58,148 nt of DNA, taken from assembly GCA_964488685.1 (NCBI GenBank), contig CAZAVY010000008.1, positions 1 through 58,148 on the forward strand. Reading direction: 5' to 3'. Below, piece after piece: positions 1 through 58,148 of this stretch (the stretch's first letter is position 1; each line of letters starts with the position of its first letter). The notes under the pieces were generated by a model. It saw only the letters and a list, made by a program, of their open reading frames with translations, searched no databases and was not told the DNA's origin. Made by a program: the position numbers and the translations under genes. Source of the stretch: an uncultured Gammaproteobacteria bacterium. Its GTDB lineage: Bacteria; Pseudomonadota; Gammaproteobacteria; GCA-001735895.

Positions 1-580
1 CTCCGAAGTGCGGGCCCCGTTCGATGGGATCATCAGTGAGGTAGCAGTCGCCGCTGGCGATCGCGTCTCGTTGGGGCAAGTCCTTATATCATTGTTTCCG
101 GTAGACGACCTGGAAATCCGTGCGCACCTTCCGATCAATTACATCCGCTCGGTACAGGGCGCGATTGTAAATCAGGAACAACTCTATGCCAGTGTTTCCA
201 ATCGAAAATATTTAGGGCAGTTTCCGCTCATGCGGGTAGCCGGCGAAGCCGAGCCCACCGGTATCGACCTTTACTTCGCAATTGATACTAACCGGGGTCA
301 ATTGCGTCCAGGCGACCTGTTGCCCCTGAGTCTGAAGCTTCCGCTCGAAAAAGAGGTCTACGCCGTCCCCTACCAGGCAATCTATGGAAATTCGCGAATT
401 TACAAAGTTGTCGAAGAGCGGTTACAGGCGATCGAAGTTACCTCCCTGGGGCAGACGCGGAGCGAAAACGGACAATTCCTGGTTCTGATTCGCAGCGACC
501 AGATCGAATCGGGTGATCAGATCGCGATTACTCATCTACCCAATGCGGTATCGGGGCTCAAGGTAAAGATCTATGAGTAG
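1..580 (+). CDS. RND efflux membrane fusion protein (periplasmic adaptor), 5'-truncated by window edge
   Basis: Biotinyl-lipoyl-like RAPFDGIISEVAVAAGDRV motif and C-terminal GDQIAITHL pattern; overlaps the start of the AcrB-family gene. Confidence 0.85.
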   Translation, partial: SEVRAPFDGIISEVAVAAGDRVSLGQVLISLFPVDDLEIRAHLPINYIRSVQGAIVNQEQLYASVSNRKYLGQFPLMRVAGEAEPTGIDLYFAIDTNRGQLRPGDLLPLSLKLPLEKEVYAVPYQAIYGNSRIYKVVEERLQAIEVTSLGQTRSENGQFLVLIRSDQIESGDQIAITHLPNAVSGLKVKIYE

Positions 581-3500
581 TAGCCTGCTCGGCGTGTTTG
601 CGCAGCACCGGGTTGCAGCCAACCTGCTGATGGTGATGATGCTGTTGTCCGGGGTCATCGCGCTACAGAAACTGAATGTACAGTTCTTTCCCAATTTTGA
701 ACTTGATCGAATTTCTGTTAGCACTGTCTGGAGTGGAGCCAGTGCCGAAGATGTCGAGACGGGCATCACCATTCCACTGGAACAGCGACTACTCAGCATC
801 GATCGCTTGAAGGCATTAACCTCGACTTCGGCAGCCGGATCCTCTGGCATTACGCTTGAATTTGACGAAAACACCGACATGACTTTTGCCCTGGACGAGG
901 TAAAGAAGCAGGTTGACGATTTCAACAATCTCCCCGGCGATGCCGAAAACCCCAAGGTAACGCAACTGGCACACTACGAGTCTGTGGCCCGTTTACTCAT
1001 AAGCGGTCCTTCCCATATCGATGAGCTACGGTTGCTAGCACGGCAATTTGAACGCGAGTTGATCAGCGCCGGCATCGACAAGGTAGAGCTTTTCGGACTG
1101 CCCAAGCAACAATTACAAATTGAAATTGGCGCCGAACAAATGCAACGCCTCGGCATTGGCCTGGATGAACTGGCGGCTAAAATCGATGCGGAAAGCCAGG
1201 ATTTACCAGCAGGTCTTATTGGGGAAGACGACAGCGCACGCGAAATTCGCAGCCAGAATCAACGCCGGACACCGCAGGACTTTGCAAGCCTCGCCATCGT
1301 CAGCGAAGCCGACAAGCGCATCCACCTGGGTGATATAGCGAGTATCGAACAACTACATCTGCCCGCATCGCCGACTATCAGTTTGCGCGGCAGCAACGCG
1401 GTTGTGCTGGTACTGCGTCGCAACGATACCGGCGATTCACTCGAAGCAGCCCAAATTCTGCAGGCATGGCTGGATCAGGTCCGACCCCAATTACCACCCA
1501 ATATAGAAATTCAGGTCTTTAACGAGCGCTGGCAACTGATAAAGGACCGTATCCTGCTATTGCTCAAAAACGGCGCCGGTGGACTGGCGCTGGTATTGCT
1601 GATTCTCTACCTGTTCCTGTCCGCAAGAGTCGCCTTCTGGGTCGCGGTCGGAATTCCCGTATCATTTATGGCAACCCTCGGGGTGTTGTACCTGATCGGC
1701 GGCTCAATCAACATGATCAGCCTGTTTGCTCTGATTATGGCGCTTGGAATAATTGTCGACGATGCGATCGTTGTCGGCGAGGACGCGCAGGCTCACTTCG
1801 AAATGGGAGAAGACCCGTTAACGGCCTCTGAAGGAGGTGCCCGACGCATGTTGGCGCCGGTTCTGGCATCATCACTGACGACCATCGCCGCATTTCTACC
1901 GCTGATGCTGATCGGTGGGCGCATGGGCAGCATTATGATGTCGATCCCGATCGTTATCGTCTGTGTCATCGCCGCGTCTTTAATCGAGAGCTTTCTCATT
2001 CTGCCAGGCCATCTACGACACGCCTTCGTGCAGGGACGCGAATCCAGGCAAACCTGGTTGCGTGAAAAACTTGACCGCGGTTTCGAGCAATTGCGGGATC
2101 GCTGGTTTCGACGCCTGGTGCGCGTCGCGATCGAATTTCGCTGGACTACAATCGCAACTGCAATCGGATTCCTAATACTCGCGCTTGGCCTGTTTTCCAG
2201 TGGCAAGACAGGTTGGCAATTCTTTCCCTCTCCCGAATCGACCACGGTATATGCAAACCTGAGGTTTGTTTCCGGCACCAGCCGCGAAGTAGTCGACAAG
2301 TTTGTCGATCAGATCGAAAACGAATTGCTCAATACCATCGAAGATATCGAAGAAACCGTGGTTTCAACCTATTATCGGGTACATGCCTCGACTGTAGGGC
2401 GTGGGCGGGCTATTACCGGGGAAAGAGTCGGATCGATTTATGTCGAACTACTAGGCTCCGATCAGCGAAAGACCGACAATCCAACTTTTATCGCGAACTG
2501 GCGCTCCCGAATCAAGATCCCACCGGGCGTCGAAAGTTTTCAAATCACCTCCCGTCGGGTCGGTCCATCGCGGCGTGACCTTAACTTGAGACTAACCGGA
2601 TCCAACCCGCACCGACTCAAGGCGGCAGCACAGGACCTGGCGCAAACGCTGGAAACGATTCCCGGTGTCAGCGCAATCGACGATGACCTGCCTTATGGCC
2701 ACGAACAGCTGATTTACCAACTCAGTCCGGCTGGTGAGGCGCTCGGATTATCGATTACCGATGTCGGGCGGCAACTTCGTGCTGCCTACGACGGCATCAT
2801 CCTGCAACGCTTTCAACAGGCTGCCGACGAAATAGAAGTCAGACTGCAGTTACCCGATTACGAACAACGTCGCCTGAACGGATTATCGCAGCTGCCGATA
2901 AAGTTACCCAATGGCGAATTTGTCGCCTTTGAAGCCGTCGCTAACTGGCACTCGGCGCAAGGTTTCGAAACCTTGCGTCATTTCAACGGCAGTCTTTCGG
3001 TAGATGTATCGGCGGATGTAAATGCGTCAGTCAACAATACCGCCGAGGTCGTTGCCGATTTGAAGCAATTTACCTTGCCGGAATTGGCCAGCAGGTACGG
3101 GATTCAATTTAGCGTCGAGGGACGATCGGCCAGCCAACGCGAAACCTTTGCCGATATGCGCGTCGGGGCGATAATCGCGCTGACACTGATGTACCTGGTT
3201 CTAGCCTGGGTGTTTTCGTCATATGGCTGGCCATTGCTGGTCATGCTTACCATTCCTCTCGGTCTCACAGGCGCTATTTTCGGTCACTGGTTAATGGGCA
3301 TGAATTTAACCATTCTTTCGGTATTCGGTTTTTTTGGTTTGTCGGGAATTGTTGTCAACGATTCGATAATTCTGGTCATGTTCTACCGTCAGATACGGGA
3401 CAAAGGGCTACCCATTTACGACGCGCTTGAAGAAGCGGCATGTCAGCGATTACGCGCGGTATTGTTAACCTCACTCACCACCATTGCCGGCCTGACCCCG

Positions 3501-3680
3501 TTACTTTTTGAAACTTCGCGCCAGGCACAATTCCTGATACCGATGGCGGTATCGATAGCATTTGGACTTGCCTTTGCAACGCTGTTGATATTGTTGGTGA
3601 TTCCGGCGATGCTTTCGGTCTATGAAGACGTGCATAGCGTACTGCAAGCCGAACCTCAATCTACCCCGGGTACTACATGA
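573..3680 (+). CDS. RND efflux transporter permease, AcrB/AcrD/AcrF family
   Basis: 1035 aa with two large periplasmic loops; TM4 GIIVDDAIVVGE, GIVVNDSIIL, RLRAVLLTSLTT, C-terminal PMAVSIAFGL. Confidence 0.95.
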   Translation: MSSSLLGVFAQHRVAANLLMVMMLLSGVIALQKLNVQFFPNFELDRISVSTVWSGASAEDVETGITIPLEQRLLSIDRLKALTSTSAAGSSGITLEFDENTDMTFALDEVKKQVDDFNNLPGDAENPKVTQLAHYESVARLLISGPSHIDELRLLARQFERELISAGIDKVELFGLPKQQLQIEIGAEQMQRLGIGLDELAAKIDAESQDLPAGLIGEDDSAREIRSQNQRRTPQDFASLAIVSEADKRIHLGDIASIEQLHLPASPTISLRGSNAVVLVLRRNDTGDSLEAAQILQAWLDQVRPQLPPNIEIQVFNERWQLIKDRILLLLKNGAGGLALVLLILYLFLSARVAFWVAVGIPVSFMATLGVLYLIGGSINMISLFALIMALGIIVDDAIVVGEDAQAHFEMGEDPLTASEGGARRMLAPVLASSLTTIAAFLPLMLIGGRMGSIMMSIPIVIVCVIAASLIESFLILPGHLRHAFVQGRESRQTWLREKLDRGFEQLRDRWFRRLVRVAIEFRWTTIATAIGFLILALGLFSSGKTGWQFFPSPESTTVYANLRFVSGTSREVVDKFVDQIENELLNTIEDIEETVVSTYYRVHASTVGRGRAITGERVGSIYVELLGSDQRKTDNPTFIANWRSRIKIPPGVESFQITSRRVGPSRRDLNLRLTGSNPHRLKAAAQDLAQTLETIPGVSAIDDDLPYGHEQLIYQLSPAGEALGLSITDVGRQLRAAYDGIILQRFQQAADEIEVRLQLPDYEQRRLNGLSQLPIKLPNGEFVAFEAVANWHSAQGFETLRHFNGSLSVDVSADVNASVNNTAEVVADLKQFTLPELASRYGIQFSVEGRSASQRETFADMRVGAIIALTLMYLVLAWVFSSYGWPLLVMLTIPLGLTGAIFGHWLMGMNLTILSVFGFFGLSGIVVNDSIILVMFYRQIRDKGLPIYDALEEAACQRLRAVLLTSLTTIAGLTPLLFETSRQAQFLIPMAVSIAFGLAFATLLILLVIPAMLSVYEDVHSVLQAEPQSTPGTT

Positions 3681-4030
3681 TACAATTTTCCCGGCTACAA
3701 AAAGAGCAGCTGCGCGCGGTCGCCGAGCCGATCTGGAAAAACATCATCGAAGCGGCGCAGGAATACGACTATGCAAAGTTTTCGCGCGGATTTTCAAATG
3801 ATTTGCTGGCAAAGCTTTCCGAACAACACTTTCGCCAGAGTTGTGAAGATTTCCCCGTATTGACTTCGATCGAACCGGAATTCGAATTTATTGATTCGAT
3901 TCACCGGGAAAATACGATAACTATTTTGTGGCGCCTGACCAGCTCAAAATTCGACGGTGAATTTCTGGGACTGCTAACACTGCAAAGCAATGATTCCGGT
4001 ATGGAAATAACTGCGGTTTCAGTGAATTAA
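3677..4030 (+). CDS. Hypothetical protein (DUF3887-like small alpha/beta protein)
   Basis: 117-aa ORF coupled to the RND gene by an ATGA overlap; stop abuts the convergent tldD stop; family guess is tentative. Confidence 0.65.
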
Positions 4031-5469
4031 TCGGTACCACCAACAGTAATCTCATCGATTTTGAGACTGGGCTGCCCAACTCCGACCGGTACCGACTGCC
4101 CTTCCTTGCCACAGACACCGATACCCTGGTCCAGCTCAAGATCATTTCCCACCATTGAAATTTTTCCCATGACTTCGGGCCCGGATCCGATCAGGGTAGC
4201 CCCCCTGACGGGTGCGGTAATCTTGCCTTTTTCGATCAGGTAGGCTTCGGAGAGCGAAAACACGAATCTCCCCGAGGTAATATCCACCTGCCCGCCGCCA
4301 AAATTAACCGCGTACAGGCCCTTGTCGACCGAGTTGATAATTTCCTGCGGATCGCTATCCCCGGGAAGCATGTAGGTATTGGTCATACGTGGCATCGGCA
4401 AGTGCGCAAACGACTCCCGCCTTCCATTGGAAGTCGACCGGGTACCCATCAGGCGAGCATTCATTTTATCCTGCATGTAACCCTTGAGCTCGCCTTTTTC
4501 AATCAGGACCGTGCACTGCGCGGGAACTCCCTCATCATCGACGCTAAGCGACCCGCGACGATCCTGCAGGGTACCGTCATCGACCACGGTGCATAATGCA
4601 GAGGCGACCTGCTGACCCAGTTTGTTACTGAAGGCCGAGGTTCCCTTGCGATTGAAATCACCTTCCAGGCCGTGACCTACGGCCTCATGCAACAGCACGC
4701 CGGGCCAACCCGGTCCGAGTACAACCGGCATGCTACCTGCGGGCGTGGCTATCGATTCAAGATTAATGGATGCCTGCCTGACCGCCTCACGAGCGAGTTC
4801 ATAGGGTCGGTCGTTATCGAAAATCACATCGTAACCATATCGACCGCCGCCGCCGGCACTGCCCTGCTCACGTCGTTCACCCTGATGCATCAACACGGTA
4901 ACATTGAGGCGTATCAGCGGGCGTATATCGGATGCCAATGTATTATCGGTTGCAGCGACCAGAATATGATCGATGCCGCCCGAAAGAGAGATGATCACCT
5001 GCTCGATACGTGGGTCCAGCGAACGGGTATAGACGTCAAGCTTTTTGAGTAACTCGACCTTGGCTTCGGCGCTGAGGCCATCGATCGGGTTGTGCGATGT
5101 ATATAAAGCCTTTGCCGGCCGGCTCGCTAACTGAACCCGGTTACTGCCTGACTGACCCTGCCTGACGATAGCGCGCGCATTGCCAATCGCCTGGGTAATG
5201 GCATTACTGCGTAAGTCGTCACAATAGGCAAATCCAGTTTTTTCCTCGGACATGGCGCGAATACCCACACCCTTTTCGATATTGAAGCTGCCCTCACGCA
5301 GGATGCCGTCATCCATAAGCCACGATTCTTGCTGACTGGTCTGAAAATAGAGATCACCGGCATCGATATATTTGCCTTGCAGGCGATCGAGAAACCCATC
5401 GAGCTGCTCCAGCTGGAGTTCGCTCGGTTCCAGAATATTCTTACTGACCACTTCTAATGTTGATGCCAT
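4027..5469 (-). CDS. tldD: Metalloprotease TldD
   Basis: [16 protein letters not shown] metal-binding motif, [25 protein letters not shown]. Confidence 0.97.
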
Positions 5470-5478
5470 CTGGTTCTC

Positions 5479-5859
5479 CTAAAATTCATCTCGATTGCCG
5501 ACTTCCAGCTTGATTTCGTCGGCTGCCTGGGTGCCTGATAAAAGTAGGATATAAGCTGAGGGCACCCCCAGGGATATCAACCAGTCACGTAGTTCCGCGG
5601 CCCAGAGTTCGCCACTATCCTCACCGGGATAGCGTATTAACAGCACCTTGCCGGTACCCTTACCCCAGTAACTGACCGCCGCGCGTATCGCTCCCAGCTG
5701 TGGTATTACCGCCCCGCTGCGGGGCCGCGCCCATTCGTCCGCACTCAGCGTGAAGATACGAACCGTGTTAGCTGCCGCAAGACTGACCACGCACAGCAAA
5801 CCTGCAATACAAACGCTACTTCTTATCAATTTCCGGTAATTCTCGCTGGTTTTCATCAA
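5479..5859 (-). CDS. Secreted hypothetical protein, possible degenerate OmpA-C-like fold
   Basis: Hydrophobic signal-like N-terminus ending SLAAA; WAAELRDWLISLGVPS resembles the OmpA_C helix pattern; overlaps the yhdP 3' end. Confidence 0.7.
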   Translation of the reverse strand: MMKTSENYRKLIRSSVCIAGLLCVVSLAAANTVRIFTLSADEWARPRSGAVIPQLGAIRAAVSYWGKGTGKVLLIRYPGEDSGELWAAELRDWLISLGVPSAYILLLSGTQAADEIKLEVGNRDEF

Positions 5860-8800
5860 CTGCCTTGACTAGTTCAATTTGAGGGTCATCCCAACTTCCC
5901 GTGACCTGGTATTCTATTTCGACCGCGTTGTCTATGGATTTTTTAAACAGGTTTTGCAACAAAAGCAATCCCCAGCCGACCGCACTTCCGGCTGTCACAG
6001 CTCCAATTAACGGCAATGTCTGCCTGATTTTCGGCGTCACCCGAATACGCTGATTATAATCACGATTTACAAAACCGGTTTGGCCAGAAATCTTTATCTT
6101 GGCGGCGATCCCCTCCATGCGAGTATCTTCAGTATAAAGCACGCCGCCATCAACCCGGTAGCTACCGGTTATCTTATCAAATTCCATGCCTTTGATCAGC
6201 ACATCTGAAAAGTCCAGCGACAGGCGTCGCGGTAATGCGCTCAAACTCAATAGCCCGACAAATCGGCCACTGCCGGGTTCAACATTATTCAACACACCAT
6301 CTTCGATTCTTAGTCGGGCATCACCTACGAAATTATGCGGCTTCAAGTCCAGCAATGACGCCTGCCAGGAAAAACCGCCCTGAAAATTGATTTTGCCATC
6401 GCGCATGGTATCTCCGAATCCGATACCGGCAATCGCCTTTCCCAGGTTTGTGCCCTTGATTCTCGTGTTCATGCTGGAAATATGGGAGCCCTCCTTGGCA
6501 TCGTAATTCCACTGTGCCTGGCCGCTTAAAAATATTTCATCTCGGCGCATACTGAAATTATCAACATGAAGGCTATCCTCGACAACCCTGGCTTCAACCA
6601 GCAGATCGTTAAACAACATATCGTGAAACACCAGAGCCTGACTACTGAGTCGAAAGTCCATAAGGTCTTCCGGCACCAAATTACCTGGACCTGTATCCTG
6701 ATCCAGTTTGTCCAGTTTCAGGTAGTCCAGTTCGATCAGGGCCGGTTCCCGGGAGGAAGTCTGCAGCGGAATTTCAAATTTGCCCCTGACGAGAGAAGAC
6801 TCGAGGGAACCGGAATACCGTTGCTGAGATCGTTTTATATCGAATTCTACATTTTCAAGCGTACGCTTGAAGGCAATCACCCGATCAGCATGAAGCTCGG
6901 CGAAATTAAACAGGTTGGGATTGTCGGCGTCTGAATCCCTGAATACCGCATACCAGTCATCCATTGAAATCTCTTCAACGATGCCGTAAACATTGATCCC
7001 TTTTGCCTGTCGGGGTTTCAGATTGGTGGAAAGCGCCAGGTCAAGCGAAGCGAGTTTAAAATCCCGGTCTTGGTTAGCAAGCAGCTCTCCGCGGACATGC
7101 CTTTGTGTACCGAGGTCGACTGTAAACCGAATTTGTTGCGGGAAAAATTCCAGCTCGGCGCCAATCCTGGTCGCTTCTTGTCCTGCTTTGAAAAGTGGAT
7201 GGGGCAAAGTAATTTCCGTGCCCACCAGATTACTGGCCGCTTTTATTTTTAAAAATGCCTGATTCGCCGGTGCCGAGTCACCGGCAATTTCCAACCTGGC
7301 CTGCCAATCGCTGTTACCTTTTACATATTGTGTCGACCATTGTGGTAAACGCTTGAGCAGGTTCCTGGATGCGAGCCGGCCGCGTATCTGTACCACGGTA
7401 TCGCCGCCGGGTTTTACTGATTCGATATCTATCTCAACCGGGTCGCCAAAAAAATGAGCGTCTAGTCCACGGGCAAAGATCGAATCATTCGCCACCTCAA
7501 GTCGGCCATTAATCCGCGACAGGTTCAATCCCCAGCTTCGCGCCCCGGCACTCGCATCATCGAAATCGACAACAACCTCGACGCGCTGTTGCGCCGCTGA
7601 TTCTGTCAATGGTAAACGAATGTCTACATCGACTCTGACACGACCATCGAAATCATGCAAATTGCTGACCGTGTCGCGAAACCGCTTCCCAACCGGTGTA
7701 TCTATCCAGACACGCACGGCATCCGCAGTTGGCGCTTCAGTTTTTATTTTCAAGGTCAATACCGGTTCATCAAAACTGGCAATCGATCCGCTTGCCTGCA
7801 TATCCTCGATGTGCTCATAACTAACTCGATCAAGTTCAAACTCTACTGCCGCATTGTGAAATAACACACTGCCGCTGCCGTTACGGGCATTCAGCCATCC
7901 TGGTGCGAAAAAAATATCTGCTTTTTCAACGTCAAATCCAACAAAAAATTCACCTGATTTGTAACGATCAAATTCTCTGACATCTGCCAGCCGACCGTGA
8001 AACTGCAAATCACCCCTCGGTACAAATCCACTTTTTATACCTTTCTCCAGCCATAGCTGAATTTCCCCGGGCATAAACTTGAGCGGTATATACTTAGCGG
8101 TACTGCCTGCGATAGCGTCGGCAAAATTGACCCGTAAAAACACGAAGGGTCTTTCGTAGGCGTCTGCTTCGAGCCACATCCGCCCAGAGGCTCTTATATC
8201 CCGGTTACGAATCTGGATCCGGTTTAGCGCGAGCAGCAGGTTGCCGTTTTCCTTACGCTCGCCTACTGCAACCAGTTCCAACGCGTCAAGTTCCAGCGGC
8301 GCCTTGAAATGATCGCCTAAATCGAGGCGAATATTCTCTCCATATAACCTGACGCGCAGCTTGTTCTCGCCCATCACAAGATCGGCATTGAGGTTGGTGG
8401 CACCTGGAAAATCTGCGAATGCTTCGCTATTAACCTCGACCGCTCGTCCACTTATCCTGAAATTCTCCGGCCGCTGCAAATCTACCCTCAGCATCACATC
8501 TCGAAGCATACCCTGGAAGCTTCCAGTTGCAATTTGTTTGCTAATTTCAACCGGTAACCATTGACCGGACAGCGCCGGGAAAGCAGAAATTGGCAGTCGA
8601 TCAATCCATGCGCTAACAATGGTATTTTCAGAGCGGGTTGAAATTTCAAGTTGCGATCTGATGCCTGAAAAACTTCGACCATCGATAACCAGGCGTTCGA
8701 TATTATTGGCGATTCGCCAGCTGGAATTTCGGTTGCTTGCATTGAAACGCGCATGATACTCGACTTCCAGGGGCGTATTTTCTGCAACCACCTGTAACAC

Positions 8801-9616
8801 AGCCTGTTTTAGTACCAGGTCCCCTTTGACCGAGAGGATCTTGTAACCCGACATGTTTATCCAGAGCTCTCCATCGAGAGCACCGTCTTTCAAAGCACGG
8901 GGATCGAAGCCGAACAACCGGGCCAGAGCCGGTATTTTTAAATTTGTCGAATTCAGGTAGATCAAACTGCGATCGGAATCGAACACCGATTTGAGCACAA
9001 TACCCCGACCCAGTTCATCCGGCAATGCAGCACTAAATCGAGTAAAAAACTGATCGTTTCGGTTATTGATTTGCACCGAAATTCTATCGAGCTGAAGCTC
9101 TTTATCGGTTTTCTGGTCGCGCACAATCAAGCGCCGGAGATCGAGTTTCAGGTAGCGTGGCAACAATGCCAGAACCCGCTTAAAACCGGGCAAGGCAATT
9201 TGGCTGTCAGCGCCACCAATTTCGAATTGATGGATCCACCAGCGACCTGACTTATCCTTGATCAGTTCGATTTTTTCCAGGTTTCCGGTAACTTCGAATA
9301 CTACCGGTGCGCGTTCCCGTAAACTGGCGAATAAATCAAATTCGATCTCGAAGCGATTGACAAATAGTGGTTGCGATCTGTCGGGCAGATTTATCGAGAC
9401 ATTTTCGATGCGCAGAAGCGGGTTGAAGCGCTTCATATCACCGCTGATACCACTAAAAACGATGCCCTCGCTTACATAGCGCGCCAACAAGTATTCGATT
9501 TCGGGCTTGAAATGATCGATATTGTGGATCGCAAGACGTATGCCCCCCGTGATTATCGCCAGCAGAATTACAGTGACTGCGAAAATTCCAACGACAATTC
9601 TCTTTAAAGCTACCAC
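5816..9616 (-). CDS. yhdP: YhdP family (AsmA-like) phospholipid transporter
   Basis: 1266 aa, single N-terminal TM, DUF3971/AsmA_2-like C-terminus (GRFVGLLSLSALPRRLSLDFSD, YQVTGSWDDP); conserved position between rng and tldD. Confidence 0.92.
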   Translation of the reverse strand: MVALKRIVVGIFAVTVILLAIITGGIRLAIHNIDHFKPEIEYLLARYVSEGIVFSGISGDMKRFNPLLRIENVSINLPDRSQPLFVNRFEIEFDLFASLRERAPVVFEVTGNLEKIELIKDKSGRWWIHQFEIGGADSQIALPGFKRVLALLPRYLKLDLRRLIVRDQKTDKELQLDRISVQINNRNDQFFTRFSAALPDELGRGIVLKSVFDSDRSLIYLNSTNLKIPALARLFGFDPRALKDGALDGELWINMSGYKILSVKGDLVLKQAVLQVVAENTPLEVEYHARFNASNRNSSWRIANNIERLVIDGRSFSGIRSQLEISTRSENTIVSAWIDRLPISAFPALSGQWLPVEISKQIATGSFQGMLRDVMLRVDLQRPENFRISGRAVEVNSEAFADFPGATNLNADLVMGENKLRVRLYGENIRLDLGDHFKAPLELDALELVAVGERKENGNLLLALNRIQIRNRDIRASGRMWLEADAYERPFVFLRVNFADAIAGSTAKYIPLKFMPGEIQLWLEKGIKSGFVPRGDLQFHGRLADVREFDRYKSGEFFVGFDVEKADIFFAPGWLNARNGSGSVLFHNAAVEFELDRVSYEHIEDMQASGSIASFDEPVLTLKIKTEAPTADAVRVWIDTPVGKRFRDTVSNLHDFDGRVRVDVDIRLPLTESAAQQRVEVVVDFDDASAGARSWGLNLSRINGRLEVANDSIFARGLDAHFFGDPVEIDIESVKPGGDTVVQIRGRLASRNLLKRLPQWSTQYVKGNSDWQARLEIAGDSAPANQAFLKIKAASNLVGTEITLPHPLFKAGQEATRIGAELEFFPQQIRFTVDLGTQRHVRGELLANQDRDFKLASLDLALSTNLKPRQAKGINVYGIVEEISMDDWYAVFRDSDADNPNLFNFAELHADRVIAFKRTLENVEFDIKRSQQRYSGSLESSLVRGKFEIPLQTSSREPALIELDYLKLDKLDQDTGPGNLVPEDLMDFRLSSQALVFHDMLFNDLLVEARVVEDSLHVDNFSMRRDEIFLSGQAQWNYDAKEGSHISSMNTRIKGTNLGKAIAGIGFGDTMRDGKINFQGGFSWQASLLDLKPHNFVGDARLRIEDGVLNNVEPGSGRFVGLLSLSALPRRLSLDFSDVLIKGMEFDKITGSYRVDGGVLYTEDTRMEGIAAKIKISGQTGFVNRDYNQRIRVTPKIRQTLPLIGAVTAGSAVGWGLLLLQNLFKKSIDNAVEIEYQVTGSWDDPQIELVKAVDENQRELPEIDKK

Positions 9617-9634
9617 TTCACGAGCCTGTGCTGA

Positions 9635-11110
9635 TTAAACCGGCACCACGTCATAGGATTCCTGAGATAAATGTTGCTCCACCTGGAGTTTGACCGGGAT
9701 ATCGATAAAGGTTTCAAGTTCGGCCAGATTAGCCGCCTCCTCGTCGAGCAGCCTGTCGACTACGTCCTGATTCGCCATCACCAGCAATTGCTGCGCTTCA
9801 TCATAAAAACGCGCTTCACGCAGGATTTCACGGAATATTTCATAGCAAACGGTTTCAGTAGTTTTGATCGAACCGCGACCGTGGCAAGTCTTACAGGGCT
9901 CACAGAGAACGTGCTCGAGGCTTTCACGGGTCCGTTTACGCGTCATTTCGACCAGCCCCAACGGTGATACCTCGCATACCTGGGTTTTGGCATGATCTTT
10001 AACAAGGTATTTTTGCAGCGATTTTAAAACCTGACGCTTGTGGTCTTCATGTTCCATGTCGATGAAATCAATAATAATGATACCGCCCAGATTTCGTAAT
10101 CTGAGTTGACGGGCCAAAGCCTGCGACGCTTCCATATTGGTTTTGAAAATAGTTTCTTCGAGATTTTGATGACCCACAAATGCGCCGGTATTGATATCGA
10201 TGGTGGTCATTGCCTCGGTCTGATCGATAATCAGATACCCACCTGATTTGAGGCTGACCTGGCGTGCCAACGCGCGTTGCAGTTCATCGTCGATATTGTA
10301 AAGGTCGAACAGCGGTCGCTCACCCGGGTAATGTTCTATCCTGGCCGGCAGGTCGGGTATATAACGCTCTGCGAAATCGGTCATTTTCTGGAAAGTTTCG
10401 CGTGAATCAACCTTCACCAGACCCGTGGCGGCACCGACCATGTCGCGCAGGGTTCGGATTGACAAGGGTAGATCCTCGTGGATTATGTTTCCCGCCTGAA
10501 CAGAATCAGCGTGTTCCAGCAATGAACCCCATAACTTGGACAAAAACGCGATATCACGCTGCAACTCTTCTTCATTCACACCTTCCGCCGCGGTACGAAT
10601 GATACAACCACCAATCTGGTTTTCGGCGCGACACGCCTCGAGTAGATTTTTCAACCGTTCACGTTCGGGTTCATCTTCAATCTTGACCGAGATTCCAATC
10701 AATGATGAATTGGGCATATACACCAGGTAGCGAGAAGGTACCGAAATGCTGGTCGTCAAGCGCGCGCCCTTTGTCCCCATCGGGTCCTTGACTGCCTGCA
10801 CTAACAGGGTTTGCCCCTGGTCCAGCAATTCGCTGATAACGGGACGGGTGTTTTCTTCATCGTCATCACCTTTGTCACCGATATCAATATCCGACACGTG
10901 CAGAAACCCCGCTTTGTCAAGCCCGATATCCACAAACGCGGCTTCCATACCGGGCAGTACCCGATTGACTTTACCTTTATAGATGTTACCGACTATTCCC
11001 CGGCTGCGCTGACGTTCAATACTTACTTCCTGTAGCGTCCCGTTTTCAACAATAGCTACCCGGGTCTCCTCGGGAGTTATGTTTATCAGTATTTCCTCGT
11101 TTGTCATCAT
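9635..11110 (-). CDS. rng: Ribonuclease G
   Basis: EILINITPEETRVA, S1 domain GNIYKGKV, IDINTG, GGIIIIDFIDM, CxxCxG zinc-link; start probably 11110 or 11107. Confidence 0.97.
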   Translation of the reverse strand: MMTNEEILINITPEETRVAIVENGTLQEVSIERQRSRGIVGNIYKGKVNRVLPGMEAAFVDIGLDKAGFLHVSDIDIGDKGDDDEENTRPVISELLDQGQTLLVQAVKDPMGTKGARLTTSISVPSRYLVYMPNSSLIGISVKIEDEPERERLKNLLEACRAENQIGGCIIRTAAEGVNEEELQRDIAFLSKLWGSLLEHADSVQAGNIIHEDLPLSIRTLRDMVGAATGLVKVDSRETFQKMTDFAERYIPDLPARIEHYPGERPLFDLYNIDDELQRALARQVSLKSGGYLIIDQTEAMTTIDINTGAFVGHQNLEETIFKTNMEASQALARQLRLRNLGGIIIIDFIDMEHEDHKRQVLKSLQKYLVKDHAKTQVCEVSPLGLVEMTRKRTRESLEHVLCEPCKTCHGRGSIKTTETVCYEIFREILREARFYDEAQQLLVMANQDVVDRLLDEEAANLAELETFIDIPVKLQVEQHLSQESYDVVPV

Positions 11111-11112
11111 AA

Positions 11113-11688
11113 TCAATATTTCGCAAATTCAGCATTTCGTAACAATTCAGCCGTCTCGAAAAGGGGTAATCCCATGACGGCCGAGTAACTTCCTTCGAGC
11201 TGTTCAATAAACCGGGCAGCTCTTCCCTGTATGGCATATGCGCCCGCTTTGTCCATCGGTTCAGCGGTCGAACAGTAAGCGTCAATTTCCTCGGGCGACA
11301 AATACCGGAAACTGACGCGATTTCGGGTCAGTCGAAATTCAACGTCATGCTCGGTCGCTAATGCGACGGCGCTTAAAACCAGGTGTTGTCTTGCGGATAA
11401 CCGGCCGAGTATACAGCGACACTGGTCTCGATCAGCAGGTTTGCCGATAGTATCATCATCAAGTGCAATTGTAGTATCGCCAGCCAGTACTGCAAATTGT
11501 TGCTGTTGCACGGCTATCTGCTGCGCTGCAAACCTGGCTTTGTTGACCGCCATGCGACAGACATAGTCCGAGGCGGATTCCGAGGCCCGCCTGGTTTCAT
11601 CAATATCAATCGCATGTACTTCAAATTCGACCTCAATCTGGCGCAGCAATTGCACCCGCCGCGGTGATCTGGAGGCAAGATAAATCAT
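11113..11688 (-). CDS. maf: Maf/YhdE nucleoside triphosphate pyrophosphatase
   Basis: LASRSPRR, DKAGAYAIQG, GSYSAVMGLPL. Confidence 0.96.
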   Translation of the reverse strand: MIYLASRSPRRVQLLRQIEVEFEVHAIDIDETRRASESASDYVCRMAVNKARFAAQQIAVQQQQFAVLAGDTTIALDDDTIGKPADRDQCRCILGRLSARQHLVLSAVALATEHDVEFRLTRNRVSFRYLSPEEIDAYCSTAEPMDKAGAYAIQGRAARFIEQLEGSYSAVMGLPLFETAELLRNAEFAKY

Positions 11689-11723
11689 CTTTGCATAATA
11701 GCCCGAAAGCAGACCGGGGTCGC

Positions 11724-12194
11724 CTATCCGCGATGATAGGGGTGTCCCTTCAATATTGTCCAGGCCCGATACAATTGCTCCAGAATAACCACTTTGGCCA
11801 GGGCATGCGGCATCGTCATTCGACCTAAGGCAACCCGTTGCCGACAGGCATCGATACAGTCTTGCGACAGACCTTCGGGTCCTCCGATAATCAGGTTTAC
11901 CCGCGGAAACTCAAACATCCAGCATTGTAGATTTTTCGACCAGTCGATACTGGACCATTGTTCACCGCGCTCATCGAGGGCGATGCTCAAGCTGCCGGAC
12001 GATAACCTGTCCAGAATCATGTTCGATTCACGCTGTTGCAGCGGTACCGAAGACTGCTTCGGTTTGCGTGACTTGAGCGGGATCGTTACCAGTTTCAGTG
12101 AAATTTCGCGTGGCATGCGGTTGAGATAATCCTCGCAGGCGGTATCGACCCATGCGGGCAGTTTTTGCGCAACGTTGATAAGCTGAATTTGCAC
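11724..12194 (-). CDS. rlmH: 23S rRNA pseudouridine1915 N3-methyltransferase
   Basis: SPOUT motifs LDERG, IIGGPEG, MTMPHALAKVVILEQLYRA, GHPYH. Confidence 0.96.
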   Translation of the reverse strand: MQIQLINVAQKLPAWVDTACEDYLNRMPREISLKLVTIPLKSRKPKQSSVPLQQRESNMILDRLSSGSLSIALDERGEQWSSIDWSKNLQCWMFEFPRVNLIIGGPEGLSQDCIDACRQRVALGRMTMPHALAKVVILEQLYRAWTILKGHPYHRG

Positions 12195-12196
12195 GA

Positions 12197-12532
12197 TCAG
12201 CTTACCGCCAGTTCTTCGCCCCAGAGTTTTTCGAGTTCGTAATACAAGCGGACCTCGGGCTGCATAACATGCACAACCACATCACCGAGATCAACCAGAA
12301 CCCATTCACCGACATCTTCACCTTCGATGCCAAGCGCCGGACTATTCACGGCCTTCGCTGCTTCGACTACCGACTCTGCAATTGCGTTGACATGGCGGCT
12401 TGAACTACCGCTGGCGAAAATCATGTAGTCAGTAAAACTGGCCTGTTCACGCACATCCAGCGTCACAATATTATCCGCCTTGAGTGCATCCAGGGCCAGC
12501 AGCGCCATCTTTCTGGTTGCCTCGACATGCAA
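12197..12532 (-). CDS. rsfS: Ribosome silencing factor RsfS (Iojap)
   Basis: DYMIFASGSSSRHV, WVLVDLGDVVVHVMQPEVRLYYELEKLW; start placed at TTG 12532 (ORF-track extension overlaps nadD). Confidence 0.95.
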   Translation of the reverse strand: MHVEATRKMALLALDALKADNIVTLDVREQASFTDYMIFASGSSSRHVNAIAESVVEAAKAVNSPALGIEGEDVGEWVLVDLGDVVVHVMQPEVRLYYELEKLWGEELAVS

Positions 12533-12548
12533 CGGGCCAGGTTTGGAA

Positions 12549-13169
12549 TCAGCCACCTGGTTTGCAATACAGGTTGTGTTTGTCAATGTAAGTTGCCACC
12601 GTCGGCGCCAGGTATTTTCCGCTGCCGGTGCGTGCTTCCAGCGCGACCCGCAGCACGCTGGAAGAACAGTCAATCGCATCGACTTCAAGCATCAGTATCG
12701 CACCAGCCGATTGCCTGCTCAGTTCCTGTGGCGAATCGACCCGACGCTCGTAATAAAGTGCCTGATCGACTTCGAACCCGGGACGATAGCAGACGACCAA
12801 ATGTGCCAGGCACAAAATATCATCGGGTAATTTCCAGTTGCCAAAGCCGTTAAAGGCATCAGCACCCAGCACAAAGACCAGAACAGCATCGGTTTGAAGG
12901 CGTATCTGATGCAGGCTATCGACAGTATACGACAGCCCGCTGCGCTCGAGCTCCAGCGTATTCAGGGTAAATGCCGCCTGCTCGGCGATCGCCAGTTTAA
13001 TCATTGCGCCGCGATGCGCAGCCGTAGCATGCGGTCGGTCTCGATGTACCGGTAACGCGCAGGGTACGAATTGCACTGACTCGAGATCCAGGCGAGTAAA
13101 TACCTGCGTCGCGATATGCAGGTGCCCGTTATGAATCGGATCGAAAGTACCGCCCAAAATTCCAATCAT
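12549..13169 (-). CDS. nadD: Nicotinate-nucleotide adenylyltransferase
   Basis: GGTFDPIHNGH, SYTVDSL, LGADAF, SSSVLR. Confidence 0.96.
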   Translation of the reverse strand: MIGILGGTFDPIHNGHLHIATQVFTRLDLESVQFVPCALPVHRDRPHATAAHRGAMIKLAIAEQAAFTLNTLELERSGLSYTVDSLHQIRLQTDAVLVFVLGADAFNGFGNWKLPDDILCLAHLVVCYRPGFEVDQALYYERRVDSPQELSRQSAGAILMLEVDAIDCSSSVLRVALEARTGSGKYLAPTVATYIDKHNLYCKPGG

Positions 13170-13172
13170 TTG

Positions 13173-14462
13173 TTACGAGCGTAGGTTTCCGTCACCGAAA
13201 ACGACATACTTCTGGGATGTCAAACCTTGCAGGCCAACGGGGCCGCGCGCATGCAATTTATCGGTACTGATGCCAATTTCGGCACCCAACCCGTACTCGA
13301 AACCATCGGCAAATGCGGTCGACACATTGACCATGACTGAACTCGAATCCACACGCCGTAAAAATTCCCGGGTATTGCCGTAATCTTCGCTGACAATCGC
13401 ATCGGTGTGCTGTGAACCGTAGTGATCGATATGCTCGATTGCCTGTTCCAGACCATCGACGATACGGATCGACAGGATCGGAGCGAGGTACTCGGCATAC
13501 CAGTCGTCTTCGCCGGCGGCCTTGATGATTATATTGTCGAATTGACGGCTGCGTTCACAACCGCGTAATTCGACTCCGCTGGCCGACATGCGTTGGATTA
13601 TCTCCGGCATTACACTGGCCGCGATCTTGTCCGCGACCAGCAGTGTTTCCATCGCATTACAAACACCGTAGCGCCTGGTCTTGGCATTCAGCGCTATTTC
13701 GATCGCTTTTACCCGATCCGCATGATCGTCGATGTATACGTGGCAAACACCGTCAAGATGCTTGATTACGGGTATTTTTGATTCGGCGGCAATCCGTTCG
13801 ATCAGGGCTTTGCCGCCCCGCGGAATGATGACGTCGATGCAATCCTGCATTTTCAGCATCTGTCCCACCGCTTCGCGATCGGTGGTATTGATAACCTGGA
13901 CCGCGGCTTCGATCAAACCAGCCTGCCTCAAACCTTGCCGGATGCATTGATAAATCGCCTGGTTGGAATGCAGCGCTTCCTTGCCACCCCTCAAAATACT
14001 GGCGTTTCCGGATTTAAGGCATAACGCAGCCGCATCGATAGTCACATTAGGACGCGACTCGTAAATAATACCGATGACACCCAGCGGCACCCGCATCTTA
14101 CCAACCTGAATGCCGGAAGGTCTGTAACGCAACCCACTGATCTCCCCAATCGGATCAGCCAGACCCGCCACCTGTTGCAAACCTTCAATCATTGCATCGA
14201 TACGACGCGGGTCCAGCTCCAGGCGTTCGAGCATCGCAGCGCTGATCTGATTTTTATCAGCAGCATCGAGATCCTTGCTATTTTCCTGCAAAATGAAGTC
14301 GCGGCGTTGATCCAGAACGGCGGAAATCTCGAGTAACGCCTGATTTTTATGTTGCGGTCGAGCATATGCCAAGGTCGCAGCCGCCTCTCGCGCAAACTGC
14401 CCGAGCGCCATCATATACTGACACAAATCGGTTCCGTATTCTTTTTGTAGTGCAACGCTCAT
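13173..14462 (-). CDS. proA: Gamma-glutamyl phosphate reductase
   Basis: [45 protein letters not shown]. Confidence 0.98.
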
Positions 14463-15475
14463 AATCTATTACCCGTATCAGCACTGAAGCCGGCAACCAG
14501 CGATCTAACCTCGAACCAGTCCTGGTCGGGGAAATCACTGTCCTGCTGCCCTTTTCCCAGCCGGTCTAATGTAGCACAGCTTTGTAACAAACGCTCAATC
14601 TGTGATGTGCCCAATCGAGCTAATGCAGACTGATAAAGCCTTTGCTTATTACGCCAGATACGCAGTTCCTGCCAGATTCGATCGGCAATGGCACCGTTAC
14701 GCTGTACCTGTTTGAGCCGATCGAGTTGTTCCAGTGAAACCTGTATCGCCCAACGCAATTGTGGCGTCGCATACCCTTCCGCTTCGAGACTGCCCAGTAT
14801 CCTGAGCGCACGGCCGGTGTTGCCGGCGAGACAGGCATCGACCAGTAAAAAATGACTGTAACGTGCCGACTGTGCGACCGAGGCTTCGATGGTTTCAAAA
14901 TCGACCGTTTCCCGGTCGCCGAATCTTATCGAAAGTTTCTCCAGCTCCTGGTCCGCCGCCAGCAGGTTACCTTCGGTGCGTTCCGCCAGGAACTGCGCCG
15001 ACTGAGGGTCGATTAGCAGCCCTTTCAACTTCGCGCGTTCTACCAACCAGCCTGCCACCTGGTTGGGGTAAATCGGTTTCAGCTCGACTATCTCACCCGC
15101 CGCCTGAATCGCTTTGCACCAAGCCGAATTCCTGGTTTGCCGATCGAGGCTTGACGCTACGATGATGTACACATTGCCATCGGCCGGATTTTCACACAGG
15201 TTCTGGATGACCTTGCTACCCGGTTGCCCGGGCTTACCGCCGGGCATGATCACGATGCGACATTTTAGATCTGAGAATAACGACATCATATCGCCCTCTT
15301 CCAGCAACTCTTGCCAGTCGAACCCGATATCGCTCTGAAACGTCAAAATATCTTCGAATCCGGCTGCGCGTAGCGCAGTCCGCGCCTCGTCGAGCCAGTC
15401 CCGGGTTAACAACAGCTCGGCACTGGCGAGCAGATAAACGGGTTTGAGATTTTGTGTAATCCGGGATCCTCGCAT
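14459..15475 (-). CDS. holA: DNA polymerase III subunit delta
   Basis: [28 protein letters not shown]; length and context typical. Confidence 0.92.
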
Positions 15476-15591
15476 GGCGCGAATGTTATCACACTACCCG
15501 TGTCACCCGGTCATCCCTGCGCATGCCGATACCTCGGAAGGACGGGATTGTGGTTATTTACCGAACAGGATACTGATGCCGACCCTGAATT

Positions 15592-15624
15592 AAAAAGGTC
15601 CCCGGCCGGGGAGGCGCGAGGACC
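15592..15624 (-). terminator. Rho-independent terminator
   Basis: Minus strand GGTCCTCG-cGCC-tcccc-GGC-CGGGGACC GC-rich hairpin followed by TTTTT. Confidence 0.7.
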
Positions 15625-15763
15625 CCAAGATTGACTGCTTTCTTCATCCAACGGCATCCAGCAAGGCTTCCTGCCTTTGATGCGTGGGACCAAATCCTAC
15701 GACATCTCCGTTACCCGATTCCTTTCAAGCACGAGTACAAGTCTACTCGCAGAGATGCTCCAG
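15592..15763 (-). ncRNA. Putative CsrB/RsmXYZ-type CsrA/RsmA-sequestering sRNA (~170 nt)
   Basis: Seven GGA motifs between a putative TSS and terminator, one as AAGGC-AGGAA-GCCTT hairpin loop; further hairpins CGAGTA..TACTCG and GCATC..GATGC; upstream GacA-type box; 5' end estimated. Confidence 0.6.
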
Positions 15764-15810
15764 CCCTAGCTTGTACGGCGGTTCCGTTTGTAGTCTCGGG
15801 CGCCAGTTTA

Positions 15811-15828
15811 TGTAAGATTTGTCCTACA
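15811..15828. promoter_or_regulatory. GacA/UvrY-type binding palindrome
   Basis: TGTAAGATTTGTCCTACA, one mismatch to TGTAAG-N6-CTTACA, about 50-65 nt upstream of the GGA-rich RNA on the minus strand. Confidence 0.65.
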
Positions 15829-15832
15829 ACAA

Positions 15833-17044
15833 TCAGATGTCACGCAAACCGTCAGAAGGTTCGATACCGGCAGCACGCACACCACCCAGAATAGCCGCTA
15901 AAATTGCTATCCCGACTGTCAACCCCAGGGCCCACAGAAAATGCTCGGGGAGCAGGAAACACAGGGCTCGATCAAGATTGAGTCGGGGAACCATGAAAAA
16001 ATTAATCAGGTATTCGAACGCAAGATAGACCAGTACCGCGAGCAGCCAACCGAGCAATGCGGTATAAAAGGACTGCAGTACCGGATACATAACGATGCGC
16101 CCGCTCTTGAAACCGATCAATCTCAATACACTGAGATCCCTGCGCTTGCGATCGACGTTTGCCAACAGGCTGGCGCCCAGGGAGAAAGAGAATCCGATCG
16201 CGCCGACACAGGCAATAATCCAGAATAGTACCGACAGGTTTTGATCGATAGATTGTACGGTGTTGATTTCGGCGATATTCGCCTTGATACGCACGCCTTC
16301 CGCTTCGAGATCACTGACCAGGTTTTCGACATCATAGATCGAACCTGCATAGAGTCGAAACGACGGATATATCCGGGCCGCCATTTCGTCACTGTTACCG
16401 CCCCAGCCGAGCGCCGCAACCGCGCGTCCGTCCTTGAATTGCTCACTCGCGACCAGCAGATCCAGATTGACAAAAGCGACGTTGCGCGAAGTGACCGCGG
16501 CATCGGCGATAGCGATGACATTGAGCGGCAGGTGTACCCGTTCGCGTTTGCCCTGGTACTGTCGGGCAAGGCTGGCGTCGATTTCATCATTAACCTGGAC
16601 ATTCAGCTTTTTTGCCGCTGCCCAACTCAGAATAACCTGATTATAGTTCGCCGGAACCGGAGTCGATTCGATAAGAATGGGATCGCCCGCCGCGGTTGCA
16701 AGTAATTCGGTAGACAGGATACGTTTGGCTGTTTTGCTATTGAGTTGAATAGTGGCTGCCAGCGCACGGGTTTTCGGGATAATAAATTCAACATCGCCAC
16801 GTTGACGAAATCGGTCGATCCAGCTGTCATCGTAACGACCACTGCCGATTGGCCTGATTTCCCGGTTCGCTGGATTTTCAACCAATTGGTGAATCATGCT
16901 GCTGACAATGCCAAACTTGAGACCGAACAGAATCATCATCGGCGCCAGTACCGAGGAAAGGGCCAGGATGAAACAGCCTGACATCCGCCATTCGTGGCTA
17001 TAATCACGGAAGCTAAGGCGGATAATGTTAGTGATTTGTACCAT
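15833..17044 (-). CDS. ABC permease (FtsX/MacB-type), TagS-like
   Basis: N-terminus RDYSHEW...VLAPMMILFGLKFG...NPANREI resembles P. aeruginosa TagS; C-terminal FtsX domain RKRRDLSVLRLIG, AAGIEPSDGLR. Confidence 0.85.
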   Translation of the reverse strand: MVQITNIIRLSFRDYSHEWRMSGCFILALSSVLAPMMILFGLKFGIVSSMIHQLVENPANREIRPIGSGRYDDSWIDRFRQRGDVEFIIPKTRALAATIQLNSKTAKRILSTELLATAAGDPILIESTPVPANYNQVILSWAAAKKLNVQVNDEIDASLARQYQGKRERVHLPLNVIAIADAAVTSRNVAFVNLDLLVASEQFKDGRAVAALGWGGNSDEMAARIYPSFRLYAGSIYDVENLVSDLEAEGVRIKANIAEINTVQSIDQNLSVLFWIIACVGAIGFSFSLGASLLANVDRKRRDLSVLRLIGFKSGRIVMYPVLQSFYTALLGWLLAVLVYLAFEYLINFFMVPRLNLDRALCFLLPEHFLWALGLTVGIAILAAILGGVRAAGIEPSDGLRDI

Positions 17045-17769
17045 CAGTCGCTGAATTTCGATTGATAGATCTTGCCATCTTCAACCGCCTCGGCCTCCTG
17101 ATTAAGGGTTCGCAATTCCATTTTGTAAACATGCGCCCAATCGTGGCTGGCGGTAATCAATGTAATTTTGAGTCCGCGAATAACTTCCATCACCACGGCC
17201 ATAATTTTTTGCGCGGTAATTGGATCCAGGGCGGAAGTTGGTTCGTCCGCAATCAGGATCGATGGACGGTGCGATAGTGCTCGCGCGAAAGCGGCGCGTT
17301 GACGTTCGCCGGCAGAGAGCAAGCCGGGCAACTTGTCGAGCTGCCGATCAATGCCGAGCACCCTTGAAATCGAGTTGATCGAGTCATCATCGGGCAACTT
17401 GAGCAGTTTACGGGGTAAATCAATATTCTCGCGTACCGTGAGGTAAGGCAGCAAGCCACCCGACTGCAACACATAGCCGATATGCTGTTTGCGAATCTGG
17501 GATAGCTTGTTTTGCCGGTTGCGTTGCCAGAGCCTGGCAACATCATGGCTGTCACCATCTACCGGATGCAAATCCCAATGCTCGCTTTGATCCGGGCGTA
17601 AAATCAGGGCGAGCATATCCAGCAAGGTACTCTTGCCGCATCCACTATGCCCGATCAGTGCGATATTTTCCTGCGCGCTGATTTTAATATTGGGAACCAC
17701 AAGCCGAAATCCGACACCGTCGATGAGCCGCTCCTTGACGACATTCTTCAACGAGTAAATTACAGTCAC
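17044..17769 (-). CDS. ABC ATPase, TagT-like (LolD/MacB class)
   Basis: Walker A GHSGCGKST, IGYVLQSGGLLPYL, LSAGERQR, ADEPTSALD. Confidence 0.9.
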   Translation of the reverse strand: MTVIYSLKNVVKERLIDGVGFRLVVPNIKISAQENIALIGHSGCGKSTLLDMLALILRPDQSEHWDLHPVDGDSHDVARLWQRNRQNKLSQIRKQHIGYVLQSGGLLPYLTVRENIDLPRKLLKLPDDDSINSISRVLGIDRQLDKLPGLLSAGERQRAAFARALSHRPSILIADEPTSALDPITAQKIMAVVMEVIRGLKITLITASHDWAHVYKMELRTLNQEAEAVEDGKIYQSKFSD

Positions 17770-17784
17770 GAAGGTAACGGATCG

Positions 17785-19740
17785 CTAGGGCAACAGATCG
17801 AGTGCAACCGGGAAAACCGAATTACCGTTAACCGGCCCGCCACCCGGGGTAACCCACAGATCGGTGTGATCGTGCAATGCCTGGTAGTAGTTTATCTTGC
17901 TCTCCAGCCGATACATAAATTCAATCTGTACCTTGGCCGACCATTCCTCCCAGGTTTCCAGCGTCAGGTTCATGACCTCCCCGGTATAGGGTAGATCCTC
18001 GATATATTCGCGCATATAACCCATATCGGCGAGATTTTCACCAGCCCCGGAGGTGCTGCCTGCAACCGCAGACGGATCTCGACTAACGGTCGCGGCAAGA
18101 CTCTTAAGGTCATCGATAAAACCCTGCGGGCTGAGAACGCCCTCTTCGGCGAGTTCCAGCACCTGCTGCAGGACATTCTTAAGATCACTTAACTGATCGC
18201 GGGTGAGCAATACCCGCACATCGACCGCCGAACGTTCCGGGTTGATGAAGTCACGATCGACCATCCAGGCGTCAAATACGGTGGGAATCGGCTGCCCCGA
18301 CCGCTTCTGGATATAACGCATGCGTAGTGCGTTCCCGAGTTTCGCAATCCGATCCTGAAGCCGCGCAAGTTGCGTCTGCTCTGCCTCCTGCGGCTGTATT
18401 TGTATCGGCGGCACGCCATTGGTAGTGGCCAGAACTTGCTGAGTAATCTGGTTCGCCAGCACTTCAAGCACGCGACCAAACTCATCCACCTGGCCGAGGC
18501 TCACGCCATAGTAAAAATCACCGATGCCGGGATAATATGACAGTTGTTTATAGAGAATTTCTGCTTTCTCATGATCTGCCGCCTCCGACGGGGTACGCAA
18601 ATGAAGGACCCAGATCGAGACGCCCTTGTCAAAGGCGAACTGGCGTAATGCCTGGGCGCTGAGGCGAGTTGCACCCAGAGAATCATGGCTTTCACGTGGA
18701 CCCGCATCGGTGATCAGCACCACGTAACGGGCGTCAAACTGATTCCAGTCTGAATCTTCGATTGCCGATTTGATGCCCGCATAAGCATCCTCGCGGAAAT
18801 CCCTGCTGGATACATCCGACGGGCTCAGTGAATTGACGAGATCGAGAAACTGTCTGGCATCGGTACCCTGCTCAAGGTTGACGTAAGGTTGCGTCAAATA
18901 CTCAAGCTCGGGCACCTGGTCAATATTGTCGCGATAGGCGGTCAGGCCAAAACTGACCTGATTGGACAGCCCCTGCTTTTTTATCGCGGAGTAAACCTTT
19001 TCTACTGCTTCACGGGTTCGATCGATATAGGGCCCCATCGACTGGGTGGAATCGATGACAAAGTGAATTCCACTACGATAACTGCGATTGATCAATTCGG
19101 CGGTGACGGCTGCCGTAACCGTGGTTGCATCTTCCAGTGGAACACTGGCGATTTCAAGCAGACGCGCCTGTTCGTTACCGAGGTATACGTCTTCGTGTTG
19201 CTTGATCGGGACCAGGTAGAAGTTATCCCGAATTTCGAGATGGGCCTCCGGCTGAATCGCAATAACCGGAGAATCTTCAGGAATCTCGTTGTTTACAATG
19301 GCATCATAAAGCGCCTGGTAGCCATCCTTGTCATAGTCGCTAACCAGTTGCTCCAGGTCAGCTTTATTTTGAAACATCATGACCCGCTGAATATCCTGGG
19401 GGTCTTTGAAAGAAACGGTCAATGCCTGGTTCCAGACTATGGCCTTGTTTGTTTTAACCCAGCCCGCAGTTTGTCCAAAACTGTCGTAACCCACCTTGAT
19501 CCAGTCACTCCCCTTTTCATAAACATACAGAACGCTGAAAGGGGTGACCTGGCTCGATTCCGCCGACTCGGTCGGCATCTCATAGAGGCGCGCATCCGGC
19601 ACGCTTAGGACCCGTTGAAAGAGCGTTTTTTTGCCTTCCATCAACAGCGGTTTACCGGCCGCACTCAGGCTCACGGTAAACGTGACCAGGAAACTCACCA
19701 GCAGCAGTTTAAACATCGATTGACCGGGTTTTTTGTTCAT
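17785..19740 (-). CDS. Secreted vWA-domain protein resembling the periplasmic part of T6SS kinase PpkA, without a kinase domain
   Basis: Signal peptide (..VSLSA-AG); PLLMEGKKTLFQRVL start typical of PpkA ectodomains; MIDAS-like VIDSTQSM, ITDAGP; no Hanks kinase motifs. Confidence 0.8.
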   Translation of the reverse strand: MNKKPGQSMFKLLLVSFLVTFTVSLSAAGKPLLMEGKKTLFQRVLSVPDARLYEMPTESAESSQVTPFSVLYVYEKGSDWIKVGYDSFGQTAGWVKTNKAIVWNQALTVSFKDPQDIQRVMMFQNKADLEQLVSDYDKDGYQALYDAIVNNEIPEDSPVIAIQPEAHLEIRDNFYLVPIKQHEDVYLGNEQARLLEIASVPLEDATTVTAAVTAELINRSYRSGIHFVIDSTQSMGPYIDRTREAVEKVYSAIKKQGLSNQVSFGLTAYRDNIDQVPELEYLTQPYVNLEQGTDARQFLDLVNSLSPSDVSSRDFREDAYAGIKSAIEDSDWNQFDARYVVLITDAGPRESHDSLGATRLSAQALRQFAFDKGVSIWVLHLRTPSEAADHEKAEILYKQLSYYPGIGDFYYGVSLGQVDEFGRVLEVLANQITQQVLATTNGVPPIQIQPQEAEQTQLARLQDRIAKLGNALRMRYIQKRSGQPIPTVFDAWMVDRDFINPERSAVDVRVLLTRDQLSDLKNVLQQVLELAEEGVLSPQGFIDDLKSLAATVSRDPSAVAGSTSGAGENLADMGYMREYIEDLPYTGEVMNLTLETWEEWSAKVQIEFMYRLESKINYYQALHDHTDLWVTPGGGPVNGNSVFPVALDLLP

Positions 19741-19748
19741 TAAATCAC

Positions 19749-20339
19749 CTATCGAAAATTAAGCAGCAACTGCCTGGCATACGGGTTTCCGAGTTCTGCT
19801 TCTGTATTCGCCCATCGCTGTAAACTGCTAACGCGTTCACTAGCGGGCTGGTATCCCATCGAAGCGGCTTTTCGATACCATTTGTAGGCCTGGATAGCAT
19901 CGGCACTATCCAGCAGCGAACTCTCGGCACGAAACAGCATCGGATCGGACATCTCGGCCATTTTCATAATGGCCGGCACATGATCTTCCCTGGCAGCAAA
20001 AAAAAACATGATATGCGCATCGGCGAGGCTACCTTCCTGCCGGTACGCTTGCGCTTTTTCAAAAACGGCCGTTAATGGGTAAGGTTTACCATCATTACGC
20101 AATTGTTCGATGTCCTGGCGTGCCCGCATACCCGGAGGTACCAACAGGCTACGTTCTATGGTGCCGGAGGTTTCACCGGAGTCAGGCGATTCGGTCGACT
20201 CACCGGGCGCGATGTCTGTCACCGGGCTAACCCGGTCACCGCTGACAAACACGAATATGATAAGGCCGATGATCGCCAACGCGATCCAGATTAATGGATT
20301 TCGGCCGACAGATGATCCAGTTTGCTTCAATTCAGACAT
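19749..20339 (-). CDS. Single-pass membrane protein with Sel1-like repeat
   Basis: TM NPLIWIALAIIGLIIFVFV, S/T/P/E-rich linker, AIQAYKWYRKAASMG Sel1 motif. Confidence 0.8.
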   Translation of the reverse strand: MSELKQTGSSVGRNPLIWIALAIIGLIIFVFVSGDRVSPVTDIAPGESTESPDSGETSGTIERSLLVPPGMRARQDIEQLRNDGKPYPLTAVFEKAQAYRQEGSLADAHIMFFFAAREDHVPAIMKMAEMSDPMLFRAESSLLDSADAIQAYKWYRKAASMGYQPASERVSSLQRWANTEAELGNPYARQLLLNFR

Positions 20340-20446
20340 TTTATTTTTTAGTCCAAGTCCGAACCGCAGTTTGCCTGCTAGCCGGCAAATTTGTTGCGGG
20401 CAGCAAAGCCCGGTGCAAGCCTGGCAAACAAGGTTGGATCGGGTGA

Positions 20447-20475
20447 ATTATAAACACTTGTTGTCGGCGGGTAAA
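20447..20475 (-). promoter_or_regulatory. Putative sigma70 promoter of the Sel1-vWA-ABC operon
   Basis: Minus strand TTTACC-17 nt-TATAAT, about 110 nt upstream of the 20339 start. Confidence 0.5.
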
Positions 20476-20491
20476 TTGATGTCCCCATTAA

Positions 20492-20675
20492 ACCCGGGAA
20501 ATTCATAAATCATGCACAATTTCGCTAGACATCATGTTTTAACTTCCCTGTCGAAAACATGAAGTCTGATGTTTTCGACAAGAATGGTTCCAGAAAAAAG
20601 CGTTCTATAACAATTCGTTGCAAGTTAAAACATATCAGCCCGCATTTCTCACCCGGATTTATGAATTTCCCGGGT
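20492..20675. repeat. 184-bp nested inverted-repeat element
   Basis: Perfect 20-bp IR 20492-20511/20656-20675 (ACCCGGGAAATTCATAAATC); perfect 12-bp IR 20534-20545/20622-20633; perfect 12-bp IR 20549-20560/20569-20580. Confidence 0.9.
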
Positions 20676-21172
20676 CAAATTCGTTTCAACTGCCGTATGA
20701 GCTTTTCAAACAGGCCCTGTTCCAAATTTTCTAGCATACGGGCCTTTTGCCGCGATGAGGATAGCAGGTTGTCGTCATCGAGCACGATATCTTCCTGCAG
20801 CAGCAGGGTTTTGGTGGGCGCGAGCAACCCCCCGTCGGCGGACTTCAGGTTGAAGGTCAGGCTGCGCGAAAGTCGCTCTACCGTTTTACCGTTGCTGGCA
20901 CTGGAAACCAGCCTGCGATCATCCAGGACTTTTAGCGACACCATCAACAATACCGCTTTCGAATCTTCGTGGCTGACGAGACGTGCCCCGGCGCGGATCA
21001 ACTGCAGTTGCAGCGCTTCCTGTTGTCGCTGGCTAAGATCACTGGTTTGCAGGACTATCGAGGACAGGTCATCCGGCAGTTCGGTGGTACCAGCCAGTTG
21101 ATAACCACAGGAGGCGAGGCTTAATCCTGCAACCAATACAAACCAGAAGCGAATGATATCGGGTCTCAGCAT
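20675..21172 (-). CDS. lptE: LPS assembly lipoprotein LptE
   Basis: Lipobox LASC-GYQL, directly downstream of leuS. Confidence 0.88.
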   Translation of the reverse strand: MLRPDIIRFWFVLVAGLSLASCGYQLAGTTELPDDLSSIVLQTSDLSQRQQEALQLQLIRAGARLVSHEDSKAVLLMVSLKVLDDRRLVSSASNGKTVERLSRSLTFNLKSADGGLLAPTKTLLLQEDIVLDDDNLLSSSRQKARMLENLEQGLFEKLIRQLKRI

Positions 21173-21217
21173 AATTTCGGCTTATTCCGGGGGCGCATTG
21201 TTGAGGCAAAATACAGG

Positions 21218-23665
21218 CTAGACAACAATATTGACCAGTTTTCCAGGCACAATTATGACTTTCTTTACCGGATCATCCCCGATGAATCGATTGACCTGTT
21301 CATTTGCCATCGCGGTGGCTTCGCAAGTGTCGCGATCGGCGTCGGCGCCAATCAGCATCTTGCCGCGTAACTTGCCATTTACCTGGATCACCATCTCAAT
21401 GTGTTCCTGTACCAGTGCGGTTGCATCGACTTCTGGCCAGGGGTGATCGATGATCACCGATTCATGGCCCAGATCCCGCCATAAGCGGTGGCAGATATGT
21501 GGAATTATCGGAGCCAGCATCAGCACAATGTTATCGAATACTTCCTGGCGGATCGCCCTACCGGCGGAGGTGTCATCCTGGTATCGCGAGACACTATTGA
21601 GCAGTTTCATGTTGGCCGCGATTGCGGTGTTAAAGGTTAGTCTACGATCATAGTCATCGGTTACCTTTTTTATCGTCTGGTGCAACTTCAAGCGCATTGC
21701 CTTCTGCTCGTCATTGAGGGTTTCCATATCGAAGATGGCTGGTTCGACACAATCAACCACCTGCTCCTGTACCGCCGACCACAGGCGTTTCAGGAAACGA
21801 AAGGCCCCCTCGACCCCGGAATCCGACCAGTCCAGCGACTGTTCCGGTGGCGACGCAAACATGATGAACAGGCGCACCGTGTCGGCACCGTAGCGGTCGA
21901 TTAAATCCTGCGGGTCGACGGTATTACCCTTGGACTTCGACATCTTGCTACCGTCCTTCAGCACCATCCCCTGGGTTAGCAGGCGCTTAAAGGGTTCGCT
22001 GGATTCGATCAGGCCTTCGTCACGCATCAGCTTGTGATAAAACCGTGCATAGAGCAAATGCAATATCGCGTGCTCGATACCACCGATATAGAGGTCGACC
22101 GGAGACCAGTAACCGGCTCGTTCATCGAGCATTGCCGCGGCTTGATCGGGACAGCTGAAGCGCTCCTGATACCAGGATGACTCCATGAAAGTATCGAAAG
22201 TATCGGTTTCACGCTCAGCCGGTCCAGCGCATTGTGGGCAGGTTATGTTCTTGAACGAGTCCATTTTTTTGATCGGTGAGCCGATACCTTCAAATTCGAC
22301 TGCTTCGGGCAATACCACCGGTAAATCAGCTTCGGGGACCGGCAACATGCCGCAGCCGTCGCAGTTGATCACCGGTATCGGCGCACCCCAGTAGCGCTGT
22401 CGTGACACGCCCCAGTCTCGCAAGCGGTAATTTACCTGGCGGCTGCCTTTGCCCCGGCTCTCGATGTGATCGGCGATACGCTCGAACGCCGCTTCGAATT
22501 CGAGCCCGTCGAGAATTTCGGAATTGCAACAACGGCCTTCCTTGGTGACAAATGAGCCCGTGTCGAGATCTATCGGCGAACCGTCTGCCGGTGCAACCAC
22601 TTGACGGATTTCGATGTGGTACTTGCGTGCAAACTCCCAGTCGCGCTGGTCGTGACCCGGAACCGACATTATTGCACCGGTGCCGTAGCCCATGAGCACA
22701 AAGTTCGCGATCCAGATTGGAATTTGCTCACCGTTGACCGGGTTTACGGCATTGATTCCAAGTGCCATACCGAGCTTTTCCATCTTCTCGAGCGCAGCCT
22801 CGGAGATATTCATTTTCCGACAGGTTTCAACAAATTCAGCCACTTCAGGGTTATCCGTCGCAGCGGCAAGCGCCAATGGATGCTGGGCTGCGATCGCCAT
22901 GAAAGTCGCGCCATACAGCGTGTCGGGACGCGTGGTGTAAATCATCAGCGGGTCATGCCCGGGAACCTCGAATTCGACTTCCATGCCTTCTGAACGCCCG
23001 ATCCAGTTACGCTGCATGGTTTTAACCTGTTCAGGCCAATCAAGCTGCTCCAGATCGTCCAGTAGCTCTTCCGCGTAATCGGTAATTTTAAGGAACCACT
23101 GTGCAATTTCGCGGCGTTCGACCTCGCTATCGCATCGCCAGCAGCGCCCTTCGATGACCTGTTCGTTAGCGAGCACGGTCTGATCAACCGGGCACCAGTT
23201 GACCGGCGCCGTTTTCTTATAGGCGATTCCTTTTTCCATCAGTCGAGTAAACAACCATTGCTCCCAGCGATAGTATTCCGGCTTACAGGTGGCGAGTTCG
23301 CGATGCCAGTCGTAGCCGAAGCCGAGCAATTTCAATTGCCCGCGCATATAGTCTATGTTCTGGTAGGTCCAGCTTGCGGGCGGCACATTGTTTTTGATCG
23401 CCGCATTTTCAGCCGGCATGCCAAATGCATCCCAACCCATTGGCTGCAATACGTTAAAACCGAGCATGCGTTTAAAACGCGATATTACATCGCCGATGGT
23501 GTAGTTGCGTACGTGACCGATATGCAATTTACCACTGGGGTATGGAAACATGCACAGACAGTAATAACTTTCACGAGCCGGGTCTTCGTCGACTTCGAAA
23601 ACCTGTTCGTCAGCCCAGAATTGTTGCGCTTCAGCCTCCAGTGTTTGGGGGTCGTATGTGTCCAT
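21218..23665 (-). CDS. leuS: Leucine--tRNA ligase
   Basis: HIGH (LHIGHVRNY), KMSKS, editing-domain TTRPDT; true start likely MDTYDPQ at 23665. Confidence 0.99.
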
Positions 23666-23723
23666 AGGGTCCAGCGGTTGGAAAAAGGGGGAAGGATACT
23701 CCACCGCAGGGCTAACGCAAGGC

Positions 23724-25274
23724 TTAACCCGCTTTACGCCTCGCCAGTAACAGGACCGCCACAAAGGGTAGAATTGCAAGCAACCCCTGGACCCTGGCAA
23801 AATAATAAAACGGGGTAACCCCGGTTCGACCTTGCACTACTTCTGAAATCGATTGAGTCTTAAACTGCTCGCTGCGAGCGAGCACCTTTCCCTTGTGATC
23901 GATAAAGGCCGATACCCCGGTGTTGGTCGCTCGCATCAGCATACGCCCGGTTTCCTGGCTACGCATCTGTGCAATCTGCATATGCTGATGCGGCGCGGTC
24001 GAATCGCCAAACCAGGCATCGTTGCTCAAATTGACAAGCAGGTTCGCAGCGGGCAGCGCGAGTAAAATTTCTCGACTGAACACGTCCTCGAAACAGATCG
24101 ACATTCCAAGGGTAATATTATCGATCTGCATCAATGTCTGTTCGGTCGGCCCCGAAGTCAGATCCGAATAGGGAATGTTGATCAAACCTCTGAACAAGTC
24201 CAGCAACCATCGCATCGGATAATACTCCCCGAAAACAACCAGATGACGTTTGTGGTACAGACCACGCTTCTTCCCCAGCATTATAGCGCTGTTAAAGAAT
24301 CGGTTTTGCTCACCTTCGCTGACCACAAGGCCGGCAATAATAGTCGTATCCTGTTCGACCGCGGCCGTTTGCATCGGTTGCAGCAATGCTTGTTCAATTT
24401 CTTCCGAATTACCAGGTAAGGCCGTTTCTGGCCAGATAATCAGATCGCTATCCCAGTGCTGGCTGGTTTCGCGCCAGTAGGTATTGAATATATTCTGATG
24501 CTGATCACGACGCCATTTGATTTGCTGGGGGATATTGCCCTGTACCATTGTAACCTTGAGGGTACCCGCCTGTGCCTGGGTCCACTCCAGCGGTTGCAGT
24601 AACCACCCCGCCAGTGGCAACACTATCAGGATAACCAGCATCGAAAAACGCTTGTCACGCTGCAGAACAAACAGGGCCGAGGCCATTAAAATACAAATGG
24701 CACTGATACCATAGACTCCCACCAGCGGTGCATATCCTGCCAGCGGTGAATTGGTTTGCGAGTAACCGAGGCTCAACCAGGGCATGCCGGTGAAAATCCA
24801 GCCCTTGATCCATTCCAACCCGAACCAGAAAAAAGGCAGTAACCAGAAACCAGTATTCGTCAAATGACGTTGCGAGTAGCGCCAGAACAGCAGTGTCAGG
24901 GCGGGTGCCAGTGCCAGCACCAGAACCAGCAGGCCGGTAATAGCCGAGGCTACGATCGGAGGCGCCTGGCCAAAATCATGCAGGCTGTTATAAATCCAGT
25001 ACAACCCGAAACCGAAATAGCCAATGCCAAAAATCCAGCCGCTCAGAAATTGTTTGAGCAACGATTGTTGATACTGGATTAAGCAGAGCAAAAGCGCCGG
25101 AATCAGGATTGCCAGCGGCCATAGAAAAAACGGGGCAAACGCCAGCGGCAACATTGCTCCCAATGCAAAGGTTGCGCACAGGCGAATATAATCTTTATAG
25201 CGACTAATGATGCTCAGCGGAACGACTGCCGTTGTCGATGACCTGGTAGAGATGAACTTGGCGACTATCGGCAT
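23724..25274 (-). CDS. lnt: Apolipoprotein N-acyltransferase
   Basis: [30 protein letters not shown]; the real start is probably near the corC stop (~25210). Confidence 0.95.
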
Positions 25275-26058
25275 TTAGCACCTTGAAGGTTAAACGTTCG
25301 AGCATTGTCGATTCACCGCGTTGAGGTAAATGACCGAACTGACGCAGCAAAAAACCACCGATGGTTTCGATGTCCTCATTTTCAAATTCGGTATCAAAGT
25401 ATTCGTTGAATTCCTGTAGCGTTGTTAAAGCGCGAACACTGTAGCGATTCAAACTATGCTGCTGGATGTCGATTTCTTCATCGCCATCGTATTCGTCATC
25501 AATCTTGCCGACGATTTGTTCGAGTACATCTTCGATCGTGATCAAACCCGAAACGCCGCCATACTCATCGACGATCATCGCCATATGGCTGCGATTGAGT
25601 CGAAATTCCTTCAACAATACATTCAAACGTTTGCTTTCAGGTATAAATGACGCAGATCGAATATATTCATTGATTTCGAACTCCTGGCTTTGATCGAGCG
25701 ACAATTGCAGAAGATCCTTGGCGAGTAATATACCCACAATGTCATCCTTGTCGTCATCGATCACCGGAAAGCGCGAGTGGCCGGAGTCGGTGATTTTTTC
25801 GATTATTTCAGGCAACGAATCTTCGTGATCGAGCACAATCATCTGACCACGCGGAATCATGATATCGCGCACCTGCATGTCATCGACCTGCAGCACGCCT
25901 TCGATCATGGTGACTTCATCGGCTCCGAGGAGCTGATGCGATTGCAGGTTTTTTAACAGATCCAGCAACTGTTTCTGATTTTGGGGTTCGCCGGTAAAAA
26001 TATTAAAAACGCGATCCAGCCAACCCTTCCTCGACCCGCCGTTATCAGCGTCAGCCAT
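25204..26058 (-). CDS. corC: CBS/CorC Mg-Co transport-associated protein
   Basis: GHSRFPV, VDEYGGVSGLITIEDVLEQIVG, CorC_HlyC C-terminus; start probably MADAD at 26058. Confidence 0.95.
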   Translation of the reverse strand: MADADNGGSRKGWLDRVFNIFTGEPQNQKQLLDLLKNLQSHQLLGADEVTMIEGVLQVDDMQVRDIMIPRGQMIVLDHEDSLPEIIEKITDSGHSRFPVIDDDKDDIVGILLAKDLLQLSLDQSQEFEINEYIRSASFIPESKRLNVLLKEFRLNRSHMAMIVDEYGGVSGLITIEDVLEQIVGKIDDEYDGDEEIDIQQHSLNRYSVRALTTLQEFNEYFDTEFENEDIETIGGFLLRQFGHLPQRGESTMLERLTFKVLNADSRQVHLYQVIDNGSRSAEHH

Positions 26059-26084
26059 TAGCGCCCTCACTGCAGTGGATACAG

Positions 26085-26534
26085 TCAATCATTATACGGA
26101 TTAGTATAGCCCAGGCTATCAAGAATTTTCATTTCAAGCGTTTCCATTTCCCTGGCTTGCGCCGGATTCCGGTGATCGAAACCTTGCAGGTGCAGCATGC
26201 CGTGAACCACCAGGTGCGCCCAATGCGCATCTAACGGTTTACCTTGTGCTTCGGCTTCGGCAATCACTACAGGAGCGCAAATCACCAGGTCTCCCAGGCA
26301 GTCATAGTCAAGCAGCTCGGAATCACTGGGAAACGCGAGCACGTTGGTGGCGTTGTCCTGGTCTCGGAAGCGGTTGTTCAGATCGCAACTTTCCTCTGCG
26401 TTTACAATACGTACGGTTTGCTCGAGTTTGAGGTAGGGTTGTTGCAGCGAAGCCACAATCCAGTCCTGAAACCGGTTTTTCGCGGGAACCAGGTCGAACC
26501 CGGCGTCGTTTTGCAGATCAGTTTTTATCGCCAT
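26085..26534 (-). CDS. ybeY: rRNA maturation endoribonuclease YbeY
   Basis: [23 protein letters not shown]. Confidence 0.96.
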
Positions 26535-27465
26535 TTTCAAACTTGTCGTAGGCCTCGACAATCGATTGCACCAGCGGATGGCGGACCACGTCCTGTGAAG
26601 TAAAATAGGTGAAGCCAATGGAATCGAGTTGCTTCAGGATTTTAAGGCTATGGCGTAAACCCGAAGTATTTTTTTCCGGCAAATCGGTTTGAGTTATATC
26701 ACCGGTAACGACCGCTCGCGTGCCAAAACCGATGCGGGTGAGGAACATCTTCATCTGCACCGGCGTTGTATTTTGCGCTTCATCGAGAATGACGAAAGCG
26801 TTATTCAAGCTTCTGCCGCGCATGTAAGCCAGCGGCGCCACTTCGATAACATGGCGCGCAATCAGTTTTTCAACCTTGTCGAAGCCAAGCATTTCATAAA
26901 GCGCGTCGTAAACCGGGCGCAGGTACGGATCCACTTTCTGCGACAGGTCGCCGGGTAAAAAGCCCAGCTTTTCTCCCGCCTCGACCGCGGGCCGAGTCAG
27001 GATCAGGCGACTGACCTCCTCGTTTTCGAGCGCATGCACCGCCATCGCAACCGCGAGATAAGTCTTGCCGGTTCCAGCCGGGCCGATACTGAAATTGACG
27101 ACCTTGTTGGCAATACGCTCAAGATAACGACATTGCAACCTGGATTTCGGCGTAATGTACATGCTACGCAGTTTGATGGTGAAACGTTCGAGATCGACGA
27201 GCGCATGTTTGTCCGCGACCTGCAACAGGTTTTCCACCTGCTGTAATGACAACGCGGTTTCCCTGGTTTGTTCGAGAATGTGTTCGATGGTGTCGATAGC
27301 AGTCCGGGGAATCGCCTTGTTTGAATCCACCATGAGTTGCTCGTCCTTGAATCGCAGCGCAAAACTGAAATGCTTTTCGATCGCCTTGATATTGTTATTC
27401 AACACACCGCAAAAGTTGGAGATTTGCTCGGGTGTAACATCTGCCAGACTGATCGAACGTTTCAA
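26518..27465 (-). CDS. ybeZ: PhoH-like ATPase (YbeZ)
   Basis: [35 protein letters not shown]. Confidence 0.96.
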
Positions 27466-27468
27466 AGC

Positions 27469-28794
27469 TTAAACCGTCAGAGTTCCTTTCAACGAGTTGT
27501 TCAAGGCCTGGGTGATCTCAACCTGGGCAAATTGTCCGATCAGGCTGTCCGGACCAACGAAGTTCACTACCCGGTTGTTTTCGGTGCGTCCCGCCAGTTC
27601 CTGATCAGACTTGCGCGAAAAACCTTCAACCAGGATGCGCTGGGTAGCGCCCACCATCTGGCGAGAAATCTGATTTGCCTGATTCAGCAGCTTTTGCTGC
27701 AGCTCTTGCAAGCGTGCTTTCTTGACCTCCATGGATATATCGTCCGCCAAAAATGCGGCCGGGGTGCCGGGTCGAGCGCTATAGATAAAGCTAAACGATG
27801 CATCAAACCCGACATCGTCGATCAGTTTCATAGTCGCCTTGAAATCGGCATCGGTCTCTCCCGGAAATCCAATGATGAAGTCGGATGACATGCTGATATC
27901 GGGCCGGATTTGACGCAGTTTGTTGATCTTGTGCCGGTACTCAATCACGCTATGGCCGCGTTTCATCATCGAAAGAATGCGATCAGAGCCACTTTGCACC
28001 GGCAGATGCAAATGACTTACGAGTTCGGGAACGGTCGCATAGGCATCTATCAGATTGTCGGAAAACTCGACCGGGTGCGAGGTGGTATAACGGATGCGAT
28101 CGATGCCGTCGATCGACGCGATGTAATGTATCAGCAACGCCAGGTCCGCAGTATCGCCGTCGTCCATAACACCGCGGTAGGCGTTGACATTCTGACCGAG
28201 CAAATTGACTTCGCGCACGCCCTGCCCGGCAAGGCTCGCCACCTCGGCGACTATATCATCGAGCGGCCGGCTGATTTCTTCGCCTCGGGTATAGGGCACC
28301 ACGCAAAAGCTGCAATATTTGCTGCAACCCTCCATGATCGAGACCAACGCCTTGGCCCCGTCCGAGCGTGGCTCGGGTAAATGATCAAACTTCTCGATTT
28401 CGGGAAAGCTGACATCGACCACCGCTTTTCCACTGTTGCGCAACCGATGCAGCATCTCGGGTAAGCGATGCAAGGTTTGCGGGCCGAACACCATATCCAC
28501 GAAAGGCGCTCGCTTACGAATCGCCTCGCCTTCCTGGCTGGCAACGCAACCGCCGACACCGATAATCATATCGGGCCTGCTCTGCTTGAGTTTGTTCCAG
28601 CGACCCAGCTGCGAGAACACCTTTTCCTGGGCCTTTTCACGGATCGAGCAGGTATTCAACAACAGCAGATCCGCTTCCGACTCTTCATCGGTGACAGACA
28701 GGTTGCAACCCTCGGCGAGCACATCCAGCATTTTCGACGAGTCATACTCATTCATCTGGCAGCCATGGGTCTTAATGAAAACTTTACCGTTCAT
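27469..28794 (-). CDS. miaB: tRNA-2-methylthio-N6-dimethylallyladenosine synthase
   Basis: [17 protein letters not shown] radical-SAM motif, C-terminal TRAM domain. Confidence 0.98.
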
Positions 28795-28895
28795 GCGTGT
28801 ATTTTAGCGAAAAACGGGCAACATACACGGGGTTTGTGCGCGTTTCCAGCTTTTTAGACCGCCATAAAAACAGATAAACAGGAACTTGACTGATA

Positions 28896-30821
28896 TCATT
28901 CAACGCTTGCGAGTTTTTTTTCCTGCACCAGGTCAGCAACATTGCATTGCGGATGAAATCCCTTTACCGATTCAACCAGCAATTCACGACTATGCTCGAC
29001 ATCATGAGAATTAATCGTTTTCTCGAACCGATTGATGTATGCGGTCAATTTTTCCCAGGGCAAGCTGTCTTCAATGGCCGACATGATAAGCGGGTGCCTG
29101 GTCGGGATCACATTTTCGCCAATCAATAACTCTTCGTAAAGTTTCTCTCCGGGACGAAGCCCGGTGTAGACAATTTCAATGTCACCTCCAGGGTTGGATT
29201 CATCTTTTACTTCAAATCCGCTCAAATGAATCATGCGCCGCGCCATATCCAAAATCTTAACCGGTTCTCCCATGTCGAGCACAAAAACATCGCCACCCTT
29301 TCCCATTGCACTTGCCTGGATTACCAGTTGCGCAGCTTCCGGAATAGTCATGAAGTAGCGGATTATTTTTGGATCAGTAACCGTGACGGGGCCGCCTTTG
29401 AGAATTTGGTCACGAAATAGCGGCACAACTGAGCCAGATGAATCCAGCACATTTCCAAAACGCACCATGGTGAAGCGGGTATTGCCGATTTCTTCGATAT
29501 TTAGACTCTGCAGGATCATTTCGGCAAAGCGTTTTGTCGCGCCCATGGTATTGGTTGGTCGGACGGCCTTATCCGTTGAAACTAAAACGAAGGAACTCAC
29601 CCGGCTGTTGATAGCGGCCATGGCCGCTTTATAAGTACCCAGGACGTTATTTCTGATGGCTTCCGTAGGATTTTTCTCCACGATAGGCACGTGTTTGTAG
29701 GCAGCAGCATGGTATATTGTTTGTACGCCAAATACTCTACATACCGATTCCATACGGCTCTGGTTTAAAACTGAAGCTAATATTGGGACAATATGACTAT
29801 CCTGACCAGGATACAGCCTTTGTTCCAGTTCCATAAGCTCTTGCTCAATGAAATAGAGGCTATGTTCGCTGCGTTCAAACAACACCAGTGTGGATGGTTT
29901 GATTCTGACAATCTGGCGACATAATTCAGAGCCAATGCTTCCTCCTGCGCCAGTTACTAAGACTACCCTGTCCTTGACGTTCAAATTCAGCAGGTCAATA
30001 TCTGGTTCAACCGGGATCCGACCCAACAAGTCCAGCACCCCGACTTCACGAACATCATCGACCTTTACTTTGCCACTCGCCAAATCGTCCAATCCTGGTA
30101 GGGTGGAGACATGCACTGAGAAAGGTTCTAATCGAGAAATTATTTGGCTGCGCTGCGATCGAGGTACTGATGGCATGGCAATTAATACGCCAGTAACCGA
30201 AAAATTTTCAATGAGCGTATAAAGCTGGCTAAATGAGTAAACTCTGAGACCCCCGATATAGTTACCCTGTAATGCCGGATTATCATCGACAAACGCTACC
30301 GATCTATATTGAGGGCTACTAGCAAGAGCAGCGGCAAGCTGGATTCCGGCGCCACCAGCCCCGTAGATGACGACTCTTTTTGAATCCCCCCCAGATAAAA
30401 TAGGCTCTAGTTTTTTTGACACCCACCAGCGAGCAAAAACTCTGGTGCCCCCAATAAGCAATATAGCTACCAGCCAGTTAATCAGCAGGATGGAACGGGG
30501 TACTCCTGGTGTAGCGCTGAGTAAGACGAATACCCCCCACACCAGGGAGAAAAAACTAACTCCTTTTACGACCGACCAAATTGCTAAAATTCCTATGTAC
30601 CTGATTATCGTCCGGTACAATCCCTGCCAGTAAAATATCGGAATCGCGATTATCGGAGTGACCAAGTATAAATTGAGAATCTGGTTTTTAGGTACGTATA
30701 GCTCCCCTAGTCTTAAGGAAAATGCAGCCCAGAGGGAAAGTAACAGTAGTATGCTGTCAACGGTAACCCATATTATACGTTTTACATTTCTCGGAAGACT
30801 TAGTATTCCTGTTATTACCAT
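28896..30821 (-). CDS. Membrane-bound UDP-GlcNAc 4,6-dehydratase (PglF/WbpM/CapD family)
   Basis: N-terminal TMs, GAGGSIGSE, HAAAYKHVP, STDKAVRPTNTMGATK, RFGNV, GLRPGEKLYEEL; start likely MVITG. Confidence 0.93.
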   Translation of the reverse strand: MVITGILSLPRNVKRIIWVTVDSILLLLSLWAAFSLRLGELYVPKNQILNLYLVTPIIAIPIFYWQGLYRTIIRYIGILAIWSVVKGVSFFSLVWGVFVLLSATPGVPRSILLINWLVAILLIGGTRVFARWWVSKKLEPILSGGDSKRVVIYGAGGAGIQLAAALASSPQYRSVAFVDDNPALQGNYIGGLRVYSFSQLYTLIENFSVTGVLIAMPSVPRSQRSQIISRLEPFSVHVSTLPGLDDLASGKVKVDDVREVGVLDLLGRIPVEPDIDLLNLNVKDRVVLVTGAGGSIGSELCRQIVRIKPSTLVLFERSEHSLYFIEQELMELEQRLYPGQDSHIVPILASVLNQSRMESVCRVFGVQTIYHAAAYKHVPIVEKNPTEAIRNNVLGTYKAAMAAINSRVSSFVLVSTDKAVRPTNTMGATKRFAEMILQSLNIEEIGNTRFTMVRFGNVLDSSGSVVPLFRDQILKGGPVTVTDPKIIRYFMTIPEAAQLVIQASAMGKGGDVFVLDMGEPVKILDMARRMIHLSGFEVKDESNPGGDIEIVYTGLRPGEKLYEELLIGENVIPTRHPLIMSAIEDSLPWEKLTAYINRFEKTINSHDVEHSRELLVESVKGFHPQCNVADLVQEKKLASVE

Positions 30822-30929
30822 GATTTGAATTCTATATTGCCTCTTCGACGAGAATTTAATTCTAAGGCCAGGAACCTGCTCTGACAAATTCACTGCCTAC
30901 TGGTTTAGTGCAGATTATGCGGCGATTAC

Positions 30930-32405
30930 CTATCTATTCCACGGAAGCTCGATAAGTTTGCGAATCACAGTGTCTTGCTGATCGGCCGTCATTATGGATG
31001 CCGATGGCATACAAATTGCCGTCTCGAACAAACGTTCACTGCAGCAATTTTTTTCGTGCGGATAAAAACGACAATTTTTAAAAAGCGGTTGCATATGCAT
31101 TGGCTTCCATACATGCCGAGATTCGATATTAGCTTTCGCCAGCCTTTCAATTATATCCCGTGGTTTCAAGTTCGTCTTCTGCGGGTCAACACTGAATACC
31201 GACAACCATCGATTGGAAAAATCACCATCTGGCTCGGGCATCCAGTTAATTTGATCTAGCTCGCTCAGGCCCTCACGGTAACGGGAGAATATTTTTCTAC
31301 GCGCCTCAACCCGGTTGTCCAACACCTTTAGCTGCCCACGCCCTATGCCAGCCAAAACATTGCTCATGCGGTAGTTATAGCCGACCTCCGTATGCTCGTA
31401 ATGTGGCGCAGATTCTTTTGCCTGGGTAGATAGAAAGCGCGCCCTTACTATCATTTCTTCATCGTCGGATACCAGCATACCACCACCTGAGGTGGTAATG
31501 ATTTTATTACCGTTAAATGAAAATACACCAAATTTGGCGAAAGTTCCGGTATGCTTTCCGTTGTGCAAACCACCCATGGACTCCGCCGCATCTTCAACAA
31601 CAGATACGCCATAGCTATCACCAAGAGACATTAGTTTTTGCATGTTTGCACTCTGCCCATACAGGTGTGTCACGATAATTGCCTTTGGCATCACCCCCCT
31701 AGACTCAGCGTCTCTTAAAGCCTTCTCGAGGGCTACGGGAGACATGTTCCAGGTTTCCGGTTCGGAATCGATAAACACGGGCGTGCCGCCCTGGTAAAGA
31801 ATGGGATTTGCGCTTGCGACGAATGTAAAGCTGGAGCATAAAACCTCGTCTCCCGGGACTACATCCAATAGTCGCATCGCAAGATGCAAAGCTGCTGTAC
31901 CGGAACTTAGTGCGGCGGCATGTTTAATCCCAACGTAATCGGCTAGTTCTTTCTCGAAAGCATCGACATTGGGTCCAAGAGGTGCAATCCAGTTGGTTTC
32001 AAACGCTTCCTCAACATACTTGATTTCATGGCTCCCCATATGCGGTATCGATAACTGGATATAGGGCTGCATATCCCTTCGCAAAATTAAGTCAACGGGC
32101 CTGTTGTTTAAATCGATTAATGGGATATGGTCAATTTCGTGCAAGTCCATCAGCTCCAATACCTCACTGGGAGTGATATTTTGCGAGGCCGTGATTGCTG
32201 GTTTGTCTTCCAGGCAATCTAAGGAATCATCAAGGGTCCTACCTGAAATAAGTAACCTGCGGATATCGCCGTCAGTAATAGTACGTAGTAATTTTGCATC
32301 ACCATCAATCAGCAAAACGATGGTCTTGCCTCCCCGATCCAGGGCTTCAAGCGCATCTTTTAGGGTCTGATCCCTGGTAATTTGTAATCGCTTTATTTTA
32401 CTCAT
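30930..32405 (-). CDS. DegT/DnrJ-family (PglE-like) sugar aminotransferase with N-terminal CBS pair
   Basis: Residues ~1-110 CBS pair (TITDGDIRR); then WIAPLGPNV, EDAAES, SFNGNKIITTSGGG, GYNYRMSN. Confidence 0.9.
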   Translation of the reverse strand: MSKIKRLQITRDQTLKDALEALDRGGKTIVLLIDGDAKLLRTITDGDIRRLLISGRTLDDSLDCLEDKPAITASQNITPSEVLELMDLHEIDHIPLIDLNNRPVDLILRRDMQPYIQLSIPHMGSHEIKYVEEAFETNWIAPLGPNVDAFEKELADYVGIKHAAALSSGTAALHLAMRLLDVVPGDEVLCSSFTFVASANPILYQGGTPVFIDSEPETWNMSPVALEKALRDAESRGVMPKAIIVTHLYGQSANMQKLMSLGDSYGVSVVEDAAESMGGLHNGKHTGTFAKFGVFSFNGNKIITTSGGGMLVSDDEEMIVRARFLSTQAKESAPHYEHTEVGYNYRMSNVLAGIGRGQLKVLDNRVEARRKIFSRYREGLSELDQINWMPEPDGDFSNRWLSVFSVDPQKTNLKPRDIIERLAKANIESRHVWKPMHMQPLFKNCRFYPHEKNCCSERLFETAICMPSASIMTADQQDTVIRKLIELPWNR

Positions 32406-33027
32406 TTTCCCTTAATAGCCTTGCAGGCACCCCAACGACAACCTGATTGTCTTCAACATCAGTCCTGACCACCGATCCTGCGCCAACAATCACATTACTA
32501 CCAATCTTTATTTCGGGTAACACCGTAGCTCCCGAACCGATGAAACTACCACTACCTATCCGAGCACCCCCTCCCAGAGTAGCATTTGGACCTATATGAC
32601 AAAAAAACCCTACGCTGCAATCATGATCTATCACAGCACCATGATTGACGATACAACCCTCGTGAACTTTTGCCTGGGCAGCAATGACCGCGTTCGCGGC
32701 CACAAAACAGCCACTGTCAATACTCGCTGAAGGTGAGACTTGCGCAACCGGGTGAAAAACTGTAATCATTTCCTTGCCATTTTCCAGCGCTAGCCTGCCG
32801 AGTTGTTGACGCATTTTATTGTCTCCTATGGCAACGTGGACTTTTAATGGCAATTCCAACCAGCTTTGAAGATAGTCGACTGGAATGCTCCCAAACAGCT
32901 TGGTAGCCTGTTTATCTTTGTCCTGGTGGACTATTTTTACCTGTAAATTACCTTCTCCACTTTGAATCGCTTCGACAACGACTTTGGCATGGCCACCAGC
33001 ACCGATTATCACAAGCTTAGTAGGCAT
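32398..33027 (-). CDS. PglD/NeuD-family sugar N/O-acetyltransferase
   Basis: GAGGHAKVV, AIGDN, hexapeptide repeats, GVPAR. Confidence 0.92.
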   Translation of the reverse strand: MPTKLVIIGAGGHAKVVVEAIQSGEGNLQVKIVHQDKDKQATKLFGSIPVDYLQSWLELPLKVHVAIGDNKMRQQLGRLALENGKEMITVFHPVAQVSPSASIDSGCFVAANAVIAAQAKVHEGCIVNHGAVIDHDCSVGFFCHIGPNATLGGGARIGSGSFIGSGATVLPEIKIGSNVIVGAGSVVRTDVEDNQVVVGVPARLLRENE

Positions 33028-34147
33028 TTACTTTCTCCAATACTTCGGGCTCCAGAGGTATCGTTTTCAAAAGATTTATTATTTTTTCGGTCGCTGTACC
33101 GTCGCCATAAATATTAGACCAGCTTTGACGCTTCATATTCATGGTAGTAGAAATGGCGGTGACAATTTCCCGCTTTCCCAAATTTACATCCACTACATTG
33201 GCATTTCTCTCCCTACATTTTTGCCGATCGCCAATATTGACAACCGGTGTACCCAGGGATGCAGCTTCTATAATTCCACTACTCGAGTTACCCACCATTA
33301 CATCAACATGTGCAATCAAAGAAAGGTACTGGTTACGCGCGACATGTAGCGCAATATTAATCGATGCCAGCGATTCGTACTCGTTGATTACCCGGGTAAT
33401 TTCAGCACCACCTGCATCCGCATTGGGCAATATTACCAGGCTCTGTAATTTCGATGCAGCTATAGCTTCCATAAATATTCGACACTGGGTGGCGGCACAA
33501 TCGGCCTGCTGAACGATTGGGTGATAAATTGCCAACAGTGTTGGCGTTTCGGGTCGAAGTCCGTAACTGTCGAATAGTTGTGATTTATCCAATATTTTCA
33601 TCGAACATATTTCATCCAGACCGGGAGCTCCGGTTACAAATATGCGATCCGATGCTTCCCCCATTCGAACCAGTCGTGCACGCGAACCTTGCGTCGCGGT
33701 AAAGTGATAGTGGACCAATTTTGATACTGCATGTCGCATCGATTCATCGATAGTTCCGGATAATTCACCCCCGTGTATATGTGCGACGTGAATATTAAGA
33801 TGCAAACATGCGATTGCCGCTGCAAGCATTTCGCCACGATCGCCAAGTACTAACACCAGATCCGGAGACAGTTGTTGTAGGGCATGGGTAAATCCAATCA
33901 CCTGTTCTCCCATTGCCACGGCCATTTCAACACCTGAATTACCACTCAAGCTAACCGTAACTCTGGCTCCTATGTCCAATCCGCTAGCAGATATTTCACG
34001 CCATGTTTCACCATATTCCAGCAGTAAATGCATGCCGGTAACCAGGAGACTTAGTCCTAACTCTGGCTCTGCATCGATTGCCTTAAGCGTTTGCCGCATG
34101 AGTCCGAAATCTGCACGTGTACCCGATACGTAGCAAATCTTTCTCAT
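33017..34147 (-). CDS. neuC: Hydrolysing NDP-sugar 2-epimerase (NeuC/LegG)
   Basis: GTRADFG, LGDRGEML, HIHGGE, GNSSSGIIEA; ATGA overlap with the synthase gene. Confidence 0.92.
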   Translation of the reverse strand: MRKICYVSGTRADFGLMRQTLKAIDAEPELGLSLLVTGMHLLLEYGETWREISASGLDIGARVTVSLSGNSGVEMAVAMGEQVIGFTHALQQLSPDLVLVLGDRGEMLAAAIACLHLNIHVAHIHGGELSGTIDESMRHAVSKLVHYHFTATQGSRARLVRMGEASDRIFVTGAPGLDEICSMKILDKSQLFDSYGLRPETPTLLAIYHPIVQQADCAATQCRIFMEAIAASKLQSLVILPNADAGGAEITRVINEYESLASINIALHVARNQYLSLIAHVDVMVGNSSSGIIEAASLGTPVVNIGDRQKCRERNANVVDVNLGKREIVTAISTTMNMKRQSWSNIYGDGTATEKIINLLKTIPLEPEVLEKVNAY

Positions 34148-35184
34148 TCGACAAGGTCCTGCCACTCCAGGGGCGCACCCTCTTGTTTCGCGCATTTCAT
34201 ACGCTTGCCCACAACCTTGCCGATATCTTGGGGCGCAATACCCGTGCCAGGTCTAAGTAGCTGCAGGTCTTCCGTTTGTAAGGTTTCCCCAATCATCTTA
34301 TCCCTGGTCAAGGTAACACTGCGACGCACCAGGTCGCGTATTTCCAATTCATTGCTGCGTGGCTGCTTGTCGCCATCACCCAGACATTTTTCTATCTGAC
34401 GAATTTGTCCCACCATGGCATTGAGTTCTTCAGGTTCCAGCGAGGCCTGATGATCCGGACCCGGCATGCTTCGATCCAGCGTGAAGTGTTTTTCAATTAT
34501 TCTGGCACCCATCGCAACGGCACAGCCCGCGATCAATATCCCATTGGTATGGTCGGAGTAACCCACGGGCAATTTAAACGTTACCGACAGGGTCTGCATG
34601 GCCAGCAGGTTTACATCCTCAAAACCGGTCGGATAATTCGAGGTGCAGTGCAAAATAGAAAGTTTTTGTTCGAGCGGTTCACTAAACCCGCGATTGTTTC
34701 TAGCCTCACGAACCCAATCAACCGCTTCAATTACCTCCTCCATTGCCGCCATGCCAGTTGACAGTATCATGTGTTTATTGAACCTGGCCAAATCACGAAT
34801 AAATGGCAGGTTCGTCAGTTCACCGGAAGGTACCTTGATAGTATTCATGCCGAGTCCTACAAGAAAACCCGCTGCTTTCAGATCAAACGGAGTAGACATA
34901 AACTCGATACCAAGTTCAATGCTCTTATGGTAAAGCTGCCGGTACACGTCCTCCGATAGTTCAAGCTTCTTGAGCATTGAATACTGATCGGTAGCCCCCG
35001 TATTTAACAGCTGATATGCCGCTGTGGCGGCATCTTTGGACACCAACTTATCCGCACTGAAGGTTTGAAATTTTATCGCATCTGCGCCGGCTGCGGCGGC
35101 GATCTCGACCAGTCGCAATGCCAGATCTGCCGAACCATTGTGATTTACACCGGCTTCGGCAATTATGAACGTGTTCGCGGCCAT
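34144..35184 (-). CDS. neuB: Nonulosonic acid synthase (NeuB/LegI)
   Basis: IAEAGVNHNG, IKFQTF, KVPSGELTN, HCTSNYP, GYSDHT, EKHFTLD, C-terminal SAF domain. Confidence 0.95.
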   Translation of the reverse strand: MAANTFIIAEAGVNHNGSADLALRLVEIAAAAGADAIKFQTFSADKLVSKDAATAAYQLLNTGATDQYSMLKKLELSEDVYRQLYHKSIELGIEFMSTPFDLKAAGFLVGLGMNTIKVPSGELTNLPFIRDLARFNKHMILSTGMAAMEEVIEAVDWVREARNNRGFSEPLEQKLSILHCTSNYPTGFEDVNLLAMQTLSVTFKLPVGYSDHTNGILIAGCAVAMGARIIEKHFTLDRSMPGPDHQASLEPEELNAMVGQIRQIEKCLGDGDKQPRSNELEIRDLVRRSVTLTRDKMIGETLQTEDLQLLRPGTGIAPQDIGKVVGKRMKCAKQEGAPLEWQDLVE

Positions 35185-35208
35185 ACCATTAACCTCATGC
35201 AAGGAAAT

Positions 35209-36030
35209 TTACCATGCCGAGAGCCCGCCATCGACCATTAAATTCTGCCCGGTAATATAGCTCGCAGCCGGGGAAGCAAGAAAAAGTGCCACGTCAACGA
35301 TTTCCTGAGTCTCGGCCATTCTACCGAGCGGAATTCGAGCACTGTATTGTGATTCAAAAACATCGTCCTGCCCACTCGTGATACCACCGGGTGAAATCGA
35401 GTTGACCCGAATACCATGCCGTGCCCAGACGCTAGATAAATAACGAGTCAACGCAATAACTCCACCCTTTGATGCGGCGTAAACAGGAGGTGTGTTGATC
35501 TGATAGCCCAGATAGGAGGAACCTTCGTAAATACGCATATCCGGCGCCAATGCACCATAAATTGATGCTGTTTGAACGATTGCCCCTCCACCCTGCGGAA
35601 TCATAATATCGGCACATTTCTGTGCCATAACAAACAGACCATCTAGATTTACCGACATTATCTCGCGCCAGGTCTCCATCGAGTAGGATTCCGCGGAGTC
35701 AAAGAAACGCTGTAAATTAGCGCCCTTAGTTGCCGCGTTGTTGTACAGAATATCGATCCTGCCAAAGTCCTGGTTTATTTTCGCAACACTATCGGTAACT
35801 TCCGCTTCAATAGCCAGGTTACAGGCATAAGCCTGCACGGAAGCATCGGCAACCAGCTCCAAACGCTGCTGTTGCAGGCTTTCCTCATCGACATCCAGCA
35901 TTGCCACGGAGGCTCCATGTTCGAGCAGTGAGCGTACCAGAACCTTGCCGATGATTCCTGCCGCCCCTGTCACCAACACGACCTTTCCATCGAGTCGTAA
36001 ATAGGAATTATTCTGCAATATTCTCTCCAC
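35209..36030 (-). CDS. SDR oxidoreductase of nonulosonate clusters (PtmA-like)
   Basis: TGAAGIIG, NNA, ASIYG, YAASK, IRVNSISPGG. Confidence 0.85.
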   Translation of the reverse strand: MERILQNNSYLRLDGKVVLVTGAAGIIGKVLVRSLLEHGASVAMLDVDEESLQQQRLELVADASVQAYACNLAIEAEVTDSVAKINQDFGRIDILYNNAATKGANLQRFFDSAESYSMETWREIMSVNLDGLFVMAQKCADIMIPQGGGAIVQTASIYGALAPDMRIYEGSSYLGYQINTPPVYAASKGGVIALTRYLSSVWARHGIRVNSISPGGITSGQDDVFESQYSARIPLGRMAETQEIVDVALFLASPAASYITGQNLMVDGGLSAW

Positions 36031-36085
36031 TGGGTTTATCAGGTTTCAACATAACAATGCTAACCCATTATATAAAAAATCCCTG

Positions 36086-37006
36086 TTAGGCTATTACCCA
36101 GCAAGATTTCTGTATCGATTCATGTGCAGCATCGATCAAGCGCTGGGTGCATAATGCATCTTCAAAATTGCATAAATATCTTTCTTCACCACTGATTACC
36201 GCGAGATGTTGATTCCGAATCATCTCATCGCGTTCAATTAAAATACTCTCTTCGCCATCGACGGTTACGAGGTGTCCATTCAACATGTTAGCCTTGATTG
36301 TACCCGCGGGCCCATTTATCAATACCCAGCGTGAGGCTATCCGGTCGAGATAGTTCAAATGCAAGGTAACCAAAGGACAGCGCTCGCATTCAACGAGTAT
36401 GCTGACGGCGTCCTCGCTATTTATCTCCAGCGAACTTATCTGCCCTCCTGCGACCACGGTTCGTTGCCATTTACCCGCCAGCAGTAGCGCATAATCAAGT
36501 TCGTGAGCCAGGTCACGAATCACGCCCCCGTCCTCGCTACGCGCGGAATAGGAATGACGATAATCTCGCTCGGGACGCCAATCCGGCAGGTATTGGCCTA
36601 CATAGGCACTCAGGGTCCAGATTGGATCATCGCCCAATATTTCCGAAATTCTGTGTATAACGGGGTGAAAGCGTAATCCGTAACCGACAAAAATCGGCCC
36701 ATCTGGTTTTTGATCGAAATCTTCGGAGTTCGCAAACAAAGGCTTTTCTACCAGAGTGATACCACCAAAATCCACCTGATTTAGTTGAGTGAGCGTAGCA
36801 GCGTGGAGTCCGGTGTCGTTGGCAACAACTACATAGTCGGGTGACCATTTTTCGATACCTTCACTAATCGATTCAAACCTGGGTCTATCGACATCCTTTG
36901 CCCTGCTAACCAGTGCAATGCGATGGCCTAAATCATCCAGTACGCGCGCATGTCGACGACCGATTGATCCATACCCAATCACCAGGCATTTTAGTTTACT
37001 CCCCAC
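36086..37006 (-). CDS. Gfo/Idh/MocA oxidoreductase (PtmF-like)
   Basis: GYGSIGRRH, LVEKP, GQYLPDWRP, DLAHELD; start probably GTG at 37006. Confidence 0.87.
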   Translation of the reverse strand: MGSKLKCLVIGYGSIGRRHARVLDDLGHRIALVSRAKDVDRPRFESISEGIEKWSPDYVVVANDTGLHAATLTQLNQVDFGGITLVEKPLFANSEDFDQKPDGPIFVGYGLRFHPVIHRISEILGDDPIWTLSAYVGQYLPDWRPERDYRHSYSARSEDGGVIRDLAHELDYALLLAGKWQRTVVAGGQISSLEINSEDAVSILVECERCPLVTLHLNYLDRIASRWVLINGPAGTIKANMLNGHLVTVDGEESILIERDEMIRNQHLAVISGEERYLCNFEDALCTQRLIDAAHESIQKSCWVIA

Positions 37007-37706
37007 GAATTCGCCTCTCCAGGAGCATCGAAACAATATCGAAATCAAGCTCGCTGTCGATATCAATCGAGCGTTCTTCAGGCATTACGAAAATGTCGGT
37101 ATCCTCGTGAAACAGGCCTTCCCTTTCCATCAGTGCTGATCGGTACCAAACATATATAGATGCATTCATATCGTAACACTGCGGCGCATCCTGGCGTCGC
37201 AGAAGTTGCTTGTCCGGGACCTTTACCAGGTCAATCCTGCTATCCGCTTTGCGTTCAACCAAATTGAAATAAGGTGATCGTCGAGCCCTGGAGCCAGAAA
37301 TAACATTGCCTGTACCGCTTTGCTGGAGCAACTTCAAACTACCGACGATATCAGCAGCAAACCTTAACGGGGAGGTACAATCTAAATCAATGATTATATC
37401 GACCTGATGCCCGATTACTTCCTCGACCTGAGCGACACAATGCCGAATGGCCGGTATTTTACCAGCACTGTCACTGGCGAGTTCAGGAGGTCTGGAAACC
37501 TGAATAGATGATCCGGCTTCGCGCGCAACCTCGAGATAATTTTGATTGTCGCTACTAAAAGCGATATGTTCAAATAGCCCCGCCTCTCGAGCCTGGTCTA
37601 TACTGTGAGCGAGTAACGGTTTACCTGCAATAATGCGGATATTCTTATCCGCAACAGCTTTAGATCCGCTCCGTGCACAAATTGTACAGACGACTGTTGC
37701 TGCCAT
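36996..37706 (-). CDS. neuA: CMP-nonulosonate cytidylyltransferase (NeuA/PtmB/LegF)
   Basis: ARSGSKAVADKN, TSPLR, YDMNASIY, SIDIDSELD. Confidence 0.93.
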   Translation of the reverse strand: MAATVVCTICARSGSKAVADKNIRIIAGKPLLAHSIDQAREAGLFEHIAFSSDNQNYLEVAREAGSSIQVSRPPELASDSAGKIPAIRHCVAQVEEVIGHQVDIIIDLDCTSPLRFAADIVGSLKLLQQSGTGNVISGSRARRSPYFNLVERKADSRIDLVKVPDKQLLRRQDAPQCYDMNASIYVWYRSALMEREGLFHEDTDIFVMPEERSIDIDSELDFDIVSMLLERRIRGE

Positions 37707-37946
37707 GTTTGTCTATATCCTAAAATAATTTTAATACAGTTAATCGAGCACTTAACCAGCTAACGACAAACAAACGGTCATTCTGGCATCGCAAGGCGAC
37801 GGGATCCAGTAAAGTCGCCCTACCTCTGCCAAACGTCAGCGTTCTGGCCAGATATTTCCACTCAGCGTCAAATTTAAAAACACTACCCTATTTTAAAAAC
37901 TCAGCCTAACCGGAGTTGGGTGAATAACGGGGTTGCCCGGACGGTT

Positions 37947-38084
37947 ACGGAATTACTACAGCAGGAAATATTCAAGAAGCAAAGAGTCTCAATGTTCCCA
38001 ATCCACGAGTATTGGCTCGATATTGGCCGAATGGACGACTTTGAAAGGGCACAGGCTGAATTTCATGCACTGGGCCTGGAATAG
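37947..38084 (+). pseudogene. C-terminal remnant of a CBS-nucleotidyltransferase (PtmE/LgaF-like)
   Basis: Translates TELLQQEIFKKQRVSMFPIHEYWLDIGRMDDFERAQAEFHALGLE*; FPIHEYWLDIG is the characteristic C-terminus of this family; opposite strand to flanking genes. Confidence 0.75.
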
Positions 38085-38118
38085 CCGTCAGTAGCCAGGG
38101 CCTAAAAACATTACGTTA

Positions 38119-39408
38119 TCAAAGGTATCGTTCGATTAACCGGCAGACGTTTTTTGTACCATTGTTCTGAAAGCGCATCCTTTGACTACCCTCTCCGAAA
38201 CCATGATAAATATACGAATCTGGCTGGCTCAAAGCGCTAATGGCGTCAAATAAATCCTCCGCATTTCTAACCACCCAGGCCAGCCTGTTTTGTACCAGAG
38301 GTTCTTCTCCGCGCAACTCCCGTGGGTCTAGAATTACAACGGGCCGCCCCATGTAAGCAGCCTGTGTCAGCATTGTCGAAACTTGACCAAGCACCAGAGT
38401 CGAATTCCAGATTAATTCGTTGGGATCCAATTCGGTATGAATAACCTTGAAATTATCCAGGGAGTTGTCAAACCGTTTAATAACATCACTGACTTCTCGT
38501 GTCTCAATATTGGGCCGAAGTTTCAGTACCAGGTTAAAGGCCTTAGCGTGGGATCGAAAACACTGTTCCAGCATTGCGATAACTTCCTTTTCATCGACAT
38601 GGCCGTTTTCGTGGGCCCAGACTATAGTAGGGAAATCTTGTCTGTTCGGGAAAATATGCTTGTCAGGCCTGTTTTTTATAACCGTATCAATGGCATCAAA
38701 GGCGGGCTGACCAGTGACTGTGGAATTAGCATGATCCACCCCAACCATATCCCATTTATCCTGCACTGAAATAAAGTAATCACGAGCATAGTCACACAGA
38801 AAACATGATTGCGTCGGCGTTATTTTGAATCGACCCGTGGTTTGATAGTAGTGATCCGCACCCATCTTTCGCATCAGGCTATGGTATAGAATTGGCACCC
38901 CGTAAAGGTCATCGACCCGGAAGCTTTTAAGCCCCAGCTGCTGTGCTGCAACGAGTGACGCCTTTTCACTGCGGGGGGAATTCGTCGTTAGTATATGTGT
39001 GCACTGCTCCTCGGAAATAATCTTCTTTAAAAATTCAACTGCCAAAAACGAGTGCCGCCCTGCAAGTTGGTAGACTTCCATCGCCAGGTCTTTACCCAGA
39101 ACGCCAATATTTTCCAGCAGGTTGATTCCCAGGTAATACACCGTTTCTTCGTAGCTTATTCCAATTTGGGGGTTATGTATCTCATCGGCAAATTGCTTGC
39201 CGAGTTGCCCGGCTTTCCGGTCATCTACAAGGTGTTTGAAATCAAGAAAGGTTTTATAGGAAAGACCTTCACTTTCAGCCAGGGGGCCGGCAGAAGTCAG
39301 GGCCAGAAACTGCGTCACTATCCCGCGCCCGTTGAGCGCCTTCAACACGGGTATGACGATATTCGCATGTCCGCCGCCATAGGCGATACCGAGAACCTTG
39401 GTTTTCAT
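38119..39408 (-). CDS. Putative GT-B glycosyltransferase (candidate nonulosonate transferase)
   Basis: YGGGHANIV, TGQPAFD, VSTMLTQAAYMGRPV; located next to the NulO genes. Confidence 0.6.
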   Translation of the reverse strand: MKTKVLGIAYGGGHANIVIPVLKALNGRGIVTQFLALTSAGPLAESEGLSYKTFLDFKHLVDDRKAGQLGKQFADEIHNPQIGISYEETVYYLGINLLENIGVLGKDLAMEVYQLAGRHSFLAVEFLKKIISEEQCTHILTTNSPRSEKASLVAAQQLGLKSFRVDDLYGVPILYHSLMRKMGADHYYQTTGRFKITPTQSCFLCDYARDYFISVQDKWDMVGVDHANSTVTGQPAFDAIDTVIKNRPDKHIFPNRQDFPTIVWAHENGHVDEKEVIAMLEQCFRSHAKAFNLVLKLRPNIETREVSDVIKRFDNSLDNFKVIHTELDPNELIWNSTLVLGQVSTMLTQAAYMGRPVVILDPRELRGEEPLVQNRLAWVVRNAEDLFDAISALSQPDSYIYHGFGEGSQRMRFQNNGTKNVCRLIERYL

Positions 39409-40376
39409 TGTCGCTTTAGCAACGCACTCGGTTCAACCTTTAGCAGGATCTGAAAAATTGCCGAAATCAATACTACCGATAAGGGAGGTAACACGATTAA
39501 CGCGGTTGAGATTCCGAATATCCCCCCGGCCAGGTAGAAAATAACCAGGCTGGATATGATCCAGTAACTGATAAGAGTTTTTCGATATAGATAAACACCC
39601 GAAAACAAGACCAATCCGCCAATTGACAAAACCAGCAGATCTAATTGCATTACCCTGGATCCATATCCATGGTCTAGCATATGAACAATGGATCCAATTT
39701 CTCCGCCGAAATATTCGACGATTTTCAACACCAGCATAGTAATAAAAGGTACCAGTACGATGAGTAGAAACGCGTAGGTTAAAACGGTACTACGGCGCCG
39801 CACGACTGGATTTTCGATTACGATGTTGACGACCACGAAAAAGTAAAAAGCCGCTACCACAATCAGAAAAGTTCCAGTACTGACACTGCAAAGAACAATA
39901 GCACTTATTACTGCCAGAAAGTTGTTCCAGTCCCTGTATTCATCCCAGCGCAGCAAAGCACATAGCAGTATCGCTGATCCCGCCATAGCAAACATCAAGC
40001 GCCCATTCATAAGTAGCGAAAGCGCTATGAAAAACATCGAAATGACACCGAAAACCAGATGGCCTCTTTTCTCCGACCAATACCCGACAAGCTTTTTAAC
40101 CGACTCCGTGCAAAACAAAGCTATCACGAATATCAAAACAGGGACGATCACCGAAAATAACCGATCGTAGGAAATACCCAACCAGTCGCTGATCTGGAAT
40201 ATCGGCAGCACCAGGAAAAAGCGAATACCATGGTAATCGTACAGCATATCAGTCATGGTCAGGCTCGAATCCCAGACATAGGCAACTTGTGACCAGAGAC
40301 TGAATTGAACCACCCCCAAAATACAGAGTCCTGTGTAAACCAGGAGTGGCATTACGGAAAATAGTTGCGTAACCAT
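39405..40376 (-). CDS. Polytopic membrane protein, putative Wzy polymerase
   Basis: About 9-10 hydrophobic segments, positioned between amidotransferase and GT; no diagnostic motif. Confidence 0.5.
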   Translation of the reverse strand: MVTQLFSVMPLLVYTGLCILGVVQFSLWSQVAYVWDSSLTMTDMLYDYHGIRFFLVLPIFQISDWLGISYDRLFSVIVPVLIFVIALFCTESVKKLVGYWSEKRGHLVFGVISMFFIALSLLMNGRLMFAMAGSAILLCALLRWDEYRDWNNFLAVISAIVLCSVSTGTFLIVVAAFYFFVVVNIVIENPVVRRRSTVLTYAFLLIVLVPFITMLVLKIVEYFGGEIGSIVHMLDHGYGSRVMQLDLLVLSIGGLVLFSGVYLYRKTLISYWIISSLVIFYLAGGIFGISTALIVLPPLSVVLISAIFQILLKVEPSALLKRQ

Positions 40377-42097
40377 ACCTGAATCATTAATAGCGTTCTC
40401 AATCCACGTGTAAGGTTGGCTACACCCTGACGATGCTCGTCGAGAAGCTCCAGCATTGCACTTGTTTTAAAACGAGGATCCTGATTCGAGGCTAGCAGTG
40501 TCCTTGCCCAATCGTATAGCGGGCCTTTGATCCATTCACCAATCGGCGTCGTCGGCATCGTTTTTTTCTTGAATATCAAGTCATGCGGAAATTTTTGTGC
40601 GGCGTAATGTTTGAGAAAATATTTGCCCACCCCATTTTGAATTTTCTGCTCTCGAGGTAAACGCATCAACATTTCCGAGACTCGATGATCCATGAAAGGT
40701 GCGCGCCCTTCGGTCGACCAGCAGGCACCCATGCGATCGCCCTTGACGAGATTATTGCCGAGCATCAGGTACTTGCATTCGTAAGCCTGAATCTGTTCGG
40801 CCGGTTGCAACCGGGACCAGGGCGAGAGAATTTCGGCGAATCTTTCAGCCGGATCCCGCGTACTGTTGTTGAAATCAGGATCGAGCACGCGTTCACGAAT
40901 ATCCCGGCTCATATAGCAAATGACGTCGTAATATTGCTGTGGTGAAAATCGATTTCCAGCGTCATCGGCGAAATGGGCTTCATTGTGGGTGAAGCCGCAC
41001 ATCACTTCATCCGGACCATCACCGGTGAACATAACGATTTTTCCATCCCGGTTGGCCTGGCGCGCAAGAATATAGATCAGAAAGAAAGAGAAATCACCAT
41101 GCGGTTGCTCGGCATGATAGGAAACCTCGTCGGCAATTTCGGGAATCATGTCGGATGATATGCTTGCTTGCGAAAGACCAATTCCCATGTGATTGGCGGC
41201 TTGCACCGAGTATTCAAATTCAGAGTACTCGGATTCAACAAACTTGAGCCCTACCGCCTGCAATGGATCATTCATCCATTGTGGCTTCAAATGGCTTGCA
41301 ACAACCGACGAATCCACCCCGCCGGACAGGTACATCCCACCCGCGACATCGAAGCGCATTTGCAAACGCACTGCATCATCCAACATAATCTCCAGGTCAC
41401 GGTATTCGACATCCTGTTTTTCGGCAAATAAGGGCCAGTCCCAGTAACAGTGCTTACTATACGAACCATCGCCTGCCAACGACAGGTAATGGCCGGGTTC
41501 AAGCGCCGTGATGCCCTTAAAACAGGTATGGTCAGGCATTGCGTAGTTGAAGCACAATACTTCCTTAAGGGCTTCATCGTTGATTTCCCTGGAAAAATCC
41601 GGCAGCGACAGAATCGCCTTCATTTCGCTGGCAAACGCAAGCCCCTGTTTATATTGCGCGATAAAGCAGGGTTTGATGCCCTGCCGGTCGCGAGCCAGCA
41701 TTCCGCGTTGGATGTTGGTATCCCAGATAAAAAACGCGTACATGCCGATCAGGCGATCAAGCATTTTCTCGCCTTCTTCTTCCCACAGATGCACCAGCAC
41801 TTCGGTGTCGCATCGCGATTTAAACCGATGCCCCTTGGCTTTAAGCTCCTCGCGCAATTCGACATAATTATAAATTTCGCCGTTGAACGAAACCCATACG
41901 GTACCGTCCTCATTGCACATCGGCTGCATGCCGTTCTCCGGGTCTACCACTGCAAGGCGCACATGCCCCAACACGGTGGGGCCGATAATTTCGACCCCCT
42001 GTTCATCGATGCCACGATGATGGATCAGATCCACCATCGTCTTGACATGCTGTCGCTCGATGTCTGCCACGTTGAAAACGCCGGCTATTCCACACAT
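40352..42097 (-). CDS. AsnB-family glutamine amidotransferase (glycan amidation)
   Basis: MCGIAG, FNGEIYNY, LSGGVDSS, TGDGPDE, EGRAPFMD. Confidence 0.92.
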   Translation of the reverse strand: MCGIAGVFNVADIERQHVKTMVDLIHHRGIDEQGVEIIGPTVLGHVRLAVVDPENGMQPMCNEDGTVWVSFNGEIYNYVELREELKAKGHRFKSRCDTEVLVHLWEEEGEKMLDRLIGMYAFFIWDTNIQRGMLARDRQGIKPCFIAQYKQGLAFASEMKAILSLPDFSREINDEALKEVLCFNYAMPDHTCFKGITALEPGHYLSLAGDGSYSKHCYWDWPLFAEKQDVEYRDLEIMLDDAVRLQMRFDVAGGMYLSGGVDSSVVASHLKPQWMNDPLQAVGLKFVESEYSEFEYSVQAANHMGIGLSQASISSDMIPEIADEVSYHAEQPHGDFSFFLIYILARQANRDGKIVMFTGDGPDEVMCGFTHNEAHFADDAGNRFSPQQYYDVICYMSRDIRERVLDPDFNNSTRDPAERFAEILSPWSRLQPAEQIQAYECKYLMLGNNLVKGDRMGACWSTEGRAPFMDHRVSEMLMRLPREQKIQNGVGKYFLKHYAAQKFPHDLIFKKKTMPTTPIGEWIKGPLYDWARTLLASNQDPRFKTSAMLELLDEHRQGVANLTRGLRTLLMIQVWLRNYFP

Positions 42098-42109
42098 TTT
42101 CTTTTTTCC

Positions 42110-42682
42110 CTAGTTTACGTTCATTCCAAACAAAATGACCTTGACCGTTTTCAAAATAATCCTGGTATCGAGCAAGAAGTTATGGGTTCTTGCATACAGC
42201 AGGTCGTAATGAAGGCGATCTTCTAAACTGATATTTGATCGACCATTGACTTGTGCCAACCCGGTCATGCCAGGTCGCACTGAGTTTCTGAGCCTCCAGT
42301 CTTCGGCGCTATAATCCCTTTCCTGAATTTCCAGGTCCGGACGTGGTCCGACGACACTCATTTCCCCTTTCAGTACATTAAACAACTGTGGCAACTCATC
42401 GATACTGGTAGCCCTGATGAAATGCCCAACTCGGGTGATACGAGGGTCATTGTGCTGCGTATTATAGGATGCATCGAGATCACTTGAAACAAACATACTT
42501 CTGAATTTACAGATGGAGAATAGCTTGCCATCGAGACCCACGCGATTCTGGCGAAAGAATACCGGGCCGTTCGATTCGAATCGAATCATTAATCCGGCAA
42601 TCACCAGCAATGGTGATAAAACGACTAAAATTATTAAAGCGACAAGAATATCAACCAGGCGCTTCATTGGCCCTCGATTCAA
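42110..42682 (-). CDS. Monotopic phosphoglycosyl transferase (PglC-like)
   Basis: [50 protein letters not shown]. Confidence 0.93.
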
Positions 42683-43472
42683 CTACCTTTTTTACTGCTG
42701 TTTTGAAACGATCGCGATCGGAATCTATTTGCTGCTTGCCTCTCGTCAGGAAATTGTTAAATGTGCTTTTTAGCCTGGTAATTTCCTGCATCAAGCTACT
42801 ATCGCTATCAGAGTGTAGGTGCCGATTGAAGGTGCGAGACAAAATTACCGAGCTCGATCCCAGCCTGGCATGCTCGGACAACACCAGTTCAGCGGGTACG
42901 GCTCCCTCTTCCAGGCGCGCAATTCCGCCAAATCCAAAAGGAAGTCCGGCAAGCTTGATCGTTTCCACCATGGTATCGATTAGCCCGTCGGCAAGCGGTG
43001 CAAACATAAAGTTTAACCCCATATCCAGGTGCAAATCATTGAGACCGATATAGATTTCCGAGACACCGGGAATATTCACGATTTCGTTGAGTGAGTCGAC
43101 CGCCCCACAAGTTTCAACCAGAGGTATCGTCTTTACCCGATGATCAACTATACCTGTAAATTCGACGACCTCGGCGGCGCTGCGAAACATTGGTAACATC
43201 AAAATATCGGCGCCCTCGCCGATAGCCTCTTCGATTTCATGACTGGAACCAGCATGCATCGGATTGAGCCGTACGATCAACTCCGCGTTGGTGAGCGCCT
43301 TCCTAAGCGGTGCAATATCATCGATAGAATGAGTGCTGATCAACGTATCGAGGTGGCCCTGGCGCTCCGGTTTACCGATTCGTTCCAAATCAACGAATAT
43401 CCGGCTGACTCCGGCCGTTTCAGCGGAACTGGCCAGCACAGGATCATTGTTAATAGATATAAATTTGATCAC
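42651..43472 (-). CDS. HpcH/HpaI aldolase / citrate-lyase-beta family protein
   Basis: FVDLERIGK, PLVET, IYIGLNDL TIM-barrel motifs. Confidence 0.8.
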   Translation of the reverse strand: MIKFISINNDPVLASSAETAGVSRIFVDLERIGKPERQGHLDTLISTHSIDDIAPLRKALTNAELIVRLNPMHAGSSHEIEEAIGEGADILMLPMFRSAAEVVEFTGIVDHRVKTIPLVETCGAVDSLNEIVNIPGVSEIYIGLNDLHLDMGLNFMFAPLADGLIDTMVETIKLAGLPFGFGGIARLEEGAVPAELVLSEHARLGSSSVILSRTFNRHLHSDSDSSLMQEITRLKSTFNNFLTRGKQQIDSDRDRFKTAVKKVVESRANEAPG

Positions 43473-44917
43473 TGCAAATCAAATATTTTGGATAGGTAGG
43501 CCTTTCTTATATCCGAGTAAAACAAAGTCATTACGATCAGGCATACGACCGCGTTGAAACCCCCTAACATCAATTTAAGCCACGCATGCTGATCCAGTGA
43601 TGCAATTCCGTAACTCGAAAGCAGGCATATCACAATTGCACAAATCCCGCCTTTCAGGAACGCTCGATCCAGATAAATTTCGGTCAACCTATAGCGGACA
43701 AGCCTGAGTGCGAATAGTTGCAAAACCAGTATTAACGAAAAACTCGTGAGAAACCCCCACATGATTCCACCCAATCCCGTACCCAACAGGTTGAACTTTA
43801 ACAACACCAAAAAGAACAATAACCCGATTCCATTGATAATCATCGGTGTACGGGTATCGTTGCGTGAATTAAATAACGCCGTATTATAGATTGCCAACCC
43901 CTGAAAAGGCAGTACTAACAGTCCGATAGAAATTAGATAGGCAACCTGCGCTACATTTGCGACTGACATGTCGCCGTGTCCATAAACAAAAGTCGAATAC
44001 TCATCCGCTAGTAATAACAATGAAATTACTGCGACCATCGACAGCGCTAGTGTCGCCTGCGTTCCATATCGAACATATTGCTGGTGTAAGCCAGGATCTG
44101 ACGCAAAGCTTTGAGACAGTCTCGGGAACAACACTACAGACAGAAAACTGATACAAATTGCCATCGGCAGTTCGATCAGACGCATCGAGTAATTGAGTAC
44201 CGCAACGCTACCAACTTCATCAAATGAAGCAAATGCCCTGGCCACGACCGGGTACAAGAATAGCAAACTACCGGAAAACATCGCCTGGCAATACCTGACA
44301 AGCATTGTTCTTGTCAGCAACAGTGGCCCCAGATACTTTTGTGGTTGAAACACAGGACGAATAGCGACAGCCTGGCTCGCTAATCGTAATAATCCACCCA
44401 GGATTACAAATAACGCCAATAATTCCATAGAAACCCGGTTGGTTAGCACCAGGTATAGACCGGCTATGATTGAAATATTCACCACCAGTGTGCCAAGCGA
44501 GGCAACGATGAATTTGTTTCGAGAATGCAGGTAGGCGGTTGTGGTCCCGGCCAGTACCGTTAAAGGAATCAACCAAAGAACTAAATCTAATGCCTTAGCA
44601 GCACTACTTACTTGTACCGCACTAAATCCGGGAACCAGAATCGATACCAGTAATTTGGCCTGCCAACTCAATCCCGCCGCAATAAGACAAAAAACAACCG
44701 CGAAAACCAGCATCGCTTGAGATAACAGCATCCGGGCTTTATCAGGAGATTGCGTGAACGCGGGCACTAATACGGCCCCCATCGCCCCACCCATTAATAT
44801 ACTGACCATCAGGTCGGGAACGGAGAGCATCAAAACAACGATATCGGCTTCGAGAGAAACACCAAAGTTTGCTGCAACGAGCGTTTCTCTAAAAAAACCG
44901 GATAACCTCCCAAGCAA
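43469..44917 (-). CDS. MurJ/MviN-family lipid-linked glycan flippase
   Basis: LGRLSGFFRE, many TMs, DTRTP; frame stays open upstream, so the start is uncertain. Confidence 0.85.
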   Translation of the reverse strand: MLGRLSGFFRETLVAANFGVSLEADIVVLMLSVPDLMVSILMGGAMGAVLVPAFTQSPDKARMLLSQAMLVFAVVFCLIAAGLSWQAKLLVSILVPGFSAVQVSSAAKALDLVLWLIPLTVLAGTTTAYLHSRNKFIVASLGTLVVNISIIAGLYLVLTNRVSMELLALFVILGGLLRLASQAVAIRPVFQPQKYLGPLLLTRTMLVRYCQAMFSGSLLFLYPVVARAFASFDEVGSVAVLNYSMRLIELPMAICISFLSVVLFPRLSQSFASDPGLHQQYVRYGTQATLALSMVAVISLLLLADEYSTFVYGHGDMSVANVAQVAYLISIGLLVLPFQGLAIYNTALFNSRNDTRTPMIINGIGLLFFLVLLKFNLLGTGLGGIMWGFLTSFSLILVLQLFALRLVRYRLTEIYLDRAFLKGGICAIVICLLSSYGIASLDQHAWLKLMLGGFNAVVCLIVMTLFYSDIRKAYLSKIFDLQ

Positions 44918-45228
44918 AAGCCCAATATTCAGGCTAATTGAGGAAATTATTATTTGTCGCAGTACTATGGTGCCTTCCTCATGAACGGGGGCAATTTCCT
45001 TTTGCCAATTGCTTAGGGGTATCTTGTGAATTTGTAATTATCTGCCATTGCGGTAGAAAATTGCACTTGAATTCTCTAGGTTCTTGTCATCCAGGGCAAA
45101 ATACACAACCCGGAAATCCCTTCCACTATACAAGTGATTTATAGATATCCAGATTATTATCGCTCCTTCCTAGTACGGCAGTTTTATAAAAGGGGTAAAC
45201 TGGTGAGGACAAACAGGTACTTTATTTA

Positions 45229-45360
45229 GGGAACCTCTTTTAATTCGTCGTTGCGAGAAGCGGTAACCACGTGGCAATCTATAACTATCTGATTATATTG
45301 GAAAAGATTGCCGTGCTGCGCTCGCAATGACGGAAATTTATAACTTAATCAGAGGTTCCT
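45229..45360. mobile_element. 132-bp MITE-like palindromic element
   Basis: Imperfect TIRs GGGAACCTCTTTTAA / TTAATCAGAGGTTCCT, TA on both flanks, internal IR CGTCGTTGCGAG..GGCAATCT / AGATTGCC..CTCGCAATGACG. Confidence 0.75.
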
Positions 45361-45640
45361 TAGTATAGAAATTTGAGAACCATTAGTTGTTACCATATTG
45401 TAATTTTACCCAAATAGTAACTAAATCCTTTATCTTTCCCCATTAATAGTCAAATATGAAATGAACCCGCTACCCTTCGGATGTCGTGAAGTAACTGAAT
45501 ACTAAAGGTTTAGCCGAGTCAGGTTTTGAAGTATTTACCGAAAACAGAAATCATTTAAATGCAGATATGATAAGAAATTAACCCTTATCAGAGGACCGGG
45601 CGTCGAGTCTGAATAAAAATTAAGTGCAGGTTAGTTAATC

Positions 45641-46693
45641 ATGGTTGAAGACATAAAAGGCAGGAAGATTCGAGTTGCCGTAGTGGGCTGTGGAAAGATT
45701 TCCACGAATCATTTTGCTTCCATCGAGAAACATTCCGGTGATCTGGAACTAGTCGCTGTCCGTGACAATTGTGAGAAGACACTGAGCGTGGCCCTGGATA
45801 AGTACAAGGTCAAGGGCTTTACATCCCTTAGCGAGATGTTGGCCGCGATCGATCTGGATGCCATCACACTTTGCACACCATCCGGACTCCATTCTGGCCA
45901 GGCAATCGAAATAGCGGCGGCCGGGAAACATGTCATCAGTGAAAAACCCATGGCTACTCGCTGGAAGGACGGAGTAGACATGGTAAAGGCCTGTGATCGA
46001 GCGGGCGTCCGACTATTTGTAGTTAAACAAAATCGGCGTAACACTACCCTGCAATTGTTGAAACGTGCGCTGAATGAAGGTCGGTTCGGGCGAATTTTCA
46101 TGGTCAATCTCAATGTTTTCTGGACCCGGCCACAGGAATATTATGACTCGGCCAAATGGCGTGGTACCTGGGAACTTGATGGTGGCGCATTCATGAACCA
46201 GGCTAGCCACTACGTGGATTTGATCGATTGGTTAATCGGGCCTGTTGAAAAAATTCAGGCCATGACAGGAACCCTGGCACGGGATATCGAGGTCGAAGAT
46301 ACGGGTGTGCTGAACATAAAGTGGCGTAATGGTGCCATAGGCTCTATGAACGTAACCATGCTTACCTATCCTAAAAACTACGAAGGCTCGATCACAGTCC
46401 TGGGCGAAAAGGGGACTGCCAGGATAGGTGGAATAGCCGTAAATGAAATTCAACACTGGGAGTTTGAGGATCTCAGGGATTACGATGATGATGTCAATAA
46501 CGCCAGTTATGAGACTACTTCAGTCTATGGCTTTGGCCACCCCCTATATTATAAAAATGTTGTTGACGTTTTACGCGGCGATGCCGAACAGGAAACGGAT
46601 GGCCGCGAAGGGCTCAGGTCATTGGAAATATTGATCGCTGCATATCTTTCAGCCCGGGATGGGAAAACCATATCACTACCACTCGATTACTAG
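45641..46693 (+). CDS. wbpB: UDP-GlcNAcA 3-dehydrogenase (WbpB/WlbA)
   Basis: [38 protein letters not shown]. Confidence 0.92.
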
Positions 46694-46727
46694 TATCTGC
46701 AAGATTAAATTTTTTAAAACAGAAATC

Positions 46728-47300
46728 ATGAACTATAAATTACACGAAACCGCTATTATCGATGAAGGGGCCAATATTGGCTCGGGCTCCCGTATCTGGC
46801 ACTGGGTTCATATCTGTAGTGGCGCTGTCATAGGCGAAGATTGCAGCCTGGGACAAAACGTGTTTGTAGGCAACACGGTAAAAATTGGAAATAATGTAAA
46901 AATACAAAATAATGTTTCGGTGTACGATAACGTCACCCTTGAAGATAACGTGTTTTGTGGCCCTAGCATGGTATTTACCAATGTATATAATCCACGATCT
47001 GCTGTATCACGAAAAGATCAATACCGTGATACTCTGGTGAAAAAGGGAGCAACCCTTGGGGCAAACTGCACCCTAATTTGTGGCATAACAGTTGGCCAAT
47101 TCGCCTTCGTCGCTGCAGGCGCTGTAGTTAATCGTAATGTTCCGGACTATGCGCTAGTGGCCGGGGTACCAGCACAGCAGATCGGCTGGATGAGTGCCTA
47201 TGGGGAACGCCTGGATCTGCCGTTAGAGGGGAATGTGCAGGTAACCTGCCCGAATACAGGTGAGCGTTATCATCTGGCCGGCAAGCAATTAAGCCGATAG
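46728..47300 (+). CDS. wbpD: UDP-GlcNAc3NA N-acetyltransferase (WbpD/WlbB)
   Basis: [40 protein letters not shown]. Confidence 0.92.
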
Positions 47301-47368
47301 TGCAGGTTCTGATAAATCAATAATTTAGATTATCGCGCTCACAATGAGTGCCAAAGCGTTTATTGTCG

Positions 47369-48439
47369 ATGACCGTTTACACAAAACTCCAGAACCAATT
47401 GAGATCCAGTCAGAATACCTGGCTCGTTACCGGTGCGGCCGGGTTTGTTGGCTCTAATCTGGTAGAAAAACTCCTAACCTTAAACCAGAAAGTTGTTGGC
47501 CTTGACAATTTTGAGACCGGTTACCAACATAACCTGGACCAGGCTGTCAGAGATGCATTGCAACAAACTTCTTCAACAATAGTAAGATCTGAAAACGGAA
47601 GCATCAAAATTGAACACGAAAATTTCCGGTTTATAGAAGGAGACATCCGTAATCTGGTAGATTGTCAAACAGCCTGCGATGGCGTAGATTACGTTCTTCA
47701 CCAGGCTGCTCTGGGCTCAATATCAAGATCAATAGAAGATCCCGTACGTACAAATAAGGCCAATATAGACGGTTTCCTAAATATGCTTGTATCCGCAAGG
47801 GATGCCTGCGTAAAACGACTTGTATATGCGACCTCCAGTTCCACCTATGGCGATAGTGCTATACTACCCAAAATCGAAGCTGAAACCGGTAAGCCGCTTA
47901 ACCCATACGCAGTCACAAAAATCGTCAACGAATTATACGCGAGCGTATTTTCAAAGACTTATGGCTTCGATTCGATCGGTTTGAGATATTTCAATATTTT
48001 CGGCAAACGACAAAACCCCGACGGTGATTATGCGGCTGTAATTCCAAAATGGATCACCTCGATACACAAAGGTGACCCTGTTTTCATTAATGGAGATGGC
48101 AATACCAGCAGGGACTTCTGTTTTATCGAAAATGCTATACAAATGAATTTGCTCGCTGCAACCGCAAATTCGGCTGACGCGAGCAATCAGGTTTACAATG
48201 TTGCAGTCGGTGGGCGTACTACTTTACGTGACCTGTATGAACTGATCACTTCACACCCGGAGCTGTCAGAAGCAAACCTTTGCTACCGTGATTTTCGTAT
48301 CGGTGATATGCATCACTCTCAAGCTGACATTAGCAAGGCTGAAAAGCTATTGGGATATCGTCCAAGTCATACGCTCGAACAGGGATTGCGTGAAGCTATA
48401 CCCTGGTACCTCGAAGCATTTGCCAGTAAATGTTGCTAG
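47369..48439 (+). CDS. UDP-GlcNAc(A) 4-epimerase (WbpP/TviC-like)
   Basis: [38 protein letters not shown]. Confidence 0.9.
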
Positions 48440-48504
48440 TAGTGTTAGCAGGTTAGTTGCGGTAACGATTGCAGAAAAATTATCCGACCGGTATCGATAG
48501 ATTC

Positions 48505-49608
48505 ATGCGCATAAAAATCGTAACAATCATAGGCGCACGGCCACAATTTATAAAGGCAGCCGCAGTATCCCGGGTAATTCGAAACAGTTACGGTGCCAGG
48601 ATAGACGAAGTCCTTATTCATACAGGCCAGCACTACGACAATAATATGTCCAGGGTTTTTTTTGATGAACTGGATATCCCGAAACCCAAGTACGATCTGG
48701 AAATTTCAAGTGTGTCACACGGAGCTATGACTGGACGCATGCTTGAACGTATCGAGCAGGTGCTGCAAAAGGAAAAACCAGATTGGGTTCTTGTATATGG
48801 AGATACGAATTCAACGCTGGCAGGGGCGTTGGCTGCTGCCAAACTTCATATTCCTGTCGCCCATGTCGAGGCTGGGCTACGTTCGTTTAACATGAAAATG
48901 CCCGAAGAAATAAACAGGATCCTCACCGACCGGGTCTCCACCCAGCTGTTTTGCCCTAGTCAAACTGCGGTAGCAAACCTTGAAGCTGAAGGGGTAAGCG
49001 AGGGGGTTATAAACACCGGGGATGTTATGTATGATGTCGCTCTTTTTTACAAGGAAAAAGCACTCAGGCATTGCTCGATTCATCAAGTTTTAGGGATCGA
49101 GAAAAATGATTTTGCATTGTCAACCTGTCACCGGGCAGAAAATACTGACGATCCGGATCGGCTATCAGAGATCCTGGCAGCGCTGTCCAGAGTGTCACTT
49201 GACATCCCGGTGGTTTTACCGCTTCATCCGCGGACCCGGGATCTCGTCGATAAGTATCGAATGTCACAGTACCTGGAATCACTGATAGTAATCGAGCCTT
49301 TACCCTATCTCGATATGGTCGCGCTGGAACAGTCTGCAAAATTGATACTGACGGATTCGGGCGGTGTACAGAAAGAGGCATTTTTTTACCGGGTGCCCTG
49401 TATCACAATGCGTGACGAAACAGAATGGGTTGAAACCGTCGCTTCAGGCTGGAATTCGATCGCAGGCGCATCATGTGAACGAATCTGTTCTTCGGTTAGT
49501 AGAATTCTAAACGACGGTTTATGCACAAAGGAAATAAACCCTTATGGCGACGGGGAGGCAGCGCAGAATATGCTGTCCCATCTGGTCAGGCATTACGAGA
49601 CTGAATAG
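48505..49608 (+). CDS. wbpI: Non-hydrolysing UDP-diNAc-uronate 2-epimerase (WbpI/WlbD-like)
   Basis: GARPQFIKAA, HTGQHYD, YGDTNSTLAG, NMKMPEEINR, TDSGGVQKEA. Confidence 0.85.
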   Translation: MRIKIVTIIGARPQFIKAAAVSRVIRNSYGARIDEVLIHTGQHYDNNMSRVFFDELDIPKPKYDLEISSVSHGAMTGRMLERIEQVLQKEKPDWVLVYGDTNSTLAGALAAAKLHIPVAHVEAGLRSFNMKMPEEINRILTDRVSTQLFCPSQTAVANLEAEGVSEGVINTGDVMYDVALFYKEKALRHCSIHQVLGIEKNDFALSTCHRAENTDDPDRLSEILAALSRVSLDIPVVLPLHPRTRDLVDKYRMSQYLESLIVIEPLPYLDMVALEQSAKLILTDSGGVQKEAFFYRVPCITMRDETEWVETVASGWNSIAGASCERICSSVSRILNDGLCTKEINPYGDGEAAQNMLSHLVRHYETE

Positions 49609-49643
49609 CAGTTGAAAGATAATTTTAATGAGGAATAATTGAA

Positions 49644-50582
49644 ATGAAGGTTTTTGTTTCTGGCGGTTTGGGACAAATTGGGTCCCATATTATTGAAATG
49701 CTGCTTGAGCGTGGCGATGAAGTACTTACCGTTGACAATTTGGCGACAGGACGCCGCGAACATCTTGAGGATCACGAAAATTTACGCGTTGTTATCGACA
49801 CAATAGCTGATAAACAGCTTATCGATGATCTTGTTTCTGATTTTCGGCCCGATGTTCTGATTCATACCGCCTGTTCATACAAGGATCCTGACGACTGGTA
49901 TAACGATACGCTAACCAACTGTGTAGGTGGGGCGAACCTGGTTACGGCGGCCAGGGATTTAGGGGTCAAGCGTTTCGTCTATTTTCAAACAGCACTCTGT
50001 TACGGGCTTAAACCGATACAGCAGCCGATACGACTGGATCACCCAATCCGTCCAGCACTCAACAGTTATGCCGTATCGAAAACTGCCAATGAAGATTATT
50101 TGGCCATGTCGGGAATTGACTATGTGACCTTTCGCCTGGCAAATGTAATTGGTCCAAGAAATGTAGCAGGACCCTTGCCAATCTTCTACCAACGCCTAAA
50201 AGATGGAAAGCAATGTTTTGTAACAAATTCGAGGCGCGATTTTGTATTTGTCAAGGATCTGGCAAAGGTTGTGTTACAGGCATGCGACGGGGTCGGTCAG
50301 GGTGCCTACCATTTTTCATCAGGCACTGATGTGACTATCCAGGAACTTTATGATGCTGTAGTGAGAGCTATGGGAATTGAAGATGCGCCAAAAGCTGATG
50401 TTCTTGAACTGGCACCGGACGATGTGTTTTCGATACTACTGGATCCCTCCATGACTTTTGAGGATTTTGGCGCGATCGAATTTACACCGATCAATGAAAC
50501 CGTTCGTGCAGGCATCGATTATTATCAGCAACACGGAACCTTGGGCGAATACACGCACCTGCATATGCAGGAAGAAAATTGA
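49644..50582 (+). CDS. wbmH: Extended SDR, homologue of Bordetella WbmH
   Basis: GQIGSHI, SYKDPDDWYNDTLTNCVGG, FQTALCYG, SYAVSK closely match recalled WbmH sequence. Confidence 0.85.
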   Translation: MKVFVSGGLGQIGSHIIEMLLERGDEVLTVDNLATGRREHLEDHENLRVVIDTIADKQLIDDLVSDFRPDVLIHTACSYKDPDDWYNDTLTNCVGGANLVTAARDLGVKRFVYFQTALCYGLKPIQQPIRLDHPIRPALNSYAVSKTANEDYLAMSGIDYVTFRLANVIGPRNVAGPLPIFYQRLKDGKQCFVTNSRRDFVFVKDLAKVVLQACDGVGQGAYHFSSGTDVTIQELYDAVVRAMGIEDAPKADVLELAPDDVFSILLDPSMTFEDFGAIEFTPINETVRAGIDYYQQHGTLGEYTHLHMQEEN

Positions 50583-50592
50583 GTAACTTGCT

Positions 50593-51522
50593 ATGCGTAT
50601 TTTAATCACCGGTGGAGCTGGCTGTCTTGGCTCAAACTTAATAGAACACTGGTTGCCCCAGGGTCACGAAATATTTGTGATCGATAATTTTGCAACCGGA
50701 AAGCGTGAGGTTGTTCCTGAAGTGAAGGGTTTAAGCGTAGTGCAAGGCTCAATCGTTGATGCAGCGCTGGTTGACCTCTGTTTTACTGATTTCAAACCTG
50801 AGATTGTGATTCATTCGGCAGCTGCTTACAAGGAGCCGGATGACTGGATCGAGGACGGCAGCACAAATGTACTGGGCAGTATTCGAATCGCTCGCGCTGC
50901 CGAGAAACACAAGGTAAACAGGCTGGTTAACTTTCAAACCGCTCTTTGTTATGGTCGACCTAATCAGGTACCCATTCCGGTCGAGCATCCAACAGCGCCA
51001 TTTACCAGCTATGGGATATCTAAGACTGCAGGCGAGCAATATATGTTGTTATCTGGAGTGCCAACCGTATCGCTGCGGATTGCCAATGTAACGGGGCCTC
51101 GATTGGCGATTGGGCCAATTCCAACGTTTTATAAACGGCTAAAAAACGATCAAAACTGTTTTTGCTCTGATACTTCGAGAGACTTCCTCGATATGAGTGA
51201 TTTCCTCGCATTCATGGATCTGGCAATAAACACAGACGCCGCGACCGGCATTTATAATATATCCAGTGGTGAAGCACACTCGATCAAGGAAATATTCGGT
51301 CTGGTAGCTGAATATCTTGGCAAGCGAATAGATGACGTTCCCATTGTTCCTCCAGAATCAGACGATGTTCAAGTAGTTGCTCTTGACCCGGCATTAACCC
51401 TGCGTGACTTTGGTTGGAAGGCAAAAGTCAGTTTTGTTGAAACCGTTCAGAGTCAATTGAGGTGGTACGATAAATTTGGCGTAACTGACGTGTTCTCGCA
51501 TCTTAAGTCTCCTGACAAATAA
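50593..51522 (+). CDS. wbmG: Extended SDR, homologue of Bordetella WbmG
   Basis: MRILITGGAGCLGSNLIEHWLPQGHEI, AAAYK, PFTSYGISKTAGE, GPRLAIGPIPTFYKRL closely match recalled WbmG. Confidence 0.88.
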   Translation: MRILITGGAGCLGSNLIEHWLPQGHEIFVIDNFATGKREVVPEVKGLSVVQGSIVDAALVDLCFTDFKPEIVIHSAAAYKEPDDWIEDGSTNVLGSIRIARAAEKHKVNRLVNFQTALCYGRPNQVPIPVEHPTAPFTSYGISKTAGEQYMLLSGVPTVSLRIANVTGPRLAIGPIPTFYKRLKNDQNCFCSDTSRDFLDMSDFLAFMDLAINTDAATGIYNISSGEAHSIKEIFGLVAEYLGKRIDDVPIVPPESDDVQVVALDPALTLRDFGWKAKVSFVETVQSQLRWYDKFGVTDVFSHLKSPDK

Positions 51523-51559
51523 CTGACAGGATTTTCCTTTAGAGGTTTGGCTGGCATAC

Positions 51560-52618
51560 ATGAATAATAAAAGCTTTTCAGGTGCCCAAATATTGGTTGT
51601 CGGTGGAGCAGGTTTTGTTGGGAGCAACCTGGTAAATCAACTTCTGCGGCAGGATATCAAGGAAGTAATTATAGTCGATAACCTGATTTCCTCGGATCCG
51701 GTAAATATTCCGGAAGATCAAAGAGTAGTTTTTACTTTTGGCTCGATTACTGACGATAGAATTCTGTTTGAACTACCAGATACCATTGATTATGTGTTCC
51801 ATCTGGCTTGCTATCATGGCAATCAATCTTCGATAGCAGACCCGATTGCAGACCACGACAACAATACCTTTACTTCGTTAAAATTGTTTGACCGGCTGAA
51901 GGACTACCAAAACCTGAAAAAGGTTGTTTATGCAGCAGCAGCCTGTGCAGTTGCAGAAAAAACTTATGGAGAAGCATGTGCAACTACCGAAGATCAACCC
52001 GTATCACTGTTTCACGACAGTCCATACTCGATTTCTAAAATTATCGGTGAACTTTACGGCAACTATTACTTTCAGCAATACCAGCTGCCGTTTGTAAAGG
52101 CGCGTTTTTCGAACGTATTTGGTCCACGGGAAATACTAGGTGCGGGTCAGTGGCGTGGCACTGTGCACACTGTCTGGCGAAACGTAACTCCGACATTTAT
52201 CTGGCGTTCAATCGAAGGTGAAGCCTTACCTTTGGATAACGGTGGAAAAACAAGTAGGGATTTTATCTACGTGGAAGACATGGCTCGAGGCCTCATGGCC
52301 TGTGCTTTAAACGGTGTGGCAGGTGATGCGTACAATTTGGCTACTGGCGAAGAAACCACGATTCTCGAACTAGCAACCTGGATCAATGAATTCACGGGTA
52401 ATGAAACACCACTAGATTTGCGCCCGGCAAGGGACTGGGATCGATCAGGTAACCGCTTCGCATCCACCGAAAAAGCATCCCGGGATTTGGGTTTTAACGC
52501 CCAGGTTACAATTCGCGATGGCATAAGCAAAACGGTAACCTGGACAAAAGAGAATGCGGAGACGATCCGTAAAAGTATAGCCAGGCACGACAAGCTAATG
52601 GCACAGGCAGGCGGCTAA
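51560..52618 (+). CDS. wbmF: Extended SDR, homologue of Bordetella WbmF (proposed 3,5-epimerase)
   Basis: YHGNQSS, DHDNNT, SPYSISK, GAGQWRGT..TVWRNVTPTFI match recalled WbmF. Confidence 0.87.
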   Translation: MNNKSFSGAQILVVGGAGFVGSNLVNQLLRQDIKEVIIVDNLISSDPVNIPEDQRVVFTFGSITDDRILFELPDTIDYVFHLACYHGNQSSIADPIADHDNNTFTSLKLFDRLKDYQNLKKVVYAAAACAVAEKTYGEACATTEDQPVSLFHDSPYSISKIIGELYGNYYFQQYQLPFVKARFSNVFGPREILGAGQWRGTVHTVWRNVTPTFIWRSIEGEALPLDNGGKTSRDFIYVEDMARGLMACALNGVAGDAYNLATGEETTILELATWINEFTGNETPLDLRPARDWDRSGNRFASTEKASRDLGFNAQVTIRDGISKTVTWTKENAETIRKSIARHDKLMAQAGG

Positions 52619-52620
52619 AA

Positions 52621-53586
52621 GTGCAAATACCTGGAAAAAGCTTCCTGGTTGTCGGGGGTGCCGGATTTATCGGTTCCCATGTAGTTGACCAGTTGCTTGA
52701 CGCCGGGGCAGCACGGGTGAAAATTTACGATAATTTTTCCCGGGGGTCGATGGAAAACCTTGCTGAGGCGCTTCGAGATGACCGCACCGAAATTTTTGAG
52801 GATGGAGGCGATATCCTCCATTTTGATACTTTGCAAAAAGCAATGGTTGGTATCGATGGCGTGTTTCATCTGGCAGCACTATGGTTGTTGCAATGTGTTG
52901 AATATCCGCGTTCGGCATTTGATGTCAATGTGACAGGAACGATGAATGTGATACAGGCTGTTATTAATAGCGGCGTCAAGCGTCTCATATTCTCTTCTTC
53001 TGCTTCGGTATACGGGGATGCTTTGTCCGAACCTATAGAAGAAGATCACCCTTATAATTGTCAGGAGTTTTACGGAGCTAGTAAAGTATGTGGAGAAATG
53101 TTATTGCGGGCACTTTATAATCAGCAACTATCGCGAAACGCGGGATTCGAGTATATCGGTTTACGATATATGAATGTATACGGACCGCGCCAGGATGATA
53201 AAGGAGCCTATGTTGGTGTAATAGTTAAAATGTTGAATGCCTTAGATGCCGGCGAAAATATTGTTGTACATGGTGACGGATCACAGTCTTATGACTTTGT
53301 AGACGTGCGCGATTGTGCCCGCGCAAATATACTCGCGATGCAGGCTGAAATTTCCGATAGTTATTATAATGTTGGCACCGGTATAAAAACATCAATAGCC
53401 GAAATTGCCGAAAAAATTGTCACCTTGTTTCCAGGCAACACAAAGGTAAGCTTCGATAACGTTGACAGGCCGTATGTGAAAAATAGAGTGGGCTCCATTG
53501 CGAATGCGGTAAGCATCCTGGGGTTTGTAGCTGACTACAAGCTCGATGACGGACTAAAAGATCTGATAGGTTGGCGAAATAAATGA
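52621..53586 (+). CDS. NAD-dependent epimerase/dehydratase (extended SDR)
   Basis: GGAGFIGSH, SSSASVYG, YGASK, LRYMNVYGPRQ. Confidence 0.9.
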   Translation: MQIPGKSFLVVGGAGFIGSHVVDQLLDAGAARVKIYDNFSRGSMENLAEALRDDRTEIFEDGGDILHFDTLQKAMVGIDGVFHLAALWLLQCVEYPRSAFDVNVTGTMNVIQAVINSGVKRLIFSSSASVYGDALSEPIEEDHPYNCQEFYGASKVCGEMLLRALYNQQLSRNAGFEYIGLRYMNVYGPRQDDKGAYVGVIVKMLNALDAGENIVVHGDGSQSYDFVDVRDCARANILAMQAEISDSYYNVGTGIKTSIAEIAEKIVTLFPGNTKVSFDNVDRPYVKNRVGSIANAVSILGFVADYKLDDGLKDLIGWRNK

Positions 53587-53768
53587 GTTGAACAGTAAAA
53601 TTAACTACAGGTAAGTCCAAATCTTAGCACTTTTCGGGCCCTCTAAGCAGAAACTCAGTTAAGGTTTTTCAAGGTCGGAGAACGGCACAATGATAGTATG
53701 TTTTTCCTCTGATGTGGCATAGAACCCGCACTTTACTACTCGCTAGTCACACTGTCGCTAAGAAATCA

Positions 53769-54731
53769 CTAAACAGGGATGAATTCAAAATTAGATCCTT
53801 CTCCCGCTTCAATTTTGTGAGTTTTGCGCGCCTTTATTGATATAAAATAGGACCGAGAAATCTGCTTGGCGAACCATTCGGGCATTTCATCCAGATCATC
53901 ATAGGTGAGCCCCCGATTTTGCAAAATTGTTCTCATCTTGATTGCATCAGCGGTGCGTTCCGGTGATCCGTCGTAGTGTCTTGGCAAATGCATGGACAAA
54001 CTAAAGCCACCAAATCTTACTTCATCGACACTGAAGCCTGCGCCAGTCATGTCGTCTTTCAACGATTGCTCAGAGTAGTTGCGCAAATGTACTAGATCAT
54101 ATTTGCACCCCAGATGGGTGGAATAGCTCAAAAGATTTTCCCGATAGGGAACTCGGACAATTGCTACGCCGCCTGGCTTGATTGCCTCATTGAGGCAGTA
54201 GAGGAAATTGCTAACATTCAAAACATGTTCCATCACATCTGTACAAGTGACAAAATCAAATATTTCCCGAAAAGGCATCTCCTCGGCATTTGCCAAAATA
54301 CATTCAAGACTTTCATTCTGCTGTTTCAATTCCTTCAAATAGGGTAGAGCAATATCGAGTGCAGTCATATCGGCTCCACGTTTAACAAGTTGATTAATGA
54401 GGAGGCCTTTACCGGAGCCAATGTCCAGGCCTTTTTGACCTGCCAAATTGTGTCCTGTAAATTTTGCGGTATGAACGGCCAGCATTTTGACATAATCTTG
54501 ATCCATAATGGAATCATCAATGTCATCCGATGCTATTTTTTCATATATTTCCGTGTATCTATTGAGTAATGGATTATTTTTCCCATTTATACTGAGTAAT
54601 ATAGGTATTCCGTCAACAATTTCACCTTGCCAAGCGCAATTGTTGCATACCAGTGTTTCCAAGCTTATGCTTGAATCCCGGCATTGAGGGCAAATTAAGC
54701 CATGCGTGTCTAGCGTTGTGTGTTCAGCCAA
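53769..54731 (-). CDS. Class I SAM methyltransferase with N-terminal Trm112-like CxxC-CxxC module
   Basis: LICPQC..CNNC..VDGIPIL; LDIGSGKG, DVMEHV. Confidence 0.85.
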   Translation of the reverse strand: MAEHTTLDTHGLICPQCRDSSISLETLVCNNCAWQGEIVDGIPILLSINGKNNPLLNRYTEIYEKIASDDIDDSIMDQDYVKMLAVHTAKFTGHNLAGQKGLDIGSGKGLLINQLVKRGADMTALDIALPYLKELKQQNESLECILANAEEMPFREIFDFVTCTDVMEHVLNVSNFLYCLNEAIKPGGVAIVRVPYRENLLSYSTHLGCKYDLVHLRNYSEQSLKDDMTGAGFSVDEVRFGGFSLSMHLPRHYDGSPERTADAIKMRTILQNRGLTYDDLDEMPEWFAKQISRSYFISIKARKTHKIEAGEGSNFEFIPV

Positions 54732-54776
54732 TTGTTACCACCAATTTCTCTTCATACCGTATCATATAGCCGGTTC

Positions 54777-56249
54777 TCATACAGCCCACTGAGCGGGTTG
54801 TTTATATATACTGCTTTCGATGTAGTTCAACGTTCGGTAGACGGAGAAGTCACAGAAATTCGACACAAGGTCGTACCGACGTGTGGGCAGTTCTATCGAA
54901 TCATCTCCGGGGATTATATTGAACGCTACATAATATTCCCCTTCACCAAGAAGACACGGATTCATCCGTGCCGAGAAGTTTCTGGTTTCTCCATTATTCA
55001 CGTTTAACGTAACTTTCGGGCTGCAAATCATTGTAATGTATTTCCCGTCAATGCTGTTTATTCTGATAAAGTACCAGTAACTGAGAGCATCGCTTGTTTC
55101 ACAAAGCACCTCACCTTTGAATTCGACTACGGAACCTTCCCGTATTCTGTCTACAGGTCCGTCTTTGTGGTATATTCCCAATTTGGTAAGTTTCACACCT
55201 TTCTCGCTTGGCCAGCGATACCCCCACTGACCATCGCTCAACTGAATTTTACTACTATCACTACCAAAATCGTTTCTAACACGGCTTTGAGACAACTTCA
55301 TGTCTGGTCGCTCGCCATTTTGTGTGGAGTCAGCGGTTTCCGGGAGTTTTTCCGCCGTTTCCACCGCTATAGATGCCGATTCGGGCTGTGTATTTTTGAC
55401 TCCATGGACTCTAGCAAGCTTCAGTGACAGTTTGTCTTCTGGCTCTACTTCGTTTCCTGAGTTGGGTATTTCGATCCGGTGCGCTTTTTCCTGCATAAAG
55501 ACTTCATATTCACCAATGACATCCCTTGGCACACCATCCCGTTTGATCATGCCATCGCTTATCCAGATCACCCGCCCGCAAAATTGCAGGACCTGTCCCA
55601 TCGAATGGGAAACCAGAAGCAAGGTACAGCCGGATTTGGTGAGCCGCTCCATGCGAGCAGACGATTTGATTGAGAAATAAGCATCCCCCGCGCCCAGGAT
55701 TTCATCCACTACAAGAATATCAGGCTTGATGGCGGTGGCACAGGCAAACTGCAGGCGTGACTGCATACCCAGTGAATAGGTCTTTAGGGGTTGATCGAGA
55801 AACTGGCCAAGTTCACAGAAGTCGATAATATCCTCTTCCGCTGCCTTTTTGTCATCAGCCATAAGGCCGCTATACAGCAGCGAAGCCCCGATATTTTCAC
55901 GCCCGGTAAATTCAGGGTGAAAACCTAGACCGACCTGCATCAGAGCCTGAATATCTCCGTTTGTGACAAGCTCACCCCCCGTGTGGGAAATGGCCCCTGT
56001 AATCAACTTCAAAAGTGTGGTTTTGCCAGCTCCGTTCTGACCTATAATGCCGACACGTTCGCCGTGGGCGATTGTGAAACTTATGCCGCCCAGGGCCTGA
56101 AAATGTGTTGGATTTATCTTGTGCCAAAAAAACAGCTTGTTAAGGTCCATCACATCAATGGCCTGATCTGTCACATTTCCATATAATTTATAGGTCTTGG
56201 TAAGATTTGCGGCCCTTATCGCCAGCCTGCCACTTTTTTCCATATTCAT
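54777..56249 (-). CDS. wzt: Polysaccharide ABC exporter ATPase with C-terminal carbohydrate-binding domain
   Basis: GQNGAGKTT, YSLGMQSRL, VDEILGAGD, C-terminal Wzt_C-like beta domain. Confidence 0.92.
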   Translation of the reverse strand: MNMEKSGRLAIRAANLTKTYKLYGNVTDQAIDVMDLNKLFFWHKINPTHFQALGGISFTIAHGERVGIIGQNGAGKTTLLKLITGAISHTGGELVTNGDIQALMQVGLGFHPEFTGRENIGASLLYSGLMADDKKAAEEDIIDFCELGQFLDQPLKTYSLGMQSRLQFACATAIKPDILVVDEILGAGDAYFSIKSSARMERLTKSGCTLLLVSHSMGQVLQFCGRVIWISDGMIKRDGVPRDVIGEYEVFMQEKAHRIEIPNSGNEVEPEDKLSLKLARVHGVKNTQPESASIAVETAEKLPETADSTQNGERPDMKLSQSRVRNDFGSDSSKIQLSDGQWGYRWPSEKGVKLTKLGIYHKDGPVDRIREGSVVEFKGEVLCETSDALSYWYFIRINSIDGKYITMICSPKVTLNVNNGETRNFSARMNPCLLGEGEYYVAFNIIPGDDSIELPTRRYDLVSNFCDFSVYRTLNYIESSIYKQPAQWAV

Positions 56250-56258
56250 CTGTTTGTC

Positions 56259-57068
56259 TCAGATATTGTCTGACAGCACCAGTTTGCCAGTTTTGAAAAT
56301 CCCATACATGCCATGAAAGCTGACAAATGCGATCACGATACAACCAGTCATGATGGGAACCGGCGGCAGCTTTCCCAGCACCAAGATGCTCTGGAAGCTC
56401 ATTACAAAATAGGCCAACGGGTTGATGTATAGCAGGATACTCAAAGAAGGCGGAATCATGTCCGGTGTATAGGCTATGGGACTGGCGATCAGCAACAGGA
56501 TTATGAGATAGGTCAACATCTGCTGCACATCCTTGATCAGCAGGTTGGCCAGCGACAAGCCCCATACCATGCCAATCAGTGTCATGGCCATAAGCAACAA
56601 GACCACGGGCAACAACAGCCATAGCAGGGTAATTCCTCCCGTGAATAACTTGTAGGCAATGACCACCAGGCCACCGGCGATGATCATTGACCCGCCTGCA
56701 ATCACCTCGCGCACAGGTATAAGCTCGGCCGGAAAAACCTTGTTCAGCAAAAGACCGGGATCATTACTCAGTGAAACGGCGCCCGCGGACAGCGCCTGCG
56801 AAAAGGCGATAAACGGAATAAGGCCGGAAAATATATATAAAATGTAGTCTGAAAGCCCAAGGCCGACAGGCCGTATCTTGAAGATAACTGTGTAGATAAG
56901 GGCGTAAAGGCCAAGCAACATCATGGGCCCGATCACAATCCAGCCCATGCCAAACAGCGATCCCGCATAGCGGGCCCGCAATGAACTTTTGACGGAATCC
57001 CAGAGTAGCCTGCGATATTTATACAGCAGAACATATGGTTCAGAGAATGTTGATTTTGATCTTGCCAT
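56259..57068 (-). CDS. wzm: Polysaccharide ABC exporter permease
   Basis: ARYAGSLFGMGW, NKVFPAELIP, SPIAYTP, INPLAY; start likely MARSK. Confidence 0.92.
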   Translation of the reverse strand: MARSKSTFSEPYVLLYKYRRLLWDSVKSSLRARYAGSLFGMGWIVIGPMMLLGLYALIYTVIFKIRPVGLGLSDYILYIFSGLIPFIAFSQALSAGAVSLSNDPGLLLNKVFPAELIPVREVIAGGSMIIAGGLVVIAYKLFTGGITLLWLLLPVVLLLMAMTLIGMVWGLSLANLLIKDVQQMLTYLIILLLIASPIAYTPDMIPPSLSILLYINPLAYFVMSFQSILVLGKLPPVPIMTGCIVIAFVSFHGMYGIFKTGKLVLSDNI

Positions 57069-57127
57069 CAGGGGCATCCACCATATTAACCGTTTCACTT
57101 TTCCGGCTTGGTTCGCAAGCAAGTGGA

Positions 57128-58102
57128 TCAAACTTTCAGGAAGCGATCCACTTGTCGTGGTGGTCGTCCCAAGCTTTTTTGTCTTTTGCGACCATATGCA
57201 TCAACGTTCATTGCTCCCCAAGACACCAACCACCATGCCTTCACAAAGATATGGACGATATCACAAGTTGGCCGGGCACGATGTGGGTATGTGTGACTGT
57301 CCATCACCAGTTGATAAGCCTGCTCGACTATATTACTCCAGATTTCCTTGTCACGCAGTTTTTCAAGAACATCAACCAGGTTCGAGAAATCCGGATTCAA
57401 TGAAATATAGTGTTCCCCAGGTTTTAAAATATTATTGAACCGACCAGGAAACATTATCTGGCAAGTTTTTATACCGATTGCAACGAAATTACGCGATGAA
57501 ATAGCTTTCGAGTGAGCGGGGCACTTCCTAGCCGTTTTGAGAAAATGCTGATACACCTCGTCAAAATCGAGTTTTTCATACTCAAATATATCATATTTGA
57601 ACGGACCATTCTTCAAAATCGACATGAGCGGCGATTTGACCGATGCAGGTAGATAGCGCACCAGACGGCGCAACGGATTGTCTTCGCCATGTCGATGCCG
57701 CTGCGCTGCTGCCAGGCGAAGGCATAAAACTGTTTCACCAGATCATCGTCTGAACGCAGATACCAACTGCCGGTTTCCGTTGACAATACCACCTTGCAAT
57801 CACCCAGAAAACCAGCCCAGTCTGCGGGAATGAAACGCTTGGTTTTGCTTATGTCGAGCCTTAGCCCAAGCTCCGGGCCATGTTCGACAAAATAGTCGAT
57901 AATACGGTTGCGGTCGTTATCTCCAAGATAGGGCGGATAGCGATAGCTGCGCATCCCCACATCAATGGAAGGTTTGTCATAGTCTTTGCCCGGATGAAAT
58001 AGATCAGGATTCAGGGGATGGGGGATGGGGGATGGAGACGATCTTTGCCCCGCTGTCACCATAAATATAGCGCCCCAAGTATAGACGATATAGACGCCCC
58101 AT
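57128..58102 (-). pseudogene. Frameshifted glycosyltransferase-like gene (CgeB/Glyco_trans_1_2-like)
   Basis: Consecutive overlapping frames join into one plausible protein; breaks at the 58014-58034 heptamer repeat and near 57690; SKAISSRNF..TCQIMFPGRF motif. Confidence 0.6.
58014..58034. repeat. Tandem heptamer (GGGGATG)x3
   Basis: Read directly; lies at a reading-frame break. Confidence 0.9.
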
Positions 58103-58148
58103 CCTTACCTGAACCGAAGGCTACCATCTAAGATGGATACCTCAAAGT

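Follow-up and report, generated by a model that had tools for sequence, protein, structure and literature searches.

A minimal PpkA-ectodomain, TagT and TagS cassette with a Sel1-repeat membrane protein between lptE and holA of an uncultured gammaproteobacterium

The four-gene block and its products

The window analyzed here, a 58,148-nt stretch of DNA from an uncultured gammaproteobacterium, carries four tightly packed, co-directional open reading frames on the minus strand between lptE and holA (Table 1). From the Sel1 gene to the permease gene, the spacing along the block is 8 nt, 15 nt and then a 1-nt overlap, so that the genes have the appearance of a single operon. An earlier note made from the sequence alone had placed this operon correctly, at the same positions and between core genes. 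It had also held that the local unit is complete and devoid of tss, tagQ, tagR, pppA and srf genes, which was borne out by tblastn of the window and by a census of the flanks of related loci. Homologues of TssK, TssL, TssM, TagF, PppA, TagR, TagQ, SrfA, SrfB or SrfC were not found anywhere in the 58-kb window by tblastn (Fha lay outside the query set). A PADLOC search for anti-phage defence systems yielded no match for the Sel1, vWA and permease proteins and generic P-loop matches only for the ATPase; a defence-system identity was rejected on the lack of a specific match and on the genomic contexts, which are housekeeping and vertically inherited.

Table 1. Features of the lptE–holA interval and its flanking genes (positions in the window).
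Feature	Position	Strand	Remarks
holA, flanking gene	14459-15475		TIGR01128, E 2.6e-67
GacA-box sRNA unit, neighbour outside the cassette	15588..15828	-	starts 4 nt past the permease stop
TagS-type FtsX-type permease gene	15833..17044	-	ORF; 403 aa; start overlaps ATPase stop by 1 nt
TagT-type ABC ATPase gene	17044..17769	-	ORF; 241 aa
vWA protein gene	17785..19740	-	ORF; 651 aa
Sel1/TM protein gene	19749..20339	-	ORF; 196 aa
Candidate sigma-70 promoter, TTTACC-17-TATAAT	20447..20475	-	upstream of the Sel1 gene; single match
Inverted-repeat element, strongly structured	20487..20680	.	separates the lptE stop from the cassette promoter
lptE, flanking gene	20675-21172

The first gene product is predicted from hydropathy to be bitopic, with ~15 cytoplasmic residues, a transmembrane helix at residues 16-34, an acidic linker and a periplasmic part in which two to three Sel1-like repeats occupy about residues 70-196. 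Taken alone, the protein scores 18.7 bits against Pfam Sel1, under the threshold of 30.7; a profile of 25 orthologues, however, matches Sel1-repeat proteins of solved structure (PDB 8sxq, E 5.7e-18; 4bwr, E 3.3e-16). The tandem Sel1 signature, and with it the earlier assignment of a Sel1 membrane protein, is thus recognized through the orthologue profile and not through the single sequence.

The second product consists of a predicted signal peptide, a beta-rich N-terminal domain, a vWA/integrin-I-like domain (about residues 223-440) and a helical C-terminal domain. Pfam returned VWA families only, with VWA at gathering score, and no kinase domain. Residues 19-651 align with residues 369-992 of P. 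fluorescens PpkA (34% identical, E 1e-104), such that the protein corresponds to the vWA-containing periplasmic ectodomain of PpkA; the homology covers the whole periplasmic half. The N-terminal Hanks-type kinase and transmembrane helix of PpkA are absent by Pfam and hydropathy, and a signal peptide stands in their place. Within the vWA domain lies a DxTxS...D motif of the MIDAS (metal-ion-dependent adhesion site) type, formed by DSTQS at 230-234 and by D345 downstream. D230 is invariant in 59 sequences and nearly invariant in a set of 27, S234 is nearly invariant, and M235, D345 and P651 are invariant in the family alignments. Across the stand-alone family, an N-terminal PLL..GK..QRV motif is, like the MIDAS-type residues, invariant or nearly so, and it is closely similar in PpkA; the invariant L-P with which the protein ends is common to stand-alone and kinase-fused forms, PpkA included. 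In the AF2 model (pLDDT 74), Foldseek recognized the vWA core alone, with the integrin alpha-M I-domain at TMt 0.72, and matched neither the N- nor the C-terminal domain; a PDB sequence search with the protein gave nothing meaningful. Judged by motif and model, a vWA/integrin I-like fold with a MIDAS-type motif, a putative metal site, is present.

The remaining two genes encode an ABC pair. The ATPase (Pfam ABC_tran, 5.6e-26) retains, in its translation, an intact Walker A (GHSGCGKST), signature (LSAGERQR), Walker B with catalytic Glu (ILIADEP) and H-loop (SHD). Its best NCBIfam matches are the ModC, LolD, YbbA and FtsE families, all under their own cut-offs (117.9 bits against 307.75 for the LolD model). 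The permease (Pfam FtsX, 1.1e-08) is predicted from hydropathy to comprise TM1, a periplasmic domain of ~230 aa and TM2-4, with helices at 24-42, 272-290, 325-343 and 361-389. In the comparison with the P. fluorescens T6SS locus, the ATPase and TagT share 44% identity (E 2e-56) and the permease, over its full length, shares 39% with TagS (E 2e-85), in keeping with their earlier description as TagT-like and TagS-like. Matches of the permease to LolE, LolF, YtrF and MacB in the PDB reach E values of 1e-4 to 0.4 only. All of the top 43 Foldseek matches of its AF2 model were LolC, LolE, MacB, YbbP, YtrF, BceB and FtsX, which serve as support only, the model being of low confidence (pLDDT 60, shallow alignment). 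With an FtsX-type 4-TM permease, a large TM1-TM2 periplasmic domain and a LolD-like ATPase, the pair shares the characteristics of the type VII ABC superfamily (LolCDE, MacB, FtsEX, BceAB, YbbAP, YtrEF). It differs from the characterized members in that it falls far under every curated equivalog threshold and comes without an adaptor, carrier or hydrolase partner of known type; the conserved partner is the vWA protein. By sequence comparison, the pair belongs to the TagT/TagS family, whose members it resembles more than it does other ABC proteins of the Lol/MacB type.

The block could also be read as a Lol- or MacB-like extractor or exporter, in which the ABC pair would draw its cargo (a dedicated lipoprotein, a lipid or the vWA protein) from the inner membrane or periplasm and hand it on to the outer membrane or to vesicles. 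Both fold and sequence are those of the LolC/LolE/MacB group, and a 2026 preprint (10.64898/2026.09.18.752743) makes this proposal for the srfABC-linked cassette, whose permease it describes as LolF-like and for which toxin processing and vesicle export are suggested roles. We nevertheless consider this reading unlikely: the cassette lacks a LolA/LolB-like carrier, a MacA-like adaptor and a TolC-like channel, there is no lipobox Cys in the vWA protein, and the permease, at 22.7 bits against the lolCE cut-off of 362, does not reach an equivalog-level LolCDE match. Moreover, TagTS of the one studied relative is needed for signalling, not for transport of a known substrate (PMC7817224).

Regulatory elements and the adjacent sRNA

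The candidate promoter that had been proposed for the block exists as a motif match, but promoter-like sites number 6 in the region versus 5.0 +/- 1.9 in shuffled sequence, not above chance. Between it and the lptE stop, the inverted-repeat element has 25-nt arms that are 92% complementary and 144 nt apart, with hairpins nested inside; its RNA fold is calculated at -74.8 kcal/mol (z -7.1), and it occurs once in the window. It is possibly a terminator, an attenuator or a REP/MITE-like insertion scar.

At the other end of the block, the sRNA unit combines a GacA-box palindrome, a -10-like box, a GGA-rich, Rsm-like sRNA of ~140 nt and an intrinsic terminator. Rfam gave no match in the window at gathering thresholds, nor a meaningful one at E<1 over 14000-22000; the single weak match, an archaeal eL15 leader, was dismissed as chance. 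Of 31 related gaps between permease and holA, 19 contain a GacA box followed by a conserved GGA-rich sRNA. The GacA-box sRNA beside the cassette, described in the earlier note as a GacA-driven Rsm-like RNA, is real and conserved in this clade. That note had further suspected coupling of the cassette to Gac/Rsm, a reading favoured by the palindrome only 4 nt past the permease stop and by the recurrence of the sRNA in these gaps. The sRNA does not, however, accompany the cassette to other locations: none of 13 loci with a minimal or srf-type cassette elsewhere has a GacA box in the 900 nt that follow the permease, and only the lineage that carries the cassette between lptE and holA shows the adjacency. 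We regard functional coupling as very improbable.

Genomic settings and descent of the core

A genome scan for the vWA protein retrieved the order-conserved block in 58 genome loci; a synteny scan anchored on proA, with 9-kb flanks that span holA, the cassette, lptE and leuS, contributed further ones. A seven-sequence alignment of kinase-fused forms proved too divergent to seed a genome scan, whereas a two-sequence alignment worked. The PpkA-ectodomain core was found in three settings, namely T6SS loci, srfABC loci and the minimal form seen in the window. The order ectodomain-ATPase-permease is constant in all three, as well as in remote members at 28-32% identity.

In T6SS loci the gene set is ppkA-tagT-tagS-tagR-tagQ. 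The reference, an H1-type locus of P. fluorescens (L109), reads tssK-tssL-tssM-tagF-pppA-ppkA-tagT-tagS-tagR-tagQ, as verified by Pfam. T6SS genes accompanied all 80 Pseudomonas ppkA loci of the census, and ppkA, pppA, tagR and tagQ occurred with the T6SS cluster in 79-80 of them; the Sel1-repeat membrane protein was not present in these 80 loci. The block of the window is homologous to TagT, TagS and the PpkA ectodomain of this system (44%, 39% and 34% identical, respectively) and shares with it the gene order, the 4-TM permease topology and the MIDAS-type and terminal motifs. It differs in that its vWA protein carries a signal peptide instead of a kinase and TM anchor, in that TagR, TagQ, PppA and T6SS core genes are not nearby, in its additional Sel1-repeat membrane protein and in its position in a separate deep clade.

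The srfABC loci contain srfABC, a Sel1-like gene, vWA, tagT, tagS, an FGE-sulfatase gene and a lipoprotein gene; srfABC, TagR and a TagQ-like gene were present in all four srf loci of the census. Their hosts are Pseudomonas putida, P. chlororaphis, Novispirillum, Haemophilus, Xenorhabdus and Klebsiella, in the last case on plasmids, of which 114 were found. The Sel1-like, vWA, ATPase and permease genes are the same as in the window and in the same order, with identities of 37-40% for the vWA proteins, 39-45% for the ATPases and about 35% for the permeases. The C-terminal domain of the window's Sel1 protein can be aligned to that of the longer Sel1-like proteins found in these loci, with which it is homologous; however, the minimal protein has 196 aa with ~15 cytoplasmic residues, compared with 330-370 aa and a cytoplasmic domain of ~180 aa in the srf-type. 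Also missing from the minimal form are srfA/B/C, the FGE-sulfatase, a glycine-zipper lipoprotein and a lipoprotein of ~165 aa.

Across the 59 minimal loci, none had TagR, TagQ, Srf or Tss genes within the 8-10 kb of flank searched per locus, and tblastn with srfA, srfB (PF07520), srfC (PF10139) and the FGE-sulfatase gave no match in these loci or in the window. A neighbourhood of srfABC, tagQRST and 'ppkA' without T6SS was already reported in 2013 (PMC3608642), and a 2026 preprint describes a cassette of Lol-like ABC, vWA and FGE genes adjoining srfABC, in which the FGE gene encodes a SUMF1/FGE enzyme (10.64898/2026.09.18.752743). The window's Sel1-vWA-TagT-TagS core is the exact centre of the described srfABC cluster. 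The block had been put forward as an undescribed system, which is only half true, because both the srf/tag neighbourhood and the srfABC cassette were known; from the comparisons of sequence and gene content, it is the stripped-down form of a module otherwise found in T6SS or srfABC clusters.

The ectodomain itself occurs as a fusion with a Ser/Thr kinase (P0135, P0155) or with an ExeA-like AAA_22 ATPase (P0123), or else alone. Pkinase was detected at E 1e-35 to 1e-48 in the true PpkA (L109) and both kinase fusions. A library clustered at 50% identity holds 1320 representatives of the family, most of them without a kinase. To judge from these architectures, the ectodomain behaves as a portable periplasmic module.

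In a neighbour-joining tree without bootstrap, the 20 minimal cassettes sampled grouped as a deep clade of their own, apart from those of the srf and T6SS forms. In view of this placement and of the predominance of kinase-less forms in the family, the proposal that the machinery was detached from T6SS is not supported. A single clade of uncultured Gammaproteobacteria from sediment has the block in the lptE-holA interval. As had been presumed, leuS-lptE-holA is normally contiguous: nothing separates these genes in 15 Gammaproteobacteria that are more distantly related, and the insertion is clade-specific. Outside this clade, minimal cassettes sit in unrelated housekeeping contexts; since they are monophyletic at the same time, the four genes move and endure as a unit. 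The identities of the cassette proteins run parallel to those of LeuS. In comparisons with loci L001-L012, the vWA, ATPase and permease genes had dN values of 0.06-0.15, while those of proA, holA and lptE were 0.11-0.18, 0.14-0.23 and 0.36-0.52, respectively; omega was about 0.03-0.08, an approximate value only because dS was saturated throughout. The minimal cassettes are under strong purifying selection, and a reading of the block as a decaying remnant was rejected on its sequence conservation.

Proposed function

How TagQRST senses envelope damage and how PpkA is switched on is an open question of the T6SS field; the nature of the signal is described as unknown (PMC7817224). The PpkA ectodomain with TagT and TagS constitutes a portable three-part core that extends far beyond T6SS loci and has cytoplasmic partners of at least three kinds, namely a kinase, SrfABC or an ExeA-like ATPase. 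One clade keeps this core under strong selection without a visible partner in the flanks examined.

The reading that we consider most likely, with a probability of roughly one half, is that of a self-contained envelope machine passed on by vertical descent. As a minimal module of PpkA ectodomain, TagT and TagS, it would work autonomously, driven by ATP and without kinase output. Beyond the observed homology, gene order, genomic settings, clade-specific insertion and purifying selection, we infer that the proteins form a physical complex, that motion is transmitted mechanically to the vWA protein and that the system has a role in envelope surveillance or maintenance. In a TagT2/TagS2 complex, hydrolysis of ATP in the cytoplasm would lead to a conformational change that is passed to the large periplasmic domain, as suggested by membership in the type VII ABC superfamily (MacB, LolCDE, FtsEX, BceAB). 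Movement of this domain would act on the secreted vWA protein and so gate the binding of its periplasmic or outer-membrane ligand, and the membrane-anchored Sel1-repeat protein may be a scaffold or adaptor; contact between the vWA protein, the permease and the Sel1 protein is suggested by the conserved adjacency of their genes. The output would be periplasmic (binding, release or remodelling) rather than phosphorylation, because the kinase of the T6SS version and the cytoplasmic Sel1 domain of the srfABC version are both missing.

The cassette might alternatively be a sensor arm that acts in trans for a system encoded elsewhere, such as a T6SS with a separate kinase, an srfABC locus or unlinked TagR/TagQ homologues. 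In all other settings the triad occurs in linkage with an output, TagR and TagQ, the sequence analyzed here covers 58 kb of the genome, and the outgroup and the two sister clades of the minimal clade all possess TagR. Its loss is thus a derived state, and by the same distribution the minimal clade may still depend on TagR, TagQ or another partner encoded at a distance. Three observations make the in-trans reading improbable. Such genes occur in 0 of the 59 minimal loci within 8-10 kb; only the ABC pair would reach the cytoplasm, since the minimal Sel1 protein lacks the ~180-aa cytoplasmic domain and the vWA protein has neither TM helix nor kinase; and most Deltaproteobacteria that bear srf/tag genes have no T6SS, as reported by Campbell et al. 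(PMC3608642).

More speculatively, the envelope machine proposed here might represent an ancestral type of autonomous envelope-damage sensor that was wired to a kinase and T6SS only later, in Pseudomonas. Its ABC motor would switch the periplasmic, integrin-like vWA protein between binding states and thereby survey or repair the outer membrane directly, with neither cytoplasmic signalling nor a secretion system, and within the leuS-lptE-holA operon of the sediment clade it would have become nearly a housekeeping function. This extended version we hold to be doubtful.

Having no kinase, TagR or TagQ, the four-gene form offers the simplest available setting for the question of how an ABC motor acts on a vWA protein. 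The srf-linked version resides on >100 Klebsiella plasmids, where it is annotated generically, and a function found for the minimal form would extend to these clinically relevant bacteria.

Architecture of the cassette between lptE and holA

The block consists of four co-directional minus-strand genes encoding a Sel1 protein, a vWA protein, an ABC ATPase and an FtsX-type permease, with successive spacings of 8 nt, 15 nt and a 1-nt overlap; its base composition does not differ from that of the flanks. Pfam found VWA at gathering score, ABC_tran at 5.6e-26 and FtsX at 1.1e-08. The Sel1 repeat of the 196-aa protein was sub-threshold in the single-sequence Pfam search, and a profile of 25 orthologues matched solved Sel1-repeat proteins (E 5.7e-18 and 3.3e-16). 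Hydropathy analysis yielded a single N-terminal TM helix for the Sel1 protein, a cleavable-looking signal peptide without a lipobox Cys for the vWA protein, and the MacB/LolCE pattern (TM1, a ~230-aa loop, TM2-4) for the permease. Walker A, the signature, Walker B with the catalytic Glu and the H-loop are all intact in the ATPase translation. Because ORF, Pfam, hydropathy, motif and Sel1-profile evidence agree, the block described in the earlier note is borne out domain by domain.

No specific NCBIfam model was found for the cassette proteins: the ATPase fell to ModC, LolD, YbbA and FtsE and the permease to LolCE, all far under the cut-offs. PADLOC returned nothing specific for the cassette. 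The AlphaFold2 model of the vWA protein, built from a 59-sequence alignment, is multi-domain (pLDDT 74, pTM 0.49), and Foldseek recognised only its vWA core (integrin alpha-M I-domain, TMt ~0.7, E ~2e-7). The permease model was poor (pLDDT 60); its top 43 Foldseek matches were all LolC/E, MacB, YbbP, YtrF, BceB or FtsX.

Features of the cassette and its surroundings. Positions are window coordinates or, where stated, residues of the AlphaFold2 model; dN is for the window versus four relatives, with dS saturated.
Feature	Position	Strand	Size	dN
lptE, flank	20675-21172			0.36-0.52
Sel1 protein (ORF)	19749-20339	minus	196 aa	0.22-0.31
vWA protein (ORF)	17785-19740	minus	651 aa	0.09-0.13
vWA protein, beta-rich N-terminal region	residues ~30-200			
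vWA protein, vWA domain	residues ~223-440			
vWA protein, helical C-terminal domain	residues ~457-651			
ABC ATPase (ORF)	17044-17769	minus	241 aa	0.06-0.11
Permease (ORF)	15833-17044	minus	403 aa	0.10-0.15
Whole GacA box-RNA-terminator element	15588-15828	minus		
GacA-box palindrome TGTAGGACAAATCTTACA	15828-15811	minus		
-10-like box	~65 nt downstream of GacA box	minus		
RNA with conserved GGA motifs, e.g. AAGGC-AGGAA-GCCUU hairpin		minus	~140 nt	
Intrinsic terminator	after the GGA-rich RNA	minus		
holA, other flank	14459-15475			0.14-0.23
proA				0.11-0.18

Relation to PpkA, TagT and TagS and to srfABC clusters

The vWA protein has ~2000 close metagenome homologues, several of which carry the JGI label 'serine/threonine-protein kinase PpkA' at a length of only 650 aa. 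In a library clustered at 50% identity and searched exhaustively, the family has 1320 representatives, mostly of ~650 aa with a few of ~1000 aa, nearly all aligning over residues 25-651. Pfam assigned an N-terminal Ser/Thr kinase to the long members P0135 and P0155, the latter 68-76% identical to proteins in 80 mostly Pseudomonas genomes. In another member, P0123, Pfam places an ExeA-like AAA_22 ATPase N-terminal to the same ectodomain, which corresponds to the periplasmic half of PpkA; this ATPase adds a third type of partner on the cytoplasmic side of the module. P0123 lies at 667-3792 of locus L144, where no ABC genes are nearby, and its ectodomain is 47% identical to that of the window.

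For direct comparison we used one of these genomes, a P. fluorescens locus in which Pfam gave the order tssK-tssL-tssM-tagF-pppA-ppkA-ABC_tran-FtsX-FGE-sulfatase-glycine-zipper lipoprotein, which is the canonical H1-type T6SS locus with tagT, tagS, tagR and tagQ. The window ATPase is 44% identical to its TagT (E 2e-56), the permease 39% identical to its TagS over the full length (E 2e-85) and the vWA protein 34% identical to residues 369-992 of its PpkA (E 1e-104). Solved LolE, LolF, YtrF and MacB matched the permease weakly (E 1e-4 to 0.4), so 'TagT-like' and 'TagS-like' are specific terms that go beyond a shared COG. The homology calls of the earlier note were thus right and now have a direct basis in this T6SS locus. 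Judged by sequence, the window vWA protein is a PpkA ectodomain that lacks the kinase.

In the vWA family, the DxTxS motif (230-234) and D345 are invariant or nearly so across stand-alone members, as is a PLL..GK..QRV motif (residues 31-45, window 19606-19650), which directly follows the signal peptide or, in PpkA, the TM helix and is closely similar in stand-alone and kinase-fused proteins. The extreme C-terminal L-P (residues 644-651, window 17788-17811) is invariant in kinase-fused and stand-alone members alike. The PLL..GK..QRV and L-P motifs are candidate docking motifs.

Stand-alone homologues with 37-40% identity occur in P. putida, P. chlororaphis, Novispirillum itersonii and one alphaproteobacterial MAG, in the order srfA-srfB (PF07520)-srfC (PF10139)-Sel1-like protein (330-370 aa)-vWA-ABC ATPase-FtsX permease-FGE-sulfatase-glycine-zipper lipoprotein-~165-aa lipoprotein. 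The window Sel1 protein aligns to the C-terminal periplasmic domain of these Sel1-like proteins and lacks their ~180-aa cytoplasmic domain. The four window genes thus correspond to the exact centre of the srf cluster. Campbell et al. (2013, PMC3608642) had already described a srfABC/tagQRST/'ppkA' neighbourhood lacking a T6SS. In 2026 it was reported that srfABC is flanked by a Lol-like ABC system, vWA proteins and an FGE enzyme, and SrfA was modelled as a pseudokinase-like domain, a TM helix and a periplasmic lipocalin (preprint 10.64898/2026.09.18.752743). The term 'undescribed' therefore fits the minimal four-gene form only, the larger srf/tag neighbourhood being already in the literature.

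The srf-type cluster is also present on 114 Klebsiella plasmids (PLSDB), most of them typed non-mobilizable and with generic annotations of the cluster. The examined K. pneumoniae plasmid NZ_CP029739.1 carries the full srfABC, Sel1-like, vWA, ABC and SUMF1/FGE cluster at 87911-104766, adjoined by an IS66-family element. In P. chlororaphis (contig MSCT01000024.1, locus L060), the stand-alone vWA paralogues P0335 and P0356 share a longest contig of 215,025 bp, which suggests that the module is probably present more than once in some genomes.

Distribution, descent and proposed working

Scanning genomes with the vWA protein yielded 58 loci, each belonging to an uncultured gammaproteobacterium or a Sedimenticola MAG; the order Sel1-vWA-ATPase-permease was kept in 58/58. 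Where the vWA protein was at least 66% identical (48 loci), any flank present was lnt-leuS-lptE upstream and holA-proA-nadD downstream, with both visible on at least 26 contigs; at 11 loci of greater divergence (46-57% identity) the cassette is surrounded by unrelated housekeeping genes, among them metH, hsp33, pdxST and hemE. In a proA-anchored scan, the cassette was present in all relatives that had a ProA identity of 68% or more and sufficient upstream sequence, and leuS-lptE-holA-proA was uninterrupted in fifteen more distant Gammaproteobacteria, which identifies the cassette as a clade-specific insertion that has since been vertically inherited.

A neighbour-joining tree of concatenated ectodomain, TagT and TagS (no bootstrap; outgroup, a remote FGE-linked member) placed all 20 sampled minimal cassettes in one clade, outside a joint srf and T6SS clade. 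Neither this topology nor the make-up of the family supports the proposal that the module was detached from T6SS; the minimal form makes up a stable lineage of its own. Omega was ~0.03-0.08 for the vWA, ATPase and permease genes, with dS saturated; these values and dN (Table) rule out a decaying fragment.

Flanks of up to 10 kb were searched by tblastn for TagR, TagQ, SrfA/B/C, TssK/L/M, TagF and PppA. TssK/L/M, TagF and PppA were present at 80/80 ppkA loci, with TagR and TagQ at 79 and no Srf; srfABC, TagR and a TagQ-like protein were present at 4/4 srf loci, with no T6SS genes. None of these partners was found in the flanks of the minimal loci (0/59). The cassette might work for a T6SS, for TagR/Q or for an Srf system whose genes lie elsewhere in the genome, which we regard as unlikely.

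Type VII ABC proteins use cytoplasmic ATP to drive periplasmic work: LolCDE serves lipoprotein extraction, MacB drives substrates out of the periplasm, FtsEX switches on hydrolases there, and BceAB passes signals to a kinase. The Foldseek matches of the permease would suit a genuine Lol- or MacB-like role in extraction or export, a reading that we also regard as unlikely. Envelope-damage signalling to PpkA depends on TagTS, the sole studied relative of the cassette: the T6SS of P. aeruginosa is activated when bamA, lptD or tolB is knocked down, the bamA response requires tagT, and both signal and mechanism are stated to be unknown (PMC7817224). The order ectodomain-TagT-TagS is invariant whether the ectodomain is kinase-tethered or secreted; most simply, TagT2S2 would exert a mechanical action on this domain. 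In the window cassette only the ABC pair reaches the cytoplasm, and the output must therefore be periplasmic. There, TagT2S2 would act on the secreted vWA ectodomain, whose putative MIDAS site would bind or release a ligand under ATP gating, while the Sel1 protein would act as a scaffold in the membrane; we assign ATP-gated ligand binding or release and the scaffold role a probability of about 0.5.

Non-coding elements beside the cassette

The 357-nt permease-holA gap contains an element that looks like an Rsm-type (RsmY/Z-like) sRNA (Table). Its GacA box, -10-like box, GGA-rich RNA and terminator are conserved in 14 aligned relatives, the box occurs in 19/31 permease-holA gaps, and no Rfam family recognises the RNA. 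The element is as the earlier note described; the functional link that it hinted at found no support, since the 13 loci with the cassette elsewhere have no GacA box within 900 nt downstream of the permease. The adjacency thus looks like an accident of the lineage's genome, and coupling to Gac/Rsm is highly improbable.

At the other end, a 25-nt inverted repeat (20487-20680; 92% complementary, arms 144 nt apart, nested hairpins inside) overlaps the lptE stop codon and is unique in the window. As RNA it is predicted to fold at -74.8 kcal/mol (z -7.1). Possible identities are a terminator, an attenuator or a REP/MITE-like scar left where the upstream edge of the cassette was inserted.

Follow-up and report, generated by a model that had tools for sequence, protein, structure and literature searches.

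Within the 58,148-nt stretch of DNA analysed here (the window), the 357-nt spacer (15476..15832) between a gene for an FtsX-type ABC permease and holA houses a small-RNA gene on the minus strand. Judged from sequence comparison, this gene is quite probably transcribed independently into an RNA of ~140 nt belonging to the RsmX/Y/Z-CsrB functional class. An Rsm-type small RNA had been suggested here in a first-pass annotation, and a conserved box, a conserved -10 hexamer, a covarying structure, GGA motifs and a terminator (Table 1) now support it. Because of the chance statistics of the box and of the GGA motifs (given below), features of the single sequence were suggestive only; decisive was the conservation of every element in relatives.

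Table 1. Features of the small-RNA locus and its flanking genes, in window coordinates
Feature	Position	Strand	Basis and remarks
ABC permease gene, FtsX-type, 403 aa	15833..17044	minus	ORF list; stop codon included at the low end (15833)
GacA/UvrY-type palindrome, TGTAGGACAAATCTTACA	15811..15828	minus	Pattern search and family conservation; plus strand reads TGTAAGATTTGTCCTACA
Third half-site-like element, ACTACA (family NYTAC[A/G])	15789..15794	minus	Resembles a half-site of the GacA box
Weak -35-like hexamer, TAGGGC	15763..15768	minus	Read from the sequence; 17 nt upstream of the -10
-10 hexamer, TAGACT	15740..15745	minus	Aligned to family TATAAT
Modelled small RNA	15591..15734	minus	Alignment A1 (30 sequences) and covariance model R1
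SL1, GGA-1 in loop	15713..15730	minus	5/5 pairs with changes on both sides
GGA-1, SL1 loop, AAGGAA	15722..15720	minus	GGA kept in 27/30
GGA-2, unpaired linker ACGGAGAUG (A-N-GGAGAUG)	15709..15707	minus	GGA kept in 29/30, always as A-N-GGA
SL2, closing stem GAUGU/GCAUC, variable top carrying GGA-3	15679..15706	minus	3/5 closing pairs change on both sides; 96.5% of cells paired
GGA-3, variable top of SL2	15697..15695	minus	25/30 with a GGA in the interior
SL3, AAGGC-AGGAA-GCCUU, GGA-4 in loop	15663..15677	minus	RNAalifold; 2/5 pairs change on both sides; 95.3% of cells paired
GGA-4, SL3 loop	15671..15669	minus	GGA kept in 28/30
Mini-hairpin GC-UGGAU-GC with GGA-5	15654..15662	minus	2-bp stem invariant in A1
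GGA-5, mini-hairpin	15659..15657	minus	GGA kept in 29/30
GGA-6, UUGGAUGAA, pairing unsupported	15649..15647	minus	GGA kept in 19/30
Conserved block AAGCAGUCAAUCUU (family AAGCAGGUAAUCUUU)	15627..15640	minus	Nearly invariant in A1; immediately 5' of the terminator
Intrinsic terminator, GC stem of at least 8 bp and U run	15592..15624	minus	Terminator scan; 6/8 pairs change on both sides
Extended -10 of holA, TGATAACAT	15483-15491	minus	holA ATG at 15475; no intervening Shine-Dalgarno sequence
holA	14459..15475	minus	TIGR01128, 227 bits; start at 15475

The locus and its gene neighbourhood

The intergenic placement beside holA given in the first-pass annotation was confirmed, with the permease gene on the other side of the spacer. 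That gene had been called "tagS-like"; the ABC permease stood, but the tagS specificity did not, the resemblance reaching to the FtsX/LolCE-type level and no further. Between 12197 and 23800 the minus strand carries, in order, leuS, genes for a 196-aa protein, a 651-aa protein, an ABC ATPase and the FtsX permease, the small RNA, holA, proA, nadD, rsfS, rlmH, maf, rng, yhdP and tldD/pmbA. The 196-aa protein, at the customary position of lptE, gave no family match, and the 651-aa protein upstream of the ABC ATPase gave a weak VWA match. The order VWA-like protein, ABC ATPase, FtsX permease, RNA, holA, proA was kept across the relatives that carry the RNA, and the block with the VWA/ABC genes and the RNA lies within the usual leuS-lptE-holA-nadD cluster.

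Two observations concern the neighbourhood as such. The VWA/ABC operon and the small RNA together resemble an insert in the common leuS-lptE-holA cluster, and more distant relatives (L039-L079) have holA-proA without either of them. In addition, the holA mRNA of this clade seems to have no leader: an extended -10 of the form TGnTA[G/A]CAT is conserved, ends 7-8 nt before the ATG and is equally placed in L001-L016, L023, L033, L035 and L037, while the more distant L017-L020 and L024 have TAGCAT ~24-30 nt upstream instead.

Conservation of the small RNA among relatives

Species-representative genomes were scanned with the holA protein, and 79 loci were obtained. All of them came from metagenome-assembled genomes (MAGs) of uncultured Gammaproteobacteria from marine sediments; some MAG names suggest possible animal hosts. 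The holA of the closest relative was 79% identical to that of the window, those of RNA-bearing relatives were 58-79% identical, and the spacer showed 70-86% nucleotide identity in ~27 loci. A sequence profile detected one homologue each in 29 loci and in the window (30 genome loci), and 33 further homologues came from metagenome contigs scanned with an exact pattern; all of them were recovered by R1. The small RNA was thus conserved in ~60 loci, always between the permease gene and holA and with one per locus, and no paralogues were found in the window or the loci by the profile or R1 searches. Conservation of the box and of the GGAs in relatives had been set in advance as a check on the proposal, and both were strongly kept in these ~60 loci.

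An apparent tandem second copy in L086 (6699-6805) does not differ from copy 1, abuts the holA promoter motif at a contig end and is most likely an assembly artefact.

A GacA-type palindrome upstream of the RNA

The palindrome lies where it had first been noticed, 4 nt past the permease stop, and was the sole match to the box within 58 kb. On the minus strand it reads TGTAGG-N6-CTTACA, the right half-site being canonical. With one mismatch allowed, 0.30 matches to the box pattern are expected per window, and 26 of 100 shuffles contained at least one, so the box alone was weak evidence.

The family was more informative. TGTARG-N6-CYTACA, with at most two further mismatches, was present in 52/52 unique promoters (those with enough upstream sequence). 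The left half-site was TGTAGG in 45 of them and TGTAAG in 4, the right half-site CCTACA in 36 and CTTACA in 8, and the four central bases varied freely, giving a family consensus of TGTAGGa-N4-TCcTACA. The distance from the box start to position 1 of the RNA model was 94 nt (range 92-96) in the same promoters. Half-sites that are kept around a free spacer pointed to the binding of a dimeric protein to the DNA and away from a hairpin in the RNA; read as RNA, the box of L010 (TGTAAG...CCTACA) would have an A-C mismatch.

CRP-type sites have the form TGT-N10-ACA, and in lux-box-type sites the half-sites abut. Both readings of the palindrome were ruled out by the half-site spacing. The published GacA site is TGTAAG-N6-CTTACA (PMC4950607; examples in PMC4353343) and is found in P. 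aeruginosa at -75 of rsmY and -196 of rsmZ (PMC4950607). Its TGT-N12-ACA spacing is identical in the family box, but the family consensus has G in place of A at position 5 of each half, and this departure from the canonical box at one symmetric position was counted against reading the RNA as an Rsm sponge. The claim of an upstream GacA-type box was supported by the conservation of the palindrome in the family, by its spacing and by the one canonical half in the window.

The third half-site-like element follows the right half-site of the box after 22 bp, or two turns of the helix, and was found at +34/+35 from the box start in 52/52 promoters.

Core promoter and likely transcription start

In the 30 aligned sequences the -10 hexamer was TATAAT in 20 and TATACT in 5, the rest having other one- or two-base variants. 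The -35-like element, (A/G)TAGGG, was kept solely in closer relatives. A consensus promoter scan left the -10 TAGACT uncalled because of the poor -35, which, we infer, is what an activator-dependent promoter would show. TACAAG, put forward earlier as the candidate -10, is present on the minus strand (15775..15770), but it aligns with non-conserved sequence 25-30 nt upstream of the family -10 and was ruled out in that role.

Going by the spacing from the -10, the RNA is likely to start near G15732, and its 3' end is likely to fall in the U run 15596..15592, for a total of ~140 nt. The transcript length of ~170 nt proposed earlier was revised to ~140 nt, since the conserved -10 puts the likely start near 15732.

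Secondary structure of the RNA

The alignment A1 was made with MAFFT from 30 sequences and was fitted to no structure. The structure tested on it comprised SL1, SL2, SL3, the mini-hairpin with its 2-bp stem, the terminator and a further hairpin, the fifth, proposed for the surroundings of GGA-6. In A1, 92.7% of cells were paired, compared with 31-47% when the 3' partners were slid by 1-3 columns, and 16 of the 28 pairs showed changes on both sides. The covariation score was 0.338 against 0.045-0.136 for the slid partners, and none of 500 shuffles scored as high. RNAalifold, unaided, returned SL1, SL3 and the terminator, and the covariance model R1 gave the window copy 127 bits. The AGGAA loop on a 5-bp stem that had been seen in the first reading was recovered as SL3. 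The fifth hairpin, with zero covariation, was dropped. The strand was fixed as minus because G-U pairs are frequent and the T run is present on that strand only.

Single-sequence folds of the window RNA buried some of the GGAs, and its stability was ordinary (z = -1.28), which was counted against an Rsm sponge; such folds also varied between homologues. Given this ordinary stability, the case for the structure is a comparative one. Also counted against an Rsm sponge were the extra half-site and the conserved non-GGA block AAGCAGGUAAUCUUU, which such a model leaves unexplained.

A small ORF at GGAGAUG was rejected: it is not conserved, and its reading frame closes 2 codons past the AUG in the window and at once (0 codons) in L011.

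GGA motifs

Seven GGA motifs had been claimed, and seven were counted on the minus strand within the 144-nt modelled RNA (15734..15591). Its body holds six of them and the stem of its terminator the seventh; CTGGAG, an eighth, shortly precedes the RNA and is not part of it. Among 144-nt segments of the two strands, which average 1.87 GGA, 0.28% had at least 7, and this density was reached at seven further places. In the family, GGA-1, -2, -4 and -5 were kept in 27-29 of the 30 sequences, the RNA body held ~6 GGA on average, and the conserved islands of the RNA were the GGA motifs. Burial of the GGAs in stems had been named beforehand as an argument against the proposal; the comparative structure puts the conserved ones in hairpin loops or unpaired linkers. 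The strict AGGA/ARGGA form was seen in 3 of the 6 body GGAs of the window, which was counted against an Rsm sponge.

The only other spot in the window with 8 GGA per 144 nt was 57889-58110, where a GGGGAT-type simple repeat, GGGGATGGGGGATGGGGGATGGAG (58000-58045, plus strand), explains at least part of the count.

Comparison with known RNA families

At the gathering score, the Rfam models RsmY, PrrB_RsmZ, rsmX, CsrB and CsrC gave zero matches in the window. At E<=10 the Csr/Rsm models gave zero matches in 15400-15950 and in ten homologue loci, which was counted against an Rsm sponge, and Rfam searches of the small RNA at this threshold returned only chance matches to eukaryotic lncRNA and miRNA families. 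As had been foreseen, the gene was missed by standard annotation, and neither this nor Rfam has the small RNA. The lack of a Csr/Rsm match indicated a new sequence family within the RsmX/Y/Z functional class.

Kulkarni et al. (2006; PMC1488887) define CsrA-regulating small RNAs by five sequence features, and all of these were found at this locus: a position between genes, a high density of GGA, a Rho-independent terminator, GGA that is looped or unpaired, and an upstream site that is conserved. For the placement of the GGAs, GGA-1 and GGA-4 are in the loops of hairpins with covarying stems, GGA-2 is in a linker, and GGA-5 and GGA-6 are without supported pairing.

RsmY, RsmZ and RsmX of Pseudomonas (RF00195, RF00166 and RF02144) are in the same size class (~110-140 nt) and likewise have multiple GGA in hairpin loops and linkers, an intrinsic terminator and an 18-bp palindromic site tens of bp upstream (-75 for rsmY, PMC4950607; ~-86 here). 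They differ from the small RNA in showing no detectable sequence or structure homology to it (E<=10). Here the box is TGTAGG-N6-CCTACA with an extra NYTACA half-site 22 bp downstream, the context is that of FtsX permease and holA genes in an uncultured marine gammaproteobacterial clade, and CsrA binding is only proposed. CsrB and CsrC of Enterobacterales and Vibrio (RF00018 and RF00084) share the proposed mechanism and the type of upstream UvrY site, but they are much longer (~250-420 nt), have many more sites (21 predicted in V. fischeri CsrB1/2; PMC1488887) and lack covariance-model homology to the small RNA.

AYGGAY-like loops are shared with TwoAYGGAY (RF01731), the SL1 loop being AUGGAU in 9 of 30 small-RNA family members, but the TwoAYGGAY model was unmatched by the small RNA itself. 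In TwoAYGGAY two motifs are carried on one long, nearly palindromic hairpin, and to our knowledge it has no promoter box.

A TwoAYGGAY match (RF01731, clan CL00106) was seen in a subclade between the small-RNA terminator and holA, namely at L014:866-988 (minus strand, 47.1 bits, above the gathering score of 43) and L112:5290-5427 (plus strand, 35.6 bits). In these loci it gives the small RNA a neighbour whose hairpin loops also contain GGA. The window lacks it, and an inverted-repeat insertion occupies this place in L107 and L086.

The partner genes were searched for by tblastn with E. coli CsrA and P. aeruginosa RsmA and GacA in the window and 112 loci. Neither csrA nor gacA nor gacS turned up in the window or in the ~0.85 Mb of sequence from related loci, an absence that says little because all the sequence searched consists of holA neighbourhoods.

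A real and conserved small RNA could also serve another purpose than that of a GacA-controlled CsrA sponge. Its box would then be recognized by another LuxR/NarL-type or an unrelated dimeric regulator, and the RNA would base-pair, for example via the AAGCAGGUAAUCUUU block, or bind a different protein. Zero Rfam Csr/Rsm matches, a consensus half-site of TGTAGGA and not the canonical TGTAAG, and the nearly invariant non-GGA block and third half-site, for which a sponge gives no account, are consistent with such an RNA. We consider it unlikely, since the conserved islands are precisely GGA motifs in loop or linker positions, the half-sites are spaced as in GacA boxes and unlike those of CRP-type or lux-box-type sites, and a canonical TGTAAG or CTTACA occurs in some members as well as in one half of the window's box.

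Terminator, probable operon end and loss of the RNA

The GC hairpin with a T run reported in the first-pass annotation was found by the terminator scan. The terminator is unidirectional, as the plus strand has no T run. No terminator was found between the permease stop and the box, so that of the RNA probably doubles as the end of the ABC operon, and read-through from the operon may add to the RNA pool.

The RNA was missing in four relatives. In L004 (3870-4003) a box remnant, TGTAGGAGCAGTCCTGCA, and the terminator were kept and the RNA body was gone; in L027 (3766-4003) the sequence had decayed and the box had degenerated to TGTAGG-N6-CCCACA; in L025 and L032 the spacers, at just 15 and 78 nt, were without the small RNA. 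These losses indicated that the RNA is a separable, dispensable module.

With the box so close to the permease stop, no terminator between them and the RNA invariably downstream of the permease, the element might be no more than the 3' UTR of the VWA/ABC-transporter operon together with its terminator, the palindrome being incidental or operon-related. This is very improbable: a functionless tail would have lost the -10 and its constant spacing to a palindrome, three covarying internal hairpins and invariant GGA triplets were kept where holA is 58% identical, and relatives without the RNA body retain the operon and holA. A cis-acting leader or attenuator controlling holA, suggested by an element on the same strand that lies upstream of holA and ends in a terminator, is scarcely credible, as the distance from terminator to holA varies from ~45 to ~400 nt among relatives with unrelated insertions, holA has its own conserved extended -10 placed 7-8 nt before its ATG, and holA persists where the RNA is deleted.

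Proposed mechanism and significance

For the favoured Rsm-type RNA the following course of events is proposed. A GacA/UvrY-type response regulator would bind the 18-bp palindrome, centred ~86 bp upstream of the start, and activate a sigma-70 promoter whose -10 is good and whose -35 is poor. The RNA would display five or six GGA, two of them in the loops of hairpins with covarying stems and the others in linker or unsupported-pairing stretches, and would end at the strong intrinsic terminator. Several CsrA/RsmA dimers would bind the GGA sites and be titrated off their mRNA targets, and CsrA-repressed genes would be released while the two-component system is active. In this scheme the protein at the box would be a GacA orthologue and the RNA would be a ligand of CsrA.

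A rewired Gac/Rsm circuit, with a response regulator shifted in specificity to TGTAGGA-N4-TCCTACA, the third half-site, a terminator that insulates holA and a base-pairing block, is a distinctly doubtful extension of this proposal. If it were true, the third, phased half-site would suggest higher-order binding, and the RNA would be embedded at the 3' end of the VWA/ABC operon directly before a leaderless holA. The terminator would serve the operon as its end and the replication gene behind it as an insulator, and through the conserved non-GGA block the RNA would act by base pairing as well.

Because of their fast evolution, Csr/Rsm sponge RNAs escape homology searches beyond the well-studied genera, which leaves most uncultured lineages without an annotated Gac/Csr output RNA. 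The mechanism proposed here is ordinary for Gammaproteobacteria and reveals none that is new; the gain is a new, well-defined sequence family for uncultured marine lineages and the box variant. The family provides a ready covariance model, with ~60 sequences, a covariation-supported structure and a defined promoter, for a widespread clade of marine-sediment Gammaproteobacteria. This model would permit the annotation of genomes and the reading of Gac activity in metatranscriptomes, and the box offers a natural variant of the GacA site for studying the co-evolution of a regulator and its site.
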